A stretch of 64,000 bases of DNA from positions 1-64,000 of the IMG/VR virus record IMGVR_UViG_3300013370_000002; one strand, written 5' to 3'. A program made the translations under genes and the position numbers. The notes under the pieces are model-generated. The model was not told where the DNA came from. It did not search any database and worked only from the letters and a program-made list of their open reading frames with translations. Source of the DNA: an uncultured virus (IMG/VR IMGVR_UViG_3300013370_000002) (lineage: Duplodnaviria > Heunggongvirae > Uroviricota > Caudoviricetes). Positions 1 through 64,000 of the stretch are shown piece after piece (position 1 is the first letter of the stretch; each line of letters begins with the position of its first letter).

Positions 1-20
1 TCTATTAAATTCTAGACAAT

Positions 21-55
21 AAAAAACCCTTACAAGTCAATGACTGTAAGGGTTT
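21..55 (-). terminator. Rho-independent terminator downstream of the tRNA 3' end
   Basis: AAACCCTTACA(24-34)/TGTAAGGGTTT(45-55) inverted repeat; the A-run at 21-26 gives a U-tail on the minus strand. Confidence 0.8.
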
Positions 56-60
56 GAATT

Positions 61-107
61 TGGTGGGCCCAGTAGGACTTGAACCTACGACCAAAGGATT
101 ATGAGTC
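61..107 (-). tRNA. 3' half only of tRNA-Ile2 (CAT anticodon); prophage att core, not an intact tRNA
   Basis: Minus strand reads GACTCATAATCCTTTGGTCGTAGGTTCAAGTCCTACTGGGCCCACCA (anticodon loop, T-arm, acceptor 3' strand, CCA); no D-arm or 5' acceptor strand beyond 107. Confidence 0.88.
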
Positions 108-371
108 TTATATTCGGTCAAAATACATGGCAATATTAAAAAGTATTAAAGCGTATCAAACAATACAAGGCTATATTTATCAAGGGTTTGAGAGGGGTTA
201 TACAATATTAGAATGTAATAAAAATTATGTAACGATAATTAAAAAGTATACCAGTAGTATACTCGCTGGCGTGTGCGATATTTTAACAGCACACCATGCC
301 CTGCCTTGAGTGCAATCCAAGGCAGGAAAACGGTAACGGCATTCTTAGAAAGATTCGCAAGCCAATACCTA

Positions 372-647
372 TCACGCATATTGCGCGGTGCAATGATAGG
401 CTGGCTCGTAGGTAAGGTACTCGTCAAGATCGCGCTTATAATATACTACGCACCGTGGACGCGGTTTAAAAAACGCTATACCATTGGTATCTTCACAGCG
501 CATCTTCTGCAAGGTTGCCGTTGATACACCAAGATAGCTTGCGGCATATTCAGGGGTTAGCGGTGTGTCATCTGGATTGTTAATAACAAACTGCTTCATC
601 TTCATTTTTTCGTCTTCAGTGACGTCCTTCCATAGCTTCTTAGCCAT
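372..647 (-). CDS. Excisionase-like small HTH DNA-binding protein
   Basis: LTPEYAASYLGVSTATLQKMR...VVYYKRDLDEYL HTH_17/AlpA-like pattern; lies next to att. Confidence 0.75.
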   Translation of the reverse strand: MAKKLWKDVTEDEKMKMKQFVINNPDDTPLTPEYAASYLGVSTATLQKMRCEDTNGIAFFKPRPRCVVYYKRDLDEYLTYEPAYHCTAQYA

Positions 648-651
648 AACT

Positions 652-852
652 CTAACCTCCTAAGTCATACTCAGTTAATATTGCTGGCTTGCCGTCCAGC
701 TTTGAAACCGCAGGATATAACTCAAATGCGACTTCACTATTTTTGACGATGTACCAGACGCTATGATCTAACGCCTTGTAAATCTGTATGCCGTCGTTAT
801 CACCTTGCAACTCAACTTCATTACCGCGTATTTCTTTGATTAAATCTTTCAT
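652..852 (-). CDS. Hypothetical phage protein
   Basis: 66-aa ORF tightly packed in the leftward operon, with an RBS. Confidence 0.65.
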   Translation of the reverse strand: MKDLIKEIRGNEVELQGDNDGIQIYKALDHSVWYIVKNSEVAFELYPAVSKLDGKPAILTEYDLGG

Positions 853-863
853 TTTTGTATCCT

Positions 864-1622
864 CTACACGTTAGTATTAATATTGCCAGTTATGGCATCG
901 AGACACGCCTTAACCAGATAAGCATTGTCGTGATTTTTTATAATCCACTGTAAGTAACCGCGATCAGTGACCGCTATGTCTCTGATAGCTTTACCTTGGT
1001 GCTTACCAAACGTGAAAGTAAGCGGAATCCGCGCTTCCTCGCTGGCAAGATAAAGCTGCTCCATGCTGGTAATATTACCCAGCTCGCATAAGTGCTCTAG
1101 CAGCCATAAAGTAAACGTCACATCCCAGCCAGCGTCGTGAGCATTGCGACAATACTGACGTGCCAGCTCAGGATTTATCGCGTAGGTGAGTGCGCCTAGC
1201 GAGTGGCTGTCCAAGTCGGGCAGCAATCGACGTGCCAGCGCTTGCGTGCAAATACGTTTGTATTGGCTAACATCAACGCCAGCGTTGGCCGCGACTTGAA
1301 TGTCGAAGTCTGCATTGTGAGCGATAATATAGGCTTCACCGACTGGCAGATATTGCGGCACCACCATCTTATGATTGCGATAATCTTTTACGTCGTCTGG
1401 CGTAATGTGACTGACTGCCATCGCGCCGTAGCTGATCGTGCGGTCAGGGCAACAGTTGATAGTGTAGCTAGGTACTCCTTCAGCAATATCGCCATACATC
1501 ACTTCAGCGACGATATAACCATCTTCATGAAAGCGTATATTGCGATACCCAAGCTGTGTCGCCTCCGCTTCCTTGCTAACGTCTGTCGCTTCAAAATCTA
1601 TAATCATTGCTGGCGTGTTCAT
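864..1622 (-). CDS. DEDDh 3'-5' exonuclease, exonuclease X-like
   Basis: IIDFEAT, AHNADFD and AHDAGWDV motifs; C-terminal FTFGKHQGKAI...YLQW domain. Confidence 0.88.
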   Translation of the reverse strand: MNTPAMIIDFEATDVSKEAEATQLGYRNIRFHEDGYIVAEVMYGDIAEGVPSYTINCCPDRTISYGAMAVSHITPDDVKDYRNHKMVVPQYLPVGEAYIIAHNADFDIQVAANAGVDVSQYKRICTQALARRLLPDLDSHSLGALTYAINPELARQYCRNAHDAGWDVTFTLWLLEHLCELGNITSMEQLYLASEEARIPLTFTFGKHQGKAIRDIAVTDRGYLQWIIKNHDNAYLVKACLDAITGNINTNV

Positions 1623-2044
1623 CTTTTATCATCCTTATTATTCAGTACAAGGTTGGCGATAACTCCAAGCTCCACCATTGTCAGAGCCTTTAAAGTACGA
1701 TTACCAACTTGGTTGATAGCATCCTTTATCTCGTATGCTAGCTTATCCTTATCCTTTTCATGATCGTAGCAATCACTACTAGCATACAAAGTTAAGTGAG
1801 AGTCATGAGTGTCTGCTTCGCGTTTAGAATCAATATGAAATCTACGATGGAAAGCTTTGTCCAACGTGAAATACTTTGTTCCAACCTTCTTAACGGTCAC
1901 ATTATCTGTGATAGGTGGTGCATTTCTTTGACGCTGAGTTAGGAATAACTTTTGACCAACAATGGGTTTTGATTTTAGGAATGCCTGCTGACGCTCTTCC
2001 ATTAGATCGTTGGCAAAGTCCGATAGACTCAATGAATCATTCAT
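1619..2044 (-). CDS. Hypothetical phage protein
   Basis: 141 aa; start and stop overlap the neighbouring genes. Confidence 0.7.
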   Translation of the reverse strand: MNDSLSLSDFANDLMEERQQAFLKSKPIVGQKLFLTQRQRNAPPITDNVTVKKVGTKYFTLDKAFHRRFHIDSKREADTHDSHLTLYASSDCYDHEKDKDKLAYEIKDAINQVGNRTLKALTMVELGVIANLVLNNKDDKR

Positions 2045-2445
2045 GCCATTTGCTCCCTTTGAGCGCGTATCACAATGTAAGAGTCGCGCATATTCATATC
2101 AGCGGTTCCATTTCTAGCAGCGTCAAAAGCAATGGTTGCAGCTTCGGCGATACTGTAATTTGTGCCAGCACTTTGATAGTCGATAGTTGCTACCGCTTTA
2201 TCGCCCTTGCTGTTAAATATATGTGCCGTTACTTTAAATAGGCGAGGCGAGCTAAGTATCTCAGCTCGTTTGTGATCCCATTCGCCGTAGAACTCTGAGC
2301 GGTTGCGTACTTCGTCTGCTTCTAACATATTATCCAACGGTATTTTTAAATATCCGTCGAAGTAATCAGCCTTGCCAGCTTTCGCTTGATTAACCTTTTT
2401 TACTTGCGCCTTCTTGCGGCTGGCGCGGTTTTTAGTCTTTGCCAT
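2041..2445 (-). CDS. Hypothetical phage protein
   Basis: 134 aa, GGAG RBS, operon packing. Confidence 0.7.
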   Translation of the reverse strand: MAKTKNRASRKKAQVKKVNQAKAGKADYFDGYLKIPLDNMLEADEVRNRSEFYGEWDHKRAEILSSPRLFKVTAHIFNSKGDKAVATIDYQSAGTNYSIAEAATIAFDAARNGTADMNMRDSYIVIRAQREQMA

Positions 2446-2454
2446 GATTAGCTC

Positions 2455-2790
2455 CTAATGCTTACTGTCTGACTGAAGACTGGTTTTTGCGATAGTAGCA
2501 GCCTCCATTAAGGCGCTATTGAGATTTGAAAGTAGTTCGACTGCTGCTATGTGCGGTTGCTTAATCGTGCCGTTTCTAACTAAGTGCGTAAAAGTCTCAA
2601 CCATTGCGCTGGCTTGGATGTTTAAAAGCATTGAGGCGGTGCCAGCACATGCCAATATTAACTTAGGACCGTGTTCTTCAAGCCCTGTAGACATAACAAC
2701 CATTGCCTTGGTTTTATCATCGCCAGTCACTTCGTTGAAGTTATTGATAAGCTGCTGGCTTTCGTTTTTAATATTGATTTCCATAATCAT
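2455..2790 (-). CDS. Hypothetical phage protein
   Basis: 111 aa, operon packing. Confidence 0.65.
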   Translation of the reverse strand: MIMEINIKNESQQLINNFNEVTGDDKTKAMVVMSTGLEEHGPKLILACAGTASMLLNIQASAMVETFTHLVRNGTIKQPHIAAVELLSNLNSALMEAATIAKTSLQSDSKH

Positions 2791-2927
2791 TCTTCCGCAG
2801 TAAGTTAAATAGGGTGTTTAGGCTGGCAGTTGTCCTTTCAAACTAACCCCAGTGTCATAGCCTTGGTGAGCCATCACCTCACCAACTAGCTGATACAAGT
2901 TACCCAAACGATTAATGGTTTATTCAA

Positions 2928-3359
2928 TCAATATTTTTTACCACCATCTTTGACATGGTTCTCCATCTTGTGATCTGCACGCTGAGCGTTGTAAGCCAGC
3001 TTTTCAGCGATAGCGCCGCCCAGGTCATAACCTTTCCCGCCAGCCAAGTCGCAAATGCGGATAACTGCATCTGCCAATTCAACTTCCATCATTTTTCGGT
3101 GCGGTAAGTGATCGTCCATCAAACCCTTACGATCACCTTCCATTGCCTCGCTAAGCTCGCTGACACATAACATGAGCATCTGACCAGTGTTGCGCTTCAT
3201 ACCACTGCCGTCAGCATCGCCTAGATACTCGCCAGTTTCGGGGCAAGTCCACCAGCCGCCGTTAATACTGGCTGTGTGGCAAGCGTCTTGTAATAGCATT
3301 ACGGCGTCAGCAAGTGGCTGGCCTGTTAAAATTGGGATTAAGTCTTTCTTCGAGTCCAT
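2928..3359 (-). CDS. MazG-like nucleotide pyrophosphohydrolase
   Basis: SELSEAME...EVELADAVIRICDLAG (ExxE...ExxD metal-binding pattern). Confidence 0.8.
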   Translation of the reverse strand: MDSKKDLIPILTGQPLADAVMLLQDACHTASINGGWWTCPETGEYLGDADGSGMKRNTGQMLMLCVSELSEAMEGDRKGLMDDHLPHRKMMEVELADAVIRICDLAGGKGYDLGGAIAEKLAYNAQRADHKMENHVKDGGKKY

Positions 3360-3420
3360 GGCTTTTACCTTTAGATTAAAATAGGGACCGCTTACGGCGG
3401 TTAGTCGTTATTCCGAAAAG

Positions 3421-4212
3421 TTAAAACTGACCGTCAAAATGAGGGGCAAACGGGATATCATCATCTACTGGGCCAGGCGGCATACTTGTTTGCTGCTGCG
3501 TATTTACTGGCGCGTTGTTCTGATAGCTTTGCTGTGGCGGCGCAGTACGCTGATAAGAGGTGCTGTTATTTTGCTGACCACCTTGCGGCTGGCTAGTACG
3601 CTGATTGCTATAACCGCCTTGCCTACCGCCCATCTGTGCATCAACTTCTTTTTCTGACTTTTGCGAGTAACCAATCAAACGCTCCATCTGCACCTCAATT
3701 TGATGTGGTGCCGCCTGATCCTTCTGCTCTTGCAATGTTTGGCGCTTTTGGTTGAAGGCGGCAAATAGCTGTGTCTTTTTGCGCTTCTCGCCGTTATAAA
3801 CTTCAAACTCGTCAATAAACAGACCGGTGAAATGCTTGCCTATCAATTCATTAGCGACTGTCATCTGAGTTGGAACCACCTTGCCAGCGGCAGCATCGTA
3901 CTTGTCGATATTGGCTTGCGTTGGCGTTAGCGTCGTAACGCCAGTGACCGCCATAATGCTTTGCAGTTGGTTGTAAAAACCTTCGATATAACTGCCATCT
4001 TGCTTCATAAACCAAAGGGTGAAATAACCTTTTTGACCGTCAGCATTGAATACGTCAAAACCCATACCGGTTGTGCCAGTGTTGGCCGATACAACAAACT
4101 CAGCGCGGACAATCTTGACCAGTTGTTCGCTGTTGCCTTCAAAAAATTGACCGCCGCCAGTATTGGCTTTAAGTGCGGCAGTTTCGTTCAGCTGAATAGT
4201 AGGGAAGTTCAT
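3421..4212 (-). CDS. Putative phage single-strand DNA-binding protein
   Basis: Beta-rich N-terminus, Q/G-rich linker, DDDIPF acidic tail; follows a Sak4-like ATPase. Confidence 0.65.
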   Translation of the reverse strand: MNFPTIQLNETAALKANTGGGQFFEGNSEQLVKIVRAEFVVSANTGTTGMGFDVFNADGQKGYFTLWFMKQDGSYIEGFYNQLQSIMAVTGVTTLTPTQANIDKYDAAAGKVVPTQMTVANELIGKHFTGLFIDEFEVYNGEKRKKTQLFAAFNQKRQTLQEQKDQAAPHQIEVQMERLIGYSQKSEKEVDAQMGGRQGGYSNQRTSQPQGGQQNNSTSYQRTAPPQQSYQNNAPVNTQQQTSMPPGPVDDDIPFAPHFDGQF

Positions 4213-4233
4213 GGATGTGTCCTTTAATTAAAA

Positions 4234-4893
4234 TTAGGCTGTTTGTGCCTGTTGATTAGGGTTTTTAGCAATGCCGTAGAAGTCGCAGATTGCGTCATCT
4301 ACAGCGTTTAAGTCGTTCGGTATTAATTCACTGCTAAACATTTCATGCGGCGTTTTGACAGTGGTTGTGCCGTCATTCTTGGTCATAAAGTAATGCTCGC
4401 CATTGCGGATGGCAGTTTGCAGTACGATAGTCACCATGCCTTCGAGTACGATTTTTTCATCGAGCATCTTGCCCATCGTTTTAATCTTCGTCTTACCTTC
4501 CGCCTCTTCGATATGCGATAAAATGTAGATGCGTTGGTCAGGGTGCGTATTATTGATAGCCGTGTTCAGAATGTTCCAGGCGTTCTGACCAATCCGATTA
4601 AAGCGCTGGAATACTGAGTTGCCACCACCTTCATCGGTCACACCGCGCATAAACTCATTGGCCATGATGTACTGGAAGTCATCGATAATCACGATAGGCG
4701 CTTGAAAGGTTGGCAAACGATCATTAATCTCGTAAGCGTTATCCGTGTTCAGTTTTCTAAACTGCTTGCCGGCTCGAAAGGGTAGCGGCTTACCCATGAC
4801 GTTGATAACGCCACATAGCGATGGGTCGAGGTTTTGCATACTAAAAGACTTGCCCGAACCGCTATTGCCTAGCACTAAAGTCACGATAGCCAT
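4234..4893 (-). CDS. AAA/P-loop ATPase, Sak4-like recombinase
   Basis: Walker A GNSGSGKS, Walker B IVIIDDFQY, KTMGKMLDEK, VKTPHEMF. Confidence 0.82.
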   Translation of the reverse strand: MAIVTLVLGNSGSGKSFSMQNLDPSLCGVINVMGKPLPFRAGKQFRKLNTDNAYEINDRLPTFQAPIVIIDDFQYIMANEFMRGVTDEGGGNSVFQRFNRIGQNAWNILNTAINNTHPDQRIYILSHIEEAEGKTKIKTMGKMLDEKIVLEGMVTIVLQTAIRNGEHYFMTKNDGTTTVKTPHEMFSSELIPNDLNAVDDAICDFYGIAKNPNQQAQTA

Positions 4894-5060
4894 TAGTTAC
4901 TCTCCTCACTTGAGCCAAACACGCTATCAAACTGCGCGAGCATCTGGCCCATCATTTGTTTTTCAGCTTCGGCGCTGGCTTGCTCGCTGATATTGTTCGC
5001 GAACCAGTGTTGCTCTTCTTGATCCATCCATTCAAAACCTGCTTGATTAGACTCATTCAT
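4893..5060 (-). CDS. Small hypothetical protein (55 aa, MNESNQAGFEW...), not in the ORF track
   Basis: GGAGG RBS; TAATG overlap with the ATPase start. Confidence 0.6.
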   Translation of the reverse strand: MNESNQAGFEWMDQEEQHWFANNISEQASAEAEKQMMGQMLAQFDSVFGSSEESN

Positions 5061-5400
5061 GATCGTCGCCTCCTAATCCCAAGATGAAGTTCACGCGATT
5101 GTGAGCTGACTTAACCGCCTCCTTAGCGCCTTTCACGCCAGCAATCAACCTATCCATATCTAGGTTATCGACCGTGTTTTGAAGTTCTGAAACATCCCAC
5201 TCGAGACTATTAATCTCGCGTTGAAGGTCTTCGCAACCGCCACACGGCTTATCTTCGACGACCTGAACATTGCCATACTTAATTGGCAGCGCATCCAACG
5301 TGACAGCCAACTCATAAGCCAAGCTATCGGTGTCACAATCAAGACCTTCATCGATAAGCTCAGCATCGGTCATTGTTTTATAACTGATTCTGCTACTCAT
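5053..5400 (-). CDS. Hypothetical coiled-coil phage protein
   Basis: 115 aa, CxxC followed by a heptad pattern, overlapping neighbours. Confidence 0.65.
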   Translation of the reverse strand: MSSRISYKTMTDAELIDEGLDCDTDSLAYELAVTLDALPIKYGNVQVVEDKPCGGCEDLQREINSLEWDVSELQNTVDNLDMDRLIAGVKGAKEAVKSAHNRVNFILGLGGDDHE

Positions 5401-5909
5401 GACTTTCTCCCATACGCTTTTGCTATCACATCGTTTGCGTGCTTAGCATCCGCATAGTGTTTAGACGCTAAGTAACTGACATCATCATCCAAGTCGTCTT
5501 GATTAACGCTATCAGCAAGTAATGGCTGGCTAGTCGATGTCGCTATATCTTTATCGATCTGAGACAGTACATAGTTATTGCAACCAGTGAGCGATCCGAC
5601 GACTGCTATCGTGAGCGCAACTGCTAGACCGCCCAATATATGAATAACGCATTCTCGCGTGTGCTGCATGAGCGTGACACGGTGTAAAAACTGGTCAGTC
5701 TCGTCACCATCTAGCAGCTTGGCTGGCGAGTAACCCCAATCACGCAGTCCTTGCCAGCCGATAGCGCGGATGTAGCTACCAGTGTTCGCATCAGTTAAAT
5801 CTGCATACTGATCGGTACGATGAATATTTAAGTGCTCATTGGCACCAAACTGGTAAACCGTAGGCGCATATCTATCACCTTTCTTGACTAACTTTAGTAA
5901 TTGACTCAT
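5397..5909 (-). CDS. Hypothetical protein with one transmembrane segment
   Basis: 170 aa, hydrophobic VIHILGGLAVALTIAVVGSL, GGAG RBS. Confidence 0.65.
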   Translation of the reverse strand: MSQLLKLVKKGDRYAPTVYQFGANEHLNIHRTDQYADLTDANTGSYIRAIGWQGLRDWGYSPAKLLDGDETDQFLHRVTLMQHTRECVIHILGGLAVALTIAVVGSLTGCNNYVLSQIDKDIATSTSQPLLADSVNQDDLDDDVSYLASKHYADAKHANDVIAKAYGRKS

Positions 5910-5963
5910 AATGAATCTCCGTAGTAGGAATTACCCCAGTCAATTTGCCTTGACTGGGTTTTT

Positions 5964-6131
5964 TTATGCCTGTTTATTAAGGGCGGTGATTAAAGCGTCG
6001 GCGTGCTTGACTGCCGTTTCTGCCATTTCATAACTACCTACGCGCTTGCCAGCATTGGCAGCAATAAGACCTTGCATGGCTGCCGCTGCTATCTGATCGC
6101 GTCGGCTTAACGGTTCTGATTGGTTGCTCAT
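5964..6131 (-). CDS. Small conserved-type phage protein (55 aa, MSNQSEPLSRRDQIAAAAMQGLIA...ADALI), not in the ORF track
   Basis: AAGGA RBS; the RDxxAxxAMQGL...ADAL pattern is common in small phage proteins; first gene of the leftward operon. Confidence 0.7.
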   Translation of the reverse strand: MSNQSEPLSRRDQIAAAAMQGLIAANAGKRVGSYEMAETAVKHADALITALNKQA

Positions 6132-6194
6132 AAAAATCCTTATCTAGTTTTAGCGATTGCTCGCAGGGCGTTTTCCGTTTCGATGCGATAATTA

Positions 6195-6274
6195 TGAACC
6201 AGTGGTTCTTATACGTCAAGCCAAACATGAACCAATTATGTAAATAATAAGAACCAATATGAATTTTAGGTACA
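6195..6274. promoter_or_regulatory. oL-like operator region
   Basis: TGAAC-N5-GTTCT at 6195-6209, degenerate TGAAT-N5-GTACA at 6260-6274, and half-sites between them; same motif as between cI and cro. Confidence 0.65.
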
Positions 6275-6300
6275 AAAAAACCGCCAATAAAGGCGGTTTG
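6274..6300 (-). terminator. Terminator downstream of cI
   Basis: AAACCGCC/GGCGGTTT stem with an A-run on its left. Confidence 0.75.
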
Positions 6301-6437
6301 ATAGTAAATAATTGTAGCTATTTAATTGTAATTAATCCCAGTCCAAAGCTTCGCGGTACACGCACCAGCCAGCGGGTAGTGTCTCTACTGGCTTAGCGTG
6401 TTTTAAAAAATGACATATCCAAACGTACGCCCAATCA

Positions 6438-7205
6438 TTAGTATTCGACATATTTGCCCACCACCTTACCTACTAAATTACATTCGCCCATTGGTAGCAT
6501 TTTTTGCTCATGCCAGTTCGGGTTAAGAGGGCGCAAGTACATATCTTCCGATGTTTCGCCAAGTACCAGCTGCTTAAAGGTCGCTTCCGTATCGTTATTG
6601 CATTGAACTATCACAAGATCATTGTTTTTTAGTGCAAACAACCCAGTTTGCGGCTCAACGTAAATAATGTCGTCTGGATCAAACTTAGGCAACATGCTCT
6701 CACCTCGGACAATCAAAGCAAAACCGTTCTTTGATAGGTTTTTCGGTCTTGATACTTTGCCTATAGCGTCATCAAAAGTAACAGCCTCTACGTTAGACCA
6801 GCTGCCAGCCGCCACCCAGCTTAATATAGGCACTTCATCCGAAGTATCTGCCATAGGTGCGTTTACTGTATCTCTCGGTGCAATATTGCTATCTCTGGCA
6901 CCGCCATTCTCAATATCTTTTATTCTTTGCATTAACTCGGAAGCGGTTGGTTTAACCTTCTCTTCTCCTTGCCCAGCAGCAAGCCAGTTAAAATTAACAT
7001 TTAGGAATTTAGCTAACGCCTCTATGTTGTGATGATCGGGTAGAGCCTCGGCTTTTAGCCACTTATTTATAGCTCTGTCAGATATATCAAAACCAGCCTC
7101 TCGTTTTAGTCGTTGCGCCCTTCCTCTTGCTGTGTAGCCCTTGCCATCCAAAATAGTGTTCAGCCTTTTTGCAAATGCAACCTTCGCGTCATCCGAACTA
7201 TTCAT
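6438..7205 (-). CDS. cI: CI-like repressor (HTH plus S24 autopeptidase)
   Basis: N-terminal HTH, VAAG cleavage site, GESM catalytic Ser, ATFKQL catalytic Lys; divergent from cro. Confidence 0.93.
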   Translation of the reverse strand: MNSSDDAKVAFAKRLNTILDGKGYTARGRAQRLKREAGFDISDRAINKWLKAEALPDHHNIEALAKFLNVNFNWLAAGQGEEKVKPTASELMQRIKDIENGGARDSNIAPRDTVNAPMADTSDEVPILSWVAAGSWSNVEAVTFDDAIGKVSRPKNLSKNGFALIVRGESMLPKFDPDDIIYVEPQTGLFALKNNDLVIVQCNNDTEATFKQLVLGETSEDMYLRPLNPNWHEQKMLPMGECNLVGKVVGKYVEY

Positions 7206-7218
7206 ATTCGTTCCTTTA

Positions 7219-7289
7219 TGAACCGTTTGTTCAATTATATTTTCTATTGTGTGAAAAGTCAGTACCTGTTAATATGAACCAATTGTTCT
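7219..7289. promoter_or_regulatory. oR-like operators
   Basis: TGAACCGTTTGTTCA 7219-7233, degenerate TGAAAAGTCAGTACC 7252-7266, TGAACCAATTGTTCT 7275-7289. Confidence 0.72.
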
Positions 7290-7308
7290 TAATATAGGAA
7301 TCACTAAC

Positions 7309-7560
7309 ATGCAACAAACTCCATTAAAGGTATTTATCGATGATGAATGCGGTGGTGTGCTTGCTGTAGCAGATAAAACAAGCCTAAGCGTTCGCGCTAT
7401 TTATAAATGGGCTAAAAAAGGTTCTTTGCCGCGTACCGAGTTCACCAGCGAAACAAGTTATTCAAAAAACCTTTCTGACCTTTCAGGCGTTTCAGTAGAA
7501 GAGATTAAGAATAGGTTTAAGCCACAACCGCAACCTCAGCTTGAACCAGAAGAAGCTTAA
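7309..7560 (+). CDS. cro: Cro-like repressor
   Basis: Small HTH (GGVLAVADKTSLSVRAIYKW...LPRTE) divergent from cI. Confidence 0.85.
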   Translation: MQQTPLKVFIDDECGGVLAVADKTSLSVRAIYKWAKKGSLPRTEFTSETSYSKNLSDLSGVSVEEIKNRFKPQPQPQLEPEEA

Positions 7561-7625
7561 CCCTCTCATAAATACTAATCCTAAATAATCTTAATAAAAA
7601 CGTGCAAATGAACAGGAATAATACG

Positions 7626-8111
7626 ATGAACGTAATCGACGCAGCACACAGTACGGTACACAACGATGCGCATGGCGGATCAGCCGCGCTAGCAACACGT
7701 TTAGGCATGTCAGTTGCCGTACTGAACAATAAAGTCAACCCAAGCGCACCAGCCCACCATCTACGCTTAGATGAAGCGCTGAAAATCATGGAGTTCACGG
7801 GTGACCACAGCATCATTCAATCCATGGCGCAGCGTCTTGGTGGTGTGTATTGCGAAGTGGGCGTGGCAGCAAAGAAGGATGACTTAATCATGACCGCATT
7901 ATCCGCATCTGCCTGCCAAGGCGATGTCATGAGCGAGCTACACCAGGCGCTTGAAGACGGCCAAATCAGCTGTGACCAGCGTGTGACACTTAAAGCAAAG
8001 ATACAAACAGCATTGTCTGAACTACAAGCGCTTGCTCAGCACGTTGATGAAAAACACGCCAGCGACAACCCGCATATCGTCGCTCGCTGGCAGGCTGAGT
8101 TCGGAAAATGA
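7626..8111 (+). CDS. CII-family (CP76-like) phage regulator
   Basis: GGSAALATRLGMSVAVLNNKVNP...HHLRLDEA pattern; follows cro. Confidence 0.82.
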   Translation: MNVIDAAHSTVHNDAHGGSAALATRLGMSVAVLNNKVNPSAPAHHLRLDEALKIMEFTGDHSIIQSMAQRLGGVYCEVGVAAKKDDLIMTALSASACQGDVMSELHQALEDGQISCDQRVTLKAKIQTALSELQALAQHVDEKHASDNPHIVARWQAEFGK

Positions 8112-8362
8112 AAATCACCGACGACGACTTATTACCCTGCGAGCAGTTCAGCGCAAAACGTGCCAGCGAGCACTTAGAGCGCGAACAAGAGTATGAGCGC
8201 AAGGCAAGGCTGGCACGTCAGACTATCGATGAATGCGAGCAGGAAAAGAGAGACAAGGAAGCTGACCAAGCGGCATTTTGGAAAGTTGTTTATATCCTCG
8301 TCCATGTAGCAGCCGCGGCACTCGTGCTATTCACAATTTATAGGTTTTGGGGGAAGTCATGA
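8108..8362 (+). CDS. Hypothetical protein with a C-terminal TM helix
   Basis: 84 aa, ATGA overlaps, hydrophobic C-terminus. Confidence 0.65.
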   Translation: MKITDDDLLPCEQFSAKRASEHLEREQEYERKARLARQTIDECEQEKRDKEADQAAFWKVVYILVHVAAAALVLFTIYRFWGKS

Positions 8363-9330
8363 TAAGAGAGCAAGTTTTTAGCGATAGAAGTGGTTATCCG
8401 AAGGCTATTGATCCTGAGTATGCAGCGCAGATTGCTGAACACAAAGAAAAGATTGGCTTTACTGATCTTGATGATCCAAACGCGCCAAAACGCAAAGTAC
8501 CGCGCACCGACGCACAGCTACGTGAGCTTGAAGGTATTGAGAAAGCCAAGGCTGAGAAGATAGCGCAAGCTGAACACCAAGCAGCATTGGCTCGCTTAAA
8601 TGACGGCACAGCAATATTGCGTCAAAAGGGTGATCGCACCAAGCCAGCGGCTAAGCAGCTAAAGGTAGCTAAAAAGGCGGCTAAACCAGCTACACGAGGT
8701 AGAGCGCTTGGTTTTAAGGTTGGCGAGTATAAAGAAGCCAAGGCGCGTCGTGTGCCAATCGTAGAAAAACTAAAGGCTGGCGAGTTTATAGAGGTATTGC
8801 AGCAGGACGAAAGCATAGAGAGGCAGCGTGAGTATTCTCAGCAATATTCCGATATTTCGCATATCAGAAGCAATCTGGGGTTAAAAGTGGCTCGTGTGCG
8901 CTGCAATCAAAGAGGCGTGTCTTTTTATGCTATCGACGCATTCCCACGGTACGAGTCAGAAGTGGCGATCAGTGGCACGATCAGCGATAAGAATTTGCTG
9001 CTACAAGCGCTACTGAGCAGAGAGCTAGTGCTGGCAAGTGATTTAACGTGTTCGGCTAAGGTGGCATCAAGAAATGTAATGTCGATCATGCGTAAGCACG
9101 ACTTGGATATTTATACCGTGTTCAGTGGTTCAACAACCGAGGGCTGGATATTTATTCCAAATAAAGAAAAGCAGCAAGTAAAGATCAATGAGCTTGGCGA
9201 TATGTTGCAAGCCATCGATTATTTAAAGATCAGAAAAGAAGTGCAAGTACGTATGCCAGGCGCATCGACTGGCGAGATAGATGATGCGACGTTTATTGAA
9301 TATAAGCGCATACAGAAAGACGGGCAATAA
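8359..9330 (+). CDS. Hypothetical phage protein
   Basis: Long ORF starting at ATG 8359 (ATGA overlap); no recognised motif. Confidence 0.7.
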   Translation: MIREQVFSDRSGYPKAIDPEYAAQIAEHKEKIGFTDLDDPNAPKRKVPRTDAQLRELEGIEKAKAEKIAQAEHQAALARLNDGTAILRQKGDRTKPAAKQLKVAKKAAKPATRGRALGFKVGEYKEAKARRVPIVEKLKAGEFIEVLQQDESIERQREYSQQYSDISHIRSNLGLKVARVRCNQRGVSFYAIDAFPRYESEVAISGTISDKNLLLQALLSRELVLASDLTCSAKVASRNVMSIMRKHDLDIYTVFSGSTTEGWIFIPNKEKQQVKINELGDMLQAIDYLKIRKEVQVRMPGASTGEIDDATFIEYKRIQKDGQ

Positions 9331-9416
9331 AAAACCCTTAGAGCGACGAACTCTAAGGGCGTTTAACAAACTTAACCTGAAATTGGAGTATATCAGACAT
9401 GAATAACCTAATGCAA
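9328..9416 (-). ncRNA. Candidate oop-like antisense RNA unit
   Basis: Minus-strand TTGCAT-N18-TATACT (9416-9387) upstream of a CCCTTAGAG/CTCTAAGGG hairpin with a U-tail. Confidence 0.4.
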
Positions 9417-10151
9417 AACAATGTGAAAACTATGAGCAGTTTAGAAGTGTCCTCGCTCACTGGTAAGAGTCACAGCAATGTACTGCGGGATATCCGCAAT
9501 ATGTTAAGTCAGCTTGATAAATCAATTTTGAATTATCAGCAATATCAAGTAGTTACAGACAAACAAACCAATAGAACGTCCGAGATAAAACTTGATAAAG
9601 ATTTAACTATTACGTTAATAACAGGTTATGACGTAAATACTCGCCATCGGATTAATAAGCGCTGGCAAGAGCTGGAAAATCAGGTATCAGCCAGTAGTCC
9701 GGTCACGCCAGCACTGCCTAACTTTACCAATCCGGCAGATGCAGCGATTGCATGGGCAGCAGAATATAAAGCTAAGGAGGCAGCACAAGAGCAATTAGCG
9801 ATTGCTGCACCTAAAGCTGCTGCACTAGACACCCTCAGTCACGCTAAAGGTTCTCTTGGCATACGTGAGACAGCAAAAGCCGTCGGCATACCTGAGCGAG
9901 AGTTTGTAAGGCGTTGTCTGGATAAAAGCAAGCCTATGTCGTCAAGATTCCTGTACCGCGATGACAGCGGCAGGCTAAATGCACACGCCCACCGTATCAA
10001 GCAAGGCTTTATGACTCAGAAGATAGGTAATTATGCAGATAAGGATGGTTATGATTTTGCGACTGTCCAAGTGAAGTTTACCGCGGCTGGCGTGGCGCAT
10101 ATCGCAAAGTTGATGCAGAACAAGCCATCTAGCCAGTTGAGGGTAGTGTAA
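9399..10151 (+). CDS. Rha-family regulator with a C-terminal KilAC/ANT antirepressor domain
   Basis: MSSLEVSSLTGKSHSNVLRDIR (Rha); LPNFTNPADAAIAWA...IRETAK...VKFTAAG (KilAC). Confidence 0.87.
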   Translation: MNNLMQNNVKTMSSLEVSSLTGKSHSNVLRDIRNMLSQLDKSILNYQQYQVVTDKQTNRTSEIKLDKDLTITLITGYDVNTRHRINKRWQELENQVSASSPVTPALPNFTNPADAAIAWAAEYKAKEAAQEQLAIAAPKAAALDTLSHAKGSLGIRETAKAVGIPEREFVRRCLDKSKPMSSRFLYRDDSGRLNAHAHRIKQGFMTQKIGNYADKDGYDFATVQVKFTAAGVAHIAKLMQNKPSSQLRVV

Positions 10152-11059
10152 TGAGATATACGCATAGCATTAATGCTGTCAAATGCCTTGAGTGGGATAT
10201 AAATCTCGCTCAAGGGGCTTTGATTGACTTGATAAACCAAGCTAGTAGCTGGGCAAAGCCTCATGTTATTGACGATGAAGTCTATTACTGGATATCACGC
10301 AATAAAGTTATTGATGAAATTCCAGTGGCTTACTCAAAAGCTGACACGGTTTATCGGTCAATTAAGTCGTTAGCTGAGAAAGGCATTATCAATCACATCA
10401 AAAGTGGTAAGCGCGATCTTATCAACTTAACTGAGAAAGGCAAAACATGGAACGTAAAAGGCACTGATATTGGTGATGCGAAACTCGGAAATAAATCCGA
10501 GTTAGCTGAAAACTCGGAAATAAATCCGAGCAAACTCGGAAATAAATCCGAAAAAACCCCTAAAAACTCGGAAATATCTCCGACAGATAAGAATACTAAT
10601 AATAAGAGTATTAGTAATAAGAAAAGAGTGCCTAAGACTGATAGTAAAAAAGAAGATGTTTTTAAACCAGTAAAACCAGAGCAAGTATCTGACCAGACTT
10701 GGAACGACTTGTTAGCACTTAGAAAAAAGAAACGAGCAGTAGAGTCTCAAACCGCTTGGACAAGAATTAATAACTCGATTGAACGAGCGCAGCAAGCAAC
10801 TGGTCATACCTTAGAAAACATCTTTAGTTATTGGGTAATGAGAGCTTGGGCTGGATTTGATGAGACATGGTACATCAACGCACACCCACAGCAGCCAACA
10901 AACAACTATCAAGGAAACACTCATGCAAACAACCAATCAGCTAACAACAAACCTCGCAGAGAAACTACAGACGAGTACAAACAGCGGATGCAGCGAGAGT
11001 TTAACGAAGAGTTTGGAATCCAAGTACAGCCCGGCAGCCATACAGACTGCTACAGCTAG
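10151..11059 (+). CDS. Replication initiator (lambda O-like)
   Basis: N-terminal winged-helix pattern, internal iterons, position in the replication module. Confidence 0.8.
   Translation: MRYTHSINAVKCLEWDINLAQGALIDLINQASSWAKPHVIDDEVYYWISRNKVIDEIPVAYSKADTVYRSIKSLAEKGIINHIKSGKRDLINLTEKGKTWNVKGTDIGDAKLGNKSELAENSEINPSKLGNKSEKTPKNSEISPTDKNTNNKSISNKKRVPKTDSKKEDVFKPVKPEQVSDQTWNDLLALRKKKRAVESQTAWTRINNSIERAQQATGHTLENIFSYWVMRAWAGFDETWYINAHPQQPTNNYQGNTHANNQSANNKPRRETTDEYKQRMQREFNEEFGIQVQPGSHTDCYS
10481..10583. repeat. Replication-origin iterons
   Basis: Four copies of AAACTCGGAAATAAATCCGA (10481, 10510, 10532; variant at 10564), each with a TCGGA/TCCGA palindrome, followed by an A-rich tract. Confidence 0.88.
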
Positions 11060-11621
11060 AGTCTTAAATCTTTTTGCAGAACTCAAAGAAGAGTACGGCG
11101 CATTGTTTGACAACAAAGAACATCGCTACACGCCAGCCAAGGCACGCGAATGGGCAGTAGAACTCTTAGAGTCAGGTATCAACGGTGAACAGTACCAACG
11201 TGGACGCTGGCAAGCAATGAAGCAGCAAGATTATCCAGTAGAACGCGCTTACAAGTTTATCAAGCTATGCAAGCAAGGTGAGATTGATACATACCCCACA
11301 GCCACAGAAGCTTTTGATAACGCTTGCAGTCAAAGCGGCTTGATCGAGGATAAGTACATCAAGCGTCAGTGGCTCCACGATGTCGTACAGCTAACAGCGC
11401 ACAGAGTTGGCATGGGTAGGCTCAAAACCGCAGACAACAAGTTTCTGAGCTATTTCAGCAAGGTTTATGAGCAGGTTTGCAGCGAGCATGAGGCTGGCAC
11501 GTTGTCTCTAGTACCAGTAGAGCGTCAGATTGCACACAGTCACCATCCAGTTGAAGTGGGCAGTGAGGTGGACAAGAAGATCAGTGAGCAGTTGGCGCAG
11601 TTGCGGAGGGTGGCGGTGTGA
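10923..11621 (+). CDS. Putative helicase loader (lambda P-like position)
   Basis: Follows and overlaps the initiator; AAGGA RBS at ATG 10923; W...L...G...P...FIKLC pattern. Confidence 0.55.
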   Translation: MQTTNQLTTNLAEKLQTSTNSGCSESLTKSLESKYSPAAIQTATARVLNLFAELKEEYGALFDNKEHRYTPAKAREWAVELLESGINGEQYQRGRWQAMKQQDYPVERAYKFIKLCKQGEIDTYPTATEAFDNACSQSGLIEDKYIKRQWLHDVVQLTAHRVGMGRLKTADNKFLSYFSKVYEQVCSEHEAGTLSLVPVERQIAHSHHPVEVGSEVDKKISEQLAQLRRVAV

Positions 11622-12004
11622 AGGCGATAATATTAAATGACGCTGAAAAGATAGGCGTCATCACTGGCAGAGTAACTCAGGCAAGAATGCCGATACCGCC
11701 TGATAAATACCCTAGGAGTGGATTGCACCACCCATCATTGGGGATTGATAGCAGGGTAGGTATTGGTACTGGTTTAAATATCAAAGTAACTGGCATTAGG
11801 ATTGAGCACATACAGGACATAAACGAGCAGGACGCTAGAGCTTGTGGATACCCTAAGCGCAAGGGCAGAAAAAGCGACCAGTCTCAATTAAGCCTTATGG
11901 ATGATGTTCGTTATTTTGATGATGTGTGGGACGAAAAGTACGGTCTAGGTGCTTATAAGAACAATGATTGGGTCTGGGTTATTGATTTTAAGAAGTGGGG
12001 TTAG
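11618..12004 (+). CDS. ASCH-like phage protein
   Basis: IRIEHIQDINEQDARACG...NDWVWVIDF. Confidence 0.65.
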   Translation: MKAIILNDAEKIGVITGRVTQARMPIPPDKYPRSGLHHPSLGIDSRVGIGTGLNIKVTGIRIEHIQDINEQDARACGYPKRKGRKSDQSQLSLMDDVRYFDDVWDEKYGLGAYKNNDWVWVIDFKKWG

Positions 12005-12101
12005 GGTGTGAATGTCACAACTACTGTGAGAGCAGCTGTAAAAACTCTACAGCTCAACAACCACCGCGATGAGTATCAAATTAGAAAAGGGAGTAAATAA
12101 G

Positions 12102-12626
12102 ATGGGTTTGGATATTGTGGCGTACAAAGGCGTTAAGCTTGTAAACGAGCCAGCACTAGACGAGTACGGCGATATTGCAGGCAAGTCAGCAAAGCAAGTC
12201 GTTATCAGTATTGGTAATTCAGAGTGGGAGCAGGGCGACGACCTAGAAGCTGGTCAGGTTTACACGTACGACGAGGCTATGAGTGTGTTTAGCGTACCTT
12301 GCTCAAGCTTTAATGATTTACGCGATGAGCTGGCACGTATTGCAGGATATGAGCCGATAATCAATTTTGAGCGCCCAAATAGGCAGTATATCGGACGAGT
12401 GTGGAATGACGCGATAGAGAACAAGCGCGGCTTACTCTATGAGTTGTTGAATTTTGCAGACAACGAAGGGGAGGTTGGCACTAAGAGCTGTCGCAAGATA
12501 CTGAACGACTTGCATACGGTATCGAGACGCGCTGGCGAGTTAAGCGACGATCACGGAATAGGTTTTTGCTACTTGGTAAGTTGTTTTGAGTTTGCCGCCG
12601 TTGATGGCTTTGTTCAGTTCCAGTGA
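12102..12626 (+). CDS. Hypothetical protein, paralogue of 42639-43238
   Basis: MGLDIVAYKGVK start with GGAG RBS; shares RDELARIAGYE, LLNFADNEG and FAAVDGFVQF blocks. Confidence 0.75.
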   Translation: MGLDIVAYKGVKLVNEPALDEYGDIAGKSAKQVVISIGNSEWEQGDDLEAGQVYTYDEAMSVFSVPCSSFNDLRDELARIAGYEPIINFERPNRQYIGRVWNDAIENKRGLLYELLNFADNEGEVGTKSCRKILNDLHTVSRRAGELSDDHGIGFCYLVSCFEFAAVDGFVQFQ

Positions 12627-12928
12627 AAAAAGACCCATCCGACTACACCCAAGGCGAGCAGAAGTATCTAGCTCGCCAGCAAGCGGTCAAAGCTGGCAGG
12701 CCAAACGCCATGACGTACTTTAAAAACGTCGCAGTGACCAAGGCAGGCGACTTTATTATCGGGCTATCGTACAACCTCGATTTACAGCGTTACTCATGTA
12801 GCGCGATTGAGATTGACGGCGTGAGATTTAATGATCCGTGTCGGTGGGATAAAAGTGGGAAGGCGCTAGAAGGCGATGTAAGCGACTTAATTCTTGGTTC
12901 GGTACATTCATCAGTAAGAACCATTTGA
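12623..12928 (+). CDS. Hypothetical phage protein
   Basis: 101 aa, GTGA overlap. Confidence 0.6.
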   Translation: MKKDPSDYTQGEQKYLARQQAVKAGRPNAMTYFKNVAVTKAGDFIIGLSYNLDLQRYSCSAIEIDGVRFNDPCRWDKSGKALEGDVSDLILGSVHSSVRTI

Positions 12929-13419
12929 AACGCAAGGAGGGTGTGAAATTGGCGCGTAAAGCAGCTATTAGATGGTCGAATATCACTGAAAGCAAAGTAG
13001 GGCAGGCTAATGCAGCAAAGATAGCGCGATTATGGCCCGCAAAAGGCGCTAAAAAATCTAAGCATAATAATATTCCGGTCGTTATCGACGGCATAAGATT
13101 TGATAGCACGGGTGAAGGGGATCGCTACTGTCACTTAAAGCGATTTGAGAGGCAGGGACGGATTAGAGACATACGTTTGCAAGTACCGTTTGAGCTGACC
13201 CCTACGATGCGCGATGAGGCTGGCAAGATCACGCATAACGCCATGAATTATATCGCTGATTTTGTTTATTTTAATATCGAAAAGGATTGTGAGGTGGTAG
13301 AGGATTTTAAAGGCAGGCGCACTAGAACATACATCGATAAGTCAAAACAGATGGCCTACAAGTACGGGATCATCATTTACGAAACCACAGCTAAGAACAA
13401 TAAGGAATTTATATTATGA
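12925..13419 (+). CDS. DUF1064-like PD-(D/E)xK nuclease (putative resolvase)
   Basis: SKHNN..VVIDGIRFDS..E...LQVPFEL...YIADFVY...VVEDFKG. Confidence 0.8.
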   Translation: MKRKEGVKLARKAAIRWSNITESKVGQANAAKIARLWPAKGAKKSKHNNIPVVIDGIRFDSTGEGDRYCHLKRFERQGRIRDIRLQVPFELTPTMRDEAGKITHNAMNYIADFVYFNIEKDCEVVEDFKGRRTRTYIDKSKQMAYKYGIIIYETTAKNNKEFIL

Positions 13420-13811
13420 GTGATACCGAGAAAGGCGCATGGCAGAACACGCTAGATGGCAGCTACATCAACGTGCATAACGTAAAAATGCTTGACGTTT
13501 CATACAGCGACGAAGGATGTTCGCTCATTCATTACATGAGCATGAATGAGTTGCTTCGTAATTATCGGTATTGCTATGCGGTCAAGCCAGCACCAGTCAT
13601 TGACGACACATTCAACGATGACATGGTAGCGCAGACGTTTGGTGGTATTCAACGGGATATGGGTACACAAGACAAAAGCGAAGCTATCTTAGTGACAGCT
13701 TGTTCTAAGTGTGGAAGTACCGTACCTGCTGACAGTGTAGACAAGCCAGCGCTAAGCAGATGGGCTGCCAGGTTCTTAAAGGCAGTAAAAGGTATCGAGG
13801 TGAGCGAGTGA
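13416..13811 (+). CDS. Hypothetical phage protein
   Basis: 131 aa, ATGA overlap, CxxC. Confidence 0.6.
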   Translation: MSDTEKGAWQNTLDGSYINVHNVKMLDVSYSDEGCSLIHYMSMNELLRNYRYCYAVKPAPVIDDTFNDDMVAQTFGGIQRDMGTQDKSEAILVTACSKCGSTVPADSVDKPALSRWAARFLKAVKGIEVSE

Positions 13812-13954
13812 ACAAGGTTAAGGCATTCTTTATCAAGCCATCCATGCCTTTTGACAAAATTCTCTTACTGGGCTTTTGCGAGCTTTTACAGCCGTAATAC
13901 TGGCTTTATTTTTACAGTTCATTCGATTGATTAACGAAGTGAGAGCAGGGAAAT

Positions 13955-14059
13955 AAAAAACGTCCAAGCTGGCAGGCAAGGACGTTTGGATATTACATAG
14001 ATGCTTCATCTGAGCAACGATAACGAGTTGATTATATCTGCATTGCAAAGCGGCTGCAA
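13955..14059 (-). ncRNA. Candidate antisense small RNA unit
   Basis: Minus-strand TTGCAG-N17-TATAAT (14059-14031) upstream of an AAACGTCC/GGACGTTT hairpin with a U-tail. Confidence 0.45.
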
Positions 14060-14083
14060 TGTTCATTATCTCAGGGATGCACT

Positions 14084-14809
14084 ATGGCTAAGCGACTAGG
14101 TTTTACTAAGCGTGATTTAAAAAATATTAATGTGACTGTCGGGCTAAACTTGGCGGCAGCAAGGCGTAACGCTGGCATGAGTCAAACAGAGGTCATGCAA
14201 GCGGTATGGGGCGTGTCAAACAATCGCAATCGTATCAGTGAGATTGAGAATGGTAAGCACAATTTATCACTAGCAGACCTTCTTATATTTCAAGATTTAT
14301 ACGGGCAATCAATGGACTATATCCTTGGGCTTTCATGCGAGCCTGAAATGGATATGCTGGCGGGCACCGTTAATCATGTGGTCAATCAGTCTCAAAGTCT
14401 TATTCAGATGCTAACGACTGAGCTTGCCAGCGTCATGGTGACTCATGTTAAGTCTATCTGCAAAAACGATCACGAAGCATTGCTAGCCAGCGCAAAACAG
14501 CTTTGCCAGACTGCTAAGACGGATAGCGCTAATACGGTCGTCGGTAGTCCAACTTATCAAGCGATAGGCGATGTTATGCAAGTCATTAGAGATATCGAGG
14601 TTAAGCAGGCAAGACAGGCGCAAGCGATTGATATGCAGATGACACAAATAGCGGAGCGCGTCGATAAAGAGGATAGGCATAGGTTGCTTGCGGATCGTGA
14701 TAAGCATTACCAGTACAGCATACCGCTTGCCAAACCTAAGACGATGAATGATGACAGTTTTGTCACTAACCCTAATGACGTGTTCATGGGGGTGACTTGT
14801 GGCGGATAG
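14084..14809 (+). CDS. XRE-family HTH regulator
   Basis: NLAAARRNAGMSQTEV...RISEIENG...SMDYILG. Confidence 0.8.
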   Translation: MAKRLGFTKRDLKNINVTVGLNLAAARRNAGMSQTEVMQAVWGVSNNRNRISEIENGKHNLSLADLLIFQDLYGQSMDYILGLSCEPEMDMLAGTVNHVVNQSQSLIQMLTTELASVMVTHVKSICKNDHEALLASAKQLCQTAKTDSANTVVGSPTYQAIGDVMQVIRDIEVKQARQAQAIDMQMTQIAERVDKEDRHRLLADRDKHYQYSIPLAKPKTMNDDSFVTNPNDVFMGVTCGG

Positions 14810-15638
14810 CAGGGTATTGCCTCGTGATATGTGGGATGTGGCTAGGTTTCTTTGGGAGAATACCAGAAAGATAACTGACACTGATATTATCGCTCAACTT
14901 GAGGTTGAGTTTGGGGATAAAGCACCTAGGTCAAACGGCACGATTAGCAAGCGCAGAAAAAAGGAAGAATGGAAGAAAAATAGCTTGCCAGAGGCGTCAA
15001 AACGGAAGAAAAAAGAGGAAGAAAGCGCAAAAACTAGGAAAAACTCCAAGGAAAAAACTTCCAATATTCTTCCAAAAACTAATAAAGCACAAACATTGGA
15101 AAAATCGTCTTATTTGGAAGAAAAAAAAGCGGATATTAATGGAGTAATAGACAATGTCGTTATGGGCGTAAAAGACCGCGCCGCTATCATCGTAAAGACT
15201 CGTAAAAGGTGGCGCTTAGTGGGTGAGATTGCCGATCAAACAACCATATTATCCCTTGGTCTTGTTGATATGGCAAACGATAGCGATGCAGACCCCGAGG
15301 AGATACAGAAGACCTTAGTTTTAACGAGCGCATTATCCAACACGCTAGATACGCTTACCCGATCCCTTAAAACCATATCCGAGGTAGAGCTACCTCTATG
15401 CGGAATCACCCCAGAGGACTTTAGCCAGTCCGATCAAGATAGACGATTAGGAGCGCTTGAGGCATTGGGTGATATTGACGGGCAAGAACGAGAAGCAAGA
15501 GATAGATTGAAGGCTGAGCTTGATGATAGGCTTGAGTGGATTAAGGAGACAGCCAGTAGCGGCGACTTTGGGCGCACGCCTGAGCCAGACGATGACGACG
15601 ACATAGAAGAGATAGACTATACGCAAGTTGACGACTAA
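14799..15638 (+). CDS. Putative terminase small subunit (PacA-like)
   Basis: N-terminal W..AR..WE...TISKR..KEEW HTH pattern typical of small terminases; helical middle and acidic tail. Confidence 0.5.
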   Translation: MADSRVLPRDMWDVARFLWENTRKITDTDIIAQLEVEFGDKAPRSNGTISKRRKKEEWKKNSLPEASKRKKKEEESAKTRKNSKEKTSNILPKTNKAQTLEKSSYLEEKKADINGVIDNVVMGVKDRAAIIVKTRKRWRLVGEIADQTTILSLGLVDMANDSDADPEEIQKTLVLTSALSNTLDTLTRSLKTISEVELPLCGITPEDFSQSDQDRRLGALEALGDIDGQEREARDRLKAELDDRLEWIKETASSGDFGRTPEPDDDDDIEEIDYTQVDD

Positions 15639-15677
15639 GGAACACCAAGGCGCTTAAACGCTGGCAAGTGCGATAAT
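15639..15677 (+). promoter_or_regulatory. Late promoter motif
   Basis: GGAACAC-N26-GATAAT. Confidence 0.75.
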
Positions 15678-15710
15678 TGAGTGACTTAAACGCATATAAG
15701 GCACTCAATT

Positions 15711-18023
15711 ATGACTACCCTAAATTACGATGCTAACGGCTTTATCGTTGGCATTAATCGCATGAAGGACGGGATTGATAACGTCCATGATGATACGCAA
15801 GAGATCATTCAGATACTCAAGAGCCAAAACCAAATTGGCAACACACGAATGCGAGAGCTTACCCGCGCAGTCAAATCCGCAAACTATCGTAGCGAATCAC
15901 AAGCCAGCGCAAGCATAAGTCGCACGCGCTCAAGCTCGCTCGATAGACGCCCGCGTATATCCTCTTCAGCTAGTACCGATGGCACCAATAACCGTAATAG
16001 CAATAGATCATCTAGCGGTTCAGCTAGTCGCTCAACGATTAGCCGTGCCAGCTCAAGTGCGGCTGATCGTGGTAGCAATTCATCCGGCTCAAGTAATAGC
16101 AGTACAAGCTCAAGCAACAACTCACCCGATAATGCTCGACGTGAGCGTGATGCCAATGGGCGCTTTATATCGGATGGTAGTAATAGCAAAAGAGGTTTTG
16201 GCTTGACTGGTGGTATGGGCGGCCTTAGTAATGATGTTAGCGGCATGGACCCGATGCTTGATAGTATTAGAGAGGCTAAAGAGCTGCTATCTCCTGTCGG
16301 ACGCGCTGGCAAGCTTGCCGGACGCGGTGCTAAGTTCAGTTGGTCAAAGTTTAAGTCAATGAAGCGACGCGAGCCATTGTCTAATGATGAGACGCGGCAC
16401 AATCGTGAGAATGAAAAGCTACTCGATAAGATATGGAAGGCGATTAAAAAGCAAGGCGGCGGTGCTGGTGGTGGCTTGCTTGATGGTTTGCTCGGTGCTG
16501 GTGGTGGTCGTAACAGACGTAACAGACGCAGGGGTCGAGGCGGTCTATTTAGAAGGGGATTGGGATTTTTAGGTAAAAAGCTACCCTATATTGGTGCAGC
16601 TATTGGGGCAGGTGCGCTTGCTAGCCAATGGGGTGATATGAATCATAAAGAGAAATCCGCTGGTGTTGGTGGCTTAGCAGGTACAACCGCAGGCATGGCA
16701 GCAGGTGGTGCGGCTGGCGCGACTATTGGTTCTATTGTGCCAGTTGTTGGTACTGTTATCGGCGGTCTTATTGGCGCAGGTATTGGCGGCTGGATTGGTA
16801 GCGGTGCTGGTGAGGCGCTAGGCGCGGCTGCATCTCCTTATATTGAGAAGTGGACAGACTCTATCACCGCTTATAACTTGCCTAAGAAAATGAGTGATAA
16901 GTGGAATAACGGGATTAAGCCGTTTTTTGCTAGCATGAGCCTACTTCCCAGTAAGTTTGATAGATGGATTGACTCTAAGGTTAATACAGTTAAGGATTTC
17001 TTTGGTGCTGGCGGAGCTGACGGCATAACATCAGGTAACGCAGGCGCTAATGGCGCAAGCGCTGCTAAGTTGTCTAAAAAGCAAGAAGACAACCAAATGA
17101 TGGTTTACAAGTCCTTTAAAAACGCTGGCTTGTCAGATGCTCAGTCCAGAGCGATGACCGCTGAGGTGGGGCGCGAGAACAGTTATCAAGATAAATATCT
17201 GTTTGGCGGTCATAACGACCCAGCAAATAACGAGTACAACCTTGGTATGTTTTCTTGGCAAAAAGAGCGTGGCAAGAAGCTATATAAGCACTTAGATAAA
17301 AAAGGGTTTATTAAAAACGGAAAGATCGTACAATCGCAAGAAGCGCTTGACGAGCAAGCAAGATTTTCTGTAAATGAAATTAATACCGACCCATCTTATA
17401 AGCGCACTAAAGAGCAGTTTTTAAAAAACCCTAATGTTGACTACAACAAGGCAAACGAGGTACTAGGCAATAACTATATTAGATGGCGCTATACCGACCC
17501 GAAGTACGCTAAGCATCACCAGTATAGGGATCAGTATAAGGCGCTTATTGATAAGCAGCTAAAGCCGATTGAGGGTACCAATGTTGTAGATGAAGTGAAG
17601 GATAAAGTAGTAAAGACAGTTAAAGACGCCGCCACGCAAAAACAGTCTACCAGCAAAGAGACTAAAGGGTCGGTAGCTGATAAAGCCAAGAACAATAATA
17701 GTGCGCTTGGGGTAAGCGTTGGTAGCATGACACCCGATAAAGCGGGCATTACCAGTAGTAGTTTTGTTGAAAATAAACCTATGATTTTCAACTCAAGTAC
17801 AACCACGCGCAAAGACTTTAGCTACAAACCTGCTAACTTGCCAGCCACGCCCGTACTAAAAATACCTGCCATGCCTAAGATTAAGGAGCGGCTGGATAGC
17901 GGTGGCAGCAATAAACCTATCATGCTGCAATCAAGCAATGATACAATTAATCAAAATTTGTCGGATAGAGGGTTAGCACATGCGGTTACAGGCGGCTTTG
18001 GTCAAGATAGGATGTGGGGTTAG
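15711..18023 (+). CDS. Tape-measure-like protein with a phage tail lysozyme domain
   Basis: Gly/Ala-rich hydrophobic stretch; GLSDAQSRAMTAEVGREN...GMFSWQKER lysozyme-like motif. Confidence 0.75.
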   Translation: MTTLNYDANGFIVGINRMKDGIDNVHDDTQEIIQILKSQNQIGNTRMRELTRAVKSANYRSESQASASISRTRSSSLDRRPRISSSASTDGTNNRNSNRSSSGSASRSTISRASSSAADRGSNSSGSSNSSTSSSNNSPDNARRERDANGRFISDGSNSKRGFGLTGGMGGLSNDVSGMDPMLDSIREAKELLSPVGRAGKLAGRGAKFSWSKFKSMKRREPLSNDETRHNRENEKLLDKIWKAIKKQGGGAGGGLLDGLLGAGGGRNRRNRRRGRGGLFRRGLGFLGKKLPYIGAAIGAGALASQWGDMNHKEKSAGVGGLAGTTAGMAAGGAAGATIGSIVPVVGTVIGGLIGAGIGGWIGSGAGEALGAAASPYIEKWTDSITAYNLPKKMSDKWNNGIKPFFASMSLLPSKFDRWIDSKVNTVKDFFGAGGADGITSGNAGANGASAAKLSKKQEDNQMMVYKSFKNAGLSDAQSRAMTAEVGRENSYQDKYLFGGHNDPANNEYNLGMFSWQKERGKKLYKHLDKKGFIKNGKIVQSQEALDEQARFSVNEINTDPSYKRTKEQFLKNPNVDYNKANEVLGNNYIRWRYTDPKYAKHHQYRDQYKALIDKQLKPIEGTNVVDEVKDKVVKTVKDAATQKQSTSKETKGSVADKAKNNNSALGVSVGSMTPDKAGITSSSFVENKPMIFNSSTTTRKDFSYKPANLPATPVLKIPAMPKIKERLDSGGSNKPIMLQSSNDTINQNLSDRGLAHAVTGGFGQDRMWG

Positions 18024-18330
18024 TTTGTCATTGAGCTTATTCACGCCAGCGCTGGCAAGTGATGACTACAACTGTACGCAGTTAATGTATGAGCATGGGT
18101 TGGCTACTTCAGCGCAGCTATATTGTGGATATGAAGATTACAGTGAGGCTGTAATTAGTAAAGCCAGTCAATGTATGGCACTCGCAGAAGATCATGGGGA
18201 GTCAGATCGATTGAAAGAAACTTTAAAAGAAGGGTTGGCTGATTTTCAGGCAGAGTATGAAAATGCCAGTAATAAAAAAGAGATATGTAGTGTGTTTGCC
18301 GATCAGTTTCCACTATTTGTAAGACCGTAA
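17980..18330 (+). CDS. Small exported protein
   Basis: Signal peptide ending PALA-S; four Cys in the mature part; followed by a terminator. Confidence 0.6.
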   Translation: MRLQAALVKIGCGVSLSLSLFTPALASDDYNCTQLMYEHGLATSAQLYCGYEDYSEAVISKASQCMALAEDHGESDRLKETLKEGLADFQAEYENASNKKEICSVFADQFPLFVRP

Positions 18331-18348
18331 AAATATAAGTTTATGAAG

Positions 18349-18383
18349 AAGGGCTTGCGTTTAAGGCGCAGCCCTATTTTTTT
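18349..18383 (+). terminator. Rho-independent terminator
   Basis: AGGGCTTGCG...CGCAGCCCT followed by a T-run. Confidence 0.65.
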
Positions 18384-18404
18384 AACTAAAATTAAGAGAG
18401 TCCA

Positions 18405-19547
18405 ATGAAAGGTTCTTCAGATATGCCACCTTTTGGTGACATCCTCAACGCGGGTATTCAGGCAGTTAAGCAATTATGCAATCGAACCAACGGTATTACT
18501 CCTAAAGCTTTTGATAAGAAGGTAGAAGAAATTACAGGAATTACAGGCGAGCATTTAAAAATATCTTTTGTGAATCCTGAGTTTCCTGTACATGCAGACG
18601 ATGAAGATGAGGACATGGTTGATTCTTGTTATGCGTATTTAACCGAGATAATGCTATCTTGCCTAGTGGCAATAGGCGCGATAAAAAGTGAGGTTTTCAA
18701 TATTGAAGCGAATCTAGGGCAGTCTTCTATTCACCTTATCCCCTTCAATAGCAGGATTACGCCTGAAAATTTAATACAGATAGATCCCTTTGGTAAGATT
18801 TATTTTTGGCTGGCAGGCGATAATTTTGCAAATTACCGACACTCTGATGTTTCTTCTAATACATACCAGTCGAACCTAGGTAGATTCGATTCTAAGAGCT
18901 TCCGAGTCTTGCGCGAGGTTAATAAAGCTGCTTATGGGGAAAAAGGCGACCCTTTAATTAATCATTTAATTAGCGAAACGATGCGCCGTACTTCTGTATT
19001 TATGAACAACTATGCCAATGTAATTGCAGCGAACGACCATGTAAAAGTGACGCCAAAAATGATACTGGATGAGGTTTTTCATTTAACCCCATTACAGTTT
19101 GAGCATCTTTGTTTGAGTGTGGTTGAGGCCTCGTTAAAGCGAGAGGATCCAAATGCCATTTTCAGCGCAAAGCATACAGGACAGAGTAATGACGGTGGTA
19201 TAGACGGTATTATCACGCAAGACTGTGGCGCTGATGATATTCATACTTATTATATCCAAGCTAAGCAGTACAGCGAAGGTAATAATATATCAAACAGAGA
19301 ACTGCGCAATTTCGTTGGTGGTTTTACACCTGATACTAAGTATCATCATGGTATATTTATTACTACAAGTGATTTTACCAAGCCAGCACTGGATTATGCT
19401 CAAAACCTAAATAGCCATAGTTTAATTTTAATTGATCAGATGGCTTTATTGGATTTGATGCTAGAGCATGAAATAGGTTTAGAGAAAGTACAGACAGAAA
19501 CGTTAGTTATGAATAAGTCGTTCTTTAAAAAATTACGAAAGCATTAA
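18405..19547 (+). CDS. Mrr-family restriction endonuclease (C-terminal Mrr_cat domain)
   Basis: FEHLC...GQSNDGGIDGII...IQAKQY...LRNFVG...GIFITTSDFT...LID; AT-rich moron. Confidence 0.88.
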   Translation: MKGSSDMPPFGDILNAGIQAVKQLCNRTNGITPKAFDKKVEEITGITGEHLKISFVNPEFPVHADDEDEDMVDSCYAYLTEIMLSCLVAIGAIKSEVFNIEANLGQSSIHLIPFNSRITPENLIQIDPFGKIYFWLAGDNFANYRHSDVSSNTYQSNLGRFDSKSFRVLREVNKAAYGEKGDPLINHLISETMRRTSVFMNNYANVIAANDHVKVTPKMILDEVFHLTPLQFEHLCLSVVEASLKREDPNAIFSAKHTGQSNDGGIDGIITQDCGADDIHTYYIQAKQYSEGNNISNRELRNFVGGFTPDTKYHHGIFITTSDFTKPALDYAQNLNSHSLILIDQMALLDLMLEHEIGLEKVQTETLVMNKSFFKKLRKH

Positions 19548-19617
19548 TATGTAATAGCGCTTTCCTATATCTCTAACTAACGGTTGTTAGTTATGCGCTG
19601 GCAAGAATACAGCGCTA

Positions 19618-19657
19618 GGAACACCCCAGCCAGCACCATAGCAAAGCCCCTTAAACT
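19618..19657 (+). promoter_or_regulatory. Late promoter motif
   Basis: GGAACAC-N27-TAAACT. Confidence 0.75.
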
Positions 19658-19694
19658 AAGTATATTAACTATGCTTACTTAAGGGGCTTTTTTC

Positions 19695-20621
19695 ATGGCT
19701 AAGAAAACAAAACTGATTACTTATAACTTGAGTGATCGTGGTCGCTCAAAAGATATCGGTACAGACAGATCAGACGTAAGCGTTCAGTCGATGGTTGATA
19801 ACATCAACTCAAGCCGCACACAAGAGCTGGTCAATAGCGGTGATATGTACGGCTACTACGGCCATGAGTTGCGTGGACGTTTTGGCATGAACCCGCCTGA
19901 CGCTTGGGTCAATCCTAACACCAACGAAAGCATCCGCATTGAACCGGCTATCCGCACTATCAAGTTATCAGCTGATAATAGCGGCAATGTCTCAGCGCAG
20001 CATGAGTTTTTAGATACCGATAGCGGTAAATACTCAGAGCGCCTATATGCCAACAAGGTAGGCGGCTTTAGTAGTGCTGTCATGCGTAAACGCGGCGCTG
20101 GCGGGTTATACGATGTCACAGGTTTTTACGGCTATGATTTTGTGCGCCAACCAAACTACAACACCAATCGCGGTGACGGTCTGTTTGATGCGCTATTCAT
20201 CGAGTGTGAGGACGGTGAGTTTGCGTTTGATAGTGTCGCTGGCATGACCTCGCAGCAATCCGCTATCAAGTCAGCACTTGAGACTGCCATTGTCCACCAG
20301 TACGACAGCATTTTAACGGCTATTCAGTCGGACGCTATGATTAATCACTACCAAAACGAGGTGGTCGCCGCTCAAGAAGAGGCGATTAATCGTGAATTGC
20401 GTCAAAAGAACATCCAAGCCAAACGTGTCAGCCGCAAAGAAGTGCTATTTGATAGCCTTATCTGCCCGTCAGTGCCATTTAGTGAGATTGCCGCGCAATG
20501 GGATAGCTTTAACGATCAAGGTACTAGCGACAAGGATTTACGCACGACTGAGAGCGCGAAGAAAACGCACTTAGATAGCGAGCGTAAGACTGAGCGTGTT
20601 TTCTTATTTGGTAATCGATAG
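19695..20621 (+). CDS. Head-processing protein / prohead protease (P1 Pro-like)
   Basis: YNLSDRGR...MYGYYGH...EPAIRT...VGGFSSA...GYDFVRQPNY pattern. Confidence 0.65.
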   Translation: MAKKTKLITYNLSDRGRSKDIGTDRSDVSVQSMVDNINSSRTQELVNSGDMYGYYGHELRGRFGMNPPDAWVNPNTNESIRIEPAIRTIKLSADNSGNVSAQHEFLDTDSGKYSERLYANKVGGFSSAVMRKRGAGGLYDVTGFYGYDFVRQPNYNTNRGDGLFDALFIECEDGEFAFDSVAGMTSQQSAIKSALETAIVHQYDSILTAIQSDAMINHYQNEVVAAQEEAINRELRQKNIQAKRVSRKEVLFDSLICPSVPFSEIAAQWDSFNDQGTSDKDLRTTESAKKTHLDSERKTERVFLFGNR

Positions 20622-20629
20622 GGGTGGGT

Positions 20630-21526
20630 ATGAGCAATCAAAGACTGCTATCACCCCTTGAGTCTATGCAAATGGCGTGGGGCATGGTGCTACGCGACTT
20701 TAGGCAATGGTGTTCGCCTTCTGGTCAAAAATCCATACGTGACTGGAAAACGCGCCGCATTGAGGGCGCTATCATCGTTTCAAAGACGGGCATGATAGAT
20801 GACGCTGAGGCGATGCTAAAAGCGGTGCAGCAAAACGAAAACGCTAAGGCGATGGGCGATACCACCAATAGCGGCACCTCTGTATATCTACCCATGATGG
20901 TGACAGCCATTAGTGCTATTGAGTCACCACCTGAGCGCGACGTGGTGCAGCCTAACGCCAACTGGCTAAATGTCATCGTGCCAGCGGACCCATTGCAGCG
21001 TGTGGTGCAACTTCGTACCGCTGCTATTGCTTATCGCTGTCAAATTGCCTTTTTTGCCGCTGATCCTCACGCCGCCTCATCTATTGCCAAGCAGTTTGTA
21101 AACTTTTGGACACATGAGGGCAAGCGTAGTTTTGACGTGGCTTATGAGCTTGGTTTTGCTGGCACGTCTATTGTCAAAGACAAATGGAACTTTAAGGTCG
21201 TTGAAAACACGCTTTATCCTGACAAAATCGATGTCGGCATTAAAAACATTCATGGTGCTACGGTTGATTGTGTGGTCGTAGGACTTGAGCCTACGGTGGT
21301 TGGCTTAGGTCATCTTGACGACGATATAACGGACACGGGAGAGCCAGACGGAAGTATTCCACCAGGCTTGCCACCAGTGCAAGGCCATCGTGACCCACCA
21401 GAGTCGCTAAATGGCGTGGTTATTGAGGCTGATGTGATTGACAAAGCTGCTGGCAGGCATACGCGGGTTAATGCTGATCCTGACACTGGGGTTATTACTC
21501 AGACTGAAATTAAGGACGCGCCATGA
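20630..21526 (+). CDS. Putative virion (tail-completion-like) protein
   Basis: Long ORF in the late operon; no decisive motif. Confidence 0.5.
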   Translation: MSNQRLLSPLESMQMAWGMVLRDFRQWCSPSGQKSIRDWKTRRIEGAIIVSKTGMIDDAEAMLKAVQQNENAKAMGDTTNSGTSVYLPMMVTAISAIESPPERDVVQPNANWLNVIVPADPLQRVVQLRTAAIAYRCQIAFFAADPHAASSIAKQFVNFWTHEGKRSFDVAYELGFAGTSIVKDKWNFKVVENTLYPDKIDVGIKNIHGATVDCVVVGLEPTVVGLGHLDDDITDTGEPDGSIPPGLPPVQGHRDPPESLNGVVIEADVIDKAAGRHTRVNADPDTGVITQTEIKDAP

Positions 21527-22278
21527 TTGATTTAAGACAAGGTGATTGCTTGGAGCTGCTTAAAGATATACCTGATGGTAGTGTTGACTTGATACTGACA
21601 GACCCTCCTTACGGTACGATTGCGAGCGCATGGGATAAGACGGTAAGTGCTGAGTTGATGTGGGCTGAACTAAAGCGCATTATCAAGCCTAACGGATGTA
21701 TAGCGTTATTTGGCTCAGAGCCATTTAGCACATTGTTGAGAGTAAGCAATATTGAGCAGTACAAGTACGATTGGTATTGGCTTAAAAATAAGGTTACAGG
21801 GTTTACGCAAGCCAAAAAAAAGCCTATGAAAAACCTAGAGCTTATATCTATATTTACGGACGGCACAACAGTTCACGCTTCGCAATCTAAAAATCGCATG
21901 ACTTACAACCCACAAGGGTTAGTTTCTTGTGATAAAAAAATGACAAATGGCGATAGTAAGTTTGGAACAATAAACGGTAAGCGCCCTAGCCACAAAAAAG
22001 AATATACGCAGTCGTTTACCAATTACCCGAAAATGACACTCAACTTCGACGGCGAGCAAGGTTATCACCCCACACAAAAACCAGTACCATTACTTGAGTA
22101 TTTAATAAAAACTTACACTGACGAAGATGAAACGGTGCTTGATTTTACGATGGGCAGCGGCTCAACAGGCGTGGCTTGCGTCAACACTAACCGCAAGTTT
22201 ATAGGCGTAGAGCTTGACCCTGATTACTTCAAAATAGCACAAGATAGGATCAATAAGGCTTGCGAGGTGGCAGCATGA
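21523..22278 (+). CDS. DNA N6-adenine/N4-cytosine methyltransferase, beta class
   Basis: DPPY before HPTQKP and DFTMGSGSTG. Confidence 0.93.
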   Translation: MIDLRQGDCLELLKDIPDGSVDLILTDPPYGTIASAWDKTVSAELMWAELKRIIKPNGCIALFGSEPFSTLLRVSNIEQYKYDWYWLKNKVTGFTQAKKKPMKNLELISIFTDGTTVHASQSKNRMTYNPQGLVSCDKKMTNGDSKFGTINGKRPSHKKEYTQSFTNYPKMTLNFDGEQGYHPTQKPVPLLEYLIKTYTDEDETVLDFTMGSGSTGVACVNTNRKFIGVELDPDYFKIAQDRINKACEVAA

Positions 22279-22820
22279 CCAACACGCCAGCCAAGCCCAC
22301 CAACCCCAACCTAGTGACCATTGACGCACGAGCCGCAAGCTATGACGGTGATCCGGTGCGCATACTTGCAGTGACATCGGCTGACAGTGGCAAAATATTA
22401 GTCGCCAAGCAAGATCACTGGAAGGATCAGCCAAAAGCCAAAGAGAATACGATTGTCGTTACTGATACGCCTAATCTTTTTGGACATTGGGGCATGGCGT
22501 TTAATGAGAAGGAGCAAATGAGCACGGTCATGAGTGCGTACAAGGCGGCTAATGCAGCAGGTCTTTTAAGCATTGATGACTCGCTGGCACGTTATGATCC
22601 AAAAAATGTTATCCAGACGCGCAAGTTTGACGAGCGCGGGCGTGCCCTTGACTTTGACAGCATGGGGATGAATAACGGGCATATCGCGGTACTTCTTGCT
22701 ATTTGGGCAGCAAGACAGGCACATGGGGGTTATGTTATTACACGCCAGCCTAGTGACGATGGTGAACCGCTAGAGGATGATGATGACAGCGAGTTTGAAA
22801 TGATGCCGTTTAGCATCTAA
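22275..22820 (+). CDS. Hypothetical phage protein
   Basis: ATGA overlap; precedes the terminase. Confidence 0.65.
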   Translation: MTNTPAKPTNPNLVTIDARAASYDGDPVRILAVTSADSGKILVAKQDHWKDQPKAKENTIVVTDTPNLFGHWGMAFNEKEQMSTVMSAYKAANAAGLLSIDDSLARYDPKNVIQTRKFDERGRALDFDSMGMNNGHIAVLLAIWAARQAHGGYVITRQPSDDGEPLEDDDDSEFEMMPFSI

Positions 22821-22829
22821 GGCTTTTTA

Positions 22830-24797
22830 GTGATTGAGAATCTATATGAGCTACCAGAGTGGCGTGAGGTGTGTAAGCGGTATCGCTATGACATAACGCG
22901 CTTTGCCGTCGAAGCGTTAGGAATGACTTATGCCAATGGTCAGGGCGTAACCCCGCAGCAAGAAACGCTTTTTAAGTCGATTGTCGTGCCTGGCAGTCGA
23001 ACCACTGTGGCGTCTGGTCATGGCTGTTTTGGTATTGATACTGAGATCATGCTAGCGGATGGTTCGATTAAAGCAGTGCAGGACATCACCCTAGACGATA
23101 AGATCATGGGGGATGATGGGGAAAGCTCGCGTGAGGTGCTCGATGTTGTCCATGGTCAAGAAAACCTTTACCGCTTTACCTACTCAGACGGCACAAGCCA
23201 TGTGTTCAATGAGAGCCACACGCTATGTATGCGTAGAGCTGGCACGACCAAGACGTTAGCCGTTACGGACTACTTAAAAGACGGCGCAGGCATAGGGTTT
23301 TACTGCTACCGCTTGATTAACGGCGTGACCATTGATATGCCTATCAGGTCAGTTGAGCATCTAGGTTTTGGTGACTACTATGGCTTTATGCTCGATGGCA
23401 ACAGTCAGTTTCTAGGTGGTGACTTTACCGTTTTGCATAATACAGGCAAATCTAGGTCGGCTGGCATCGTCGCTTTATGGCATCTGCTGTTTTATCCTGA
23501 ATCAGTCATGCTATTCACAGCACCGCAAATTGGACAGCTACGCACAGTCGTATGGAAAGAGATTAATATCTGTTTGCAGCGACTCAAGAATAATCCCGCA
23601 GTTGGCTGGCTTGCTGATTTTGTGGTCGTACTTGCTGAAAAAATCTATATCAAAAACTTTAAAGATACGTGGTTTGTTTTTGCCAAGACCGCACCAAAAC
23701 ATTCACCAACTAACATTGCTGGTCAGCATGGCGATCACTACATGGTATGGGGCGATGAAGCGGCTGGTATTGATGACGAGGTGATGGAGGTTGTCATCGG
23801 TGCATTGACGCATGAGAATAACCGCGCCGTACTCACAAGCCAGCCCGCTACTAGCACAGGGTTTTTCTACGACACGCATCACAACTTAAGCCTAACCAAT
23901 GGCGGTATATGGGTAAACCTCATATTCAACGGTGAAGAGTCGCCACTGGTCAGTAAAACAAAATTGGTTGAGGCGTTATATCAATATGGCAGCCGCGATC
24001 ACCCAGGCTACTTAATCCGCATACGTGGTCTATTCCCCGAACTCAAAGGCAAATACTTACTCACTCGTACTGAGATCACTAACATGCTGGCACGTAAGCC
24101 AGTCGTGACTGAGGATGACGAGTACGGTTATATTGTGACAGTCGATGTGGGCGGTGACGTTGGACGAGATCATAGCGTTATCACGGTGATGAAAGTTGTT
24201 GATAAAGACTATAACGGGCGCATAGAGCGCCATGTCCATGTGGTTGATATACCGCTGTTTAGCAATCGCGCTAATATCAATGAGCTAAAAGCCAATATTT
24301 ATAGCGTCATGGCTGAGTATGCAGGGGCAACGCTAGTTATTGATCCAATGGGTGCTGGCATGGGATTGTGTCAGCTACTCAAGTCTGAAGGCTTGTACTT
24401 TGAAACGGTCAACTGGGGCGTGCCTTGTTTTAACAATAACTTGAAAGCGCTTTATTTTAATAAACGTGCTCATGCCTATGTCTCAATGGCAAAATCGGTT
24501 GAGCGCGGTATCTTTAGTGTGAGTGATAAAGTGCGTGCTCAATACCAGATGATTAAGGATATGGAAACGCAAATGAGCCGCTTACCGTACTTCTTTGATG
24601 AGCGTTCACGCTGGGGCATTGTCAGTAAAAAAGACATGGCAAAAGACGGCATCACCTCGCCCGATTTAGCCGATACCTTCGCTTTTGGCTTTATGGAGCG
24701 GATAAGCTACTCACCAGTTAATAAGGCGGAATTTGTCGGTAGTGTCAAAGATAAAGAGCAGTGGGAGGATTTAAATGAGCTTGCGGCTATGCTTTAA
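22830..24797 (+). CDS. Terminase large subunit (P1 PacB-like), intein-containing
   Basis: SGHG[intein]TGKS Walker A, WGDEAAG Walker B, TVDVGG and SPDLAD nuclease motifs. Confidence 0.92.
   Translation: MIENLYELPEWREVCKRYRYDITRFAVEALGMTYANGQGVTPQQETLFKSIVVPGSRTTVASGHGCFGIDTEIMLADGSIKAVQDITLDDKIMGDDGESSREVLDVVHGQENLYRFTYSDGTSHVFNESHTLCMRRAGTTKTLAVTDYLKDGAGIGFYCYRLINGVTIDMPIRSVEHLGFGDYYGFMLDGNSQFLGGDFTVLHNTGKSRSAGIVALWHLLFYPESVMLFTAPQIGQLRTVVWKEINICLQRLKNNPAVGWLADFVVVLAEKIYIKNFKDTWFVFAKTAPKHSPTNIAGQHGDHYMVWGDEAAGIDDEVMEVVIGALTHENNRAVLTSQPATSTGFFYDTHHNLSLTNGGIWVNLIFNGEESPLVSKTKLVEALYQYGSRDHPGYLIRIRGLFPELKGKYLLTRTEITNMLARKPVVTEDDEYGYIVTVDVGGDVGRDHSVITVMKVVDKDYNGRIERHVHVVDIPLFSNRANINELKANIYSVMAEYAGATLVIDPMGAGMGLCQLLKSEGLYFETVNWGVPCFNNNLKALYFNKRAHAYVSMAKSVERGIFSVSDKVRAQYQMIKDMETQMSRLPYFFDERSRWGIVSKKDMAKDGITSPDLADTFAFGFMERISYSPVNKAEFVGSVKDKEQWEDLNELAAML
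23025..23441 (+). mobile_element. Mini-intein (139 aa) in the terminase P-loop
   Basis: Starts CFGIDTEIMLADG, has block B FNESHTL, ends DFTVLHN followed by Thr; no LAGLIDADG motifs. Confidence 0.92.
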
Positions 24798-24896
24798 GTT
24801 ATATCACATCACTTTGTGTTTTCTCGCTTATTAAAAGACGTTTATACGCCTATAAAGCAACGTCTTACGATCTATATCAAGAGGTTTGCCCTGCAT

Positions 24897-24935
24897 GGAA
24901 CACTGCTAAGCCCACTTGCCAGCACACGCTACACT
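24897..24935 (+). promoter_or_regulatory. Late promoter motif
   Basis: GGAACAC-N26-TACACT. Confidence 0.72.
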
Positions 24936-24968
24936 AATACCATAATTACACGATTATGGATAAAAGAG

Positions 24969-27248
24969 ATGGCCCAACCTATTATTTTTACCATTACCGA
25001 GGCTGGCAAGCAAGCTGCCTTTACCGCCAATGCCGATTCAGCACAACTTAAAATCAATCTAACACAAGTGGCAGTCGGCACAAAAAAGCGCACAGTGACA
25101 GGTAGTGAGACCGCACTAACAAGCGAGGTTCGACGCGGTAGTATCGTGTCAGGTGATGTTGAGGTACAAAGCAATACCTTGCGCTTTACCAGCTCGATGA
25201 CAGCGGATGTTATAACCGATATTTATGAAATCGGTTTGATGACCGATGATAATGTACTGTTTGCGGTCGCTGGCTCGAACGCCGCGCCTTTATTTAGCCT
25301 GCATCCTGATATCACCTTTGTGATTGCGCTTGGCTTGTCGCTAGATGATATTGATGCCAGTAATATAACAGTCACCACCGACCCCAACGGGGCGTTATCT
25401 ATTACGCTCATGGAAAATCACTTAGCCGCGCCTGACCCACACCCGCAATATCTAAATGCAAGCCGTTTGCAGTTTATGATGCGATCTTTGTACCCTATCG
25501 GCTATCAGTACCATACTCATGAGCCGGTAAACCCCAAGCCTGTTTTTGATGAGATATTAGGCATTAATACTGCATGGCGACGCATCACCGGTAAAATAAT
25601 GGTAGCTACCGACCCATCCGACCCTTTTATTAGCGACCACAGCATTGTACTTGGTCAGCGCGGTACTACCGACTTAACCACTACCGCACGCCCACATGTC
25701 TACCCATTACAAACGACGCATCTTTTTGAGCGTTACGACCCTAATACTAATATCAATACCGTTTGGAATGTTAAATCTAACCGCGTCAGTATCAGCGAAG
25801 GCGGTGCAGTTCGCTTTACCGTGTCAGCTAATAACTTGCCGGATGGCGAATCACTTGACTGGACAATTAAAGAGGGTGTTTTAAACGCGCAAGATGATGA
25901 CATCATCGACGTCGAGCAAACTAAGCGTGGTACAGTTATATTAAAAAACGGGCAAGCTATCATCGACTTTGTTACAACGCCTGATGACAACGAAGTAGAA
26001 TCGCAAAAGCATGTGCGCTTAACTGTGAGTGCGCCAGCCAGCCTATCAATCAACGTACCTATCAGTGACTTAGGTAAAAACGAAACAGTGGTTCACATCA
26101 ACACCAGTAGCTATACCGGCCTTGCACTGGACGAATACTATAGAGCGCAGGCGGGCAGCTATCCGCGCGCGTCGGACAAGGTTCGGTTTATTGTTGATGC
26201 TGGCGTGAAAATCATTGCCGAATCTACTGACGTACCAGCATTGGTGGATGGCACTAATTGGCCTGAAGGTTCTCAGGTTGTTGTTGAAAACCGAGGGTTT
26301 ATCTTGGGGCGTGGTGGTGATGGCGGCCGTAGTGCGTATCAGTTCAAGTTTTGGGGTGATGATGGTGATTTACTTAGCCCATCAAAATCCATCATGCGCC
26401 TACCGGAAAATGGAGGCAATGGCGGCACGGCTATTAAATCCCTTACGCGCCCAATATTCGTTGAAAACCACTCGGTAATTGCCGGGGGAGGTGGTGGCGG
26501 TGGCGGTTTGGGCGCGTACAAAAATGGCGGTGACTATAATTTTGTCGTTGGCGGCGGCGGTACAGGCGGCGGTGCGCCGTTTGGTCGAAGATCGCCCAAC
26601 GAATCAACCTATAGTATGTATTTAGAAGATACAGTTATCACTGATAAAAAACTGCCATTACCGGATGATGGGCGTTTTTATAAAATCTTATTGCAACGGG
26701 TTAGCGGCTCGCTAGCTAACTGGTCAGGCTCGTCTGGTGATTATGCTTATGGAGCAGAATACACGGCATCGGACATTAATGAAACGCGCGGCATTCATGT
26801 TGAGATATCGACAGCAGCAGATCGTCAAGCCAGCGCAAACTTCAAAAATTACCGCGTTGCGCATCTAGCTGGCTATATTCCTTATAATCCGCTTGTACTT
26901 ACTATGTCGCAGTCGGCAACTGAAACCGCAAAAGGTATCGGTGGCGCTAACCTAGCTGCATCGACATACAGTAATACCGCTGCTACCAATGAGTATCCTG
27001 CAAGCGATAACCCTGCATTCACCAAAGGTGGCGATGGCGGTGGCTTTGGTGAGAATGGTCAAACCGGCTTGTTTGACAAAATCTATCGTTACAACCCAAA
27101 TGCCGAACAGGGCAGTCGATTGGTTGATAGCACCGTAGCCGAAACCAGTTGGTATATTGCACCAGCCAGCGGTGGGCTTGCCGGTTACGTCAAGGAAGGT
27201 AGTGTGACCATCAATAATTTATCGAGCGGTACCACTAAAGGTCGATAA
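24969..27248 (+). CDS. Tail fibre with a C-terminal glycine-rich gp38-like adhesin region
   Basis: FTITEAGK N-terminus, HLAAPDPHPQY, GRGGDGG, IAGGGGGGGG, GGGAPFG; start moved to ATG 24969, downstream of the promoter. Confidence 0.82.
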   Translation: MAQPIIFTITEAGKQAAFTANADSAQLKINLTQVAVGTKKRTVTGSETALTSEVRRGSIVSGDVEVQSNTLRFTSSMTADVITDIYEIGLMTDDNVLFAVAGSNAAPLFSLHPDITFVIALGLSLDDIDASNITVTTDPNGALSITLMENHLAAPDPHPQYLNASRLQFMMRSLYPIGYQYHTHEPVNPKPVFDEILGINTAWRRITGKIMVATDPSDPFISDHSIVLGQRGTTDLTTTARPHVYPLQTTHLFERYDPNTNINTVWNVKSNRVSISEGGAVRFTVSANNLPDGESLDWTIKEGVLNAQDDDIIDVEQTKRGTVILKNGQAIIDFVTTPDDNEVESQKHVRLTVSAPASLSINVPISDLGKNETVVHINTSSYTGLALDEYYRAQAGSYPRASDKVRFIVDAGVKIIAESTDVPALVDGTNWPEGSQVVVENRGFILGRGGDGGRSAYQFKFWGDDGDLLSPSKSIMRLPENGGNGGTAIKSLTRPIFVENHSVIAGGGGGGGGLGAYKNGGDYNFVVGGGGTGGGAPFGRRSPNESTYSMYLEDTVITDKKLPLPDDGRFYKILLQRVSGSLANWSGSSGDYAYGAEYTASDINETRGIHVEISTAADRQASANFKNYRVAHLAGYIPYNPLVLTMSQSATETAKGIGGANLAASTYSNTAATNEYPASDNPAFTKGGDGGGFGENGQTGLFDKIYRYNPNAEQGSRLVDSTVAETSWYIAPASGGLAGYVKEGSVTINNLSSGTTKGR

Positions 27249-27251
27249 TAT

Positions 27252-27542
27252 ATGAAAAATATCTACTTAAACGCTGTCAGAACCCACGTTGACTTACTGG
27301 TACGCCGTGCGCGTACCGATAAGTTGATTGTGTGGGATATAGGCACCGATGAAATCCATGATCCAACGCTCATAGCTTACCGTGCTTATGGCAATCGTGA
27401 TGATGCTGATGTTGTAATGCTATGCGCTGGCACGAATAGAATAGGTGAGGCGCTACCGAATAAACGCATCTACTTGCCATTACCCGCCAGCCTAGCGCAA
27501 ATCAAGCGTACTTATGCCAGTAGTGAGGTGATTAATGGCTGA
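27252..27542 (+). CDS. Small baseplate protein (LysM/gp53-like)
   Basis: DPTLIAYRAYG...VVMLCAG...IYLP pattern. Confidence 0.55.
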   Translation: MKNIYLNAVRTHVDLLVRRARTDKLIVWDIGTDEIHDPTLIAYRAYGNRDDADVVMLCAGTNRIGEALPNKRIYLPLPASLAQIKRTYASSEVING

Positions 27543-28725
27543 ACCTACCAACTATCTCAGTGAAGAGCGTGAGGACTCGACAAGCTGGCAGGATCGCAAA
27601 ACCAATGCCATGACGCTTGACGAGCTTAGGCAATGGCGATTGCGTACTGGTAAGAGCGTGGGCGATCAGCGTAAACATGCCAGCACTCATAACAAGTACC
27701 TCAAAGAAACGATGCAGGATATCGAGGCTGGCAAGCGGCTAAATAATCGCCAACTTGCCTCGCTTATCAAGTCCGCAAAAAGCCGTGCTGGTATCAGTGC
27801 CAGCGAGCTACTTGAGTTCACATTAGGCGATACCAAGCGTAATAACGAGCTTAAGAAAACCATGAACGCGGCGGTGCTTGATGCCTACCTTGCCAATGTC
27901 AAAGCGGCATCAAACAAGTTTTTAGGTGGCATCACCCCAACCGATGTTATCAATCAATCAAGGCGTGAAGATATCAACCGCGCCAATACTCAGATATTTC
28001 TAGCCAGCGTTTTTAAGCGCCAGGGTAACATCATTAAGTTTGTTACTAATGCTGGTATTGGTAGCCCAGACACGCATCATTATGTCTCAGTGCAATTACT
28101 AGATTATCCTGAGCTACTACTAGGCCGTACCCGTGCGCCTAGTGTGGTCGATGTCAAAAAAGCGGTCATTGATGGCAAGATTAACTTTGATTGCGATTGT
28201 GGCCGTCACCGCTACTGGTATCGCTACCTTGCCACTGTGGGCAAATATAACTTTGGCATAGACGAGAACCGCTATCCCAGTACACGAAATCCTAAAGGTT
28301 CTGGGGTAGCTTGCAAACACGTATTGCGAGTCATGAAGCATCTTATGAGTCCTCACATGATTGCTAAGGTGAAAGGATATGCAACAGACGATATCGCTAA
28401 GGCAAGCAATAAGATCAAGCCGCATCGTCAAACGTCTAAGCAGTTAGAGCGCGAAGCGGCAAGGCAGACCGAGGCGCTAAACAATTGGAATGGTCGTCTT
28501 CACTGGTCGAAAAAGATTAAGCAGGAAGCGCTTAAGGCTGAAAAACAGATCAAGGCGGAGCAAAAACGAGTGCAAGCCAAATCGCCTAATCAGCCGACAC
28601 AAGCGGAGCGTGCCAGCTATCACTATGCGAAAAAACGTATAGGCAAAAAAGGTGTGCCTGATAGCTGGAATAAGACGTATAAGGCTGAAATTGAAAGTTA
28701 CAACAAGAAATGGGGTGCAAGATGA
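27535..28725 (+). CDS. SWIM-type zinc-finger phage protein
   Basis: FDCDCGRHRYWYRY...RNP...ACKH. Confidence 0.7.
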   Translation: MAEPTNYLSEEREDSTSWQDRKTNAMTLDELRQWRLRTGKSVGDQRKHASTHNKYLKETMQDIEAGKRLNNRQLASLIKSAKSRAGISASELLEFTLGDTKRNNELKKTMNAAVLDAYLANVKAASNKFLGGITPTDVINQSRREDINRANTQIFLASVFKRQGNIIKFVTNAGIGSPDTHHYVSVQLLDYPELLLGRTRAPSVVDVKKAVIDGKINFDCDCGRHRYWYRYLATVGKYNFGIDENRYPSTRNPKGSGVACKHVLRVMKHLMSPHMIAKVKGYATDDIAKASNKIKPHRQTSKQLEREAARQTEALNNWNGRLHWSKKIKQEALKAEKQIKAEQKRVQAKSPNQPTQAERASYHYAKKRIGKKGVPDSWNKTYKAEIESYNKKWGAR

Positions 28726-29288
28726 GTTTAAGAATAGAGAATACGCTAGTTGCTAATGGTCAAGCGCTCACTAATCGTATCATTACCTTGCGCAGTCAAT
28801 CGGTGATCCCTGTCTTTGCCTTTAGGCGCGTGGTGCTACCAGTTAATGCGGGTGATGATAGTCGTGATTTTGTCACCTGGTCAGGACTGGGTACGGTGAG
28901 TGATAATGATGAGCATGCTATCGACTATGAGCCGCTAGGTCATGCAATGGTATTGATCCTTGATAGCTTAGGCGGCGCATTTCATGATGGTGGTATGTTT
29001 GTCACCTCAGAAGAGCTAAGCTCAATGGCGCTCGTTGAGCCATATGATATTTTACTAGAAGGTGATGACCGTATTAAACTAAAGCCAGACTGGACGCCTG
29101 AGAAGGGTGATCTATTATGCTTTATGCTTAACAACCACAAGGAATATCATGAGGTTACTGGTATAATGGGACAGTCGATGCTGGCAAGTCAGGGTAAAAA
29201 ATATGCCCTGTCTCAGCGCTTTGATCTTAACTATCTTGATGCGTTTAACGAGCAAGATATTGATGATGTGGCAGTGCCCTATAAGTAA
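28722..29288 (+). CDS. Putative head-closure/neck protein
   Basis: Late-operon ORF with PEKGDL motif; the assignment is tentative. Confidence 0.45.
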   Translation: MSLRIENTLVANGQALTNRIITLRSQSVIPVFAFRRVVLPVNAGDDSRDFVTWSGLGTVSDNDEHAIDYEPLGHAMVLILDSLGGAFHDGGMFVTSEELSSMALVEPYDILLEGDDRIKLKPDWTPEKGDLLCFMLNNHKEYHEVTGIMGQSMLASQGKKYALSQRFDLNYLDAFNEQDIDDVAVPYK

Positions 29289-29335
29289 CAATATTGTTTA
29301 TAATAATTTTGTTAAAAAATTAAGGTTAAGGATAA

Positions 29336-29770
29336 TTGACCATGATTAACTACATTGAAGTTGGTAAGCTGGTTCCCGCTAATAAAAAAATCACAAAGCA
29401 TAAGTGTTGGGGTGTGTTTGATACGTTGTGGGATGAAGTACAGCGCAATTATGCCGATAGAGAGGACTTGGCAGGTTTTAGCAAAAACGACTGGCGCAGC
29501 GCTTATGATCGCGCCTTACATTTTGACGGCTTGGACAGTTTCGTTATAAGCACGCCAAGCCTTGTGGTGCTGGACGTGATCGTCAATAATTTTTTACTGG
29601 GCTATTGTCATCACGAATGGGTTAAGCATTGTAACCGCGCAGGGTATTTAATGGCCGCGCCAGCCATGTTTAAACCTAACAATATTCCGACACGCGTAAA
29701 CTTTAAAGACGGTAAAGGCTGGCAAGCGCTTAGAGGTGTGGTTAGATTTACGCCACCAACTATGAATTAA
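29336..29770 (+). CDS. Hypothetical protein
   Basis: 144 aa, preceded by an AT-rich spacer containing TATAAT. Confidence 0.6.
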   Translation: MTMINYIEVGKLVPANKKITKHKCWGVFDTLWDEVQRNYADREDLAGFSKNDWRSAYDRALHFDGLDSFVISTPSLVVLDVIVNNFLLGYCHHEWVKHCNRAGYLMAAPAMFKPNNIPTRVNFKDGKGWQALRGVVRFTPPTMN

Positions 29771-29781
29771 TGGAGTGATGT

Positions 29782-30090
29782 ATGACTAATCGCCAGCAAG
29801 AAGAGTTGGATTTTAAGCAGTTGCATATCGATTTTATGGATGCCTTAGATAAGGCTGATCGTTGGAAGTACATGAAACAAGTCGACCCTAGTGTACAGCC
29901 TGATGTATGGCAAGAGTGTTTAGGTGTGGCGCTCGACAAACTAAATGGCATAAAAGCTCCGACGCATCGCGGTTTCTCGGCTATTCATTTTCGTAACGAG
30001 ATAGATTTGTGCAGAATGTTTTTACTAGGTCGAGAGTCTTATTTGAATAAGCAAGGTGAAACTATGCTAAATAAGCCTGAGTTTAGATAA
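29782..30090 (+). CDS. Hypothetical protein
   Basis: 102 aa, GGAG RBS. Confidence 0.65.
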   Translation: MTNRQQEELDFKQLHIDFMDALDKADRWKYMKQVDPSVQPDVWQECLGVALDKLNGIKAPTHRGFSAIHFRNEIDLCRMFLLGRESYLNKQGETMLNKPEFR

Positions 30091-30154
30091 CTAGCATCTC
30101 ATAAAAGTCTTATTCTGAATGACAAGACTTTTAGTCTCTCAGAAACAACCATCA

Positions 30155-30178
30155 AGCCAGCCTAACCGCTGGCTTTTT
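30155..30178 (+). terminator. Rho-independent terminator
   Basis: AAGCCAGC/GCTGGCTT plus T-run. Confidence 0.75.
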
Positions 30179-30185
30179 GCTGTAT

Positions 30186-30225
30186 GGAACACCCCTAAAC
30201 GAGCTGTTTGGCTAGGCATTACTAT
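30186..30225 (+). promoter_or_regulatory. Late promoter motif
   Basis: GGAACAC-N27-TACTAT. Confidence 0.78.
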
Positions 30226-30281
30226 AACTATATCAGTTATCTGTAATCACCCGACCAAACCAATCGTATAGGATTATCCCC

Positions 30282-32093
30282 ATGCAAGAGAAACAAGCAC
30301 GAGAGTTAAACGATGCCGCCCATAAAGAGGTGCAAGCCACGCGCGGTATCATGCACATTTTTACCAACAAAGCCAACGCGGGTCAAGAAGTCGCCGCGTT
30401 TGATTCTATGCTCGCGCAGAATGAACACTCTGATCGTAGCGTGGGCTTTAACAAGCTACCGTCATCTATGCAGCGTATGCTTAGTCATCCCGTTATCAAG
30501 GATCATCCTGAAGCGGTTTTTGATGGTATCAGTGAAGGTATTATTGAGTACAAGCGCCGTAACGGTGGCGAAGAGCCATCAGCCTATGTTGTAGCTGCTG
30601 CCCTTGCGACTGCTGCCATGCCTTTTGGTGGCGCTGACCAGTATGATGATACGGTAGAGCCTACTTTTGACAGCCTATCTTTAGGTCATCACGAAGCATT
30701 ATCAGTCGTGCCAGCCGCAACACAAGTGGTTATCACTTATGGTATCGCTAACAGCTTGCCGCTAGTATCTATGCTACCTAACCCTATGGGTTCAAATGAG
30801 CTACCTATCGTATTCGGTACGGCGGTCGCTGGCATGGATATGGGCGTTATGCGTGAAGGTGATGCAATGGACGGCGATAAAGCCGGTATGCCTTACACTG
30901 AAAACCGTCATATCCTAACGATGGATAAAGGCGCAACTGGTGCGTTTAGTTTAACCTCGCATGTGGCCTACACTGCCAATGTTAAAGCAGATAGTACAAC
31001 TCAGTTTATTGTTGATACGTCATCTAAAAAAGCGCCATTCCTAGGCGGGCGTGTTTCTATCTTCGTCAAAGGCATTAAGATTGCTAGCGATGAGAGCCGT
31101 AACCATCCAACCAATAAAGGCGTCAGCACTCTACAGCCTATCGATAAGATTAATGTTGGTACCGATACTTATATCGTAACAAGCGCTACCGCTGATCTTG
31201 ATACGCATGAGATTAACGTACAGTTCGATATCTCTGCTGGTGCTGAGCCTGCTGAGGGCGACGTAACCGTTGAAATTTTCTTCGACTATGAGCGTAAAGC
31301 GAATGGCGTACAGATTTTAACTGAGCCGTCAATCGATATGGAATTTGGTCATCGTTCAATCTATGCCTTCCCTAGTCGTTCGCGCTCAGTCGCCACTATT
31401 GATGCTATCACGCAGTTAATGAACGAGCTTGGTTTATCTTGGTTCGGTGCTGTGCAGACTATTGCTATGCAAAAGCAATATTTTGAGCAGACGGGCCGCT
31501 TGCTTCGTACCGCTATCAATCTATGCTTAGCGGATCAAGACCCTGAAACTGGCCGTGTAGTGACGTTTAACTTTACTAAAAATGGTGTATCACCAACTAA
31601 TTTAGCTGATGCGTTTGCTAACATCAATATTGAGCTTGGTAATGCGCGTACACGTCTTTCAACAGCGATTAACCTGGCGGTCGGTGGTTATGACTTGTAC
31701 GTATCAGATCGCGGGCAAGCCTTCTTCTCAGGCATGAATGGCGAAAACTACCTACCTACTGGTGAAAGTGCTGGCGATCAGACGAGCATTTACCGTATTG
31801 GTACGCTTAAAGCCAGCGGTGCTAACGTCTACTACGTGCCTAAGTCTATGGGCGTATTTAATGAGACAGCCGGTTCTACCACCGCGCATGCTTTGCTAGT
31901 GCCACGCGCAATCAGCCCAGCACAAGCACCATTTGTCGGTATGGTCGCCGTACCACCTATGGTTATGACCTCTAACGGCAATGCGTATGAGAAAGACGTG
32001 GCTATCTATAGCCGTACTGCTGCTGAAACGAACCCAATCCCTCGTTTTGCCAACCAGTTCATGCTTATTGAGATGATTAACTTGCCAGCGTAA
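30282..32093 (+). CDS. Major capsid protein (P1 gp23-like)
   Basis: 603 aa with its own promoter and terminator; YKRRNGGEEP, FFDYER, ATIDAITQLMNELGL and IYRIGTL recalled as P1-like capsid blocks. Confidence 0.75.
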   Translation: MQEKQARELNDAAHKEVQATRGIMHIFTNKANAGQEVAAFDSMLAQNEHSDRSVGFNKLPSSMQRMLSHPVIKDHPEAVFDGISEGIIEYKRRNGGEEPSAYVVAAALATAAMPFGGADQYDDTVEPTFDSLSLGHHEALSVVPAATQVVITYGIANSLPLVSMLPNPMGSNELPIVFGTAVAGMDMGVMREGDAMDGDKAGMPYTENRHILTMDKGATGAFSLTSHVAYTANVKADSTTQFIVDTSSKKAPFLGGRVSIFVKGIKIASDESRNHPTNKGVSTLQPIDKINVGTDTYIVTSATADLDTHEINVQFDISAGAEPAEGDVTVEIFFDYERKANGVQILTEPSIDMEFGHRSIYAFPSRSRSVATIDAITQLMNELGLSWFGAVQTIAMQKQYFEQTGRLLRTAINLCLADQDPETGRVVTFNFTKNGVSPTNLADAFANINIELGNARTRLSTAINLAVGGYDLYVSDRGQAFFSGMNGENYLPTGESAGDQTSIYRIGTLKASGANVYYVPKSMGVFNETAGSTTAHALLVPRAISPAQAPFVGMVAVPPMVMTSNGNAYEKDVAIYSRTAAETNPIPRFANQFMLIEMINLPA

Positions 32094-32130
32094 TAAGCCG
32101 CTCGCAAACAATCAAAACGGTATAGCCACT

Positions 32131-32166
32131 AAAACCTTGTTGTCATAGCTGGCAGCAAGGTTTTTT
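32131..32166 (+). terminator. Rho-independent terminator
   Basis: AAAACCTTGTTGTCA/TGGCAGCAAGGTTTT. Confidence 0.75.
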
Positions 32167-32211
32167 AACTAAATATATTAAGATTTATTACCCATTACAA
32201 GGATCAACCTC

Positions 32212-33054
32212 ATGTCAGAAGCAAAGGCGCTACCCGACAATATCAAGGCGTTTGAACAAAGCCCTGAATTTAAAAAAGTGTACGACAACAACACTGTAGA
32301 CAAGCTTGAAATACAGCTTATAGAAGCCGACGTTGAGTTCTTGAGCGCAGACAATAAAGCCGCCCTAGTGTGGCGCTTACTTGACCATCAAGGCACGCTT
32401 GAGAGTAATAATGACACAGAAACTAAAGACGATACTAAAGAAGTTGTTAATGGCGCTCAGACTACTGATAGCAGCGCTGATGACGATACTAGCGTTGATA
32501 CTGATACTGGTGGTAACGGCGGTAGCGATAGCGATACTAGCAACTCTAATGAATCAGTAACCTCAATCAACAAAGGTGATAGCAATGAAAATGCACAGAC
32601 GGCTCAAGACGATACTAGCGATAAGCATAGCGCTCAGGTCGATGGTAAGGCAAACACCGATGCCGGCTCCGATAGCGCAAGCACGGACGACAGCGAAAAG
32701 TCTGATGAAGTGGCTGACACTGCCGACAGTGATGCGCCGTCGAATACTGGTAACAGCAATGACATTAGCGCAGACGAAGCTAACCAGCCAGCAAAAACAG
32801 GCGATAAAGCAGCCAATAGTAGCTCAGTACCCACTGACAAAGCGCCTACCAAAACGGCCGTAAGTGAGCTTGAGTACGTGGAAGTCAAAAATAATGGCGG
32901 CTTTAATATGCTAGAGCCTGCTACCGGTACATTGGTGACCGCTGGCGAGACCACTAAAGTCTACATCAAAGGTTATGCCACCAAAGAGCAGGTGCTACGC
33001 AATATCACTCAGTACAATCACACCCGTGGTAATAAGTTGACCGTTACCAACTAA
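32212..33054 (+). CDS. Acidic low-complexity protein, possibly virion-associated
   Basis: D/S/T-rich disordered middle and a small folded C-terminal domain; follows the capsid gene. Confidence 0.65.
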   Translation: MSEAKALPDNIKAFEQSPEFKKVYDNNTVDKLEIQLIEADVEFLSADNKAALVWRLLDHQGTLESNNDTETKDDTKEVVNGAQTTDSSADDDTSVDTDTGGNGGSDSDTSNSNESVTSINKGDSNENAQTAQDDTSDKHSAQVDGKANTDAGSDSASTDDSEKSDEVADTADSDAPSNTGNSNDISADEANQPAKTGDKAANSSSVPTDKAPTKTAVSELEYVEVKNNGGFNMLEPATGTLVTAGETTKVYIKGYATKEQVLRNITQYNHTRGNKLTVTN

Positions 33055-33125
33055 GCGCTATTTTATTGAGTGGCTGCAACTGGCTTGTGGTTACTCATCC
33101 CAAATCAAACTATCAAGGAATCACC

Positions 33126-33404
33126 ATGATTGAGAGCAATATTTTAGGCGCAGCGGTTGGCATTCAAAACCAAGGCGTTATAGATAAAACAGAAGGCACA
33201 AATTTACCATCGACAGGGGGTGCAGTTATTGCTGGCAAGTTCAGACGTGGGCGCATGGATAAGCCGTTTACTGTTACTAAGGATAACTATAAAGCCCTAT
33301 TAGGTCATGAGCCGTCCAACCCAAGCTATCAAGCGGTCGAGGATTGCTTTAATCGCGGCGTGAGTCAGGTTGAGATCCGAAGGGTAGGTGCGCTGGGAAA
33401 GTAG
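33126..33404 (+). CDS. Small sheath-N-like domain protein ending in a -1 slippery site
   Basis: AAGGA RBS; GKFRRGRMDKPFTVT...LLG...F.RG...RVG; G GGA AAG immediately before TAG. Confidence 0.78.
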   Translation: MIESNILGAAVGIQNQGVIDKTEGTNLPSTGGAVIAGKFRRGRMDKPFTVTKDNYKALLGHEPSNPSYQAVEDCFNRGVSQVEIRRVGALGK

Positions 33405-33934
33405 TAGCGCCTCAAGTAGGTGGAGCTATTGCTGATTTTGACTTCGCTGTGATTAGATATAAGTGGCTAGTTTCGGCAGGAAGAGATTTAGATGTAAGGG
33501 TTTCTATGAAGAAGCCTGACAGACAAGATCAGGTTGTAGGTTGGAAAAGACTTGATACAGACAATGGGTATTTGACATGGAACGGCGACAATACGACTGA
33601 TGGAGTTGAAGCAATACTTGTTGATCTAAGTAAGTTGGCGGCAGACTACCCCGATCAAGAAAATGTGGAAGTGATTTTGAGCGCATTTTGGTACGGCTCT
33701 GTTGGCGGAGGGGACGTAACTATTGAGTTTGCAAGCTATAAAGGAGGTGTTATGAATAAGTCGGGATTTGACTTTGCCAATAGTGGTGGCGAACTGGTTG
33801 ACAGGAAAGTTTTAGATGTTAATACCAAGAAACCAAAAGGCGAAGATGCTTCTGGCAATAATGGCGAGCACCTTGCTACATTGGCCTTCAACTTAAACAC
33901 CAAATCAGGCTTCTTATCCAAAACGGTTAAGTAG
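33395..33934 (+). CDS. -1 frame extension of 33126-33404 (beta-rich cargo domain)
   Basis: Frame is open from GGG AAA at 33395 through VVAPQVGGAIADFDFAVIRYKW to 33934. Confidence 0.65.
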   Translation, partial: GKVVAPQVGGAIADFDFAVIRYKWLVSAGRDLDVRVSMKKPDRQDQVVGWKRLDTDNGYLTWNGDNTTDGVEAILVDLSKLAADYPDQENVEVILSAFWYGSVGGGDVTIEFASYKGGVMNKSGFDFANSGGELVDRKVLDVNTKKPKGEDASGNNGEHLATLAFNLNTKSGFLSKTVK

Positions 33935-33964
33935 CTTTATTACCGAAATGTATTAAAATCCATA

Positions 33965-34001
33965 AAAAACCTTGTGCTGCTGCTTGTAGTGCAAGGTTTT
34001 T
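33965..34001 (+). terminator. Rho-independent terminator
   Basis: AAAAACCTTG...CAAGGTTTTT. Confidence 0.7.
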
Positions 34002-34014
34002 ACTAGGGGGCGTT

Positions 34015-35859
34015 ATGATTGAGAGTGATGTTTTAGGCGCGGCCGCTGGCGTGCAAAATCAAGCCGGCAGCAATAAGTTGAATAGCAATGTTATGCCAAC
34101 ACTGGTTTGTAGTGTGGTTATCGGTTGCTTTAAACGTGGGCGCATGGATAAGCCGTTTACTGTTACTAAGGATAACTACAAAGCATTACTAGGGGATGAT
34201 CCGTTTAACCCTAGCTACACAGTGATTGATGACGCTTTTATCGCTGGTGCAAGTGAGATTATGATTATGCGTGTAGGCAGCATGGTAGGCGCAGCGCCTC
34301 CTATCACACCAGAAGTACCTAGCAATAAACCCGCTAGCGTCATAATTTCGGGCACGATAAAGGTAGGTGAAACCCTTACTGCAACAGTAACAGATGCAAA
34401 TGGCGTACCAAGTAGCGCGACTTACCAATGGTACGCAGACGGCGCGGCAATATTAGGCGCAACAACTAAGGATTGCACGCTAAATACAGCTCAAGTAGGC
34501 AAGGTTATCACTGTCAAGGCAGAATTTACTGACAACGATGGGTATAGCGAGTCGGTAACGAGTAGCGCAAGTGTGCCAGTAGAGCCTGATATCGACCTAA
34601 CAGTTAACAACATTGGCGTACAAGGCACATCAATGTTCGCCGTTGGCCTCACAGACACATTGCCGCTTGGTATGTCAGAAATGACAGGCACAACCACAGC
34701 AGGACACGAAAACTACGGCAACTATCAGTACAGTGACGGTTCAATCATGTGCTGGATTCCTCAGTTTTATTATCGTTGGGGTGCAGCCGACAGCCCTCGC
34801 ACCACTGAATACGGTGCAAACTCGCTGGATGTTAAATCTAAGCACGACTTTGTAGACATAGCAGCAGCTAATGCCGCAGGATATGCGTTACATCGTGCGT
34901 TCTACGATGATGGACAAATCAAAGACGGCTTTTTTGTTGATAAATATCAAGCGAGTAATAACGGCGGTATTGCAAGTTCAGTTAAAAATGGCATCCCGCT
35001 ATCATCATCTAGCTCAAACGCGCCATTTAGCGGGTTAACAGGCTCACCGTCTAATACCTTTGCGGGCGCTATAGATGCGGTTAAGACCCGTGGCGGAGCG
35101 TTCTTTGTTACGACACTTTTTGTGCAGCGGGCATTATCACTACTTAGCATGGCTCACGCGCAAGCGGCAACGAGTATTGATAACTGCGCGTGGTATGACA
35201 GCACAGGCATTGCTAATTATCCAAAAGGCTGTAATAACGACGCGCTGGGCAATGTTAATGATGCAACGGTTGAGTATAAAGCAACAGGCTATCTAAAAGC
35301 TGGCAAAACAGGCTCAGCACTACCGTTTGCTAAAACAACGCATAATGGTCAAGCCAATGGCGTAGCAGACATCAACGGTAATATGTACGAGATTTGCTTG
35401 GGTGTGACACAGCGGTCAGGCACGTTCTACGCGCTTAAAACCACAGCTAAAGCATCTGCACTAACCAGTGGCACGACCGCAGCTAATGATGCATGGGGTG
35501 CAGCGGGTATTGCAGCAAACTACGAGTCGCTCGGGGCAAGTATTGGTGCGCTAACAGGTACGTCTGGCGGTATGGCTACAGGTAACGCTACTAATAAAGT
35601 ATTTTCTAGCGCGACATCAGGTAAAGAGTGGCAGGCATCATGTGCAGGTATTCCTCTTGCTACTGGCGTTAGCGCGTCAGGTACGGATCTATTTGGTCAT
35701 GACCTTTTTTACCATAAGCGTGTTGATGATATGTGCCCAGGTCTAGGTGGCTTTTGGCGCAGCAATGTGGGGTCTGGGGTGTGGAGGTCGGATTGGGATT
35801 ATATTCGTACGACTAGCAAGGATTTTGGTGGCGTGCGGGCGGCTTTGTACAGCGTTTGA
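34015..35859 (+). CDS. Virion accessory/adhesin: sheath-N-like domain, Ig-like domain and FGE/C-type-lectin (Mtd-like) domain
   Basis: N-domain paralogous to 33126; VGETLTA..YQW..VGKVITV Ig-like; FFVDKYQAS, GVADINGNMYE, GGFW...GVRAA. Confidence 0.78.
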   Translation: MIESDVLGAAAGVQNQAGSNKLNSNVMPTLVCSVVIGCFKRGRMDKPFTVTKDNYKALLGDDPFNPSYTVIDDAFIAGASEIMIMRVGSMVGAAPPITPEVPSNKPASVIISGTIKVGETLTATVTDANGVPSSATYQWYADGAAILGATTKDCTLNTAQVGKVITVKAEFTDNDGYSESVTSSASVPVEPDIDLTVNNIGVQGTSMFAVGLTDTLPLGMSEMTGTTTAGHENYGNYQYSDGSIMCWIPQFYYRWGAADSPRTTEYGANSLDVKSKHDFVDIAAANAAGYALHRAFYDDGQIKDGFFVDKYQASNNGGIASSVKNGIPLSSSSSNAPFSGLTGSPSNTFAGAIDAVKTRGGAFFVTTLFVQRALSLLSMAHAQAATSIDNCAWYDSTGIANYPKGCNNDALGNVNDATVEYKATGYLKAGKTGSALPFAKTTHNGQANGVADINGNMYEICLGVTQRSGTFYALKTTAKASALTSGTTAANDAWGAAGIAANYESLGASIGALTGTSGGMATGNATNKVFSSATSGKEWQASCAGIPLATGVSASGTDLFGHDLFYHKRVDDMCPGLGGFWRSNVGSGVWRSDWDYIRTTSKDFGGVRAALYSV

Positions 35860-35876
35860 CTGAGCTATAATCCGAT

Positions 35877-35916
35877 GGAACACCCCTAAACCCCTAACCT
35901 TAACCCTGCCTATACT
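35877..35916 (+). promoter_or_regulatory. Late promoter motif
   Basis: GGAACAC-N27-TATACT. Confidence 0.78.
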
Positions 35917-35949
35917 TGTGTCATACCAACACAGTATAGGCATTTTACC

Positions 35950-37326
35950 ATGACCCCTCAGACCCTAGTTTTAAGCATACTCGCTGCGTCTATTACGCTA
36001 AGCGATACCGCTGACCCTTCAGCACTTGCCAGCATTGAGATGACCACGCACTACGCCTTTGATGACAATGTTATTGCCACCATCGTAGCGATTGATGAAA
36101 AGTCCGCTGTCACTACCGCTGATCCACTAAACAATATCGTTTTTAAAATCGAGCTACGCGATAAGATTGATAACAGTCTAATCACGCAAATGCAAGGTCG
36201 CTTGTTCACGGGCGGCGGTGCTGAGGCGCTAGAAGAGCGGCACCCTAACGACTTTGCTTATATCACCAGTAAACTGGATTTTTACGGTGCGCTCGATAGT
36301 GAGTATGACTTCTTTGAAAGTGTTAAGACTAAATATACCGTCGCTCAAGCTGCTGCCATTAAAACAGCACTTACAGCCAACAATATTTTAAACCAGATGG
36401 GCGACTATCGCACCAAAAGCAAAACTATTGCCGTGCCAGCCACAGCCGTCGTGCCAGCAACCGCTGATGAGCTAAAACGCACCTTGCTAGATATGAAGGA
36501 TCAGCCGCGCTACTTAGTGTGTGCTGAGACGGATAGCTTACCGCATATCGAAGCATTGGCTGAGGTGATGGATAAGACTAACTGCCATGTGATGGTCGAC
36601 GTGGGCAATTTAACCAGTTGGGAGCTTGTCACCGCATTTGCTGAGTCTATCAGTATCGACGACCATCGCTTAACGCTTTACTGGAACCCTAACAAGTCAC
36701 GCCCAAGCAATGCGACAACCGTGCTGGCACGTAAGAAGTGGCGTCCTTGCGTTGGCGACTTATTAGCGCAAACACTACTACGCAATGCGCGTACCAATAG
36801 CTCAGGCATTCCACCGATCAACCGTCCAGTAGCGGGTTATGACTTCCCGTTGGCGTTTCGTGACATGGAAAAAATGGCAGGCGTATCGCTTGATGAAGAG
36901 GCGCAAAACGCACTTGCCAGCGCTGGCGTGAACGTGGTTATCAATGAGCGCTTTGAAGGCGGTGATCGTTGGATCTATGGTGACGCGCTCACTCAGTACG
37001 ATAGCGAAAACAGCGCCTTACGCTTAACCAATAGCGCTGAGATTGAGACTTACACCACAAACCTTGTGTTGTCTATCGTCAAAAAGCACATGCTAAAAGG
37101 TATGACCAGCTTTGTACGTGATGCTCAGGATGAATGCAGCCGTGCGCTTGATGCGTGTGTATCAGCAGGACTGCTAGTACAACCCTCTGAGCTTAGTGGT
37201 CTGTATTATCTATTGCAAATTACGCCACGCGCTGATGATCCGTTTAGTAAAGCGGATATTAAGTTTAGCCGTCGCCCTGAAGGATGCGCCCGTCAAGTGT
37301 TCTTTGAAGGCACTGTTACTAAGTAA
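35950..37326 (+). CDS. Contractile tail sheath protein (P1 gp22-like)
   Basis: RPVAG, LASAGVNVV, WIYGDALT, C-terminal RPEGCARQV sheath-like blocks. Confidence 0.75.
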   Translation: MTPQTLVLSILAASITLSDTADPSALASIEMTTHYAFDDNVIATIVAIDEKSAVTTADPLNNIVFKIELRDKIDNSLITQMQGRLFTGGGAEALEERHPNDFAYITSKLDFYGALDSEYDFFESVKTKYTVAQAAAIKTALTANNILNQMGDYRTKSKTIAVPATAVVPATADELKRTLLDMKDQPRYLVCAETDSLPHIEALAEVMDKTNCHVMVDVGNLTSWELVTAFAESISIDDHRLTLYWNPNKSRPSNATTVLARKKWRPCVGDLLAQTLLRNARTNSSGIPPINRPVAGYDFPLAFRDMEKMAGVSLDEEAQNALASAGVNVVINERFEGGDRWIYGDALTQYDSENSALRLTNSAEIETYTTNLVLSIVKKHMLKGMTSFVRDAQDECSRALDACVSAGLLVQPSELSGLYYLLQITPRADDPFSKADIKFSRRPEGCARQVFFEGTVTK

Positions 37327-37416
37327 CCATTATCAACAACCTTGTTTATTGGCGTCATACCCTGGCGCTAGTCACAACCTTTTTTATTTACAACCTCACA
37401 TTAAAAGGATTAAATC

Positions 37417-38331
37417 ATGTCACGCGATTTTATTACCCAGCGCCGCCTTAATCGTCAATACGACCAAGCGCAAGCGCAGTTCGATGCTTTAACCCCGCAA
37501 GAAGCCGCCGATAAGATGGAGCTTGATCCTATCTCTGAGCGCATGGCAATTACAGCGACCAGCCAGATGCGCCTTGCTGGCTTATATGTCGCCTTTATGC
37601 TATCCGCCATACTAACTGATAGCGAGTATAGCGATGAAGATTTGCTACCTAGTGAAGTGCTAGACGGCCTTATGATTGAAGTATTTACCGATGATGACGA
37701 TGACGATAGCGACATGGATGAGATTGACGAAAACGTCCGCATTGTCTTATCGGCTCACGTATCAGACGCACTATCAACGCTAGGCGTTGAAGACGCGGTT
37801 ATCGCTGATCTGTTCGATGACGATATTGAAGTGGCTGATGCAGCTTGCTTGGCTGCCGCTGAGGGCGTACTTGAGAATACGCCAGATGACGGTAAAGCAC
37901 TTGATGAATTCGTCGCAGGTTTTGCTTATAGCAATGGCGATGAAGAAGAAGATGAAGAAATTTTTGACGGTATGGGTAATGAATACCAGTTTGACGCTGC
38001 TAAGAAAAAACTGCGCGCTGGCAAGAAAACCGTTAAAAAGGTCAATGGTAAAACATTGGTCTATAAAGCCGTTAAGGCCATCCGTAACGGCAAGAAGGTC
38101 ACGATCAATAAGCGCATTAGCGGTAAAGTCAAACTAAATGCTAGCCAGCGAGCCGGACTGAAAAAAGCACGTCGCAAGGCTGGTACGTCCTCCGCTATTC
38201 GTAAGCAGATGCGCTCGTTTGGTAAGGGGTTGCGAGCTAATATCTACAAAGGCAATCCAGCACGATTAAAAGCACTGCAAACCGCAGGTCGCCATCGTCA
38301 ATCTAAGACTCTAGGCCAAACAAGAGGCTGA
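37417..38331 (+). CDS. Putative internal head/core protein
   Basis: Very acidic N-terminal two thirds and very basic C-terminus (IRNGKKV...LKKARRKA). Confidence 0.55.
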   Translation: MSRDFITQRRLNRQYDQAQAQFDALTPQEAADKMELDPISERMAITATSQMRLAGLYVAFMLSAILTDSEYSDEDLLPSEVLDGLMIEVFTDDDDDDSDMDEIDENVRIVLSAHVSDALSTLGVEDAVIADLFDDDIEVADAACLAAAEGVLENTPDDGKALDEFVAGFAYSNGDEEEDEEIFDGMGNEYQFDAAKKKLRAGKKTVKKVNGKTLVYKAVKAIRNGKKVTINKRISGKVKLNASQRAGLKKARRKAGTSSAIRKQMRSFGKGLRANIYKGNPARLKALQTAGRHRQSKTLGQTRG

Positions 38332-38349
38332 TAACCTAAAAGCAAACAT

Positions 38350-38378
38350 AAAACCCGGTCAGTAATGGCTGGGTTTTT
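38350..38378 (+). terminator. Rho-independent terminator
   Basis: AAAACCCGGTCA/TGGCTGGGTTTT. Confidence 0.75.
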
Positions 38379-38393
38379 GCCATCTGGCGCTAT

Positions 38394-38432
38394 GGAACAC
38401 ACCAAATGAGCCAGCGCGGACAGCGATACAAT
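38394..38432 (+). promoter_or_regulatory. Late promoter motif
   Basis: GGAACAC-N26-TACAAT. Confidence 0.75.
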
Positions 38433-38465
38433 AGATCAATCAGCAACTATCTATCTAGGCTCATT

Positions 38466-39011
38466 ATGAAACTATCCGATATCACCGAAAAAACACCAAT
38501 CGTTAAAGACTTTGTGGCGCAGCTCAAAAAATCCACCAAGCAAGCCATCCCTATTGTTGAGGTTGGCAAAACCGCGCGCGTCTCAGGCGCCAGCGCTCGA
38601 CCTGTCGATATGGTGCTAGAGAACGGGCAGAGCGTTAAAGTATACTTGCGCGTGGTCAGTGCTAAAGATGAAAACGGCAAGGATGTTGAGCGTTTTGATA
38701 TCTTCCGTATTGATATTAACGGCAAGTCAATACCGCTATCAGGCGACTACGACAACAGCTATAAACCCTCCTTTGATGCCTCAGTGACCGCGCTTGGTAA
38801 TATGCTACGCACCGGCCAAAACGCTTTTGATAAAAAACGAGCCAAACAAAAGATACGCAAGCCACGCACGGGTCCCGCACCTAAGAATAAAACCCAGCAG
38901 TTAAACGAGCTGGTCAATGATGCAGGTGAGCTTGATAAGACCATCGATATTAAGACCAAAGAGAAGGCAGGGCTTGAGCAGCAACTCGCCAATCTAACCA
39001 GCCAGCCGTAA
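38466..39011 (+). CDS. Hdf-like protein (DarA N-terminal-domain homologue)
   Basis: RVSGASARPVDMVLENGQSV...DIFRIDINGK.IP plus C-terminal coiled coil; parallels the KRQGVTNIAFVFDLSDGQKL block of 48538. Confidence 0.62.
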   Translation: MKLSDITEKTPIVKDFVAQLKKSTKQAIPIVEVGKTARVSGASARPVDMVLENGQSVKVYLRVVSAKDENGKDVERFDIFRIDINGKSIPLSGDYDNSYKPSFDASVTALGNMLRTGQNAFDKKRAKQKIRKPRTGPAPKNKTQQLNELVNDAGELDKTIDIKTKEKAGLEQQLANLTSQP

Positions 39012-39043
39012 GCTGACACAAGCCACGTATTGTAAGGATTGTT

Positions 39044-39460
39044 ATGCAAAACAGCTATATTGTCGATGCGTTTTTATCTGGCACCGTTTGGGTATCGCTT
39101 ATCTATCTATACTTTGCTTGCCGATCACGGGTCGTTGAGCTTAATGCCTTGGTCACGCCTGACTCATTTTTGACGGCAATCACCAGGTTATGGAAATTAT
39201 CCATTGTCATAGCCACGCCTTTTATCGCCATTCTTAGTTTTATGTTGTGGCGCTTTTATGGCCTCATGCTGGCAAGTCAGACGTGGGGTGCAGGCGGTAT
39301 AGGGCTTTTGGTTGTCATGTTTGCGGTAGGCGCTCCTATGGTGTGGCTGTATGTGCTACTGGTGTGCGTCAAGCATAGCCGCTTTGTTGGTTCTGTTGAG
39401 GTAGCTGATGACAACAAGTCAGCACCGCAGCCAAGCACTGCTAGGGGCGCTTACTCATGA
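39044..39460 (+). CDS. Small membrane protein
   Basis: Three hydrophobic segments. Confidence 0.65.
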   Translation: MQNSYIVDAFLSGTVWVSLIYLYFACRSRVVELNALVTPDSFLTAITRLWKLSIVIATPFIAILSFMLWRFYGLMLASQTWGAGGIGLLVVMFAVGAPMVWLYVLLVCVKHSRFVGSVEVADDNKSAPQPSTARGAYS

Positions 39461-39786
39461 TTGATGCAGATGAAATCAAAGCGATGGTCAATCACTGGCT
39501 CGATACCCCACCAAACGGCTATTTTGGTCAGAGCTATGGCGCTGATGTGCCTAATATGCTGCTACGTGAGCTGTCTAGCGACAATGCAGACAAGCTCCTT
39601 AAAAAGCTACGTCTTGATATACCGCTACTCAATCAACTTGATGACAGCCAGCTTAGTATTAGTACCGAGACCCGCGGCTTTGACAAGCTCTACGTGTACC
39701 TATTTATTGGCAACATTGCGATAGATTTAGGTGAAGCCAAAACCGAAAATTCAGATCAGGATTATTACGATGTCCGAGCGCAATAA
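39457..39786 (+). CDS. Baseplate wedge protein (gp25/GpW-like)
   Basis: HWLDTPPNGYFGQSYG pattern; precedes the baseplate J-like gene. Confidence 0.6.
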   Translation: MIDADEIKAMVNHWLDTPPNGYFGQSYGADVPNMLLRELSSDNADKLLKKLRLDIPLLNQLDDSQLSISTETRGFDKLYVYLFIGNIAIDLGEAKTENSDQDYYDVRAQ

Positions 39787-41233
39787 GATACTTGAGAGTA
39801 TCAACAGTCATATTAACGACTATCCAGAGATAGCTGAACGCTGGCGAGCAGGGGATCCAACCGTGCGTGCCATGCTGACCTCTATCGTTGAGGCGGTCGT
39901 CTTTTTAAAGCGTGATAACGATGTCAATGCCATTGAGCCGTTTATTAAGTCAAAAAATCGCACCATTATTGCTGACGCTATCAACAAAGGCATACTGCCC
40001 GTTGCCACGCCTTGCCAGCATAAAATAACGATTGAGAACAGAGCCGCCGCCACGCTTACCTTATCGCAAGGGCGGCTTATTGAAGATGGTACGGGCAGAC
40101 AATGGCGGCTACTAGCAGCAGTTACCGTGGCAAGCGGTGCGTCTAAAACGGTACTGGCTGAACAAAGTGTCGTGAATCGTGTCGATATGACCATACCGCT
40201 TAATGAGCCGTTTTATACCGCTGGCTTATCGACCACAGATGACGCTTACTTTGCAGGCATTAGTGTCGTTAATACCACCACAGGCGAGGTTTATCAGCAC
40301 ACGCCAAACTTTATGAACGCAGGCATCAACATGCCAGCCTACACGCTGCAAAGTGACAATCTTACCAATATTAATGTGATATTTGGTGCAAGCTATAGAG
40401 CTGGCAAGACGGTGCAGGCAGGTGAGGTGTACCAGATAGCTATTACTCAGTGCTACGGAGAGGTTGATCCTAGCAGTTTAAGACAAGCCGCGCTTAGTGA
40501 GATCAATGTCAGTGACGAGAGCCAGTTAAACCTATATTTTAAAGCGGGTGACATGGTGCGGGCAGGGGCTAACCCTTTGACTATTAATCAGCTAAGATTG
40601 CTTGCCAGCTTCCCATCTATGTATGACCGAAACGCGGTCTTTATGGGTAACTTTACCTTTTTGGTGATGCAGCATTTTATGAACCGTTTTGACTATATGG
40701 CGATATGGAATGAAACCATCCATGAGCGCTACTATGGCGTGAATGTGAGTAACATTAACCACTTAAACCTAACGGTCGTTGCTAAGTCTGGCAATGCGGG
40801 TGAGCGTGAGCAGCTTATTGCAGATATTAAGCAACTGGTGGCAAGGGCTGATAGCTTGCTTGATGGTCGCGTCAGGGTGAAGGCGGTGGCATTGCGTCCT
40901 TATCAGATTGGCATTACAGGTAGGCTTGCCGCTGTACATGATATTGACTCAGTACGCACGCAGATCAAAGAGCTATTATTGGCGGAGTATGGCAAAGGCT
41001 CATTGGCTGCTATTCACCATAATGCAGATGGCTTTAACTTGCAGGAGATTGCTACGCGCATACGCTCAACGATAAGCGCCTTTCAAGATCGCATTAGTGA
41101 TTTTACGGTCAGTGGTGAGGATGTGGCAAGCCAGCCCGTAAAGCCGCATGAATGGGCGTTTTTAGATACCGATAGCATCACCATCAACTTAACCCGTACT
41201 GCTGATAGCGGTAATGCTATATGGACGATGTGA
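39770..41233 (+). CDS. Baseplate protein (P1 BplA/gpJ-like)
   Basis: ~487 aa; VIFG...GK, AGANPLT and AVFMGNF blocks; baseplate context. Confidence 0.65.
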   Translation: MSERNKILESINSHINDYPEIAERWRAGDPTVRAMLTSIVEAVVFLKRDNDVNAIEPFIKSKNRTIIADAINKGILPVATPCQHKITIENRAAATLTLSQGRLIEDGTGRQWRLLAAVTVASGASKTVLAEQSVVNRVDMTIPLNEPFYTAGLSTTDDAYFAGISVVNTTTGEVYQHTPNFMNAGINMPAYTLQSDNLTNINVIFGASYRAGKTVQAGEVYQIAITQCYGEVDPSSLRQAALSEINVSDESQLNLYFKAGDMVRAGANPLTINQLRLLASFPSMYDRNAVFMGNFTFLVMQHFMNRFDYMAIWNETIHERYYGVNVSNINHLNLTVVAKSGNAGEREQLIADIKQLVARADSLLDGRVRVKAVALRPYQIGITGRLAAVHDIDSVRTQIKELLLAEYGKGSLAAIHHNADGFNLQEIATRIRSTISAFQDRISDFTVSGEDVASQPVKPHEWAFLDTDSITINLTRTADSGNAIWTM

Positions 41234-41234
41234 T

Positions 41235-41864
41235 ATGGACAATACAACCCTTAGCGCTAGTGACTTTTTAGCGCCACTTGCCTTTACTCATAAGGCGGGC
41301 GAGCTTGAGCGGGCAATGGCAGGTGTTTTTACTACTGTGGTTCAAGAGCACCAGGTAAATCAGCTCAATGATATCTATAGTTATGGTGTGCCGTGGCTTG
41401 GTAGCGCCACTGTGGTTGAGCGCTTTACCAAGCTTAACGGCTTGGCAGTGCTACGTCGCAATGACGGGGGCTTGTCCGATAAACTTATGAGCACTATTTA
41501 TGCCAACTGGGAGTCGATGGCAAGCGAGCGCGGACTGGCTTTTTTGCAATTCATGCTTGATATGCTGTACCCAAATCAGAATAAAATAGTTAGGCTTTGG
41601 CACTCGATAGCGCAGGCAGGTAGCTATCCTTTGTATTTAAGTGAGTCGCAAGGGGTGCGAAAATTTTTGACCAGCCGCATTCGCATCAAGATTGACTCTG
41701 ATATTGATATCACTGAGCTATCAGAGCTTGCACCCACGCTATCTCGCTTGGTGCCGTGGCAGATTGTGCCAGAGGTGGCTGTTAGTATCGATACTGAAGA
41801 CATGGGCGTTCAGGTTGCGCTGGCAGGTGAGATATTTCAAGTCGCTAACTTTTCGCCCTTTTAG
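41235..41864 (+). CDS. Baseplate protein (gpI-like)
   Basis: ERGLAFLQFMLDMLYP...FLTSRIRI; follows the gpJ-like gene. Confidence 0.55.
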   Translation: MDNTTLSASDFLAPLAFTHKAGELERAMAGVFTTVVQEHQVNQLNDIYSYGVPWLGSATVVERFTKLNGLAVLRRNDGGLSDKLMSTIYANWESMASERGLAFLQFMLDMLYPNQNKIVRLWHSIAQAGSYPLYLSESQGVRKFLTSRIRIKIDSDIDITELSELAPTLSRLVPWQIVPEVAVSIDTEDMGVQVALAGEIFQVANFSPF

Positions 41865-41878
41865 TGGTATAATAACTA

Positions 41879-41967
41879 TGTGGCTAGGGCAGGCTTAATT
41901 ACCCTGTTTGAAAGAGTGAAACGCTTATCACTTTGCCACACCTACCTAATAAGCGATTACCAAAGCG
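41879..41967 (+). ncRNA. Candidate structured leader RNA of the HNH gene
   Basis: Extended -10 TGGTATAAT 41865-41873; three stems and a CGCTTA/TAAGCG pseudoknot pairing. Confidence 0.5.
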
Positions 41968-41976
41968 AGTAATGAT

Positions 41977-42573
41977 ATGATTAAAAGAAAATTAAAGCCA
42001 ACTGTGCACGGCGTTGGTTATGTGGGTATTGGCGACTTTAAACCGTCGAAAAATGGAGTAGACACCAAAGAGTATTCGGTTTGGAAGGGTATGTTAAAAA
42101 GGTGTTATAGTGAAAAATTTATTCAAAAAAATCCAACATACAAAGGCTGTACCGTTTGTGAGGAGTGGCACAACTTTCAATCTTTTGCAGAATGGTTTGT
42201 TTCACAAAAGAACCACAATTGTAATTATCACTTAGATAAAGATATACTTTGTGATGGTAATAAGATTTATTCCCCTGAACGCTGTGTTTTAGCGCCAATA
42301 CAAATAAACTCCCTGCTAGTAGATAGTCGAGCCTCAAGAGGGGTGTATCCTATAGGCGTTGGTTATAGTAAGTCCAAAGAGCGATATCAGGCTTACATTA
42401 CTATCGACGGAAAACAAAAGCATCTTGGTTACTATGGCGATTTAGATAGCGCATCTAAAGCCTACAGGTCAGCTAAACATGCAAACATAAAGCGCGTGGC
42501 ATTAAAATGGAAAGGTAGTATCGATAAAAGCCTATTTGATGCTTTAATCAAAAGGTTGGAGCAATACAGCTAA
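41977..42573 (+). CDS. Free-standing HNH-like endonuclease with an AP2-like C-terminus
   Basis: WKGMLKRCY...VCEEWHNFQSF...LDKDIL...YSPERC; GV...YQAYI...KHLGYY. Confidence 0.8.
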   Translation: MIKRKLKPTVHGVGYVGIGDFKPSKNGVDTKEYSVWKGMLKRCYSEKFIQKNPTYKGCTVCEEWHNFQSFAEWFVSQKNHNCNYHLDKDILCDGNKIYSPERCVLAPIQINSLLVDSRASRGVYPIGVGYSKSKERYQAYITIDGKQKHLGYYGDLDSASKAYRSAKHANIKRVALKWKGSIDKSLFDALIKRLEQYS

Positions 42574-42638
42574 AAGTCGGATTACACCCCCGATTGCCAC
42601 ACCTTATAGGGTGTTTTATCTGAATAGGTGTTAATAAT

Positions 42639-43238
42639 ATGGGATTAGATATTACAGCATACAAAGGCGTCAAAAAACTAGGTGAACCTATTTTTGATGC
42701 GGATGGCGACGAGATAGGCATCAAAAGTGGTAAGGTTAAACTTGCTGATGGACGAGAAGTAGAAACATTTACCGATATTTCTGATGTAGATTTTACCAAG
42801 CCTTATAGCGCCCCCAGCTTTCCGTTCCATCTTGGCGATTTAGATGATAGTGTTGTTTACAGTTACGATGATGCTATATCACCTTTTAGTTGCGGCTATA
42901 TTGGCTACGCTTACTTTAAAGACGACTTGGCGCGAATTGCGGGCTATGAATCAGGCGCCCATCTAGGGTTAAAAAACTTTGACGACCGACCTTATATGGC
43001 AACCGTTATCTACGATTACGAGATAGAGAAAAAAGAACGCGGTTTGTTATCCGACTTACTTTATTTTTCTGATGGCGAAGGCTCTATTTGTAATAGCTAT
43101 TGCCAAAAAATACTTGCAGACTTAAAAGCTATCGAGCATAGAAAAGGTGAGTTAAGCGAAAGACACCAAAGCTTATTTGACGCCATGTTAGAAACTTTTG
43201 CTTTTGCGAGTAATGACGGGTTCGTAGACTTTCACTAA
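42639..43238 (+). CDS. Hypothetical protein, paralogue of 12102-12626
   Basis: MGLDITAYKGVK...KDDLARIAGYE...FSDGEG...FASNDGFVDFH. Confidence 0.75.
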   Translation: MGLDITAYKGVKKLGEPIFDADGDEIGIKSGKVKLADGREVETFTDISDVDFTKPYSAPSFPFHLGDLDDSVVYSYDDAISPFSCGYIGYAYFKDDLARIAGYESGAHLGLKNFDDRPYMATVIYDYEIEKKERGLLSDLLYFSDGEGSICNSYCQKILADLKAIEHRKGELSERHQSLFDAMLETFAFASNDGFVDFH

Positions 43239-43259
43239 AACACACTTAAAATCAAACAA

Positions 43260-43285
43260 GACCCCACCTAACCGTGGGGTTTTTT
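43260..43285 (+). terminator. Rho-independent terminator
   Basis: ACCCCAC/GTGGGGT plus T-run. Confidence 0.78.
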
Positions 43286-43301
43286 ACGCCCGTCCTCCAC
43301 T

Positions 43302-43341
43302 GGAACACCCCTAAACACGCCCGCCCAAAGCAAGTCAAAAT
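43302..43341 (+). promoter_or_regulatory. Late promoter motif
   Basis: GGAACAC-N27-CAAAAT. Confidence 0.75.
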
Positions 43342-43374
43342 AGCCTTATTACTTATTACATCATAGGGCTACTC

Positions 43375-44001
43375 ATGAGAACCAAAACTCCCAGCGCTCA
43401 GGCGTACCGCAAACAGTACGAAACCGCAAAATCATTAGGTGCAGCTATGCTGGCATGTAATGCGGTTTTAGTGCCAGAGGGCTACAACGATATATACATG
43501 CTTATTCAAAACTTTCAGCGCCCTATCATGAGTCATAACGATAGTGCGGATGTTGACTATGCGCGTGGTCTACAGGCACACGTTGCAGGCACACTTAAAA
43601 CCAACTTTGAGGGTCAGTGGACGCTGATTGAAACTGAATCGGGCGCTATTTCTAAATTCGCTGAAGAGATTGCGGTCAAGCATGGCGGTATCTTGCCGCT
43701 AGTACGCATCTATGACGGCTTTATCGGTGATGGCGATAACATCAAAGGCAGCCGTGAGTATGAATTAATTGATTGCGCCATTACCTTTACTGATGGCGGT
43801 GGTGAGATTGATGCAGCCAGTCGTAGCCAGATATTGCAGGTGCAAGCCTCATGCCGTTATAACTATTTTGGTCAGTCTGGCAAGATTGGTGCAACTGGTA
43901 GCGGTGCCGATGTTTTTGCTAACACACTGGTCAGTGCGCTAAATAATCTTGGCGGTCTAACCCCGCAGTTTAACTCAAACGATGTGACTATCTTCGGGTA
44001 A
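43375..44001 (+). CDS. Tail tube-like protein (P1 Tub/BplB-like)
   Basis: 208 aa, first gene after a late promoter; FEGQWTLIETESG and YNYFG blocks. Confidence 0.6.
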   Translation: MRTKTPSAQAYRKQYETAKSLGAAMLACNAVLVPEGYNDIYMLIQNFQRPIMSHNDSADVDYARGLQAHVAGTLKTNFEGQWTLIETESGAISKFAEEIAVKHGGILPLVRIYDGFIGDGDNIKGSREYELIDCAITFTDGGGEIDAASRSQILQVQASCRYNYFGQSGKIGATGSGADVFANTLVSALNNLGGLTPQFNSNDVTIFG

Positions 44002-44010
44002 GGCCAATCT

Positions 44011-44517
44011 ATGAGCACCACTGACACAGACGCCCATCACGTTATTGGATCGCTGAAAGACGCTAGCGACGAGCTGTACGACGAGCTGTTAACGACCGGC
44101 TCGTCGGTTATGCTTAGTGATATCGTTAAAATTATGATCGTGAATACCAAGAAATACGCTGGCTGGTCAGGTGAATTGCAGTATTGTCCTAAAGATGACA
44201 CCTCATGCGTTAAGCCGCTACTCACAATCACTGAAAACACGGTTTTAGGCGTGGACGACTGGCTCATACTAGAGCCAGTGGTTCGCGCTCATTGCGACCT
44301 TGTGCAAGCCCGCCGCATGGAGGGAGCACAGAATTTAGGCGTACAACCCGCTGGCATGTCATCAAGCGAGGCGCTGCAATATTACAAAGATTCGCTTGAG
44401 TTGATGAAGCGTGAGGCATTCCAGTGTCAGCCGTTTAGTGTTGAGGTTCCCGAAAATAACGCCTTAGACGAGTTTTTTAAAGATAAATTTTGGAGTACAA
44501 CATGGCGGAAACTATAG
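44011..44517 (+). CDS. Putative neck/head-tail adaptor protein
   Basis: Late-operon ORF; YAGW...W.ILEP...A.RME...GV pattern. Confidence 0.45.
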   Translation: MSTTDTDAHHVIGSLKDASDELYDELLTTGSSVMLSDIVKIMIVNTKKYAGWSGELQYCPKDDTSCVKPLLTITENTVLGVDDWLILEPVVRAHCDLVQARRMEGAQNLGVQPAGMSSSEALQYYKDSLELMKREAFQCQPFSVEVPENNALDEFFKDKFWSTTWRKL

Positions 44518-44587
44518 AGGTTTTAGCGTTTTTTGAGTCTATTGGGTTGGCGGTAGTTGATAACATGCCAAGCGATGATAAAAATCT

Positions 44588-45475
44588 ATGAACATTCAGC
44601 TCGAAGATGGCAGTCAAATCGGCACCAATCTAATTAGCGCAATCTATCGCACTGATCTTGTGCCCGTACCTGTCACCATTGAGCTTGTCGTCAAAGCGGA
44701 TGATCGATTGCATAAGCTATTATTAATTGATAAGACGCTGACCACCCCTAAAGACGTGTCGCTGACCATCGTTAAATCACAAGTTATCAATGAGCAATCT
44801 ATCAAGGCTGGCAAGCGCATTGCCGCGCTGCATATCATTGCCGTCTTATCAGGATGCGAGACACTGCTAGGCGTCACCAAAAAGGCAGTCAGCCTAGATA
44901 ATACCAGCTTTAACGAGGTGTACCGCGCATTGGGCGCTAAAGTCCGCATTAAAAAAGACATCAAACTTGCCAGCTTTATTTGCCTGAAAGGTCAGATGCC
45001 AACCGTGGCCATTGCTAAAGCACTGCAAAAAGAGTCGGCGGTTATTTGTCATACTGATAACGGTTTGTCAGTCATCCGCCTAAACGAGCTAATGGTAGGC
45101 GCTACTGTTATGTTCGATAAAAGCGCGGTTCAATGGATCAACAATCCCAATGCTATCAGGCACGGCAACGTCAATTATCTGTCTATTGATGACAATGGCT
45201 CGGATATATTAGGGTCAGCACGGACTGAGCGCTCAATAGAATACTACCCACGAGCAGACAACCGCGAGCTACAGAACTTGCGGCGCATACTTATCACCAA
45301 AGCCACTATTACTCGCCAGCTCGACGAGCGCTTGGACGCAGGCAAGCTTATAACGGTTGACAACAAAACATTGGTAGCCTTAACCGCCGCACACCGATTC
45401 GAGTCAGGAGCGTTAGGCGGTCCCGCTGTTATGGCAACAAAAGCGTGGCTTGCTGGCGTGGAGGATAGATCATGA
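44588..45475 (+). CDS. Baseplate hub-like protein
   Basis: YRTDLVPVPVTIE; immediately upstream of the spike gene. Confidence 0.55.
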   Translation: MNIQLEDGSQIGTNLISAIYRTDLVPVPVTIELVVKADDRLHKLLLIDKTLTTPKDVSLTIVKSQVINEQSIKAGKRIAALHIIAVLSGCETLLGVTKKAVSLDNTSFNEVYRALGAKVRIKKDIKLASFICLKGQMPTVAIAKALQKESAVICHTDNGLSVIRLNELMVGATVMFDKSAVQWINNPNAIRHGNVNYLSIDDNGSDILGSARTERSIEYYPRADNRELQNLRRILITKATITRQLDERLDAGKLITVDNKTLVALTAAHRFESGALGGPAVMATKAWLAGVEDRS

Positions 45476-46125
45476 GTCTTGTATCACCATACATACACCC
45501 CGCCAAACTTATCAGCTACGACAACACCAATCGCACGGCTAAAGTTTCTATCGCAGGGCTTACGGATGGCGTAGAAGAGGGTATCACCGCCATGATTGCC
45601 TACCCGATAGGCGATGATGACATGGACACAGAGCGCGAGCTGCTGGCAGGTGCGGACGTTTGGGTATTCTTTGAGCAAGGCGATACCACCATGCCAGTGA
45701 TCGCCTTTTACCGTCGTCACGGGCAAGGGCGAGCGCTTGTGGATATCCGCCGCATACGTCAAGAAAATATCGAGCTGCTGGCACGATCAGCGATTACCCT
45801 TGATGCTAAAGACTTGGTACACATTAAAGCCAAAACCATCACTATTGATGCAACCACCGTCAATCTTAATGCCAGTAACTTTAATATCACCGCAGAAACC
45901 AGCGTCAAAGGCAACATCAAACAAGCTGGAAACTACTCAATGCAAGGCAATCAGTCAATCACTGGCAGCCATACCGTCAACGGCAATAGCACCTCTTACG
46001 GCAACCAGACAATCAATGGCAGTGTGTCTGCCACAGGCGATATCAAGGCGGGCGGTATATCGCTTAAATCTCATAAACATGGCGGCGTGAAGTCGGGCGG
46101 CAGCTCAACCAGTGACCCACAATAA
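45472..46125 (+). CDS. Baseplate spike (gpV/gp5-like)
   Basis: OB-fold VWVFFEQGD..PV, beta-helix repeats, C-terminal SLKSHKHGGV. Confidence 0.88.
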   Translation: MSLVSPYIHPAKLISYDNTNRTAKVSIAGLTDGVEEGITAMIAYPIGDDDMDTERELLAGADVWVFFEQGDTTMPVIAFYRRHGQGRALVDIRRIRQENIELLARSAITLDAKDLVHIKAKTITIDATTVNLNASNFNITAETSVKGNIKQAGNYSMQGNQSITGSHTVNGNSTSYGNQTINGSVSATGDIKAGGISLKSHKHGGVKSGGSSTSDPQ

Positions 46126-46159
46126 CATTTGCTAGAACACAGCTTAATAGGCGTAAAAC

Positions 46160-47788
46160 ATGAAACTACTTAATACCATGGCAAACATGCTGATTAGCAA
46201 TCGTGAGATGAAGCGGTCTGCCACGCCAGCTAGCATTGGTGATGTCAACCGCCAGTATGAAGCGCTTAATCAGATGGAGCTTGGCACCTTTAACAGCCCT
46301 GAGAACGCGCCGCGAACCCGTCAAGATATCTACTCAACGTGGGAGCTGATGCAAAAGGACCCACAAATAGCAGAGGCATTAAGCTTGCATGTTACGGCAG
46401 CACTCGGCGGGCATGAAACCACGGGTGACATGATATTTATTACCCCGCATGAGCGCGTGCGCGGCAAAGGTCGCCGTGCTAAAGAATTGCGCGATAAGGT
46501 CGAGCGTGAGGCATTGCATATTGCGCCCATTATTAACCGATACGCCTTTACCTTAGCCCGCCAAGCCATCGCCTATGGGGACAGCTACGCACGTATCTAT
46601 ACCGACAAACGCAAGGGCGTGGTTGGGCTTATGAACAATCGTCATACTGCGCCATCACTTATTATGCCGTTTGAGCAGGCAGGCGAGACCGTCGGCTTTC
46701 ACGGGCTTGAAGAGGAGGACTACGAGCGCTCTATTGCCAAACTGACCCCTAGGCAGCTATTGCGCGTCAAGATGCAGCGCATTGAAGTTATCCCGCAGAT
46801 GACCATGCAGGTATGGCAAGACAGAAAAACACTGATCTACAATGAGCGCTGTGACAACCCTATCTTGCCAGCGGAAATCGGCGGATCGTTTCTCTATCCA
46901 GTAGAGAAGCCGTGGAAGGATGTTGTTATTAGCCTTGCAGGACTGAACAATCAGCAAATAGCCGATAGTGTCAAACAAGCCTTTTTGACCGTCAACATGG
47001 AGGGGATGCCACCTAAGCAGCAAAACAAATATAAAGAAAGCGTCACTAAGATGCTGACCAACTACCGCGATCAGATACAAGAGGCGTTTAAAGGCGGTGA
47101 GGCATTACACGGCACCAAATATCATGTGTTGCCGCAATGGGGTGATAAGCAGATATTGCAATCAGTAGGGGATTTATCACAGCGCAATATGCCACTAAAC
47201 CCTGAAACGCTCATGCTCAACCTTCGCCGCGTGGCAGGTGGTCTGGGGATTGATTTATCCTTAGTCGGTTGGGCGGATATGCTGGCAGGCGGACTGGGTG
47301 ATGGCGCATCTTTTCAAACGTCCGCACAAATTATGCGTCGATCTAACCTTATTCGCACCTCGTTAATTGACGCCTTTAATCACTTAATGAGCATTCATTG
47401 GGGTATTAAGTACGGGGAATATTTTGACGCTAAAGAGTACCCGTGGCAGTTTGACTTCTTCTCAGATGCCGGAGCCGCTACCGCGCAAGCACTAAGCAAT
47501 AAGCAAAACAAAGCCAACACACTGACTATCGAGATGCAGGCAGTGCAGATGATAAAGGACTTGGGGCTTGGTAAAGAGGCGACACAACTCATGCTTGAAG
47601 ACCGCTTGGATTACGACTTAGCTTTTGCTGAAAAAGTTGCTATTGCAATCACCGCGCCACCAATGGGCGAAGAGGGCTTGCCAGCAGGGATGCCGCAACC
47701 TCCTAGTAATGCTGATATGAGCAATAATCCTGAAGACGACGACTTGCCAGATGGCCTAGACGATATGGAGGATGACTATGAGGACTGA
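46160..47788 (+). CDS. Portal protein (P1 Prt-like)
   Basis: YSTWELMQKDPQIAEAL..HV..ALG, AYGDSYARIY, GIDLSLVG..D..GGLGDG. Confidence 0.72.
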   Translation: MKLLNTMANMLISNREMKRSATPASIGDVNRQYEALNQMELGTFNSPENAPRTRQDIYSTWELMQKDPQIAEALSLHVTAALGGHETTGDMIFITPHERVRGKGRRAKELRDKVEREALHIAPIINRYAFTLARQAIAYGDSYARIYTDKRKGVVGLMNNRHTAPSLIMPFEQAGETVGFHGLEEEDYERSIAKLTPRQLLRVKMQRIEVIPQMTMQVWQDRKTLIYNERCDNPILPAEIGGSFLYPVEKPWKDVVISLAGLNNQQIADSVKQAFLTVNMEGMPPKQQNKYKESVTKMLTNYRDQIQEAFKGGEALHGTKYHVLPQWGDKQILQSVGDLSQRNMPLNPETLMLNLRRVAGGLGIDLSLVGWADMLAGGLGDGASFQTSAQIMRRSNLIRTSLIDAFNHLMSIHWGIKYGEYFDAKEYPWQFDFFSDAGAATAQALSNKQNKANTLTIEMQAVQMIKDLGLGKEATQLMLEDRLDYDLAFAEKVAIAITAPPMGEEGLPAGMPQPPSNADMSNNPEDDDLPDGLDDMEDDYED

Positions 47789-48398
47789 TCTAGTGCAAGG
47801 GCTAATCGCTAGCAAAAATGATGTTGGGCGCGTAAAAGTAGGTACGGCAACCAATTCGCAGTACATGCAGTCTTTACAGTTACTCTATGGTAAATTACGG
47901 GTACATGAAGCGTTATTGCAGTGTATGTATGTGGTCAAGATTGAAGATATATTCGGCAATGGCTCTAACATTCCTTGGTTTAGAGATAAAACATTATGCT
48001 ACCTAGCAACTGAGGCGGATATGTCGCTGGGTAGCGCTGATAGCGAGACCTTTTACGCTGGCTCGTATCAAGCAGGGTATCTGACGCAAAAAACAGCCGA
48101 TGATATGGATGTGACGTTTATTGAGACCATCAATGGCGATATATCCAATTCCTACCGAGATTGTCACAAACTTGCCTTTAATGACGATGGCACGGTGAAC
48201 GAGTCTAAAAAATACGCATTTAAGTTAAGTGTTGGCCTTATCAATCATAAAAAACCCAACAGCGAGCCAGTTATCACAAGGTCGTGGTTGGTTGGTGCCA
48301 AAAGCGCCCGTCCTGAGATTAGTAGTACGGGGCGTAGTGAGATTGTCAAAGTGCCAGTAACCTTTCAGAAGCTCAGGCCACTTATGTTTGAGCGATGA
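47778..48398 (+). CDS. Tail-tube/baseplate-related protein
   Basis: DMDVTFIET...PVTFQ tube-fold-like pattern. Confidence 0.45.
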   Translation: MRTDLVQGLIASKNDVGRVKVGTATNSQYMQSLQLLYGKLRVHEALLQCMYVVKIEDIFGNGSNIPWFRDKTLCYLATEADMSLGSADSETFYAGSYQAGYLTQKTADDMDVTFIETINGDISNSYRDCHKLAFNDDGTVNESKKYAFKLSVGLINHKKPNSEPVITRSWLVGAKSARPEISSTGRSEIVKVPVTFQKLRPLMFER

Positions 48399-48413
48399 TA
48401 TCTCTTAGCTAAT

Positions 48414-48440
48414 AACCCACTCTTTGAAGTGGGTTTTTCT
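48414..48440 (+). terminator. Rho-independent terminator
   Basis: AACCCACT/AGTGGGTT plus T-run. Confidence 0.75.
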
Positions 48441-48456
48441 TTGCCTAACATTCAGC

Positions 48457-48496
48457 GGAACACCCCCGCTGCATAGCCGCCAAACCTTGTCACAAT
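48457..48496 (+). promoter_or_regulatory. Late promoter motif
   Basis: GGAACAC-N27-CACAAT. Confidence 0.72.
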
Positions 48497-48537
48497 AAAC
48501 CTATCTTATTATCCCTAACAAACATAGGCGTCCTGCA

Positions 48538-51500
48538 ATGGCATATATCACACTCAATAAAGCGCATACTCACCATAAAACAACTATCAATGGTCAGCCT
48601 ACTAGCCAGTATAGCCGCTACGAAACAGGTTTAATCACTGGCAACAAGCGAGACTTGCCAGCCATTCTAGCGGATAGTACGGGCAGTGACGGCTATAGTT
48701 TTGATAGTGCAGTCGGTAGTGCTGATGATAGCTGGCACGTATTAAACGCCTTTGATAAACAGGGCTTGTATGTCGATAGTATTGCGGTTGGCGGCGCTAT
48801 GGATGCCGATCACGCTACCGTGGTAGCGCGCACCCAGCTTGACAGCCTAGGCGCAGCTAACCTAAAAGTGATTGGTGAGGGATTGGTTCAGTTTGACAGT
48901 ATCAATCAATCGAACGCTGGCACGTTTTCAGTTGACGCCATCAACAAGCTTATGGACAACCCTTCGCAAGATAAAAACTACCTACCGATCATTACCGCCT
49001 CAGAGCTTGCTTATGAAGCTGATCGCGTTACCTTTGACAGTGTGGAGTGGGGCGAAGGAGCAGAGCTATTAAGCCATGACGGGCGTGATAGCACACTCAT
49101 GCTAGACATGACTCGTGCCGATACTCGCAGCGACTTAGTAAACGAATTTGAGCTTGCAGACGTACTCGACTTGCTGGGCGCTGAACCTGAGCAGAGCTTT
49201 GATGCCTTGATGGACACCAAAAACCGTTTAGGGCTATTGAAAGATCGCTTATATAACGCGATGAGCCGTGCCGGTAACGATACGGTATCAGTTACTAATG
49301 TCACTGAAACCAAGCCATTTAAGCGCCAGGGCGTGACTAATATTGCCTTTGTGTTTGATCTATCAGACGGTCAAAAATTGTCTATCTGGTTCCACAATCC
49401 AGACAGTACGCCATCCAAGTTAATGCCAAGCGATATCATGATTAGCTGGAAATGGATGTTAAACAAGCGTGATGTGACCGCCGCATTATCACCAAAACAA
49501 GGTGATAACGTCCAGTTGCCTGCGCTGGCAAGTCGAATCATGCGCGTAGCTGCCAAGAACTCTATGCCATTTAAGCGTACACAAGCCAAGCGCTTAAAGC
49601 TAGATAATGAGCTAGCAGAAGCAAAAATGACGATTGAAAATAAGACTGCCACTATCGAGCAGTTGGATCAAGATATTGCCAGCCTAAATAGCCAGATTGA
49701 TGCGGCTATGAAAGCGCCTAAAGTTGAGCCAGCGGTTAATAATTCTGATATTGAAGCAAATAACCCGTCATTGAATGGCACGGACAGCGCATTATCCGAA
49801 AAGTTGAATCTAAGCGCTAAAGACTTAAATGCTTTTAATGCAGGCTTATCCGAACATGACACTGTTAATATCGATGGTTATGCCGATAAGATCAAAAGAA
49901 AGCAAAAGCAGTTAGACGATCAAGGCGTGTCCTATGTGGGTCAAAGTGAATTTCAAAATCTTATCAACAATGGCGATGAGCCGGGACTATCTGAGCAGAA
50001 GCAAAAAGAGACTATAGACAACTTAATAAAAGACGCTGAGAACCTTCGTGATAAAAAAATAGGTCCATCAAAAATTGTTGGTGCAGGCTACAAAGATGCT
50101 CGATCAGTCGCTTTTAAGTGGTTGGCAAAAACAATAAAAATGGACCAAGAAGCTTTTAACGGCGATGTTGCAGGTTTTAATAACATTATCAACATGAGCA
50201 ATTATATTATTTATTTAGGCCAACAGTTAAGTGGCAGCAACAATGAAGGTGCAGCGGCAGATAACGCGACTGACACCGAAGCAGATATAGCACTAGCCAG
50301 ACCAAGTCAAATGGAAGAGCTTAAAAACCTTAGAAACTTAGCGCCTAAGTCTGGCGAGGCTATAAAATCAGATGATCCGGACGCTATTGAGAAGCTAGAA
50401 GCTAAACTGGGTTACTTGCAAGCGTTTGCAGCCGTGATGCGTACTGCTAACAAGCATGTGCGTAAAGGTGATGACGCCGCGCTTAGCAAGATGGGTTTAA
50501 ATGATAAAGAAATCGCAACCCTAAAAGAGCCTGATTATGCGGGTCGAACCGGCTTTGCTGATTATCAGATGACCAACAACAACGGTGAAATGGGGCGTAT
50601 CAAGAAGCGCTTGAAAGGTCTTTATCGTGAGCGCGAATTAGAGCAGGCTGAAAATATCGATAGCGATCCAGCTAGCCAGCCAAGCCAAAATATGACATCC
50701 GCTGAGATTGATGCTATTGAACTTGAGGCATTCAAAGCCTTTACGGTTAGTAATGATTTTTGGAATAAACCTACATCGGTTGTCCAAGCGTTAAGCGAGA
50801 GTGACTTCAATCGCTTATCAGAGTCATTAACAGACGTTAATTACCATAAAGAAAATGCTTTTTTTAAGGCAAAACGCACCGGCGATCAATCTTTGATTAA
50901 TAAAACCATGTTTGATTTGCAAAATAGCGCTGAAGATGCCGCCGTATTACCAGATGGTTACGATGTCGATACCGCAAGCAATGATGCGATTATTAACGAC
51001 ACTAGAATACAGTCGCTAATCACTGACTTAGGTTTAACGCTTACATCTAGTGAGAATAACGAGTACGAGTACGGTACAAAAACCGATAATAGCGCTTTTT
51101 CGTTTAAGCTGAAGCACGGTGAGCTATCAACCGTTTATTTTGTTCAAAACGGCGATGGCAGCAATCTAAATAACGCAATGACTGAGGTTAGCGATATAGA
51201 CGGGTTTATCACTCAAGCAAAAGATATGCACGCTAAATACATGGCTTTACTAGGTGAGGATAATACGCCTGATCCTGACAACACGCCAACCAACCCCAAC
51301 AACAAAAAGATAGTTAAAGGCAAGTCAAACAAAGCTAAAACACCCAAAGGCACCAAAATTGAAAGCGTCTTTGCTTTAGTTGATGCTAAATTCCTGATTG
51401 CCTCGCATACCGCAAACGGTAGTAAAAACCCTAAATACCCGCAAGAGCTACAGCCGCGTGATCGTGCGCGTGAATCTTCTATTGCATGGGTACAAAAAAC

Positions 51501-53232
51501 CTCAAGAGAGCTTGATCCTGAGAGCTTAGGTCGTACTGGCCGTGTTGATACCGGCGCGCCTATCGTTGGTGATGATCTAGTGGTAGAAAGCGGCAACGGT
51601 CGCACTATTGCGATCAAGATGGCTTACGCCAATGGCGATGCTAGCGAGTACAGAGAATGGCTTGCTGAGAACGCTGATATGTTCGGTATGACCGCTAAGC
51701 AAGTAGAGAGCTATAAGCAGCCTATTCTTGTGCGTATGCGTACCACGCAAGTGAACCGCAGCGAGTTTGCAGTAGAAGCGAACCAAGACGACAAACTAAG
51801 CTTTACCGCCTCAGAACGCGCCAAATCAGATGCTAAGCGGGTTAATGCTGGCATGTTAGAGCTATTCGATCCTAGCGAGTCAGGCGACATCTTAGCCGCC
51901 AGTAACCGCCCATTCGTAAAATCGTTTCTAGCCAGCCTAGGCGCGACAGAAGCAGCGCAATATACCGACAGTAACGGCAATCCAACTCAAGCGCTAGTCG
52001 CTCGCATTAAAGGCGCATTGTTCAGTAAAGCCTATGACGATGACCGCTTGCTTGAGATGATGGCAGATCAAACAAAGCCTGAGCTACAAAACACCCTAAA
52101 CGCCCTAACAATGGCCGCGCCTAAGTTTGTAGCAGCACAAGCGGTCAACCGTAGTGACGCGCAGGACTTGGCTGAAAAAGTGGTTGATAGTGTCGAGCAG
52201 TCGCTAAGCGACGAGGTTAAAAACGCCATTGTTGATGCCACCAACATGATTATGAACGCCAAGCTTAGCAATCAAGATATTAAAGAATACGTGCTGCAAC
52301 AAGGGTTGTTTGAGCAAGTGGACGATGCCACCGCTGAACTGGCCGTATTTCTTGCCGCTAATGCTCGTAGCGCCAAGAAAATGACTGAGTATTTTAATGC
52401 AATGGCAAGCTATATCGAGCAAGACAGCGTGAGCCGTCAAAACCTTGATATGTTTGGCGAGCCTGAGCCGTTATCGCTCGCTGATGTGATTGCTCATGCC
52501 AATAGCAAAGCCAATGACAATACCGACACCATAGGATCACTTGATATGTTTAATGAGACGGTAGTAGAAGAAGCGGTAGTGACTGACAACCAAGCTACCA
52601 CAAGCGACAAGAATTACTCATCCAGCAACCCTTATGCTGCTTACGCTAATGATGACGAAGATGCTATGAATAACGCCGACCAATGGGAGGCCAGAGAGCC
52701 GCTAACAGAAAACCGTTTGGATCAGTTTAACAAAATGGCAGAATCGCTTGGTTTTAGCACCTTTATCGAATCAAGACATGCAGGCTTAGGGGTATTCCAA
52801 GCAGCCAAAGAAGTATCTAATCGCAAGGTCGAGATTGACGGTAAATTCAAAAACAATGACAGCCAGTCATCAAAAGAAGCGCCTAGAGACTTCACTATCG
52901 AAAAATCTGAAAACGGAAACATTGTTGATTACCAGTACACCAACGACTTATCAGATTATATTAAAAAGGCGAACGACTGGCTAAATCAAGCCAGCCCACT
53001 AGACGACTTCAGCACAGCTAACCTAGCCGCCAAAGTTGACGGTATAGTCGCTGAGATCAACTCAGACGACTTTGACCCAGAGATTTTTGATGTTGATGCG
53101 CTAAGTGCTATTGCAGATGAGGCTGAGGGCAATAGCGAGCTTACCGCAAAACTTGAGGCTGCAAGTGAGGTGTATCAAAACAAGTTGATCGCAGTTGCTA
53201 TGCAAGCTATGTCTGATATGGCGGGCAAGTAA
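48538..53232 (+). CDS. darA: DarA-like polyvalent virion protein fused to a DdrB-like ParB domain
   Basis: DarA_N block LSDGQKLSIWFHNPD...WKWMLNKRDVT; SDDPDAIEKL...TNNNGE..R.K.R block; ELQPRDR...GAPIVG...VESGNGRT ParB-like block. Confidence 0.75.
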   Translation: MAYITLNKAHTHHKTTINGQPTSQYSRYETGLITGNKRDLPAILADSTGSDGYSFDSAVGSADDSWHVLNAFDKQGLYVDSIAVGGAMDADHATVVARTQLDSLGAANLKVIGEGLVQFDSINQSNAGTFSVDAINKLMDNPSQDKNYLPIITASELAYEADRVTFDSVEWGEGAELLSHDGRDSTLMLDMTRADTRSDLVNEFELADVLDLLGAEPEQSFDALMDTKNRLGLLKDRLYNAMSRAGNDTVSVTNVTETKPFKRQGVTNIAFVFDLSDGQKLSIWFHNPDSTPSKLMPSDIMISWKWMLNKRDVTAALSPKQGDNVQLPALASRIMRVAAKNSMPFKRTQAKRLKLDNELAEAKMTIENKTATIEQLDQDIASLNSQIDAAMKAPKVEPAVNNSDIEANNPSLNGTDSALSEKLNLSAKDLNAFNAGLSEHDTVNIDGYADKIKRKQKQLDDQGVSYVGQSEFQNLINNGDEPGLSEQKQKETIDNLIKDAENLRDKKIGPSKIVGAGYKDARSVAFKWLAKTIKMDQEAFNGDVAGFNNIINMSNYIIYLGQQLSGSNNEGAAADNATDTEADIALARPSQMEELKNLRNLAPKSGEAIKSDDPDAIEKLEAKLGYLQAFAAVMRTANKHVRKGDDAALSKMGLNDKEIATLKEPDYAGRTGFADYQMTNNNGEMGRIKKRLKGLYRERELEQAENIDSDPASQPSQNMTSAEIDAIELEAFKAFTVSNDFWNKPTSVVQALSESDFNRLSESLTDVNYHKENAFFKAKRTGDQSLINKTMFDLQNSAEDAAVLPDGYDVDTASNDAIINDTRIQSLITDLGLTLTSSENNEYEYGTKTDNSAFSFKLKHGELSTVYFVQNGDGSNLNNAMTEVSDIDGFITQAKDMHAKYMALLGEDNTPDPDNTPTNPNNKKIVKGKSNKAKTPKGTKIESVFALVDAKFLIASHTANGSKNPKYPQELQPRDRARESSIAWVQKTSRELDPESLGRTGRVDTGAPIVGDDLVVESGNGRTIAIKMAYANGDASEYREWLAENADMFGMTAKQVESYKQPILVRMRTTQVNRSEFAVEANQDDKLSFTASERAKSDAKRVNAGMLELFDPSESGDILAASNRPFVKSFLASLGATEAAQYTDSNGNPTQALVARIKGALFSKAYDDDRLLEMMADQTKPELQNTLNALTMAAPKFVAAQAVNRSDAQDLAEKVVDSVEQSLSDEVKNAIVDATNMIMNAKLSNQDIKEYVLQQGLFEQVDDATAELAVFLAANARSAKKMTEYFNAMASYIEQDSVSRQNLDMFGEPEPLSLADVIAHANSKANDNTDTIGSLDMFNETVVEEAVVTDNQATTSDKNYSSSNPYAAYANDDEDAMNNADQWEAREPLTENRLDQFNKMAESLGFSTFIESRHAGLGVFQAAKEVSNRKVEIDGKFKNNDSQSSKEAPRDFTIEKSENGNIVDYQYTNDLSDYIKKANDWLNQASPLDDFSTANLAAKVDGIVAEINSDDFDPEIFDVDALSAIADEAEGNSELTAKLEAASEVYQNKLIAVAMQAMSDMAGK

Positions 53233-54077
53233 TGCCAAACGCGCCAGCCACTAATAAAAACAAGACTACCAATGGCAATACCATTGGTAGCACTTGGGGC
53301 GAGAAGGGATTAAACAAAAACCTTCTTGTCAAAATACGGCCAGTAATCGAGGGCAATATTGAAGGCGGGCAAGGGGCGCAGACTTATGACGCTGATGCTA
53401 GTCAGCCCACGGTTGAGTCCATCTTTGAGGATGCTGAATTTACCATTGAATCGCAGTACAGCACGCCTTTTGAGTCGAGCAACCCTGAAGGTCGTCTTCC
53501 TAACTTAATGGGTATGATCCAGTCAGGGCAAGCCGCTGCTGCTGGTTACAGTATATTTGCTGCTGCTGGCGGCGGCGTAGTCGCTGATGTGGCTGACGCG
53601 GCGGCTAACTTCATTGGCGCCAAAGACGTTATTGAGTCGGGACAAGCCGAACTAGAAGGACTGATGGGTAAGTCCAACTTCACCAAGCTCAATAGCCGCC
53701 AAATTTTCACCTCATCAAACTCAATACGCATTACTGGCAGCCTTGTCTTTCAGGCATGGAGCGACGCCGCAACCGAGGTTGAGGCAGCGGTAAGCCAGTT
53801 GCAGCGCTGGGCGTCCGCTAAGAGCTTGTCAAAAACATCATTGATTGTCGGTGCGCTTGATGAAGGGTTGTCGGCTATGTTCCCCTCAGAAATACCGCCA
53901 ATGGTGCAACTTCAATACGGTGGTAAAACCTATAAGCCGATGGTGATTGAGAGTGTATCAGCACCCATCACCGCCCCTATGACCAAAGACGGCAATCGTA
54001 TCGCTGTCAAAGTGCAAGTCACTTTCTTGTCCCTCACCGCATGGGATCAACAAAATATCATAGACATGAGCCGCTAA
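53232..54077 (+). CDS. Baseplate/tail-tube-initiator-like protein
   Basis: YSTPFE...KLNSRQIF...PMVIESVSAPI; gp48-like pattern, tentative. Confidence 0.45.
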   Translation: MPNAPATNKNKTTNGNTIGSTWGEKGLNKNLLVKIRPVIEGNIEGGQGAQTYDADASQPTVESIFEDAEFTIESQYSTPFESSNPEGRLPNLMGMIQSGQAAAAGYSIFAAAGGGVVADVADAAANFIGAKDVIESGQAELEGLMGKSNFTKLNSRQIFTSSNSIRITGSLVFQAWSDAATEVEAAVSQLQRWASAKSLSKTSLIVGALDEGLSAMFPSEIPPMVQLQYGGKTYKPMVIESVSAPITAPMTKDGNRIAVKVQVTFLSLTAWDQQNIIDMSR

Positions 54078-54093
54078 CCCAAAAGAGACCATC

Positions 54094-54834
54094 ATGGAAA
54101 CCACTTTAGATGTACAGCTTTTAGAGACCAGTATATTACTGCCCGACCTTCAGATAGGGCAAGCAATGGATATTGCCAAGATACCCGTGGCATTCAATGA
54201 AAAACGATTGAGCGCCATGATCTCGCACTTAACGGGCAATCCTAGCTTGGCTGGCAAGTTAACCGCACAAGAGCGTTATTTTGTCCTACTTAATCACCAA
54301 GCGATATCGCAAAGCCAGCATATCGGGGACAGTGATATTGATGGTTACGCCCTGCCTACTATTCAGTCGGATGTGCCAAAGTGCCACCAAGTAGGTGATA
54401 TGTATGTTAATCACTTGCTAGGTGCTCATGTGGTCGTGCTTGAGGGTATTTGCGAGAATGTCTACGACTGGATTATCGGACAAATGGCCTGCCAGCTTAG
54501 CGGTGATATCTCATCCGTGATTGGCGGCGACAGTAGCGACAATCTCAAGTGGGATGTGATTGATGCTGGCATGACTGAAAACGAGATTAACGAGGCGATA
54601 CAAGGCCGTATTAAGTTTATAGAGACGCTAAGCGCTAACGACGATTTTAATATCTTGCATGATGCTTATAGCATAGGGGTTGATGCCCTATCTCATTTTT
54701 TAATACTAGGCTGTGAAAACAAAGGTTTAACCGTTATTAGCCAAGGAGGTGATGGCGCTGGCGAGCCGTCACGATTTCTCACCCTTGATAGCTTACAAGG
54801 GATCGCCAGAGTTATTGCAGAGTGCGTTGCTTGA
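54094..54834 (+). CDS. Putative tail/baseplate assembly protein
   Basis: 246-aa late ORF; LTAQERY motif. Confidence 0.45.
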   Translation: METTLDVQLLETSILLPDLQIGQAMDIAKIPVAFNEKRLSAMISHLTGNPSLAGKLTAQERYFVLLNHQAISQSQHIGDSDIDGYALPTIQSDVPKCHQVGDMYVNHLLGAHVVVLEGICENVYDWIIGQMACQLSGDISSVIGGDSSDNLKWDVIDAGMTENEINEAIQGRIKFIETLSANDDFNILHDAYSIGVDALSHFLILGCENKGLTVISQGGDGAGEPSRFLTLDSLQGIARVIAECVA

Positions 54835-55033
54835 TGATGCGTTTGTGATGGTGGAACACGGCAATATGAGCTTGCCAGAAGCGCTTAAAATAGGACTATC
54901 TTTTTTAACAATGTACAAAACATCGTCAAGTTTTGATTTAGTGTCTAAGCGCCTAGAAAGCGAGCATCTACATAAAATTGCTGTTATTAGTCGTCTTGAT
55001 GCCATTATTAAAACCAATCAGAGCCGTAGATGA
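54827..55033 (+). CDS. Small putative baseplate assembly protein
   Basis: TTG start overlapping the upstream stop; the start is uncertain. Confidence 0.45.
   Translation: MLDDAFVMVEHGNMSLPEALKIGLSFLTMYKTSSSFDLVSKRLESEHLHKIAVISRLDAIIKTNQSRR
54853..54891 (+). promoter_or_regulatory. Late promoter motif inside a CDS, upstream of the lysis genes
   Basis: GGAACAC-N26-TAAAAT. Confidence 0.62.
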
Positions 55034-55089
55034 TGCCGTCAAATTACAACAGTAGTTATATTTAATCATCAATTTAATTGGGATAGACA

Positions 55090-55566
55090 ATGCCAGACAA
55101 ATACTATTCAGCTGTGCAGACAACCAAACTACTGGCATTGTCAGGTAGCGGTACGGTTATTAGCGCAGTCAGTGTGATGGTACAACTCAATGAGCCTCAC
55201 ACCTTTTTATATCTAAGTTTACCGTATTGGTATTTTTTAGTAGCGACAATTTTACTGGTTTTTGTGGGCGCAGGGCTTGCAATGACCAACGATTACATGA
55301 AGAAGCAAGGCACATTTTGGGGCAATCTGCTGCTAGCGATAGTGGTTGGTTTTATCATCTCATTCGTTATCTTGCCAGCAATCAATGACAAGCCAACGGT
55401 CGTCATTATGATGCTAACCGCTTTTTTTGGTGGACTACTTGGTACGATATTTTTACGCATGATACTAGAATTGTCAGCAGATGACGATCTCAAGGTGGGT
55501 GTTCAGTCTATTGTTAAAAACCTTATCCTAAAATGGATCAATAGATTCTCAGGGGGTGATAAGTGA
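55090..55566 (+). CDS. Putative holin
   Basis: Three to four TM segments; upstream of the endolysin. Confidence 0.65.
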   Translation: MPDKYYSAVQTTKLLALSGSGTVISAVSVMVQLNEPHTFLYLSLPYWYFLVATILLVFVGAGLAMTNDYMKKQGTFWGNLLLAIVVGFIISFVILPAINDKPTVVIMMLTAFFGGLLGTIFLRMILELSADDDLKVGVQSIVKNLILKWINRFSGGDK

Positions 55567-55868
55567 TACCTATCATCAACACATTATTAGCTTTTACTGG
55601 CCTCATGATATGCACCTGTTTTTTATTGTCAGATCGATTCAATACAACATCAAAAGAAACCCTTGGACAGTTGGGCGGCTGGATTATCGTATGGATATTC
55701 TTAGTCTCAGCGTCACTACCAAGCAGTAGTTTTGAGCCGTCGTGGTCTACCACAGCAGCTCGAACAATCGTTTTGATTTTAAATATTTGGCACTTTAAAA
55801 AGTTGATTATTAGGCGATGCAAAAGAGCGCACGGCCTACGCAAACCAATTAAACAAAAAGAGGTGTAA
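55563..55868 (+). CDS. Second lysis-cassette membrane protein (holin/antiholin-like)
   Basis: Three hydrophobic segments and a basic C-tail. Confidence 0.55.
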   Translation: MIPIINTLLAFTGLMICTCFLLSDRFNTTSKETLGQLGGWIIVWIFLVSASLPSSSFEPSWSTTAARTIVLILNIWHFKKLIIRRCKRAHGLRKPIKQKEV

Positions 55869-55870
55869 TC

Positions 55871-56608
55871 ATGGCAATTATTGAAATGCAAAAAGAGCTG
55901 GGCGTACTTGCTGATGGTTGGTGGGGCGGTGACTCGCAACGAGCCTACCTAGCACAAGGCAAACAGCTTGATTTTAACTGGGCTTATCTGAGACGCAAGC
56001 TAGCAGGCTCTTTTAGTCAATCTCAAGTAGATGGCTTTAACCGGATTATGGCTGCGTGCAACCGCGCCAAGCTATCGCCGCAGCACGCCGCCTATATTCT
56101 AGCGACTGTATGGCATGAGAGCGCCACAACCATGACTCCTATTAATGAGCATGGCAAGGGTCGCAAAAAGCGTTATGGTCAATGGTTTAAAAACAGCAAA
56201 GGGGTTGTTTATGGCATTCGTAATGGCAATCTTAGCCGTCCCGCCTACCTAAAGTCCGATTATCCTCACCTATTTTTTGGGCGCGGGGATTGCCAGCTTA
56301 CGTGGCTCGATAACTATATCAAGTTGGGGTTAATACTAGGCGTAGACCTTGCTAACAATCCTGATCTTGCGCTTGACCCCGATATTTCAGCCGATATTTT
56401 AGTGATTGGATCAATGCGAGGGCTGTTTACGGGTAAGAGTATTCCGCATTATGTTACGTTTGGCACTTTTAATGAGTTTGTGCTGGCACGTTATGTCATC
56501 AATGGACGTGATAAGCGCGATCTTATTGCTGGGTATGCTAAAACCATTATGACCGCTATGCAACTAAAAGACGATGCTATTTGTGCTGAGTCTTTGCTGG
56601 TCGCTTAA
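55871..56608 (+). CDS. Endolysin, GH19 chitinase-like
   Basis: AYILATVWHES, FGRGDCQLTWLDNY, NPDLAL, ARYVING. Confidence 0.88.
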   Translation: MAIIEMQKELGVLADGWWGGDSQRAYLAQGKQLDFNWAYLRRKLAGSFSQSQVDGFNRIMAACNRAKLSPQHAAYILATVWHESATTMTPINEHGKGRKKRYGQWFKNSKGVVYGIRNGNLSRPAYLKSDYPHLFFGRGDCQLTWLDNYIKLGLILGVDLANNPDLALDPDISADILVIGSMRGLFTGKSIPHYVTFGTFNEFVLARYVINGRDKRDLIAGYAKTIMTAMQLKDDAICAESLLVA

Positions 56609-56630
56609 AAGCAGCTTTGACTAACAACCA

Positions 56631-56658
56631 AAAACCCCGCCTAAATGGTGGGGTTTTT
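56631..56658 (+). terminator. Rho-independent terminator
   Basis: AAAACCCCGCC/GGTGGGGTTTT. Confidence 0.78.
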
Positions 56659-56671
56659 ATTGCAAGGCTGT

Positions 56672-56711
56672 GGAACACACTAAAAGCTGGCAAGTCGTTA
56701 CACCTCATAAT
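56672..56711 (+). promoter_or_regulatory. Late promoter motif
   Basis: GGAACAC-N27-CATAAT. Confidence 0.75.
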
Positions 56712-56744
56712 AAGGAATCGATAACACCAACTAGGCCATAAGAT

Positions 56745-59700
56745 ATGAAAGAGAAACTTGCTAGATTAAAACGACTACAAACCGCGCTTGCCAGCCTAAA
56801 AGCGGCCAATGATATTAAAAGCCGTATAGCCGCCGCTAAAGAGCTGACCGCTGTGCTAAAAGAGCTTGGCGCGTTTGCTAAAGCTAAGCCGCTAGATAGC
56901 ACAGCGCCTACCAGTAAAGACGCTACTACCAAAAAGATAGTTAATCGAACCACTATCGCTATTCCAGACAAGCCAGCCGCCCGTCAAAAAGCCAATGACA
57001 CTGCTATCGCTTTACTGGATGAGATACAAGGTAAAGGCTTAACCCGTGACGATCTAACTGATGAGCAAATAGAGGTTTTAGCTAAATATACCGGTAGTGG
57101 TGGCGGATTAACCGCTAAAGATGGTCGCCGCGGGTCAGCTTATGAATATTACACGCCTGAAGCAGTCGCGCAGTCTGTTTGGGATTTAGCAAGTGAGATG
57201 GGTTTTAGTGGCGGCAAGGTGCTTGATCCGAGTGCTGGCACGGGCATTTTCGCAGCAACCAGCCCAGAAAGCGCAGTCGTAGATAGTATTGAGCTTGATG
57301 AGACATCAGGCGGTATTGCTCAGATACTAAACGATGGTGAGCGCAGTAAAACGATTATCTCTCCTTTTGAGGCGCAAGCCGCGCTTATCGCTGATGACAG
57401 CCTTGATATGGTAGTGACCAATGTACCCTTTGGTGACAATAAGACACGCGGGGCTAATGCAACGCTTGATAAAGCCTATCAAAAAGAGTCGCTTGAGAAT
57501 TACTTTATCTTACGATCACTTGAAAAGGTGAAGCATGGCGGCCTCGCTATATTTGTGACACCAACGTCCGTAGTATCTGGCAAAAAAGCGGATAAGAAAA
57601 AGTTGCGCAAGCTCACTAGCTTAAAAGCTGACTTTTTGGGCGCGTATCGCTTGCCTACCAGTGTGTTTGAGCAGACGGGCGCGGACGTGGTAACAGACGT
57701 TATCGTTTATCGTAAACATAGCCGCGATGCTATAGAGCAAATTAACGACTTATACCAAGCGGGTGATATTGACGCCCTCGTTAACAGCAACGTGCTATGG
57801 GATGGCTATTTAAGCGGCAATTACTTTAAAAAGGCTGAGCATAAGCGCTTTATTTTAGGCGATGTGGTTAGTGAAAAAGATCGCTGGGGCAAAATGGCTG
57901 AAAAAGTCGTTAGCACTAAAAAGACACCTGAAATTGCCAAAATGATGAAAAAGTTTGGTGACAGCCGTATTGATTGGAATATGCTAGGCGCGGCTGGCGC
58001 TGAGATTATCGACTATAAAAACGGTGATGTAGTATTTCAAGACGGCAAGCAGTTAGAGTATCAAGACGGACGCTGGCAGGCGATAGAAAAAGAAGTGACT
58101 AGCACCGAGCTTGAAATACAACAGCAGCTTGCCAGCATGGGTAGCGCTATCGACATGGTGATGGCTCGCGTGACCTATGAGCAGATAAGCGCCACGTTTG
58201 AGTATAGCCAAAAAACTGGTCAAGCAGGATTGATCCCTAGCGATGCTTTGTCCATGTTAGATCGCGCCTCAAAGAGCGTGACTTCTGATCGCGCGGCTGC
58301 ATGGAACTGCGTATTGTGTGCGCAAGCTATCCGGGAGGCTATTGAGCTACATGAATACGGCTATGACTTTAAGAATGGCGAGCCTGAAATCACAGATTTT
58401 ATGAAATACGCGTTTTTGGATGGCAAAAACACTAAGTTATCTGGTGACGCTAAGCAAGATCATAAATTCGTAGCACTGTATTATGCCAATGGCAAGTATA
58501 ACGATGCTTGGCTTGGTAATATCAATAGCGAGGTTGTCGATAATGGCGCCGCTAAGAGCTATCAAAGCGTTATTGCGCGTATGCAGTACGAAAACAAAAG
58601 TCTTTACGTCACCCCTGAGCAGTTAAAACAGATTGATCCCGCCGCTGATCCAATCAGTAACGATGACTGGTTTACTAATCATGATGGCAGTCAGATTATC
58701 GCCGCTAATGACTTCTTAGTTGGTAGTTTGTCAGACCGCTTAAAAGATATCGATAATCAGATTGAACTTACTAATGATGAGCAGATTAAAGCCAAACTAA
58801 TTAAGCAAAAATCCATTGCTCGTGACAGCGTGGCGCGTATCGATGTTAAGCGCCTTGAGCTTGATCTTCGCACCCCGCTTATTAGTGCTGAAGATAAGGT
58901 AAGGTTTTTAAAGCAAACGGTCCATAAAGACGCTTTTGTCGCTTATAACGCACAAGGTCGCGGCATTGCAGATATCGATATTAAAGGCAGTAGCACCAAA
59001 GACAGCCTTGAGAAAAAAGACAAGGATAAGCTATATAACCGTATCGGTGACTGGCTTGGCAAAGGAACTGTCACGCTAGGCAGCGTTAAGCTTGAGACTA
59101 TGAGTCAACGTGACGCCCTAAACTGGATGACGGAGCAGATCAATACCGCAAACATCAAGTTTAATTCATGGGTTAAGGCCAATAAAAACATCATGTCAGG
59201 TCTTGAGGCTATGATGACCAATGAGGACAATTTATACTTTACTCAAAACGCAGATGAGACGCCGATTGACATTGCTGGCATGAATCCAGCGCTTAGTTTG
59301 CATGGCTATCAAAATGCCGAAGTGCGCAAACAAGGTCGCTTCTTTGGTGGTATTAACGGCTTCAGTGTTGGACTTGGTAAAACATTTACCTCACTTGCCA
59401 GCGTGCAGCATGTGCATAATATTGGCGTTAAAAAGAAAACGATTTTTGTGGTCCCTAATAGCGTGCTGTCCAACTGGCGTAAAGAGGCTACCTTCGCCTA
59501 TCAGAACACCGATGATTGTATTTTTATAGGCTTACGCGAGGACGGCGAAAAATTCCGTGTCATGTCAAACAAATATGACGAGGACTTGCTGGCTGCTATC
59601 GATGGCAAGTACCGAAAAATATTCATGACGCTTGAGGCATTCAAGCGCATTCGCTTGAAGGACAACACGCTAGGCGATTATGCGGACTACATCAAGCAAA

Positions 59701-62700
59701 ACGATACCGCTTTTGCTGAAAAAGAGCTGCAAAAAGATGACGAAAAGGTAAACGGTTTAACCGCTGAGCTTATCGAGCGTTTGACAATGAACAGTAATGC
59801 GCCATTTTTGGAGGACATGCGCGTAGATAGCGTGGTGATTGATGAGGCTCATGCCTTTAAAAACTCTATTACAGCGCCTAACACCGATGACCGTATTAAA
59901 TATCTATCACAGCCTGGTCAATCAGCGCGTGGTGAGGATGCACAAGCCAAGCTTTGGTATGTACGTGGCAGCACGCCTAATAATGATGGTGTGCAGCTAC
60001 TCACAGCGACGCCTATTACCAATAGTCCGCTTGAGATTTACTCTATGTTATCGCTGGCAAGTGGCCGTAATACGATTAATAAAATGTGTGGCGGTATAAA
60101 CGGTGCTGATGACTTCATTCAGATCATGTGCCAAATTCAAGAGGAGGTTATGCCAACCATTGATGGCGGCGAACGCTCGCAAAACGTCTTTACTGGTATT
60201 CGTAACGCTAATATATTGCGTACCGTCATCGGATCAAACGCGGTCATTAAAGACGCGCAAGATGTCGGTATGTCAGTGGTTATACCGGACCGTGAAGAGG
60301 TCGCTACTGAGGTTAATTTAGGTAAAGGGGTAATGGATCAACTTCGTATGTTCCAAGATGCTTATACCGTCGCTAAACAGCTTGAGAAAGATCAGCTGGA
60401 TAATGAGCTTGCAGATATCAATCATCCGCAAAGCCCGTTTAACCCCAATAGCCCGTTTAGCATTATTCAGAAAAAATACGGTGAGGAAGTGGAGCTTATG
60501 GCTCATCCGTTTAACTTGATCCGCAAAATGGATGTGATGATTGCAGATAGCGAGTTTAGCGAAATGGCAACCTTCTACGACTTCGAGAAGTCACAAGAAA
60601 AGCTTGCGCAATCAGTCATTGATAAGTTCAATAAAAAAGCGTACTCAGACAGCCGTAAACGCTTAAGCCCTTACACTGACAAGGAAAATGCTGAAGCGGT
60701 CTACACTAAAGACGGTGATACAAAGGTTTTCAAAGAGTATAAAATCACAGTTGAGGCTAAGATTGTGCTGCATGATGGGCGCAAACGTATTGTTGTTGAC
60801 ACCTTGAACGGTAAGACGCAATCGAGATTTGAAGATATTGCAGACAAAGATAAACTTAATCTCGATGTGACTACCTCCGCCAAAATAGCCGCTATGCTTG
60901 AAAACTTTAAGACTGAGCAGGCAGAGCCGCGCGGTGCTAACTCAGATGGTACTGCTAGCAATATCGTTAAGCAGATTATCTTTTGCGATCATCTATTTTT
61001 GCATAACAAGATTAAAAAATTAATTGCTAAGCGGGCAGGCGTGCCAGCCAGCAAAATAGCTATCATTACCGGGCAGATCAACAATGAGCCGGATGAGATG
61101 ATCGACATTCAAGATGGGTTTAATGCTGAGAGTGATGATAATCAATACCAGGTTATTATTGCCAACAAAAAAGCTGAGGTTGGTATTAACTTGCAGCGTG
61201 GTACGCAAGCAATCCACCACTTAACAACCGGTTGGACCCCTGATAGCTTAGAGCAGCGTAACGGACGTGGTGCCCGCCAAGGTAACAAGACGCAAAAGGT
61301 TGCTATTTATCATTACGATGCTGATGGCACGTTTGATGAGTTTAAGCGCACGATGATCGATAAAAAAGATGAATGGATCAGCAGCGTCTTAAAAGACGAT
61401 GGTAAAAATACCATTGAGGTCACGGGTAGCATCTCACGTACTGAGCAAGACGCGCTTATCGCTACAATGGGTAACAAGGAGGCCATGCGCGAGTATCAAA
61501 CCACTAAGGACGCCAAAGAGAAAGAGGTCAGATATAACGCCGCCGTTAAGCGCCAAAGTATCAATATGGACGTAGTGCGTGAGCAGGCTAGCATGATGGC
61601 TGATCTTACTATCGATAAATTCTATGAGCAGGCTGTTATCAATGTAGTCAGTCTTATTCGTGACAATAGAACACTACTTACCAAAAATCAGAAATCTACC
61701 GCTAAAGCTGATACTCGCAAAAAGAATGAGCTGCTTTATGAGAACTCGAAACAGATCGCGCTTGATCAGTTAAGCGATATCTTGAACTCAGTAGGCGTGC
61801 AGCGCTACGATAAGGCCGAGGATTGGGATAGAACGCATAAGTATGTCCCGGTTGGCAGTATCGTTAGCCCTGATACTTCTGCTAACAATATCTATATCAG
61901 CATAATGAATGATACTACTGAGTACCCACCAAGCAAGACAGATGAGTGGGCCAAGAAGTTTTCTAATATGCAGATTTTAGGCAGCTCTTATAATCATAGT
62001 AACGATAAACTTATTATCAACGAGGGCAGCATCTATCAAGCGGCTTATGATGAGGTTAAAGAAACCGCTGAAGGACTTATTAATCAGTCCGTTATTGCGG
62101 CCAACTATATCGCTGAAGAGACGGGGATTGATGGTATTAGCTTGCCCGCTAACGCTGGCGAGCTAATCGCTAGAAAAGAGGCTGTCATTGTTAATGGCGT
62201 TTATATCCAAGTCGGATCAATCGTCATTAAACCGCAAGGGGCCGATAAACCTGATGATATTTATCTCGCTCGTATGGATGATGGTAAACTTACACTGAGT
62301 AAGGTTGGCAAAGCTTCTTTTGGTGGTACTTACTCTGTATCAAATAACACGCCATCCATTACCATGTTTATCGAGGCTGACATGGTGATTAATCCTAATA
62401 GCAGCCGCTACTTGAGTGCGATCAAGCAAATAGCCGCCTTTGAAGATAGTTTGCATCTACAAGGCGCTTTAAAGCCGCTGTCATTTAAGTATAGCGACGT
62501 GTTGCCAGAAGTCGCAGAATACCGCGATGATAGCATCAGACCTATCTGGAATATGAGTGCAGACTTTGGCGGCAGTCATGCCAACATTGAAAACAGTCCT
62601 ATAGCTATCATGTTGCCCTTGTTTGTTTTGAACGCTGGTACGCCATTTGCTAAAGCCATGCTGACACAGTATGCAAAGTACGGCTTTGAGATTAATATTG

Positions 62701-63668
62701 ATAACGGAACCTTTATCACTAAAGACGATGTTACCGTTAAGCGCGCTCACTACTACCCAGGGCAAACCGATTACTTTAACGCTGTTACTGATATTATTAA
62801 AAATAGCGGGGTTAAGATTACAGCAAGCGATAAAGAAATTATTGATAACGATCGTATCCCTTATGCCATACTAAAAGAAAATAGCGCTGCTACTTTTGAC
62901 GCTGTAGAGGCTGCCAAAGCATCGATAACGGCTGAGACTGATCCGGCAAGCTTTAATAAGATGGCTATAGATGTTTTCGATAACTATTTGTATGATGATA
63001 AGTATATCGACAAAGGACTTAGCGACGATGTTAAGCTAGCATTAATCAATGCCGCTTATAAAGATGCCTCACCTGGCTATATCAGATCATTTGATGTGAT
63101 AGAGTATTTTTCTGAAGCGTTAAAAAAAGCTGTTATCAGTGAAGCGGTAAGCAAGGCGGCAAAAAATGGTGATAGCGTCGAGCAGTTTTCAGAAAATCTA
63201 GGTTTGGATGGATCAAAACTGCAAGCGATTTTAGATGGCGGGGCGACTGAGCATAATATTAATGAGTTTGGACGCTTTGATAAACTAAAAAGCACGGTCG
63301 ACAAAGAAAAGGCAAAGGCGTATTTTGAGGCTTTTGAAGGTGGTAGTATTACCGCGCTCAAGACCAATATGAAAGTCGACTCCACATTGAGATCGTTTAT
63401 ATTGAGCAATAGCAAGGCGGCGGATGGTGAAGGCGATAGCGGTATTGCACCGGGTACAATAGTCTATATTGGCGGTGAAACCATGGCTAATAAGAAAACC
63501 ATCAAGGCTTATGCCAAGTCGCACGGCGTAGTGATTAGAGGCACAGTGCAAAAAGCATACTGGGACGGCCCCAATAGCGTATGGGTAACAAGTTTTATAG
63601 CATGGCAGAAAATGATAGAAGATAGACCGGCCCTAGCAGACGAACTCACCATACAAACTAAAATATAA
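56745..63668 (+). CDS. darB: DarB-like methyltransferase/SNF2-helicase anti-restriction protein
   Basis: KYTGSGG, EYYTP, LDPSAGTG, NVPFG; VGLGKT, IDEAH, TATP, EQRNGRGARQG; 2307 aa. Confidence 0.88.
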   Translation: MKEKLARLKRLQTALASLKAANDIKSRIAAAKELTAVLKELGAFAKAKPLDSTAPTSKDATTKKIVNRTTIAIPDKPAARQKANDTAIALLDEIQGKGLTRDDLTDEQIEVLAKYTGSGGGLTAKDGRRGSAYEYYTPEAVAQSVWDLASEMGFSGGKVLDPSAGTGIFAATSPESAVVDSIELDETSGGIAQILNDGERSKTIISPFEAQAALIADDSLDMVVTNVPFGDNKTRGANATLDKAYQKESLENYFILRSLEKVKHGGLAIFVTPTSVVSGKKADKKKLRKLTSLKADFLGAYRLPTSVFEQTGADVVTDVIVYRKHSRDAIEQINDLYQAGDIDALVNSNVLWDGYLSGNYFKKAEHKRFILGDVVSEKDRWGKMAEKVVSTKKTPEIAKMMKKFGDSRIDWNMLGAAGAEIIDYKNGDVVFQDGKQLEYQDGRWQAIEKEVTSTELEIQQQLASMGSAIDMVMARVTYEQISATFEYSQKTGQAGLIPSDALSMLDRASKSVTSDRAAAWNCVLCAQAIREAIELHEYGYDFKNGEPEITDFMKYAFLDGKNTKLSGDAKQDHKFVALYYANGKYNDAWLGNINSEVVDNGAAKSYQSVIARMQYENKSLYVTPEQLKQIDPAADPISNDDWFTNHDGSQIIAANDFLVGSLSDRLKDIDNQIELTNDEQIKAKLIKQKSIARDSVARIDVKRLELDLRTPLISAEDKVRFLKQTVHKDAFVAYNAQGRGIADIDIKGSSTKDSLEKKDKDKLYNRIGDWLGKGTVTLGSVKLETMSQRDALNWMTEQINTANIKFNSWVKANKNIMSGLEAMMTNEDNLYFTQNADETPIDIAGMNPALSLHGYQNAEVRKQGRFFGGINGFSVGLGKTFTSLASVQHVHNIGVKKKTIFVVPNSVLSNWRKEATFAYQNTDDCIFIGLREDGEKFRVMSNKYDEDLLAAIDGKYRKIFMTLEAFKRIRLKDNTLGDYADYIKQNDTAFAEKELQKDDEKVNGLTAELIERLTMNSNAPFLEDMRVDSVVIDEAHAFKNSITAPNTDDRIKYLSQPGQSARGEDAQAKLWYVRGSTPNNDGVQLLTATPITNSPLEIYSMLSLASGRNTINKMCGGINGADDFIQIMCQIQEEVMPTIDGGERSQNVFTGIRNANILRTVIGSNAVIKDAQDVGMSVVIPDREEVATEVNLGKGVMDQLRMFQDAYTVAKQLEKDQLDNELADINHPQSPFNPNSPFSIIQKKYGEEVELMAHPFNLIRKMDVMIADSEFSEMATFYDFEKSQEKLAQSVIDKFNKKAYSDSRKRLSPYTDKENAEAVYTKDGDTKVFKEYKITVEAKIVLHDGRKRIVVDTLNGKTQSRFEDIADKDKLNLDVTTSAKIAAMLENFKTEQAEPRGANSDGTASNIVKQIIFCDHLFLHNKIKKLIAKRAGVPASKIAIITGQINNEPDEMIDIQDGFNAESDDNQYQVIIANKKAEVGINLQRGTQAIHHLTTGWTPDSLEQRNGRGARQGNKTQKVAIYHYDADGTFDEFKRTMIDKKDEWISSVLKDDGKNTIEVTGSISRTEQDALIATMGNKEAMREYQTTKDAKEKEVRYNAAVKRQSINMDVVREQASMMADLTIDKFYEQAVINVVSLIRDNRTLLTKNQKSTAKADTRKKNELLYENSKQIALDQLSDILNSVGVQRYDKAEDWDRTHKYVPVGSIVSPDTSANNIYISIMNDTTEYPPSKTDEWAKKFSNMQILGSSYNHSNDKLIINEGSIYQAAYDEVKETAEGLINQSVIAANYIAEETGIDGISLPANAGELIARKEAVIVNGVYIQVGSIVIKPQGADKPDDIYLARMDDGKLTLSKVGKASFGGTYSVSNNTPSITMFIEADMVINPNSSRYLSAIKQIAAFEDSLHLQGALKPLSFKYSDVLPEVAEYRDDSIRPIWNMSADFGGSHANIENSPIAIMLPLFVLNAGTPFAKAMLTQYAKYGFEINIDNGTFITKDDVTVKRAHYYPGQTDYFNAVTDIIKNSGVKITASDKEIIDNDRIPYAILKENSAATFDAVEAAKASITAETDPASFNKMAIDVFDNYLYDDKYIDKGLSDDVKLALINAAYKDASPGYIRSFDVIEYFSEALKKAVISEAVSKAAKNGDSVEQFSENLGLDGSKLQAILDGGATEHNINEFGRFDKLKSTVDKEKAKAYFEAFEGGSITALKTNMKVDSTLRSFILSNSKAADGEGDSGIAPGTIVYIGGETMANKKTIKAYAKSHGVVIRGTVQKAYWDGPNSVWVTSFIAWQKMIEDRPALADELTIQTKI

Positions 63669-63677
63669 GGGATATTT

Positions 63678-64000
63678 ATGAATTATTTATTTGATAAAGA
63701 TGATCTAGCAGATAGAACGCAAGCCACTATCAAGTCGCTTGCTAAAAATAAGCCAGACGTAAATTTTACTGAGTTTGCTGCTAGCGTGATATTTGATCGC
63801 CTAAAGAGCAATATACAGCGATACCGCGTTTATGGTCCTTATTGGTGGGCACTAAAAGACGTGCTACGCCGTATGGATTATAACGTAGGCGATGAGACGG
63901 ATAGCGACATGGCTGGCAAGTATTGCGGAAGTAGTGACGCTGAAACACTGGTAGCAGCGGACGCCTTTTATCTTGATATGAGTAAAACCAAGCCAGTCAA
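63678..64000 (+). CDS. Ulx-like protein (partial, runs off the window)
   Basis: MNYLFDK...RYRVYGPYWWALK...; directly after darB, as ulx is in P1. Confidence 0.6.
   Translation, partial: MNYLFDKDDLADRTQATIKSLAKNKPDVNFTEFAASVIFDRLKSNIQRYRVYGPYWWALKDVLRRMDYNVGDETDSDMAGKYCGSSDAETLVAADAFYLDMSKTKPV

Follow-up and report, generated by a model that had tools for sequence, protein, structure and literature searches.

A C-terminal HsdR-tail cassette in the DarB protein of a P1-like Psychrobacter phage: a candidate docking module for the host type I methylase

The phage P1 protein DarB counters the type IA restriction enzymes EcoK and EcoB (PMC11109961). Its action against type I restriction has been unexplained since 1987, and reviews from 2024-2025 still call the Dar mechanism undefined (PMC12707154; PMC11109961). 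Previous experiments with DarB were complicated by restriction alleviation that plasmids induce (PMC11109961). Ocr and ArdA inactivate type I enzymes whatever their specificity, through binding to the M2S core (PMC11109961). On the enzyme side, type IC complexes are assembled stepwise via a cleavage-incompetent R1M2S1 intermediate, with HsdR cycling on and off (PMC12707154), and HsdR's C-terminal region is considered responsible for binding the HsdM-HsdS core (PMC2878639). A cleavage-dead HsdR that can still assemble competes with the wild-type subunit and lowers restriction in vivo, an effect termed negative complementation (PMC5248579).

In this study, a darB homologue was analysed in the window, i.e. 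the whole stretch of 64,000 nucleotides taken from the genome of an uncultured virus. The encoded protein carries, near its C terminus, the last part of an HsdR subunit, and a text search of the literature found no earlier description of an HsdR tail in DarB. The trans-dominant HsdR mutants, in which a nuclease-free assembler outcompetes the wild type, form a laboratory precedent for the mechanism proposed below; they are whole laboratory-made subunits, whereas here a tail is grafted by a phage onto a presumably injected DarB. Ocr and ArdA mimic DNA and fill the DNA-binding groove, whereas the DarB tail would take the HsdR socket by mimicking a protein subunit. The Ronin system likewise draws on parts of a type I system as bait in the conflict between phage and host (bioRxiv 10.1101/2023.04.06.535777), but it is a host-side decoy derived from HsdM and HsdS that senses anti-restriction proteins, whereas DarB would be a phage protein mimicking a subunit to disarm the enzyme.

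DarB and the dar locus

The DarB protein of the window is composed of a methylase-SNF2 helicase dyad (aa ~19-1621), a lineage-specific C-terminal third, the HsdR-tail cassette and a conserved last domain. PHROG 11801 'DNA methyltransferase' covers aa 19-1621 (E 0), and phrog_10089 'DarB-like antirestriction' matches with an E value of 2.7e-72. Pfam matches include SNF2-rel (aa 788-1042), Helicase_C (aa 1411-1513) and also ResIII; the Eco57I methylase at aa 207-285 scores 24.2 bits, slightly below the Pfam cut-off of 25.3. As is characteristic of the DarB family, one very large protein combines an N6-adenine methylase with an SNF2/SF2 helicase that follows it. In tblastn comparisons, P1 DarB is 30.1% identical over aa 80-1552 (E 2e-59), and Xanthomonas phage Rb1 is 42.6% identical over aa 76-1687. 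The homology with P1 DarB excludes the C-terminal third, as no BLASTP similarity was found to the C-terminal 607 aa. A hidden HsdR-derived domain in P1 DarB was also considered, but none was detected by Pfam at E<=1. Docking by an HsdR tail therefore cannot be the general mechanism of DarB.

The gene resides inside the dar locus of a P1-like myovirus, together with ulx, a darA/ddrB-type gene encoding a DarA_N and DdrB-ParB protein, and head genes (Table 1). A PmgG-like gene as well as portal and sheath genes were also found near darB, and the order darB-ulx is the one annotated in P1. The source phage is a P1-like Psychrobacter phage; no near-identical sequence to its DNA was present in the phage collection. 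From homology to P1 DarB, the protein is probably packaged in the virion and injected as a methylase-SNF2 translocase. A single open reading frame encodes a methylase, an SNF2 motor, an HsdR tail and another conserved domain at the C-terminal end, which gives the product the build of a polyvalent protein, a class in which the main text of Iyer et al. 2017 (PMC5512222) ranks the DarB methylase-helicase dyad as the third most prevalent module. That main text makes no mention of EcoEI, R124, R subunit, decoy or HsdR, and the supplement may name such a domain otherwise.

Table 1. Features of the darB region in the window
Feature	Position	Strand	Basis
DarA_N + DdrB-ParB protein of the dar locus, 1564 aa	48538..53232	+	Pfam DarA_N E 2.4e-31, ddrB-ParB E 2.6e-32
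darB homologue, 2307 aa	56745..63668	+	ORF
Upstream linker SKAAKNG, start of insertion relative to cassette-free DarB relatives	63147..63167	+	11 DarB C-termini aligned
HsdR-tail cassette, DarB aa 2142-2224, five predicted helices	63168..63416	+	Homology to last ~83 residues of PF12008 HsdR
HNINEFGRFD, aa 2170-2179, first predicted HsdM contact patch	63252..63281	+	Complex-prediction interface
TALKTNMKVDSTLR, aa 2203-2216, second predicted HsdM contact patch	63351..63392	+	Complex-prediction interface
Downstream acidic/Gly-Ser linker AADGEGDSGIAP	63417..63452	+	Sequence, alignment
Last ~71-aa domain	63453..63665	+	Conserved in 11/11 aligned DarB relatives, cassette present or absent
Ulx-like anti-restriction gene, cut by window end	63678..63998	+	phrog_1629, E 7.6e-20

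Homology, distribution and origin of the HsdR-tail cassette

The initial annotation had recognised a likeness to HsdR C-termini in a segment at 63177..63407 (+). Its translation is exactly the 77 residues quoted there, in frame in DarB as aa 2145-2221, and the likeness is borne out far above chance (63% identity without gaps, E 4e-33). When the segment was searched alone, it matched HsdR C-termini, the best match coming from the host genus Psychrobacter. The homologous block is slightly wider than first noted (Table 1): in BLASTP, 52 of 83 residues are identical with zero gaps between the cassette and residues 951-1033 of a 1035-residue Psychrobacter HsdR. The HsdR motif given in that annotation is reproduced by the consensus of 29 HsdR C-terminal fragments, LG.D..KL...TE.NINEFGRFD.LK.TVD..KAK.YFE...VN.K.D.LLR.FIL.GGF, and the segment is indeed set between linkers, SKAAKNG upstream and AADGEGDSGIAPG downstream.

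A search with DarB aa 2110-2225 (116 aa) against 5.8 billion proteins gave 434 matches at E<=0.01 among 1126 candidates. PF12008 (EcoR124_C) was present in all 120 matches listed, and the best match (E 9e-25) was a 1035-aa 'HsdR family' protein from an uncultured Psychrobacter. When 1.84 billion representatives were scanned with HMMER in an index-free mode, 381 matches at E<=1e-3 were obtained; of the 150 listed, 131 had a match ending at most 30 residues from the protein C terminus. At the nucleotide level, blastn showed 70-72% identity over 200-239 nt between the cassette and the 3' ends of Psychrobacter hsdR genes. Pfam matched EcoR124_C to DarB only at profile positions 156-258, with E 0.025 and 14.6 bits against a cut-off of 23.1, and gave no EcoR124_C match when a longer DarB piece was scanned. 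Since the match lies below the cut-off, Pfam alone would miss the cassette.

The tail-module motifs NINEFGRFD, KAKAYFE and LR.FIL are all present in the cassette, the first showing the strongest conservation within the tail family. DarB holds a fragment of the EcoR124_C family and is not a full member. The Psychrobacter HsdR contains PF04313, PF18766 and PF22679 (HSDR_N nuclease, SWI2_SNF2 motor and T1R_D3) and EcoR124_C positions 2-260 at 98.8 bits, whereas DarB has only the tail: Pfam found none of the three other domains in it, and the HsdR-type motor and the first ~170 EcoR124_C positions are missing. The cassette corresponds by homology to the final ~85 positions of the EcoR124_C domain in a widespread subfamily of the EcoR124I family, but the EcoR124I tail shows no recognisable sequence similarity to it. 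The source of the cassette is an EcoR124-like (type IC-like) family, in contrast to the type IA targets of P1 DarB. A Pfam LPD family as the identity of the tail was rejected, because neither the tail nor the HsdR C-termini gave an LPD match at E<=10. LPD18 adjoins the tail in one very large protein (P0307), without overlapping it.

Five of 11 aligned DarB relatives carry the cassette, with tails 65-93% identical; in the other six, one of them from another Psychrobacter, a short linker takes its place. In a tree of 63 tails, the five DarB tails form a single clade (support 100/88), nested in a nine-row clade with four Psychrobacter HsdR tails (support 97/86); tails from other Moraxellaceae and from Firmicutes fall outside. 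The cassette was therefore acquired from the host genus. Among the DarB tails, the most divergent (P0276) shows an altered NINEFG motif, which counts against the docking proposed below.

A piece of hsdR could also have recombined into a tolerant darB linker and persisted there without function. The site is a linker that tolerates insertions, and in a single phage pair, with the copy from the phage on a 70.9-kb contig of Psychrobacter sp. FME13, dS is lower in the cassette (0.28) than in its flanks (0.83 and 1.74), consistent with a recent exchange. However, dN/dS of the cassette in this pair is 0.11 (0.13 upstream), showing that it is kept by purifying selection. The tail is in frame in five DarB cluster representatives with tail identity down to 65%, its limits are exactly those of the HsdR tail unit, and four other proteins hold independent tails, so that a neutral passenger is very improbable.

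These four proteins fall at four separate positions in the tail tree. In the very large proteins P0148, P0237 and P0307, the tail precedes a DarB-like methylase-helicase module (phrog_10089, E 0). All three are typical polyvalent proteins with domains such as MuF_C, DarA_C, YodL, Toprim and LPD18; P0237 additionally carries DarA_C. In P0148 the tail directly follows EcoEI_R_C, a C-terminal HsdR domain from another type I family, and in P0215 it is fused to a Zeta-toxin kinase.

Further phage fusions were sought in IMG/VR. A protein-pattern scan found only an FME13-like contig, and a degenerate NINEFGRFD scan found seven stretches without an additional phage fusion: one in DarB, four in frames of 1043-1066 aa and two in 310-aa frames. 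One of the latter (L033) is an hsdR split into 751 and 309 aa. Two contigs labelled 'Bacteriophage sp.' with a tail match were set aside as uninformative; the tail is at the C-terminal end of frames of 1026 aa and at least 936 aa, which are putative HsdR by size and position only.

Predicted contact with a long HsdM

Ten genomes encoding a tail-type HsdR at full strength were examined, and a long HsdM (~916 aa) resembling P0308 was present in all of them. Its identity to P0308 is 63-66% in the eight non-Psychrobacter genomes, and across phyla the family retains 61-65% identity. In nine of the 10 genomes, tail-type hsdR and long hsdM are on the same contig, within ~3-6 kb of each other. In the single lysogen genome inspected, both the tail-type HsdR and the long HsdM are absent, an observation that is neutral for docking.

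The complex of the cognate HsdM (916 aa, 40-row alignment) and the DarB tail (83 aa, 30-row alignment) was then predicted. Three runs gave complex scores of 0.67, 0.67 and 0.68, as compared to 0.00 for the best of three controls, on a scale whose mark was attained by 116 out of 157 solved complexes but by two out of 215 mismatched pairs, counts that are only approximate for the custom alignments used. The runs share at least 93% of contacts, and the pLDDT of the partner is 85. HsdM residues 50-74, 113-115, 208, 235-240 and 264-267 are predicted to contact the tail motifs HNINEFG..D and TAL..NM..DS..R. Conservation at the interface is not significantly enriched (mean entropy 1.64 vs 1.89 for the rest of the tail, one-sided Mann-Whitney p 0.15). 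The score expresses the confidence of the model itself, and as EcoR124I complexes have been solved, the pass could partly reflect memory of a similar interface. The proposal of the initial annotation, that the segment docks on the host methyltransferase or out-competes HsdR there, is supported in silico, by homology, by the Psychrobacter-nested tree and by a complex prediction with controls. The lack of the cassette in six of 11 aligned DarB relatives and the occurrence of the tail in further DarB-like polyvalent proteins go beyond that annotation.

Solved structures were compared as well. The AF2 model of the tail piece has a pLDDT of 83 overall and above 90 across the tail. Foldseek gave no match at E<=1e-3 for the tail-only model or for a 300-aa model of the HsdR C terminus. 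At the sequence level, the 222-aa C-terminal piece of DarB found nothing in the PDB at E<=10, and the tail profile found five matches (best E 0.1), none of them an HsdR, EcoR124I HsdR included. The best VIA-align match of the tail model among 48,161 chains was DNA polymerase III alpha (Z 5.5), which is unrelated and within noise for helical models. An HsdR fragment from Bacteroides fragilis (3evy_B) was dismissed, as it matches residues 15-113 of the model, i.e. the helical domain and not the tail. The 300-aa model aligns collinearly with residues 701-1028 of EcoR124I HsdR (7bst_B; Z 8.5, 242 aligned) at a high rmsd of 9.4 A. Because the tail-only model matched no solved HsdR, the tie to the solved EcoR124I is through this collinear, high-rmsd alignment only.

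This leads to the question whether the tail contacts HsdM at all, or is a general helical module, e.g. for DNA binding or motor regulation, doing the same job in DarB and HsdR. The C-terminal helical domain of HsdR also influences ATPase, translocation and cleavage (PMC5248579), the tail recurs beside SF2/SNF2 motors, and sequence and structure searches of the PDB found no solved structure linking it to HsdM. Yet the DarB tail is ~600 residues away from the motor and between flexible linkers, other polyvalent proteins have it on the opposite side of the motor, and P0215 has no motor. Furthermore, six of 11 DarB relatives work without the tail, its nearest relatives are specifically HsdR tails of the host genus, and the predicted HsdM complex passes its controls. 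A role without HsdM contact is consequently regarded as unlikely. In the HsdR proteins of the long-HsdM subfamily, the tail, rather than the preceding helical domain, may be the HsdM-docking element.

Proposed mechanism and implications

Taken together, DarB probably uses the cassette as a stolen docking module, to compete with HsdR for the host HsdM. One DarB sublineage gained the last ~83 residues of HsdR, presumably by recombination with hsdR of the host genus. In HsdR, this tail is the end of the C-terminal region that seats the motor-nuclease subunit on the HsdM2-HsdS core; in DarB, flexible linkers near the C terminus would present it. The tail is predicted to dock on the N-terminal and catalytic domains of the ~916-aa host HsdM and would thereby fill the HsdR socket. 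A methylase core meeting incoming phage DNA would then carry a nuclease-free DarB instead of HsdR, and, with DarB in this place, could not mature into a cutting R2M2S1 complex. As the socket is conserved across HsdS specificities, one tail should disarm every specificity variant of the subfamily. Competition of this kind would be expected to relieve restriction. Dar protects in cis and with few injected copies, so that simple titration of the whole cellular methylase pool is disfavoured.

The same predicted docking could alternatively serve to recruit the methylase core to the entering DNA; carried along by the SNF2 motor, the core would methylate phage sites ahead of HsdR action, and DarB would be a pseudo-HsdR that converts the host enzyme into a dedicated modifier. 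The layout of DarB, which is that of an HsdR (motor plus tail) with a methylase in place of the nuclease, is in line with such a hijack, and protection in cis (PMC12707154) suits an action on DNA that travels with DarB. On the other hand, DarB already has a methylase domain of its own, and the data fit plain competition equally well. In addition, some type I families are slow at methylating fully unmodified sites. Recruitment for methylation is thus a minor contender.

Beyond plain competition by a stolen docking module, DarB-type proteins might as a class act as a pseudo-HsdR that plugs the HsdM socket, the core possibly methylating phage DNA. Polyvalent proteins from phage and conjugative elements that collect stolen docking tails of different type I families would then form a class of specificity-independent subunit-socket mimics, a broader proposal that is tentative and somewhat more likely to fail than to hold. 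The EcoEI-type and EcoR124-type tails in tandem in one polyvalent protein are the example cited for such collections.

For one DarB lineage, the cassette offers a concrete candidate mechanism, with an 83-residue module, a ~916-aa HsdM partner and predicted contact residues. If true, it would be a third way to disarm type I enzymes, besides DNA mimicry and cofactor depletion, and would account for very large injected proteins gathering small helical domains. It would also pin down by experiment the part of HsdR that keeps this subunit attached to the methylase, in a type I subfamily that occurs across phyla. As a bioinformatic rule, counter-defence modules may be found by looking in injected phage proteins for pieces of the host's defence subunits.

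HsdR-like segment of DarB and its locus

The initial annotation proposed a segment near the C terminus of DarB as an HsdR-derived decoy or docking domain, and the 77 residues it quoted are the exact translation of 63177-63407 on the plus strand (DarB residues 2145-2221). On DarB, the Pfam family EcoR124_C (PF12008, the C terminus of EcoR124I-type HsdR) scored 14.6 bits, below its cut-off of 23.1 (E 0.025, profile positions 156-258 of 260); with a longer DarB piece this match was not reported. DarB residues 2110-2225 (116 residues) searched against longer proteins gave 434 matches at E<=0.01 among 1126 candidates, and each of the 120 matches listed carries PF12008 alongside the domains typical of HsdR. 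HsdR C termini ranked highest in this search, which the annotation had suggested, the best match being a 1035-residue HsdR from an uncultured Psychrobacter, the host genus (E 9e-25). DarB residues 2142-2224 align without gaps to residues 951-1033 of the 1035-residue Psychrobacter HsdR, with 52 of 83 positions identical (BLASTP, E 4e-33), and the HsdR C-terminal motif given in the annotation was recovered in the consensus of 29 HsdR C-terminal fragments. Scanned with index-free HMMER, 1.84 billion cluster representatives yielded 381 matches to the tail at E<=1e-3, 91 of them at E<=1e-10, and in 131 of the 150 matches listed the match ended at most 30 residues from the protein C terminus. Judged by the direct searches, which are unambiguous, the resemblance of the DarB segment to the HsdR C terminus is genuine.

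The best-scoring representative, P0123 (149 residues, E 6e-24), is matched in three stretches, since its tail contains a tandem duplication of the middle part (NRFDNLKNTVDKKQAKDFLEKREGN). Two IMG/VR contigs carry the tail in shorter frames: in L033 a tail-type hsdR is split, which could reflect a frameshift or a truncated C-terminal product, and in L030 the tail lies inside a 310-residue frame. A free C-terminal HsdR fragment could itself compete with HsdR.

The record is a 65.7-kb virus rated complete by CheckV. Pfam domains of DarB are SNF2-related (residues 788-1042), Helicase_C (1411-1513) and ResIII, with an Eco57I-type methylase match at residues 207-285 slightly below the cut-off (24.2 versus 25.3 bits). 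Residues 19-1621 match phrog_11801, 'DNA methyltransferase' (E 0), and a 'DarB-like antirestriction' PHROG is matched as well. In a tblastn search of 50,697 phage records, 140 were matched and none spanned 80% of the DarB query; the best was Xanthomonas phage Rb1 (42.6% identity, residues 76-1687), and P1 DarB showed 30% identity over residues 80-1552. A Ulx-like anti-restriction gene lies directly 3' of darB in P1 and in the window alike. Upstream of darB are a PmgG-like head gene and a 1564-residue DarA_N/DdrB-ParB protein, and farther upstream the portal and sheath genes. By these dar-locus genes and their head and sheath neighbors, the window phage is classed as a P1-like myovirus carrying a dar locus. 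The 1564-residue protein also has a primase-like region; DarA and the DdrB-type ParB are separate dar-locus proteins in P1, as its separate gene names indicate.

Coordinates of the features discussed (the first four rows refer to the window; residue numbers refer to the respective protein)
Feature	Position	Strand	Length	Content
darB homologue	56745..63668	+	2307 aa	single ORF
HsdR-like cassette of DarB	63168-63416	+		residues 2142-2224
Last domain of DarB	63453-63665	+	~71 aa	VYIGG...KAYA...W...W...P.LA.ELT
DarA_N/DdrB-ParB protein	48538-53232	+	1564 aa	DarA_N 220-342; primase-like ~604-706; DdrB-type ParB 937-1068
Long hsdM, Psychrobacter locus L015	14526-17294	-		tail-type type I locus
Long hsdM, Psychrobacter locus L016	14936-17686	-		tail-type type I locus
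Split hsdR, contig L033	8854-11992	-		overlapping 751-aa and 309-aa frames
P0148			2527 aa	MuF_C; nucleotidyltransferase; EcoEI_R_C 580-680 (E 9.5e-7, above cut-off); tail 684-771; YodL
P0237			4398 aa	DarA_C 1934-1988; tail 2266-2344
P0307			3869 aa	Toprim; LPD18 1904-1966; tail 1976-2051

Distribution and origin of the cassette

A search with DarB residues 1700-2307 returned 13 DarB-like proteins of 2189-2366 residues. By BLASTP the segment matched P0273-P0276, the four nearest relatives, at 65-93% identity (100% for the window DarB itself); the other nine gave no match at E<1. Eleven of the DarB proteins were aligned over their final 520 residues, the near-duplicates P0278, P0280 and P0282 being excluded. 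Five contain the block and six, one of them from another Psychrobacter, have a short Ala/Asp/Glu/Ser linker in its place; the flanking sequence, including the last domain of ~71 residues, is kept in all 11. By this alignment the HsdR-like tail is a discrete cassette. An HsdR-derived domain was not found in P1 DarB, which marks the tail, on this comparison, as an add-on in one DarB lineage and not part of the core DarB mechanism. The last domain is unrelated to P1 DarB and may serve in packaging or partner binding.

The nearest relatives of this DarB are proteins annotated in genomes of Psychrobacter (85% and 79% identity across the last 608 residues), and by this relationship the host genus is assigned as Psychrobacter. 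One of these relatives is encoded in Psychrobacter sp. FME13 on a contig of 70.9 kb, which IMG/VR also lists as a viral genome. The FME13 phage makes up the entire contig of 70,903 bases, with a k-mer coverage of 140.7 (for this contig alone), and may be a plasmid-like prophage, like P1. Between the window and FME13 phages, a single pair compared by NG86, the cassette is identical at 78 of 83 residues and has a dN/dS of 0.11, with 0.13 for the upstream 440 codons and 0.23 for the last domain. The dS of the cassette, 0.28 against 0.83 and 1.74 in the flanks, is three to six times lower, which hints at a later exchange among phages for the cassette than for the remaining darB.

The tail profile matched 7 of 154 Psychrobacter species genomes, six in HsdR frames of 1035-1054 residues and one in DarB, and 17 of 401 sampled Moraxellaceae genomes, the 10 outside Psychrobacter all in frames of 1005-1077 residues. 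Identity of the DarB tail ranges from 49 to 66% with Psychrobacter HsdR tails and from 50 to 55% with three tails of Firmicutes. In a maximum-likelihood tree of 63 distinct tails (84 columns; one internally duplicated row dropped, 13 identical rows merged), the DarB tails, five in all, group together (support 100/88). Their clade belongs to a larger one of nine rows in which the remaining four are Psychrobacter HsdR tails (97/86), and the next branch to join is a fifth tail from Psychrobacter (94/86). Tails of other Moraxellaceae and of Firmicutes fall outside, in a short alignment that leaves many deeper forks unresolved. As DNA, the cassette matches four hsdR genes of Psychrobacter at their 3' ends with 70-72% identity over 200-239 nt (best E 1e-32). 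The tail occurs in HsdR proteins across many phyla, with a nested DarB clade; the transfer therefore went from an hsdR gene into darB, a single time and inside the host genus.

Other tail-bearing proteins

In 19 of the 150 representatives listed from the HMMER scan, the tail lies away from the C terminus. P0148, P0237 and P0307 carry a DarB-like methylase-helicase module (phrog_10089, E 0) C-terminal to the tail, the opposite order to that in the window DarB, and in P0215 (1026 residues) the tail is joined to a Zeta-toxin kinase. Each of the four tails requires its own origin on the 63-tail tree, three of them being on long branches. P0148, a polyvalent protein of the injected type, combines adjacent C-terminal domains from two different type I HsdR families. 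This pairing is hardly accounted for by a structural or motor role of the tail and would be explained by a collection of docking decoys.

In P0148 the EcoEI_R_C domain, from a different type I HsdR family, directly precedes the EcoR124-type tail. P0247 and P0268 carry the tail near the N terminus (residues 74-151 of 454 and 52-131 of 528), gave no Pfam or PHROG match elsewhere in the protein and are sisters on the 63-tail tree (99/80); they may be a further class of tail-bearing proteins.

Long HsdM as a candidate partner of the tail

Two Psychrobacter loci show the order hsdM (916-922 residues), rhuM, hsdS and hsdR (1037-1043 residues), and their HsdR proteins match EcoR124_C in full (E 5e-28). 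The rhuM gene is recognized by Pfam in L015; in L016 the candidate for it is a 360-residue ORF at the corresponding place. The first ~487 residues of the long HsdM are homologous to EcoR124 HsdM (PDB 7bst_D, E 1e-71), and the remaining ~430 matched no Pfam family. The protein belongs to a conserved family with 61-65% identity from Acinetobacter to Bacillus, Smithella and Christiangramia. A P0308-like long HsdM (63-66% identity) was present in all eight further genomes tested that have a full-strength tail-type HsdR, in seven on the contig of the tail and 4-6 kb from it, and in the eighth, a fragmented MAG, on another short contig. Including the two Psychrobacter loci, the long HsdM accompanies tail-type HsdR in 10 of 10 genomes and is linked in nine. 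Both tail-type HsdR and long HsdM are missing from the lysogen FME13, whose best HsdM match is 34% identical in a 497-residue frame.

The C-terminal domain of EcoR124I is reported, in a 2018 JBC paper, to be needed for complex assembly and DNA binding. One complex prediction, as the annotation had proposed, combined HsdM (916 residues, 40-row alignment) with the DarB tail (83 residues, 30-row alignment). The scores were 0.67, 0.67 and 0.68 in three runs, with 0.00 for the best of three controls; 116 of 157 solved complexes reach the score mark, as do 2 of 215 mismatched pairs, a rough calibration, as own alignments were used. The runs share at least 93% of contacts (partner pLDDT 85). Predicted contacts involve HsdM residues 50-74 and 113-115 in the HsdM_N domain and 208, 235-240 and 264-267 in the catalytic domain, and tail residues 2170-2176 and 2179 (HNINEFG..D) and 2203-2216 (TAL..NM..DS..R). 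The first tail patch is the best-conserved motif of the tail family; the 16 interface positions together are not significantly better conserved than the other 67 (entropy 1.64 versus 1.89, p 0.15). The prediction supports, but does not demonstrate, binding of the DarB tail to long HsdM. Since EcoR124I complexes have been solved, the pass may partly be memory of a like interface, in which case it would show likeness to the HsdR-HsdM contact and not binding by the DarB copy.

Psychrobacter HsdR matches EcoR124I HsdR with E 1.4e-79 in an alignment that ends at residue 747, and the tail profile found no PDB sequence. A model of the tail (pLDDT 83) consists of helices only and gave no significant structural match. 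For the C-terminal 300 residues of Psychrobacter HsdR, a model (pLDDT 78) is collinear with EcoR124I HsdR 701-1028 in the cryo-EM complex (Z 8.5, rmsd 9.4 Å, 242 residues aligned); this weak link to a solved structure goes no further than placing the modeled tail against the final ~85 residues of EcoR124I HsdR.

In the proposed mechanism, DarB would enter the cell together with the phage DNA, and its linker-borne HsdR tail would dock on HsdM of methylase cores engaging the incoming genome. The docked tail would occupy the place needed by HsdR, and with that place taken the restriction-proficient R2M2S1 enzyme would not form there. A less probable variant, in which DarB hijacks the docked methylase for modifying phage DNA, fits the present data equally well. 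With the tail as a docking decoy, action in cis only would come from DarB sitting on the injected DNA, and independence of HsdS specificity from a conserved socket. Cleavage-dead but assembly-competent HsdR competes with the wild-type subunit and reduces restriction in vivo (PMC5248579), and an HsdR C-terminal mutation changes the cycling of HsdR on and off (PMC12707154). The Dar mechanism is said in the literature to be one that 'remains unclear' or 'has not been defined' (PMC12707154; PMC11109961), and Ronin is presented in a preprint as a host-side decoy (bioRxiv 10.1101/2023.04.06.535777). In a full-text literature search that covered the main text of the 2017 polyvalent-protein paper, whose supplementary LPD1-LPD40 domains may bear on the matter, no earlier account was found of DarB or polyvalent proteins carrying a tail derived from HsdR. 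The DarB family itself is already known; what is new is a mechanistically telling module in one of its anti-restriction proteins.
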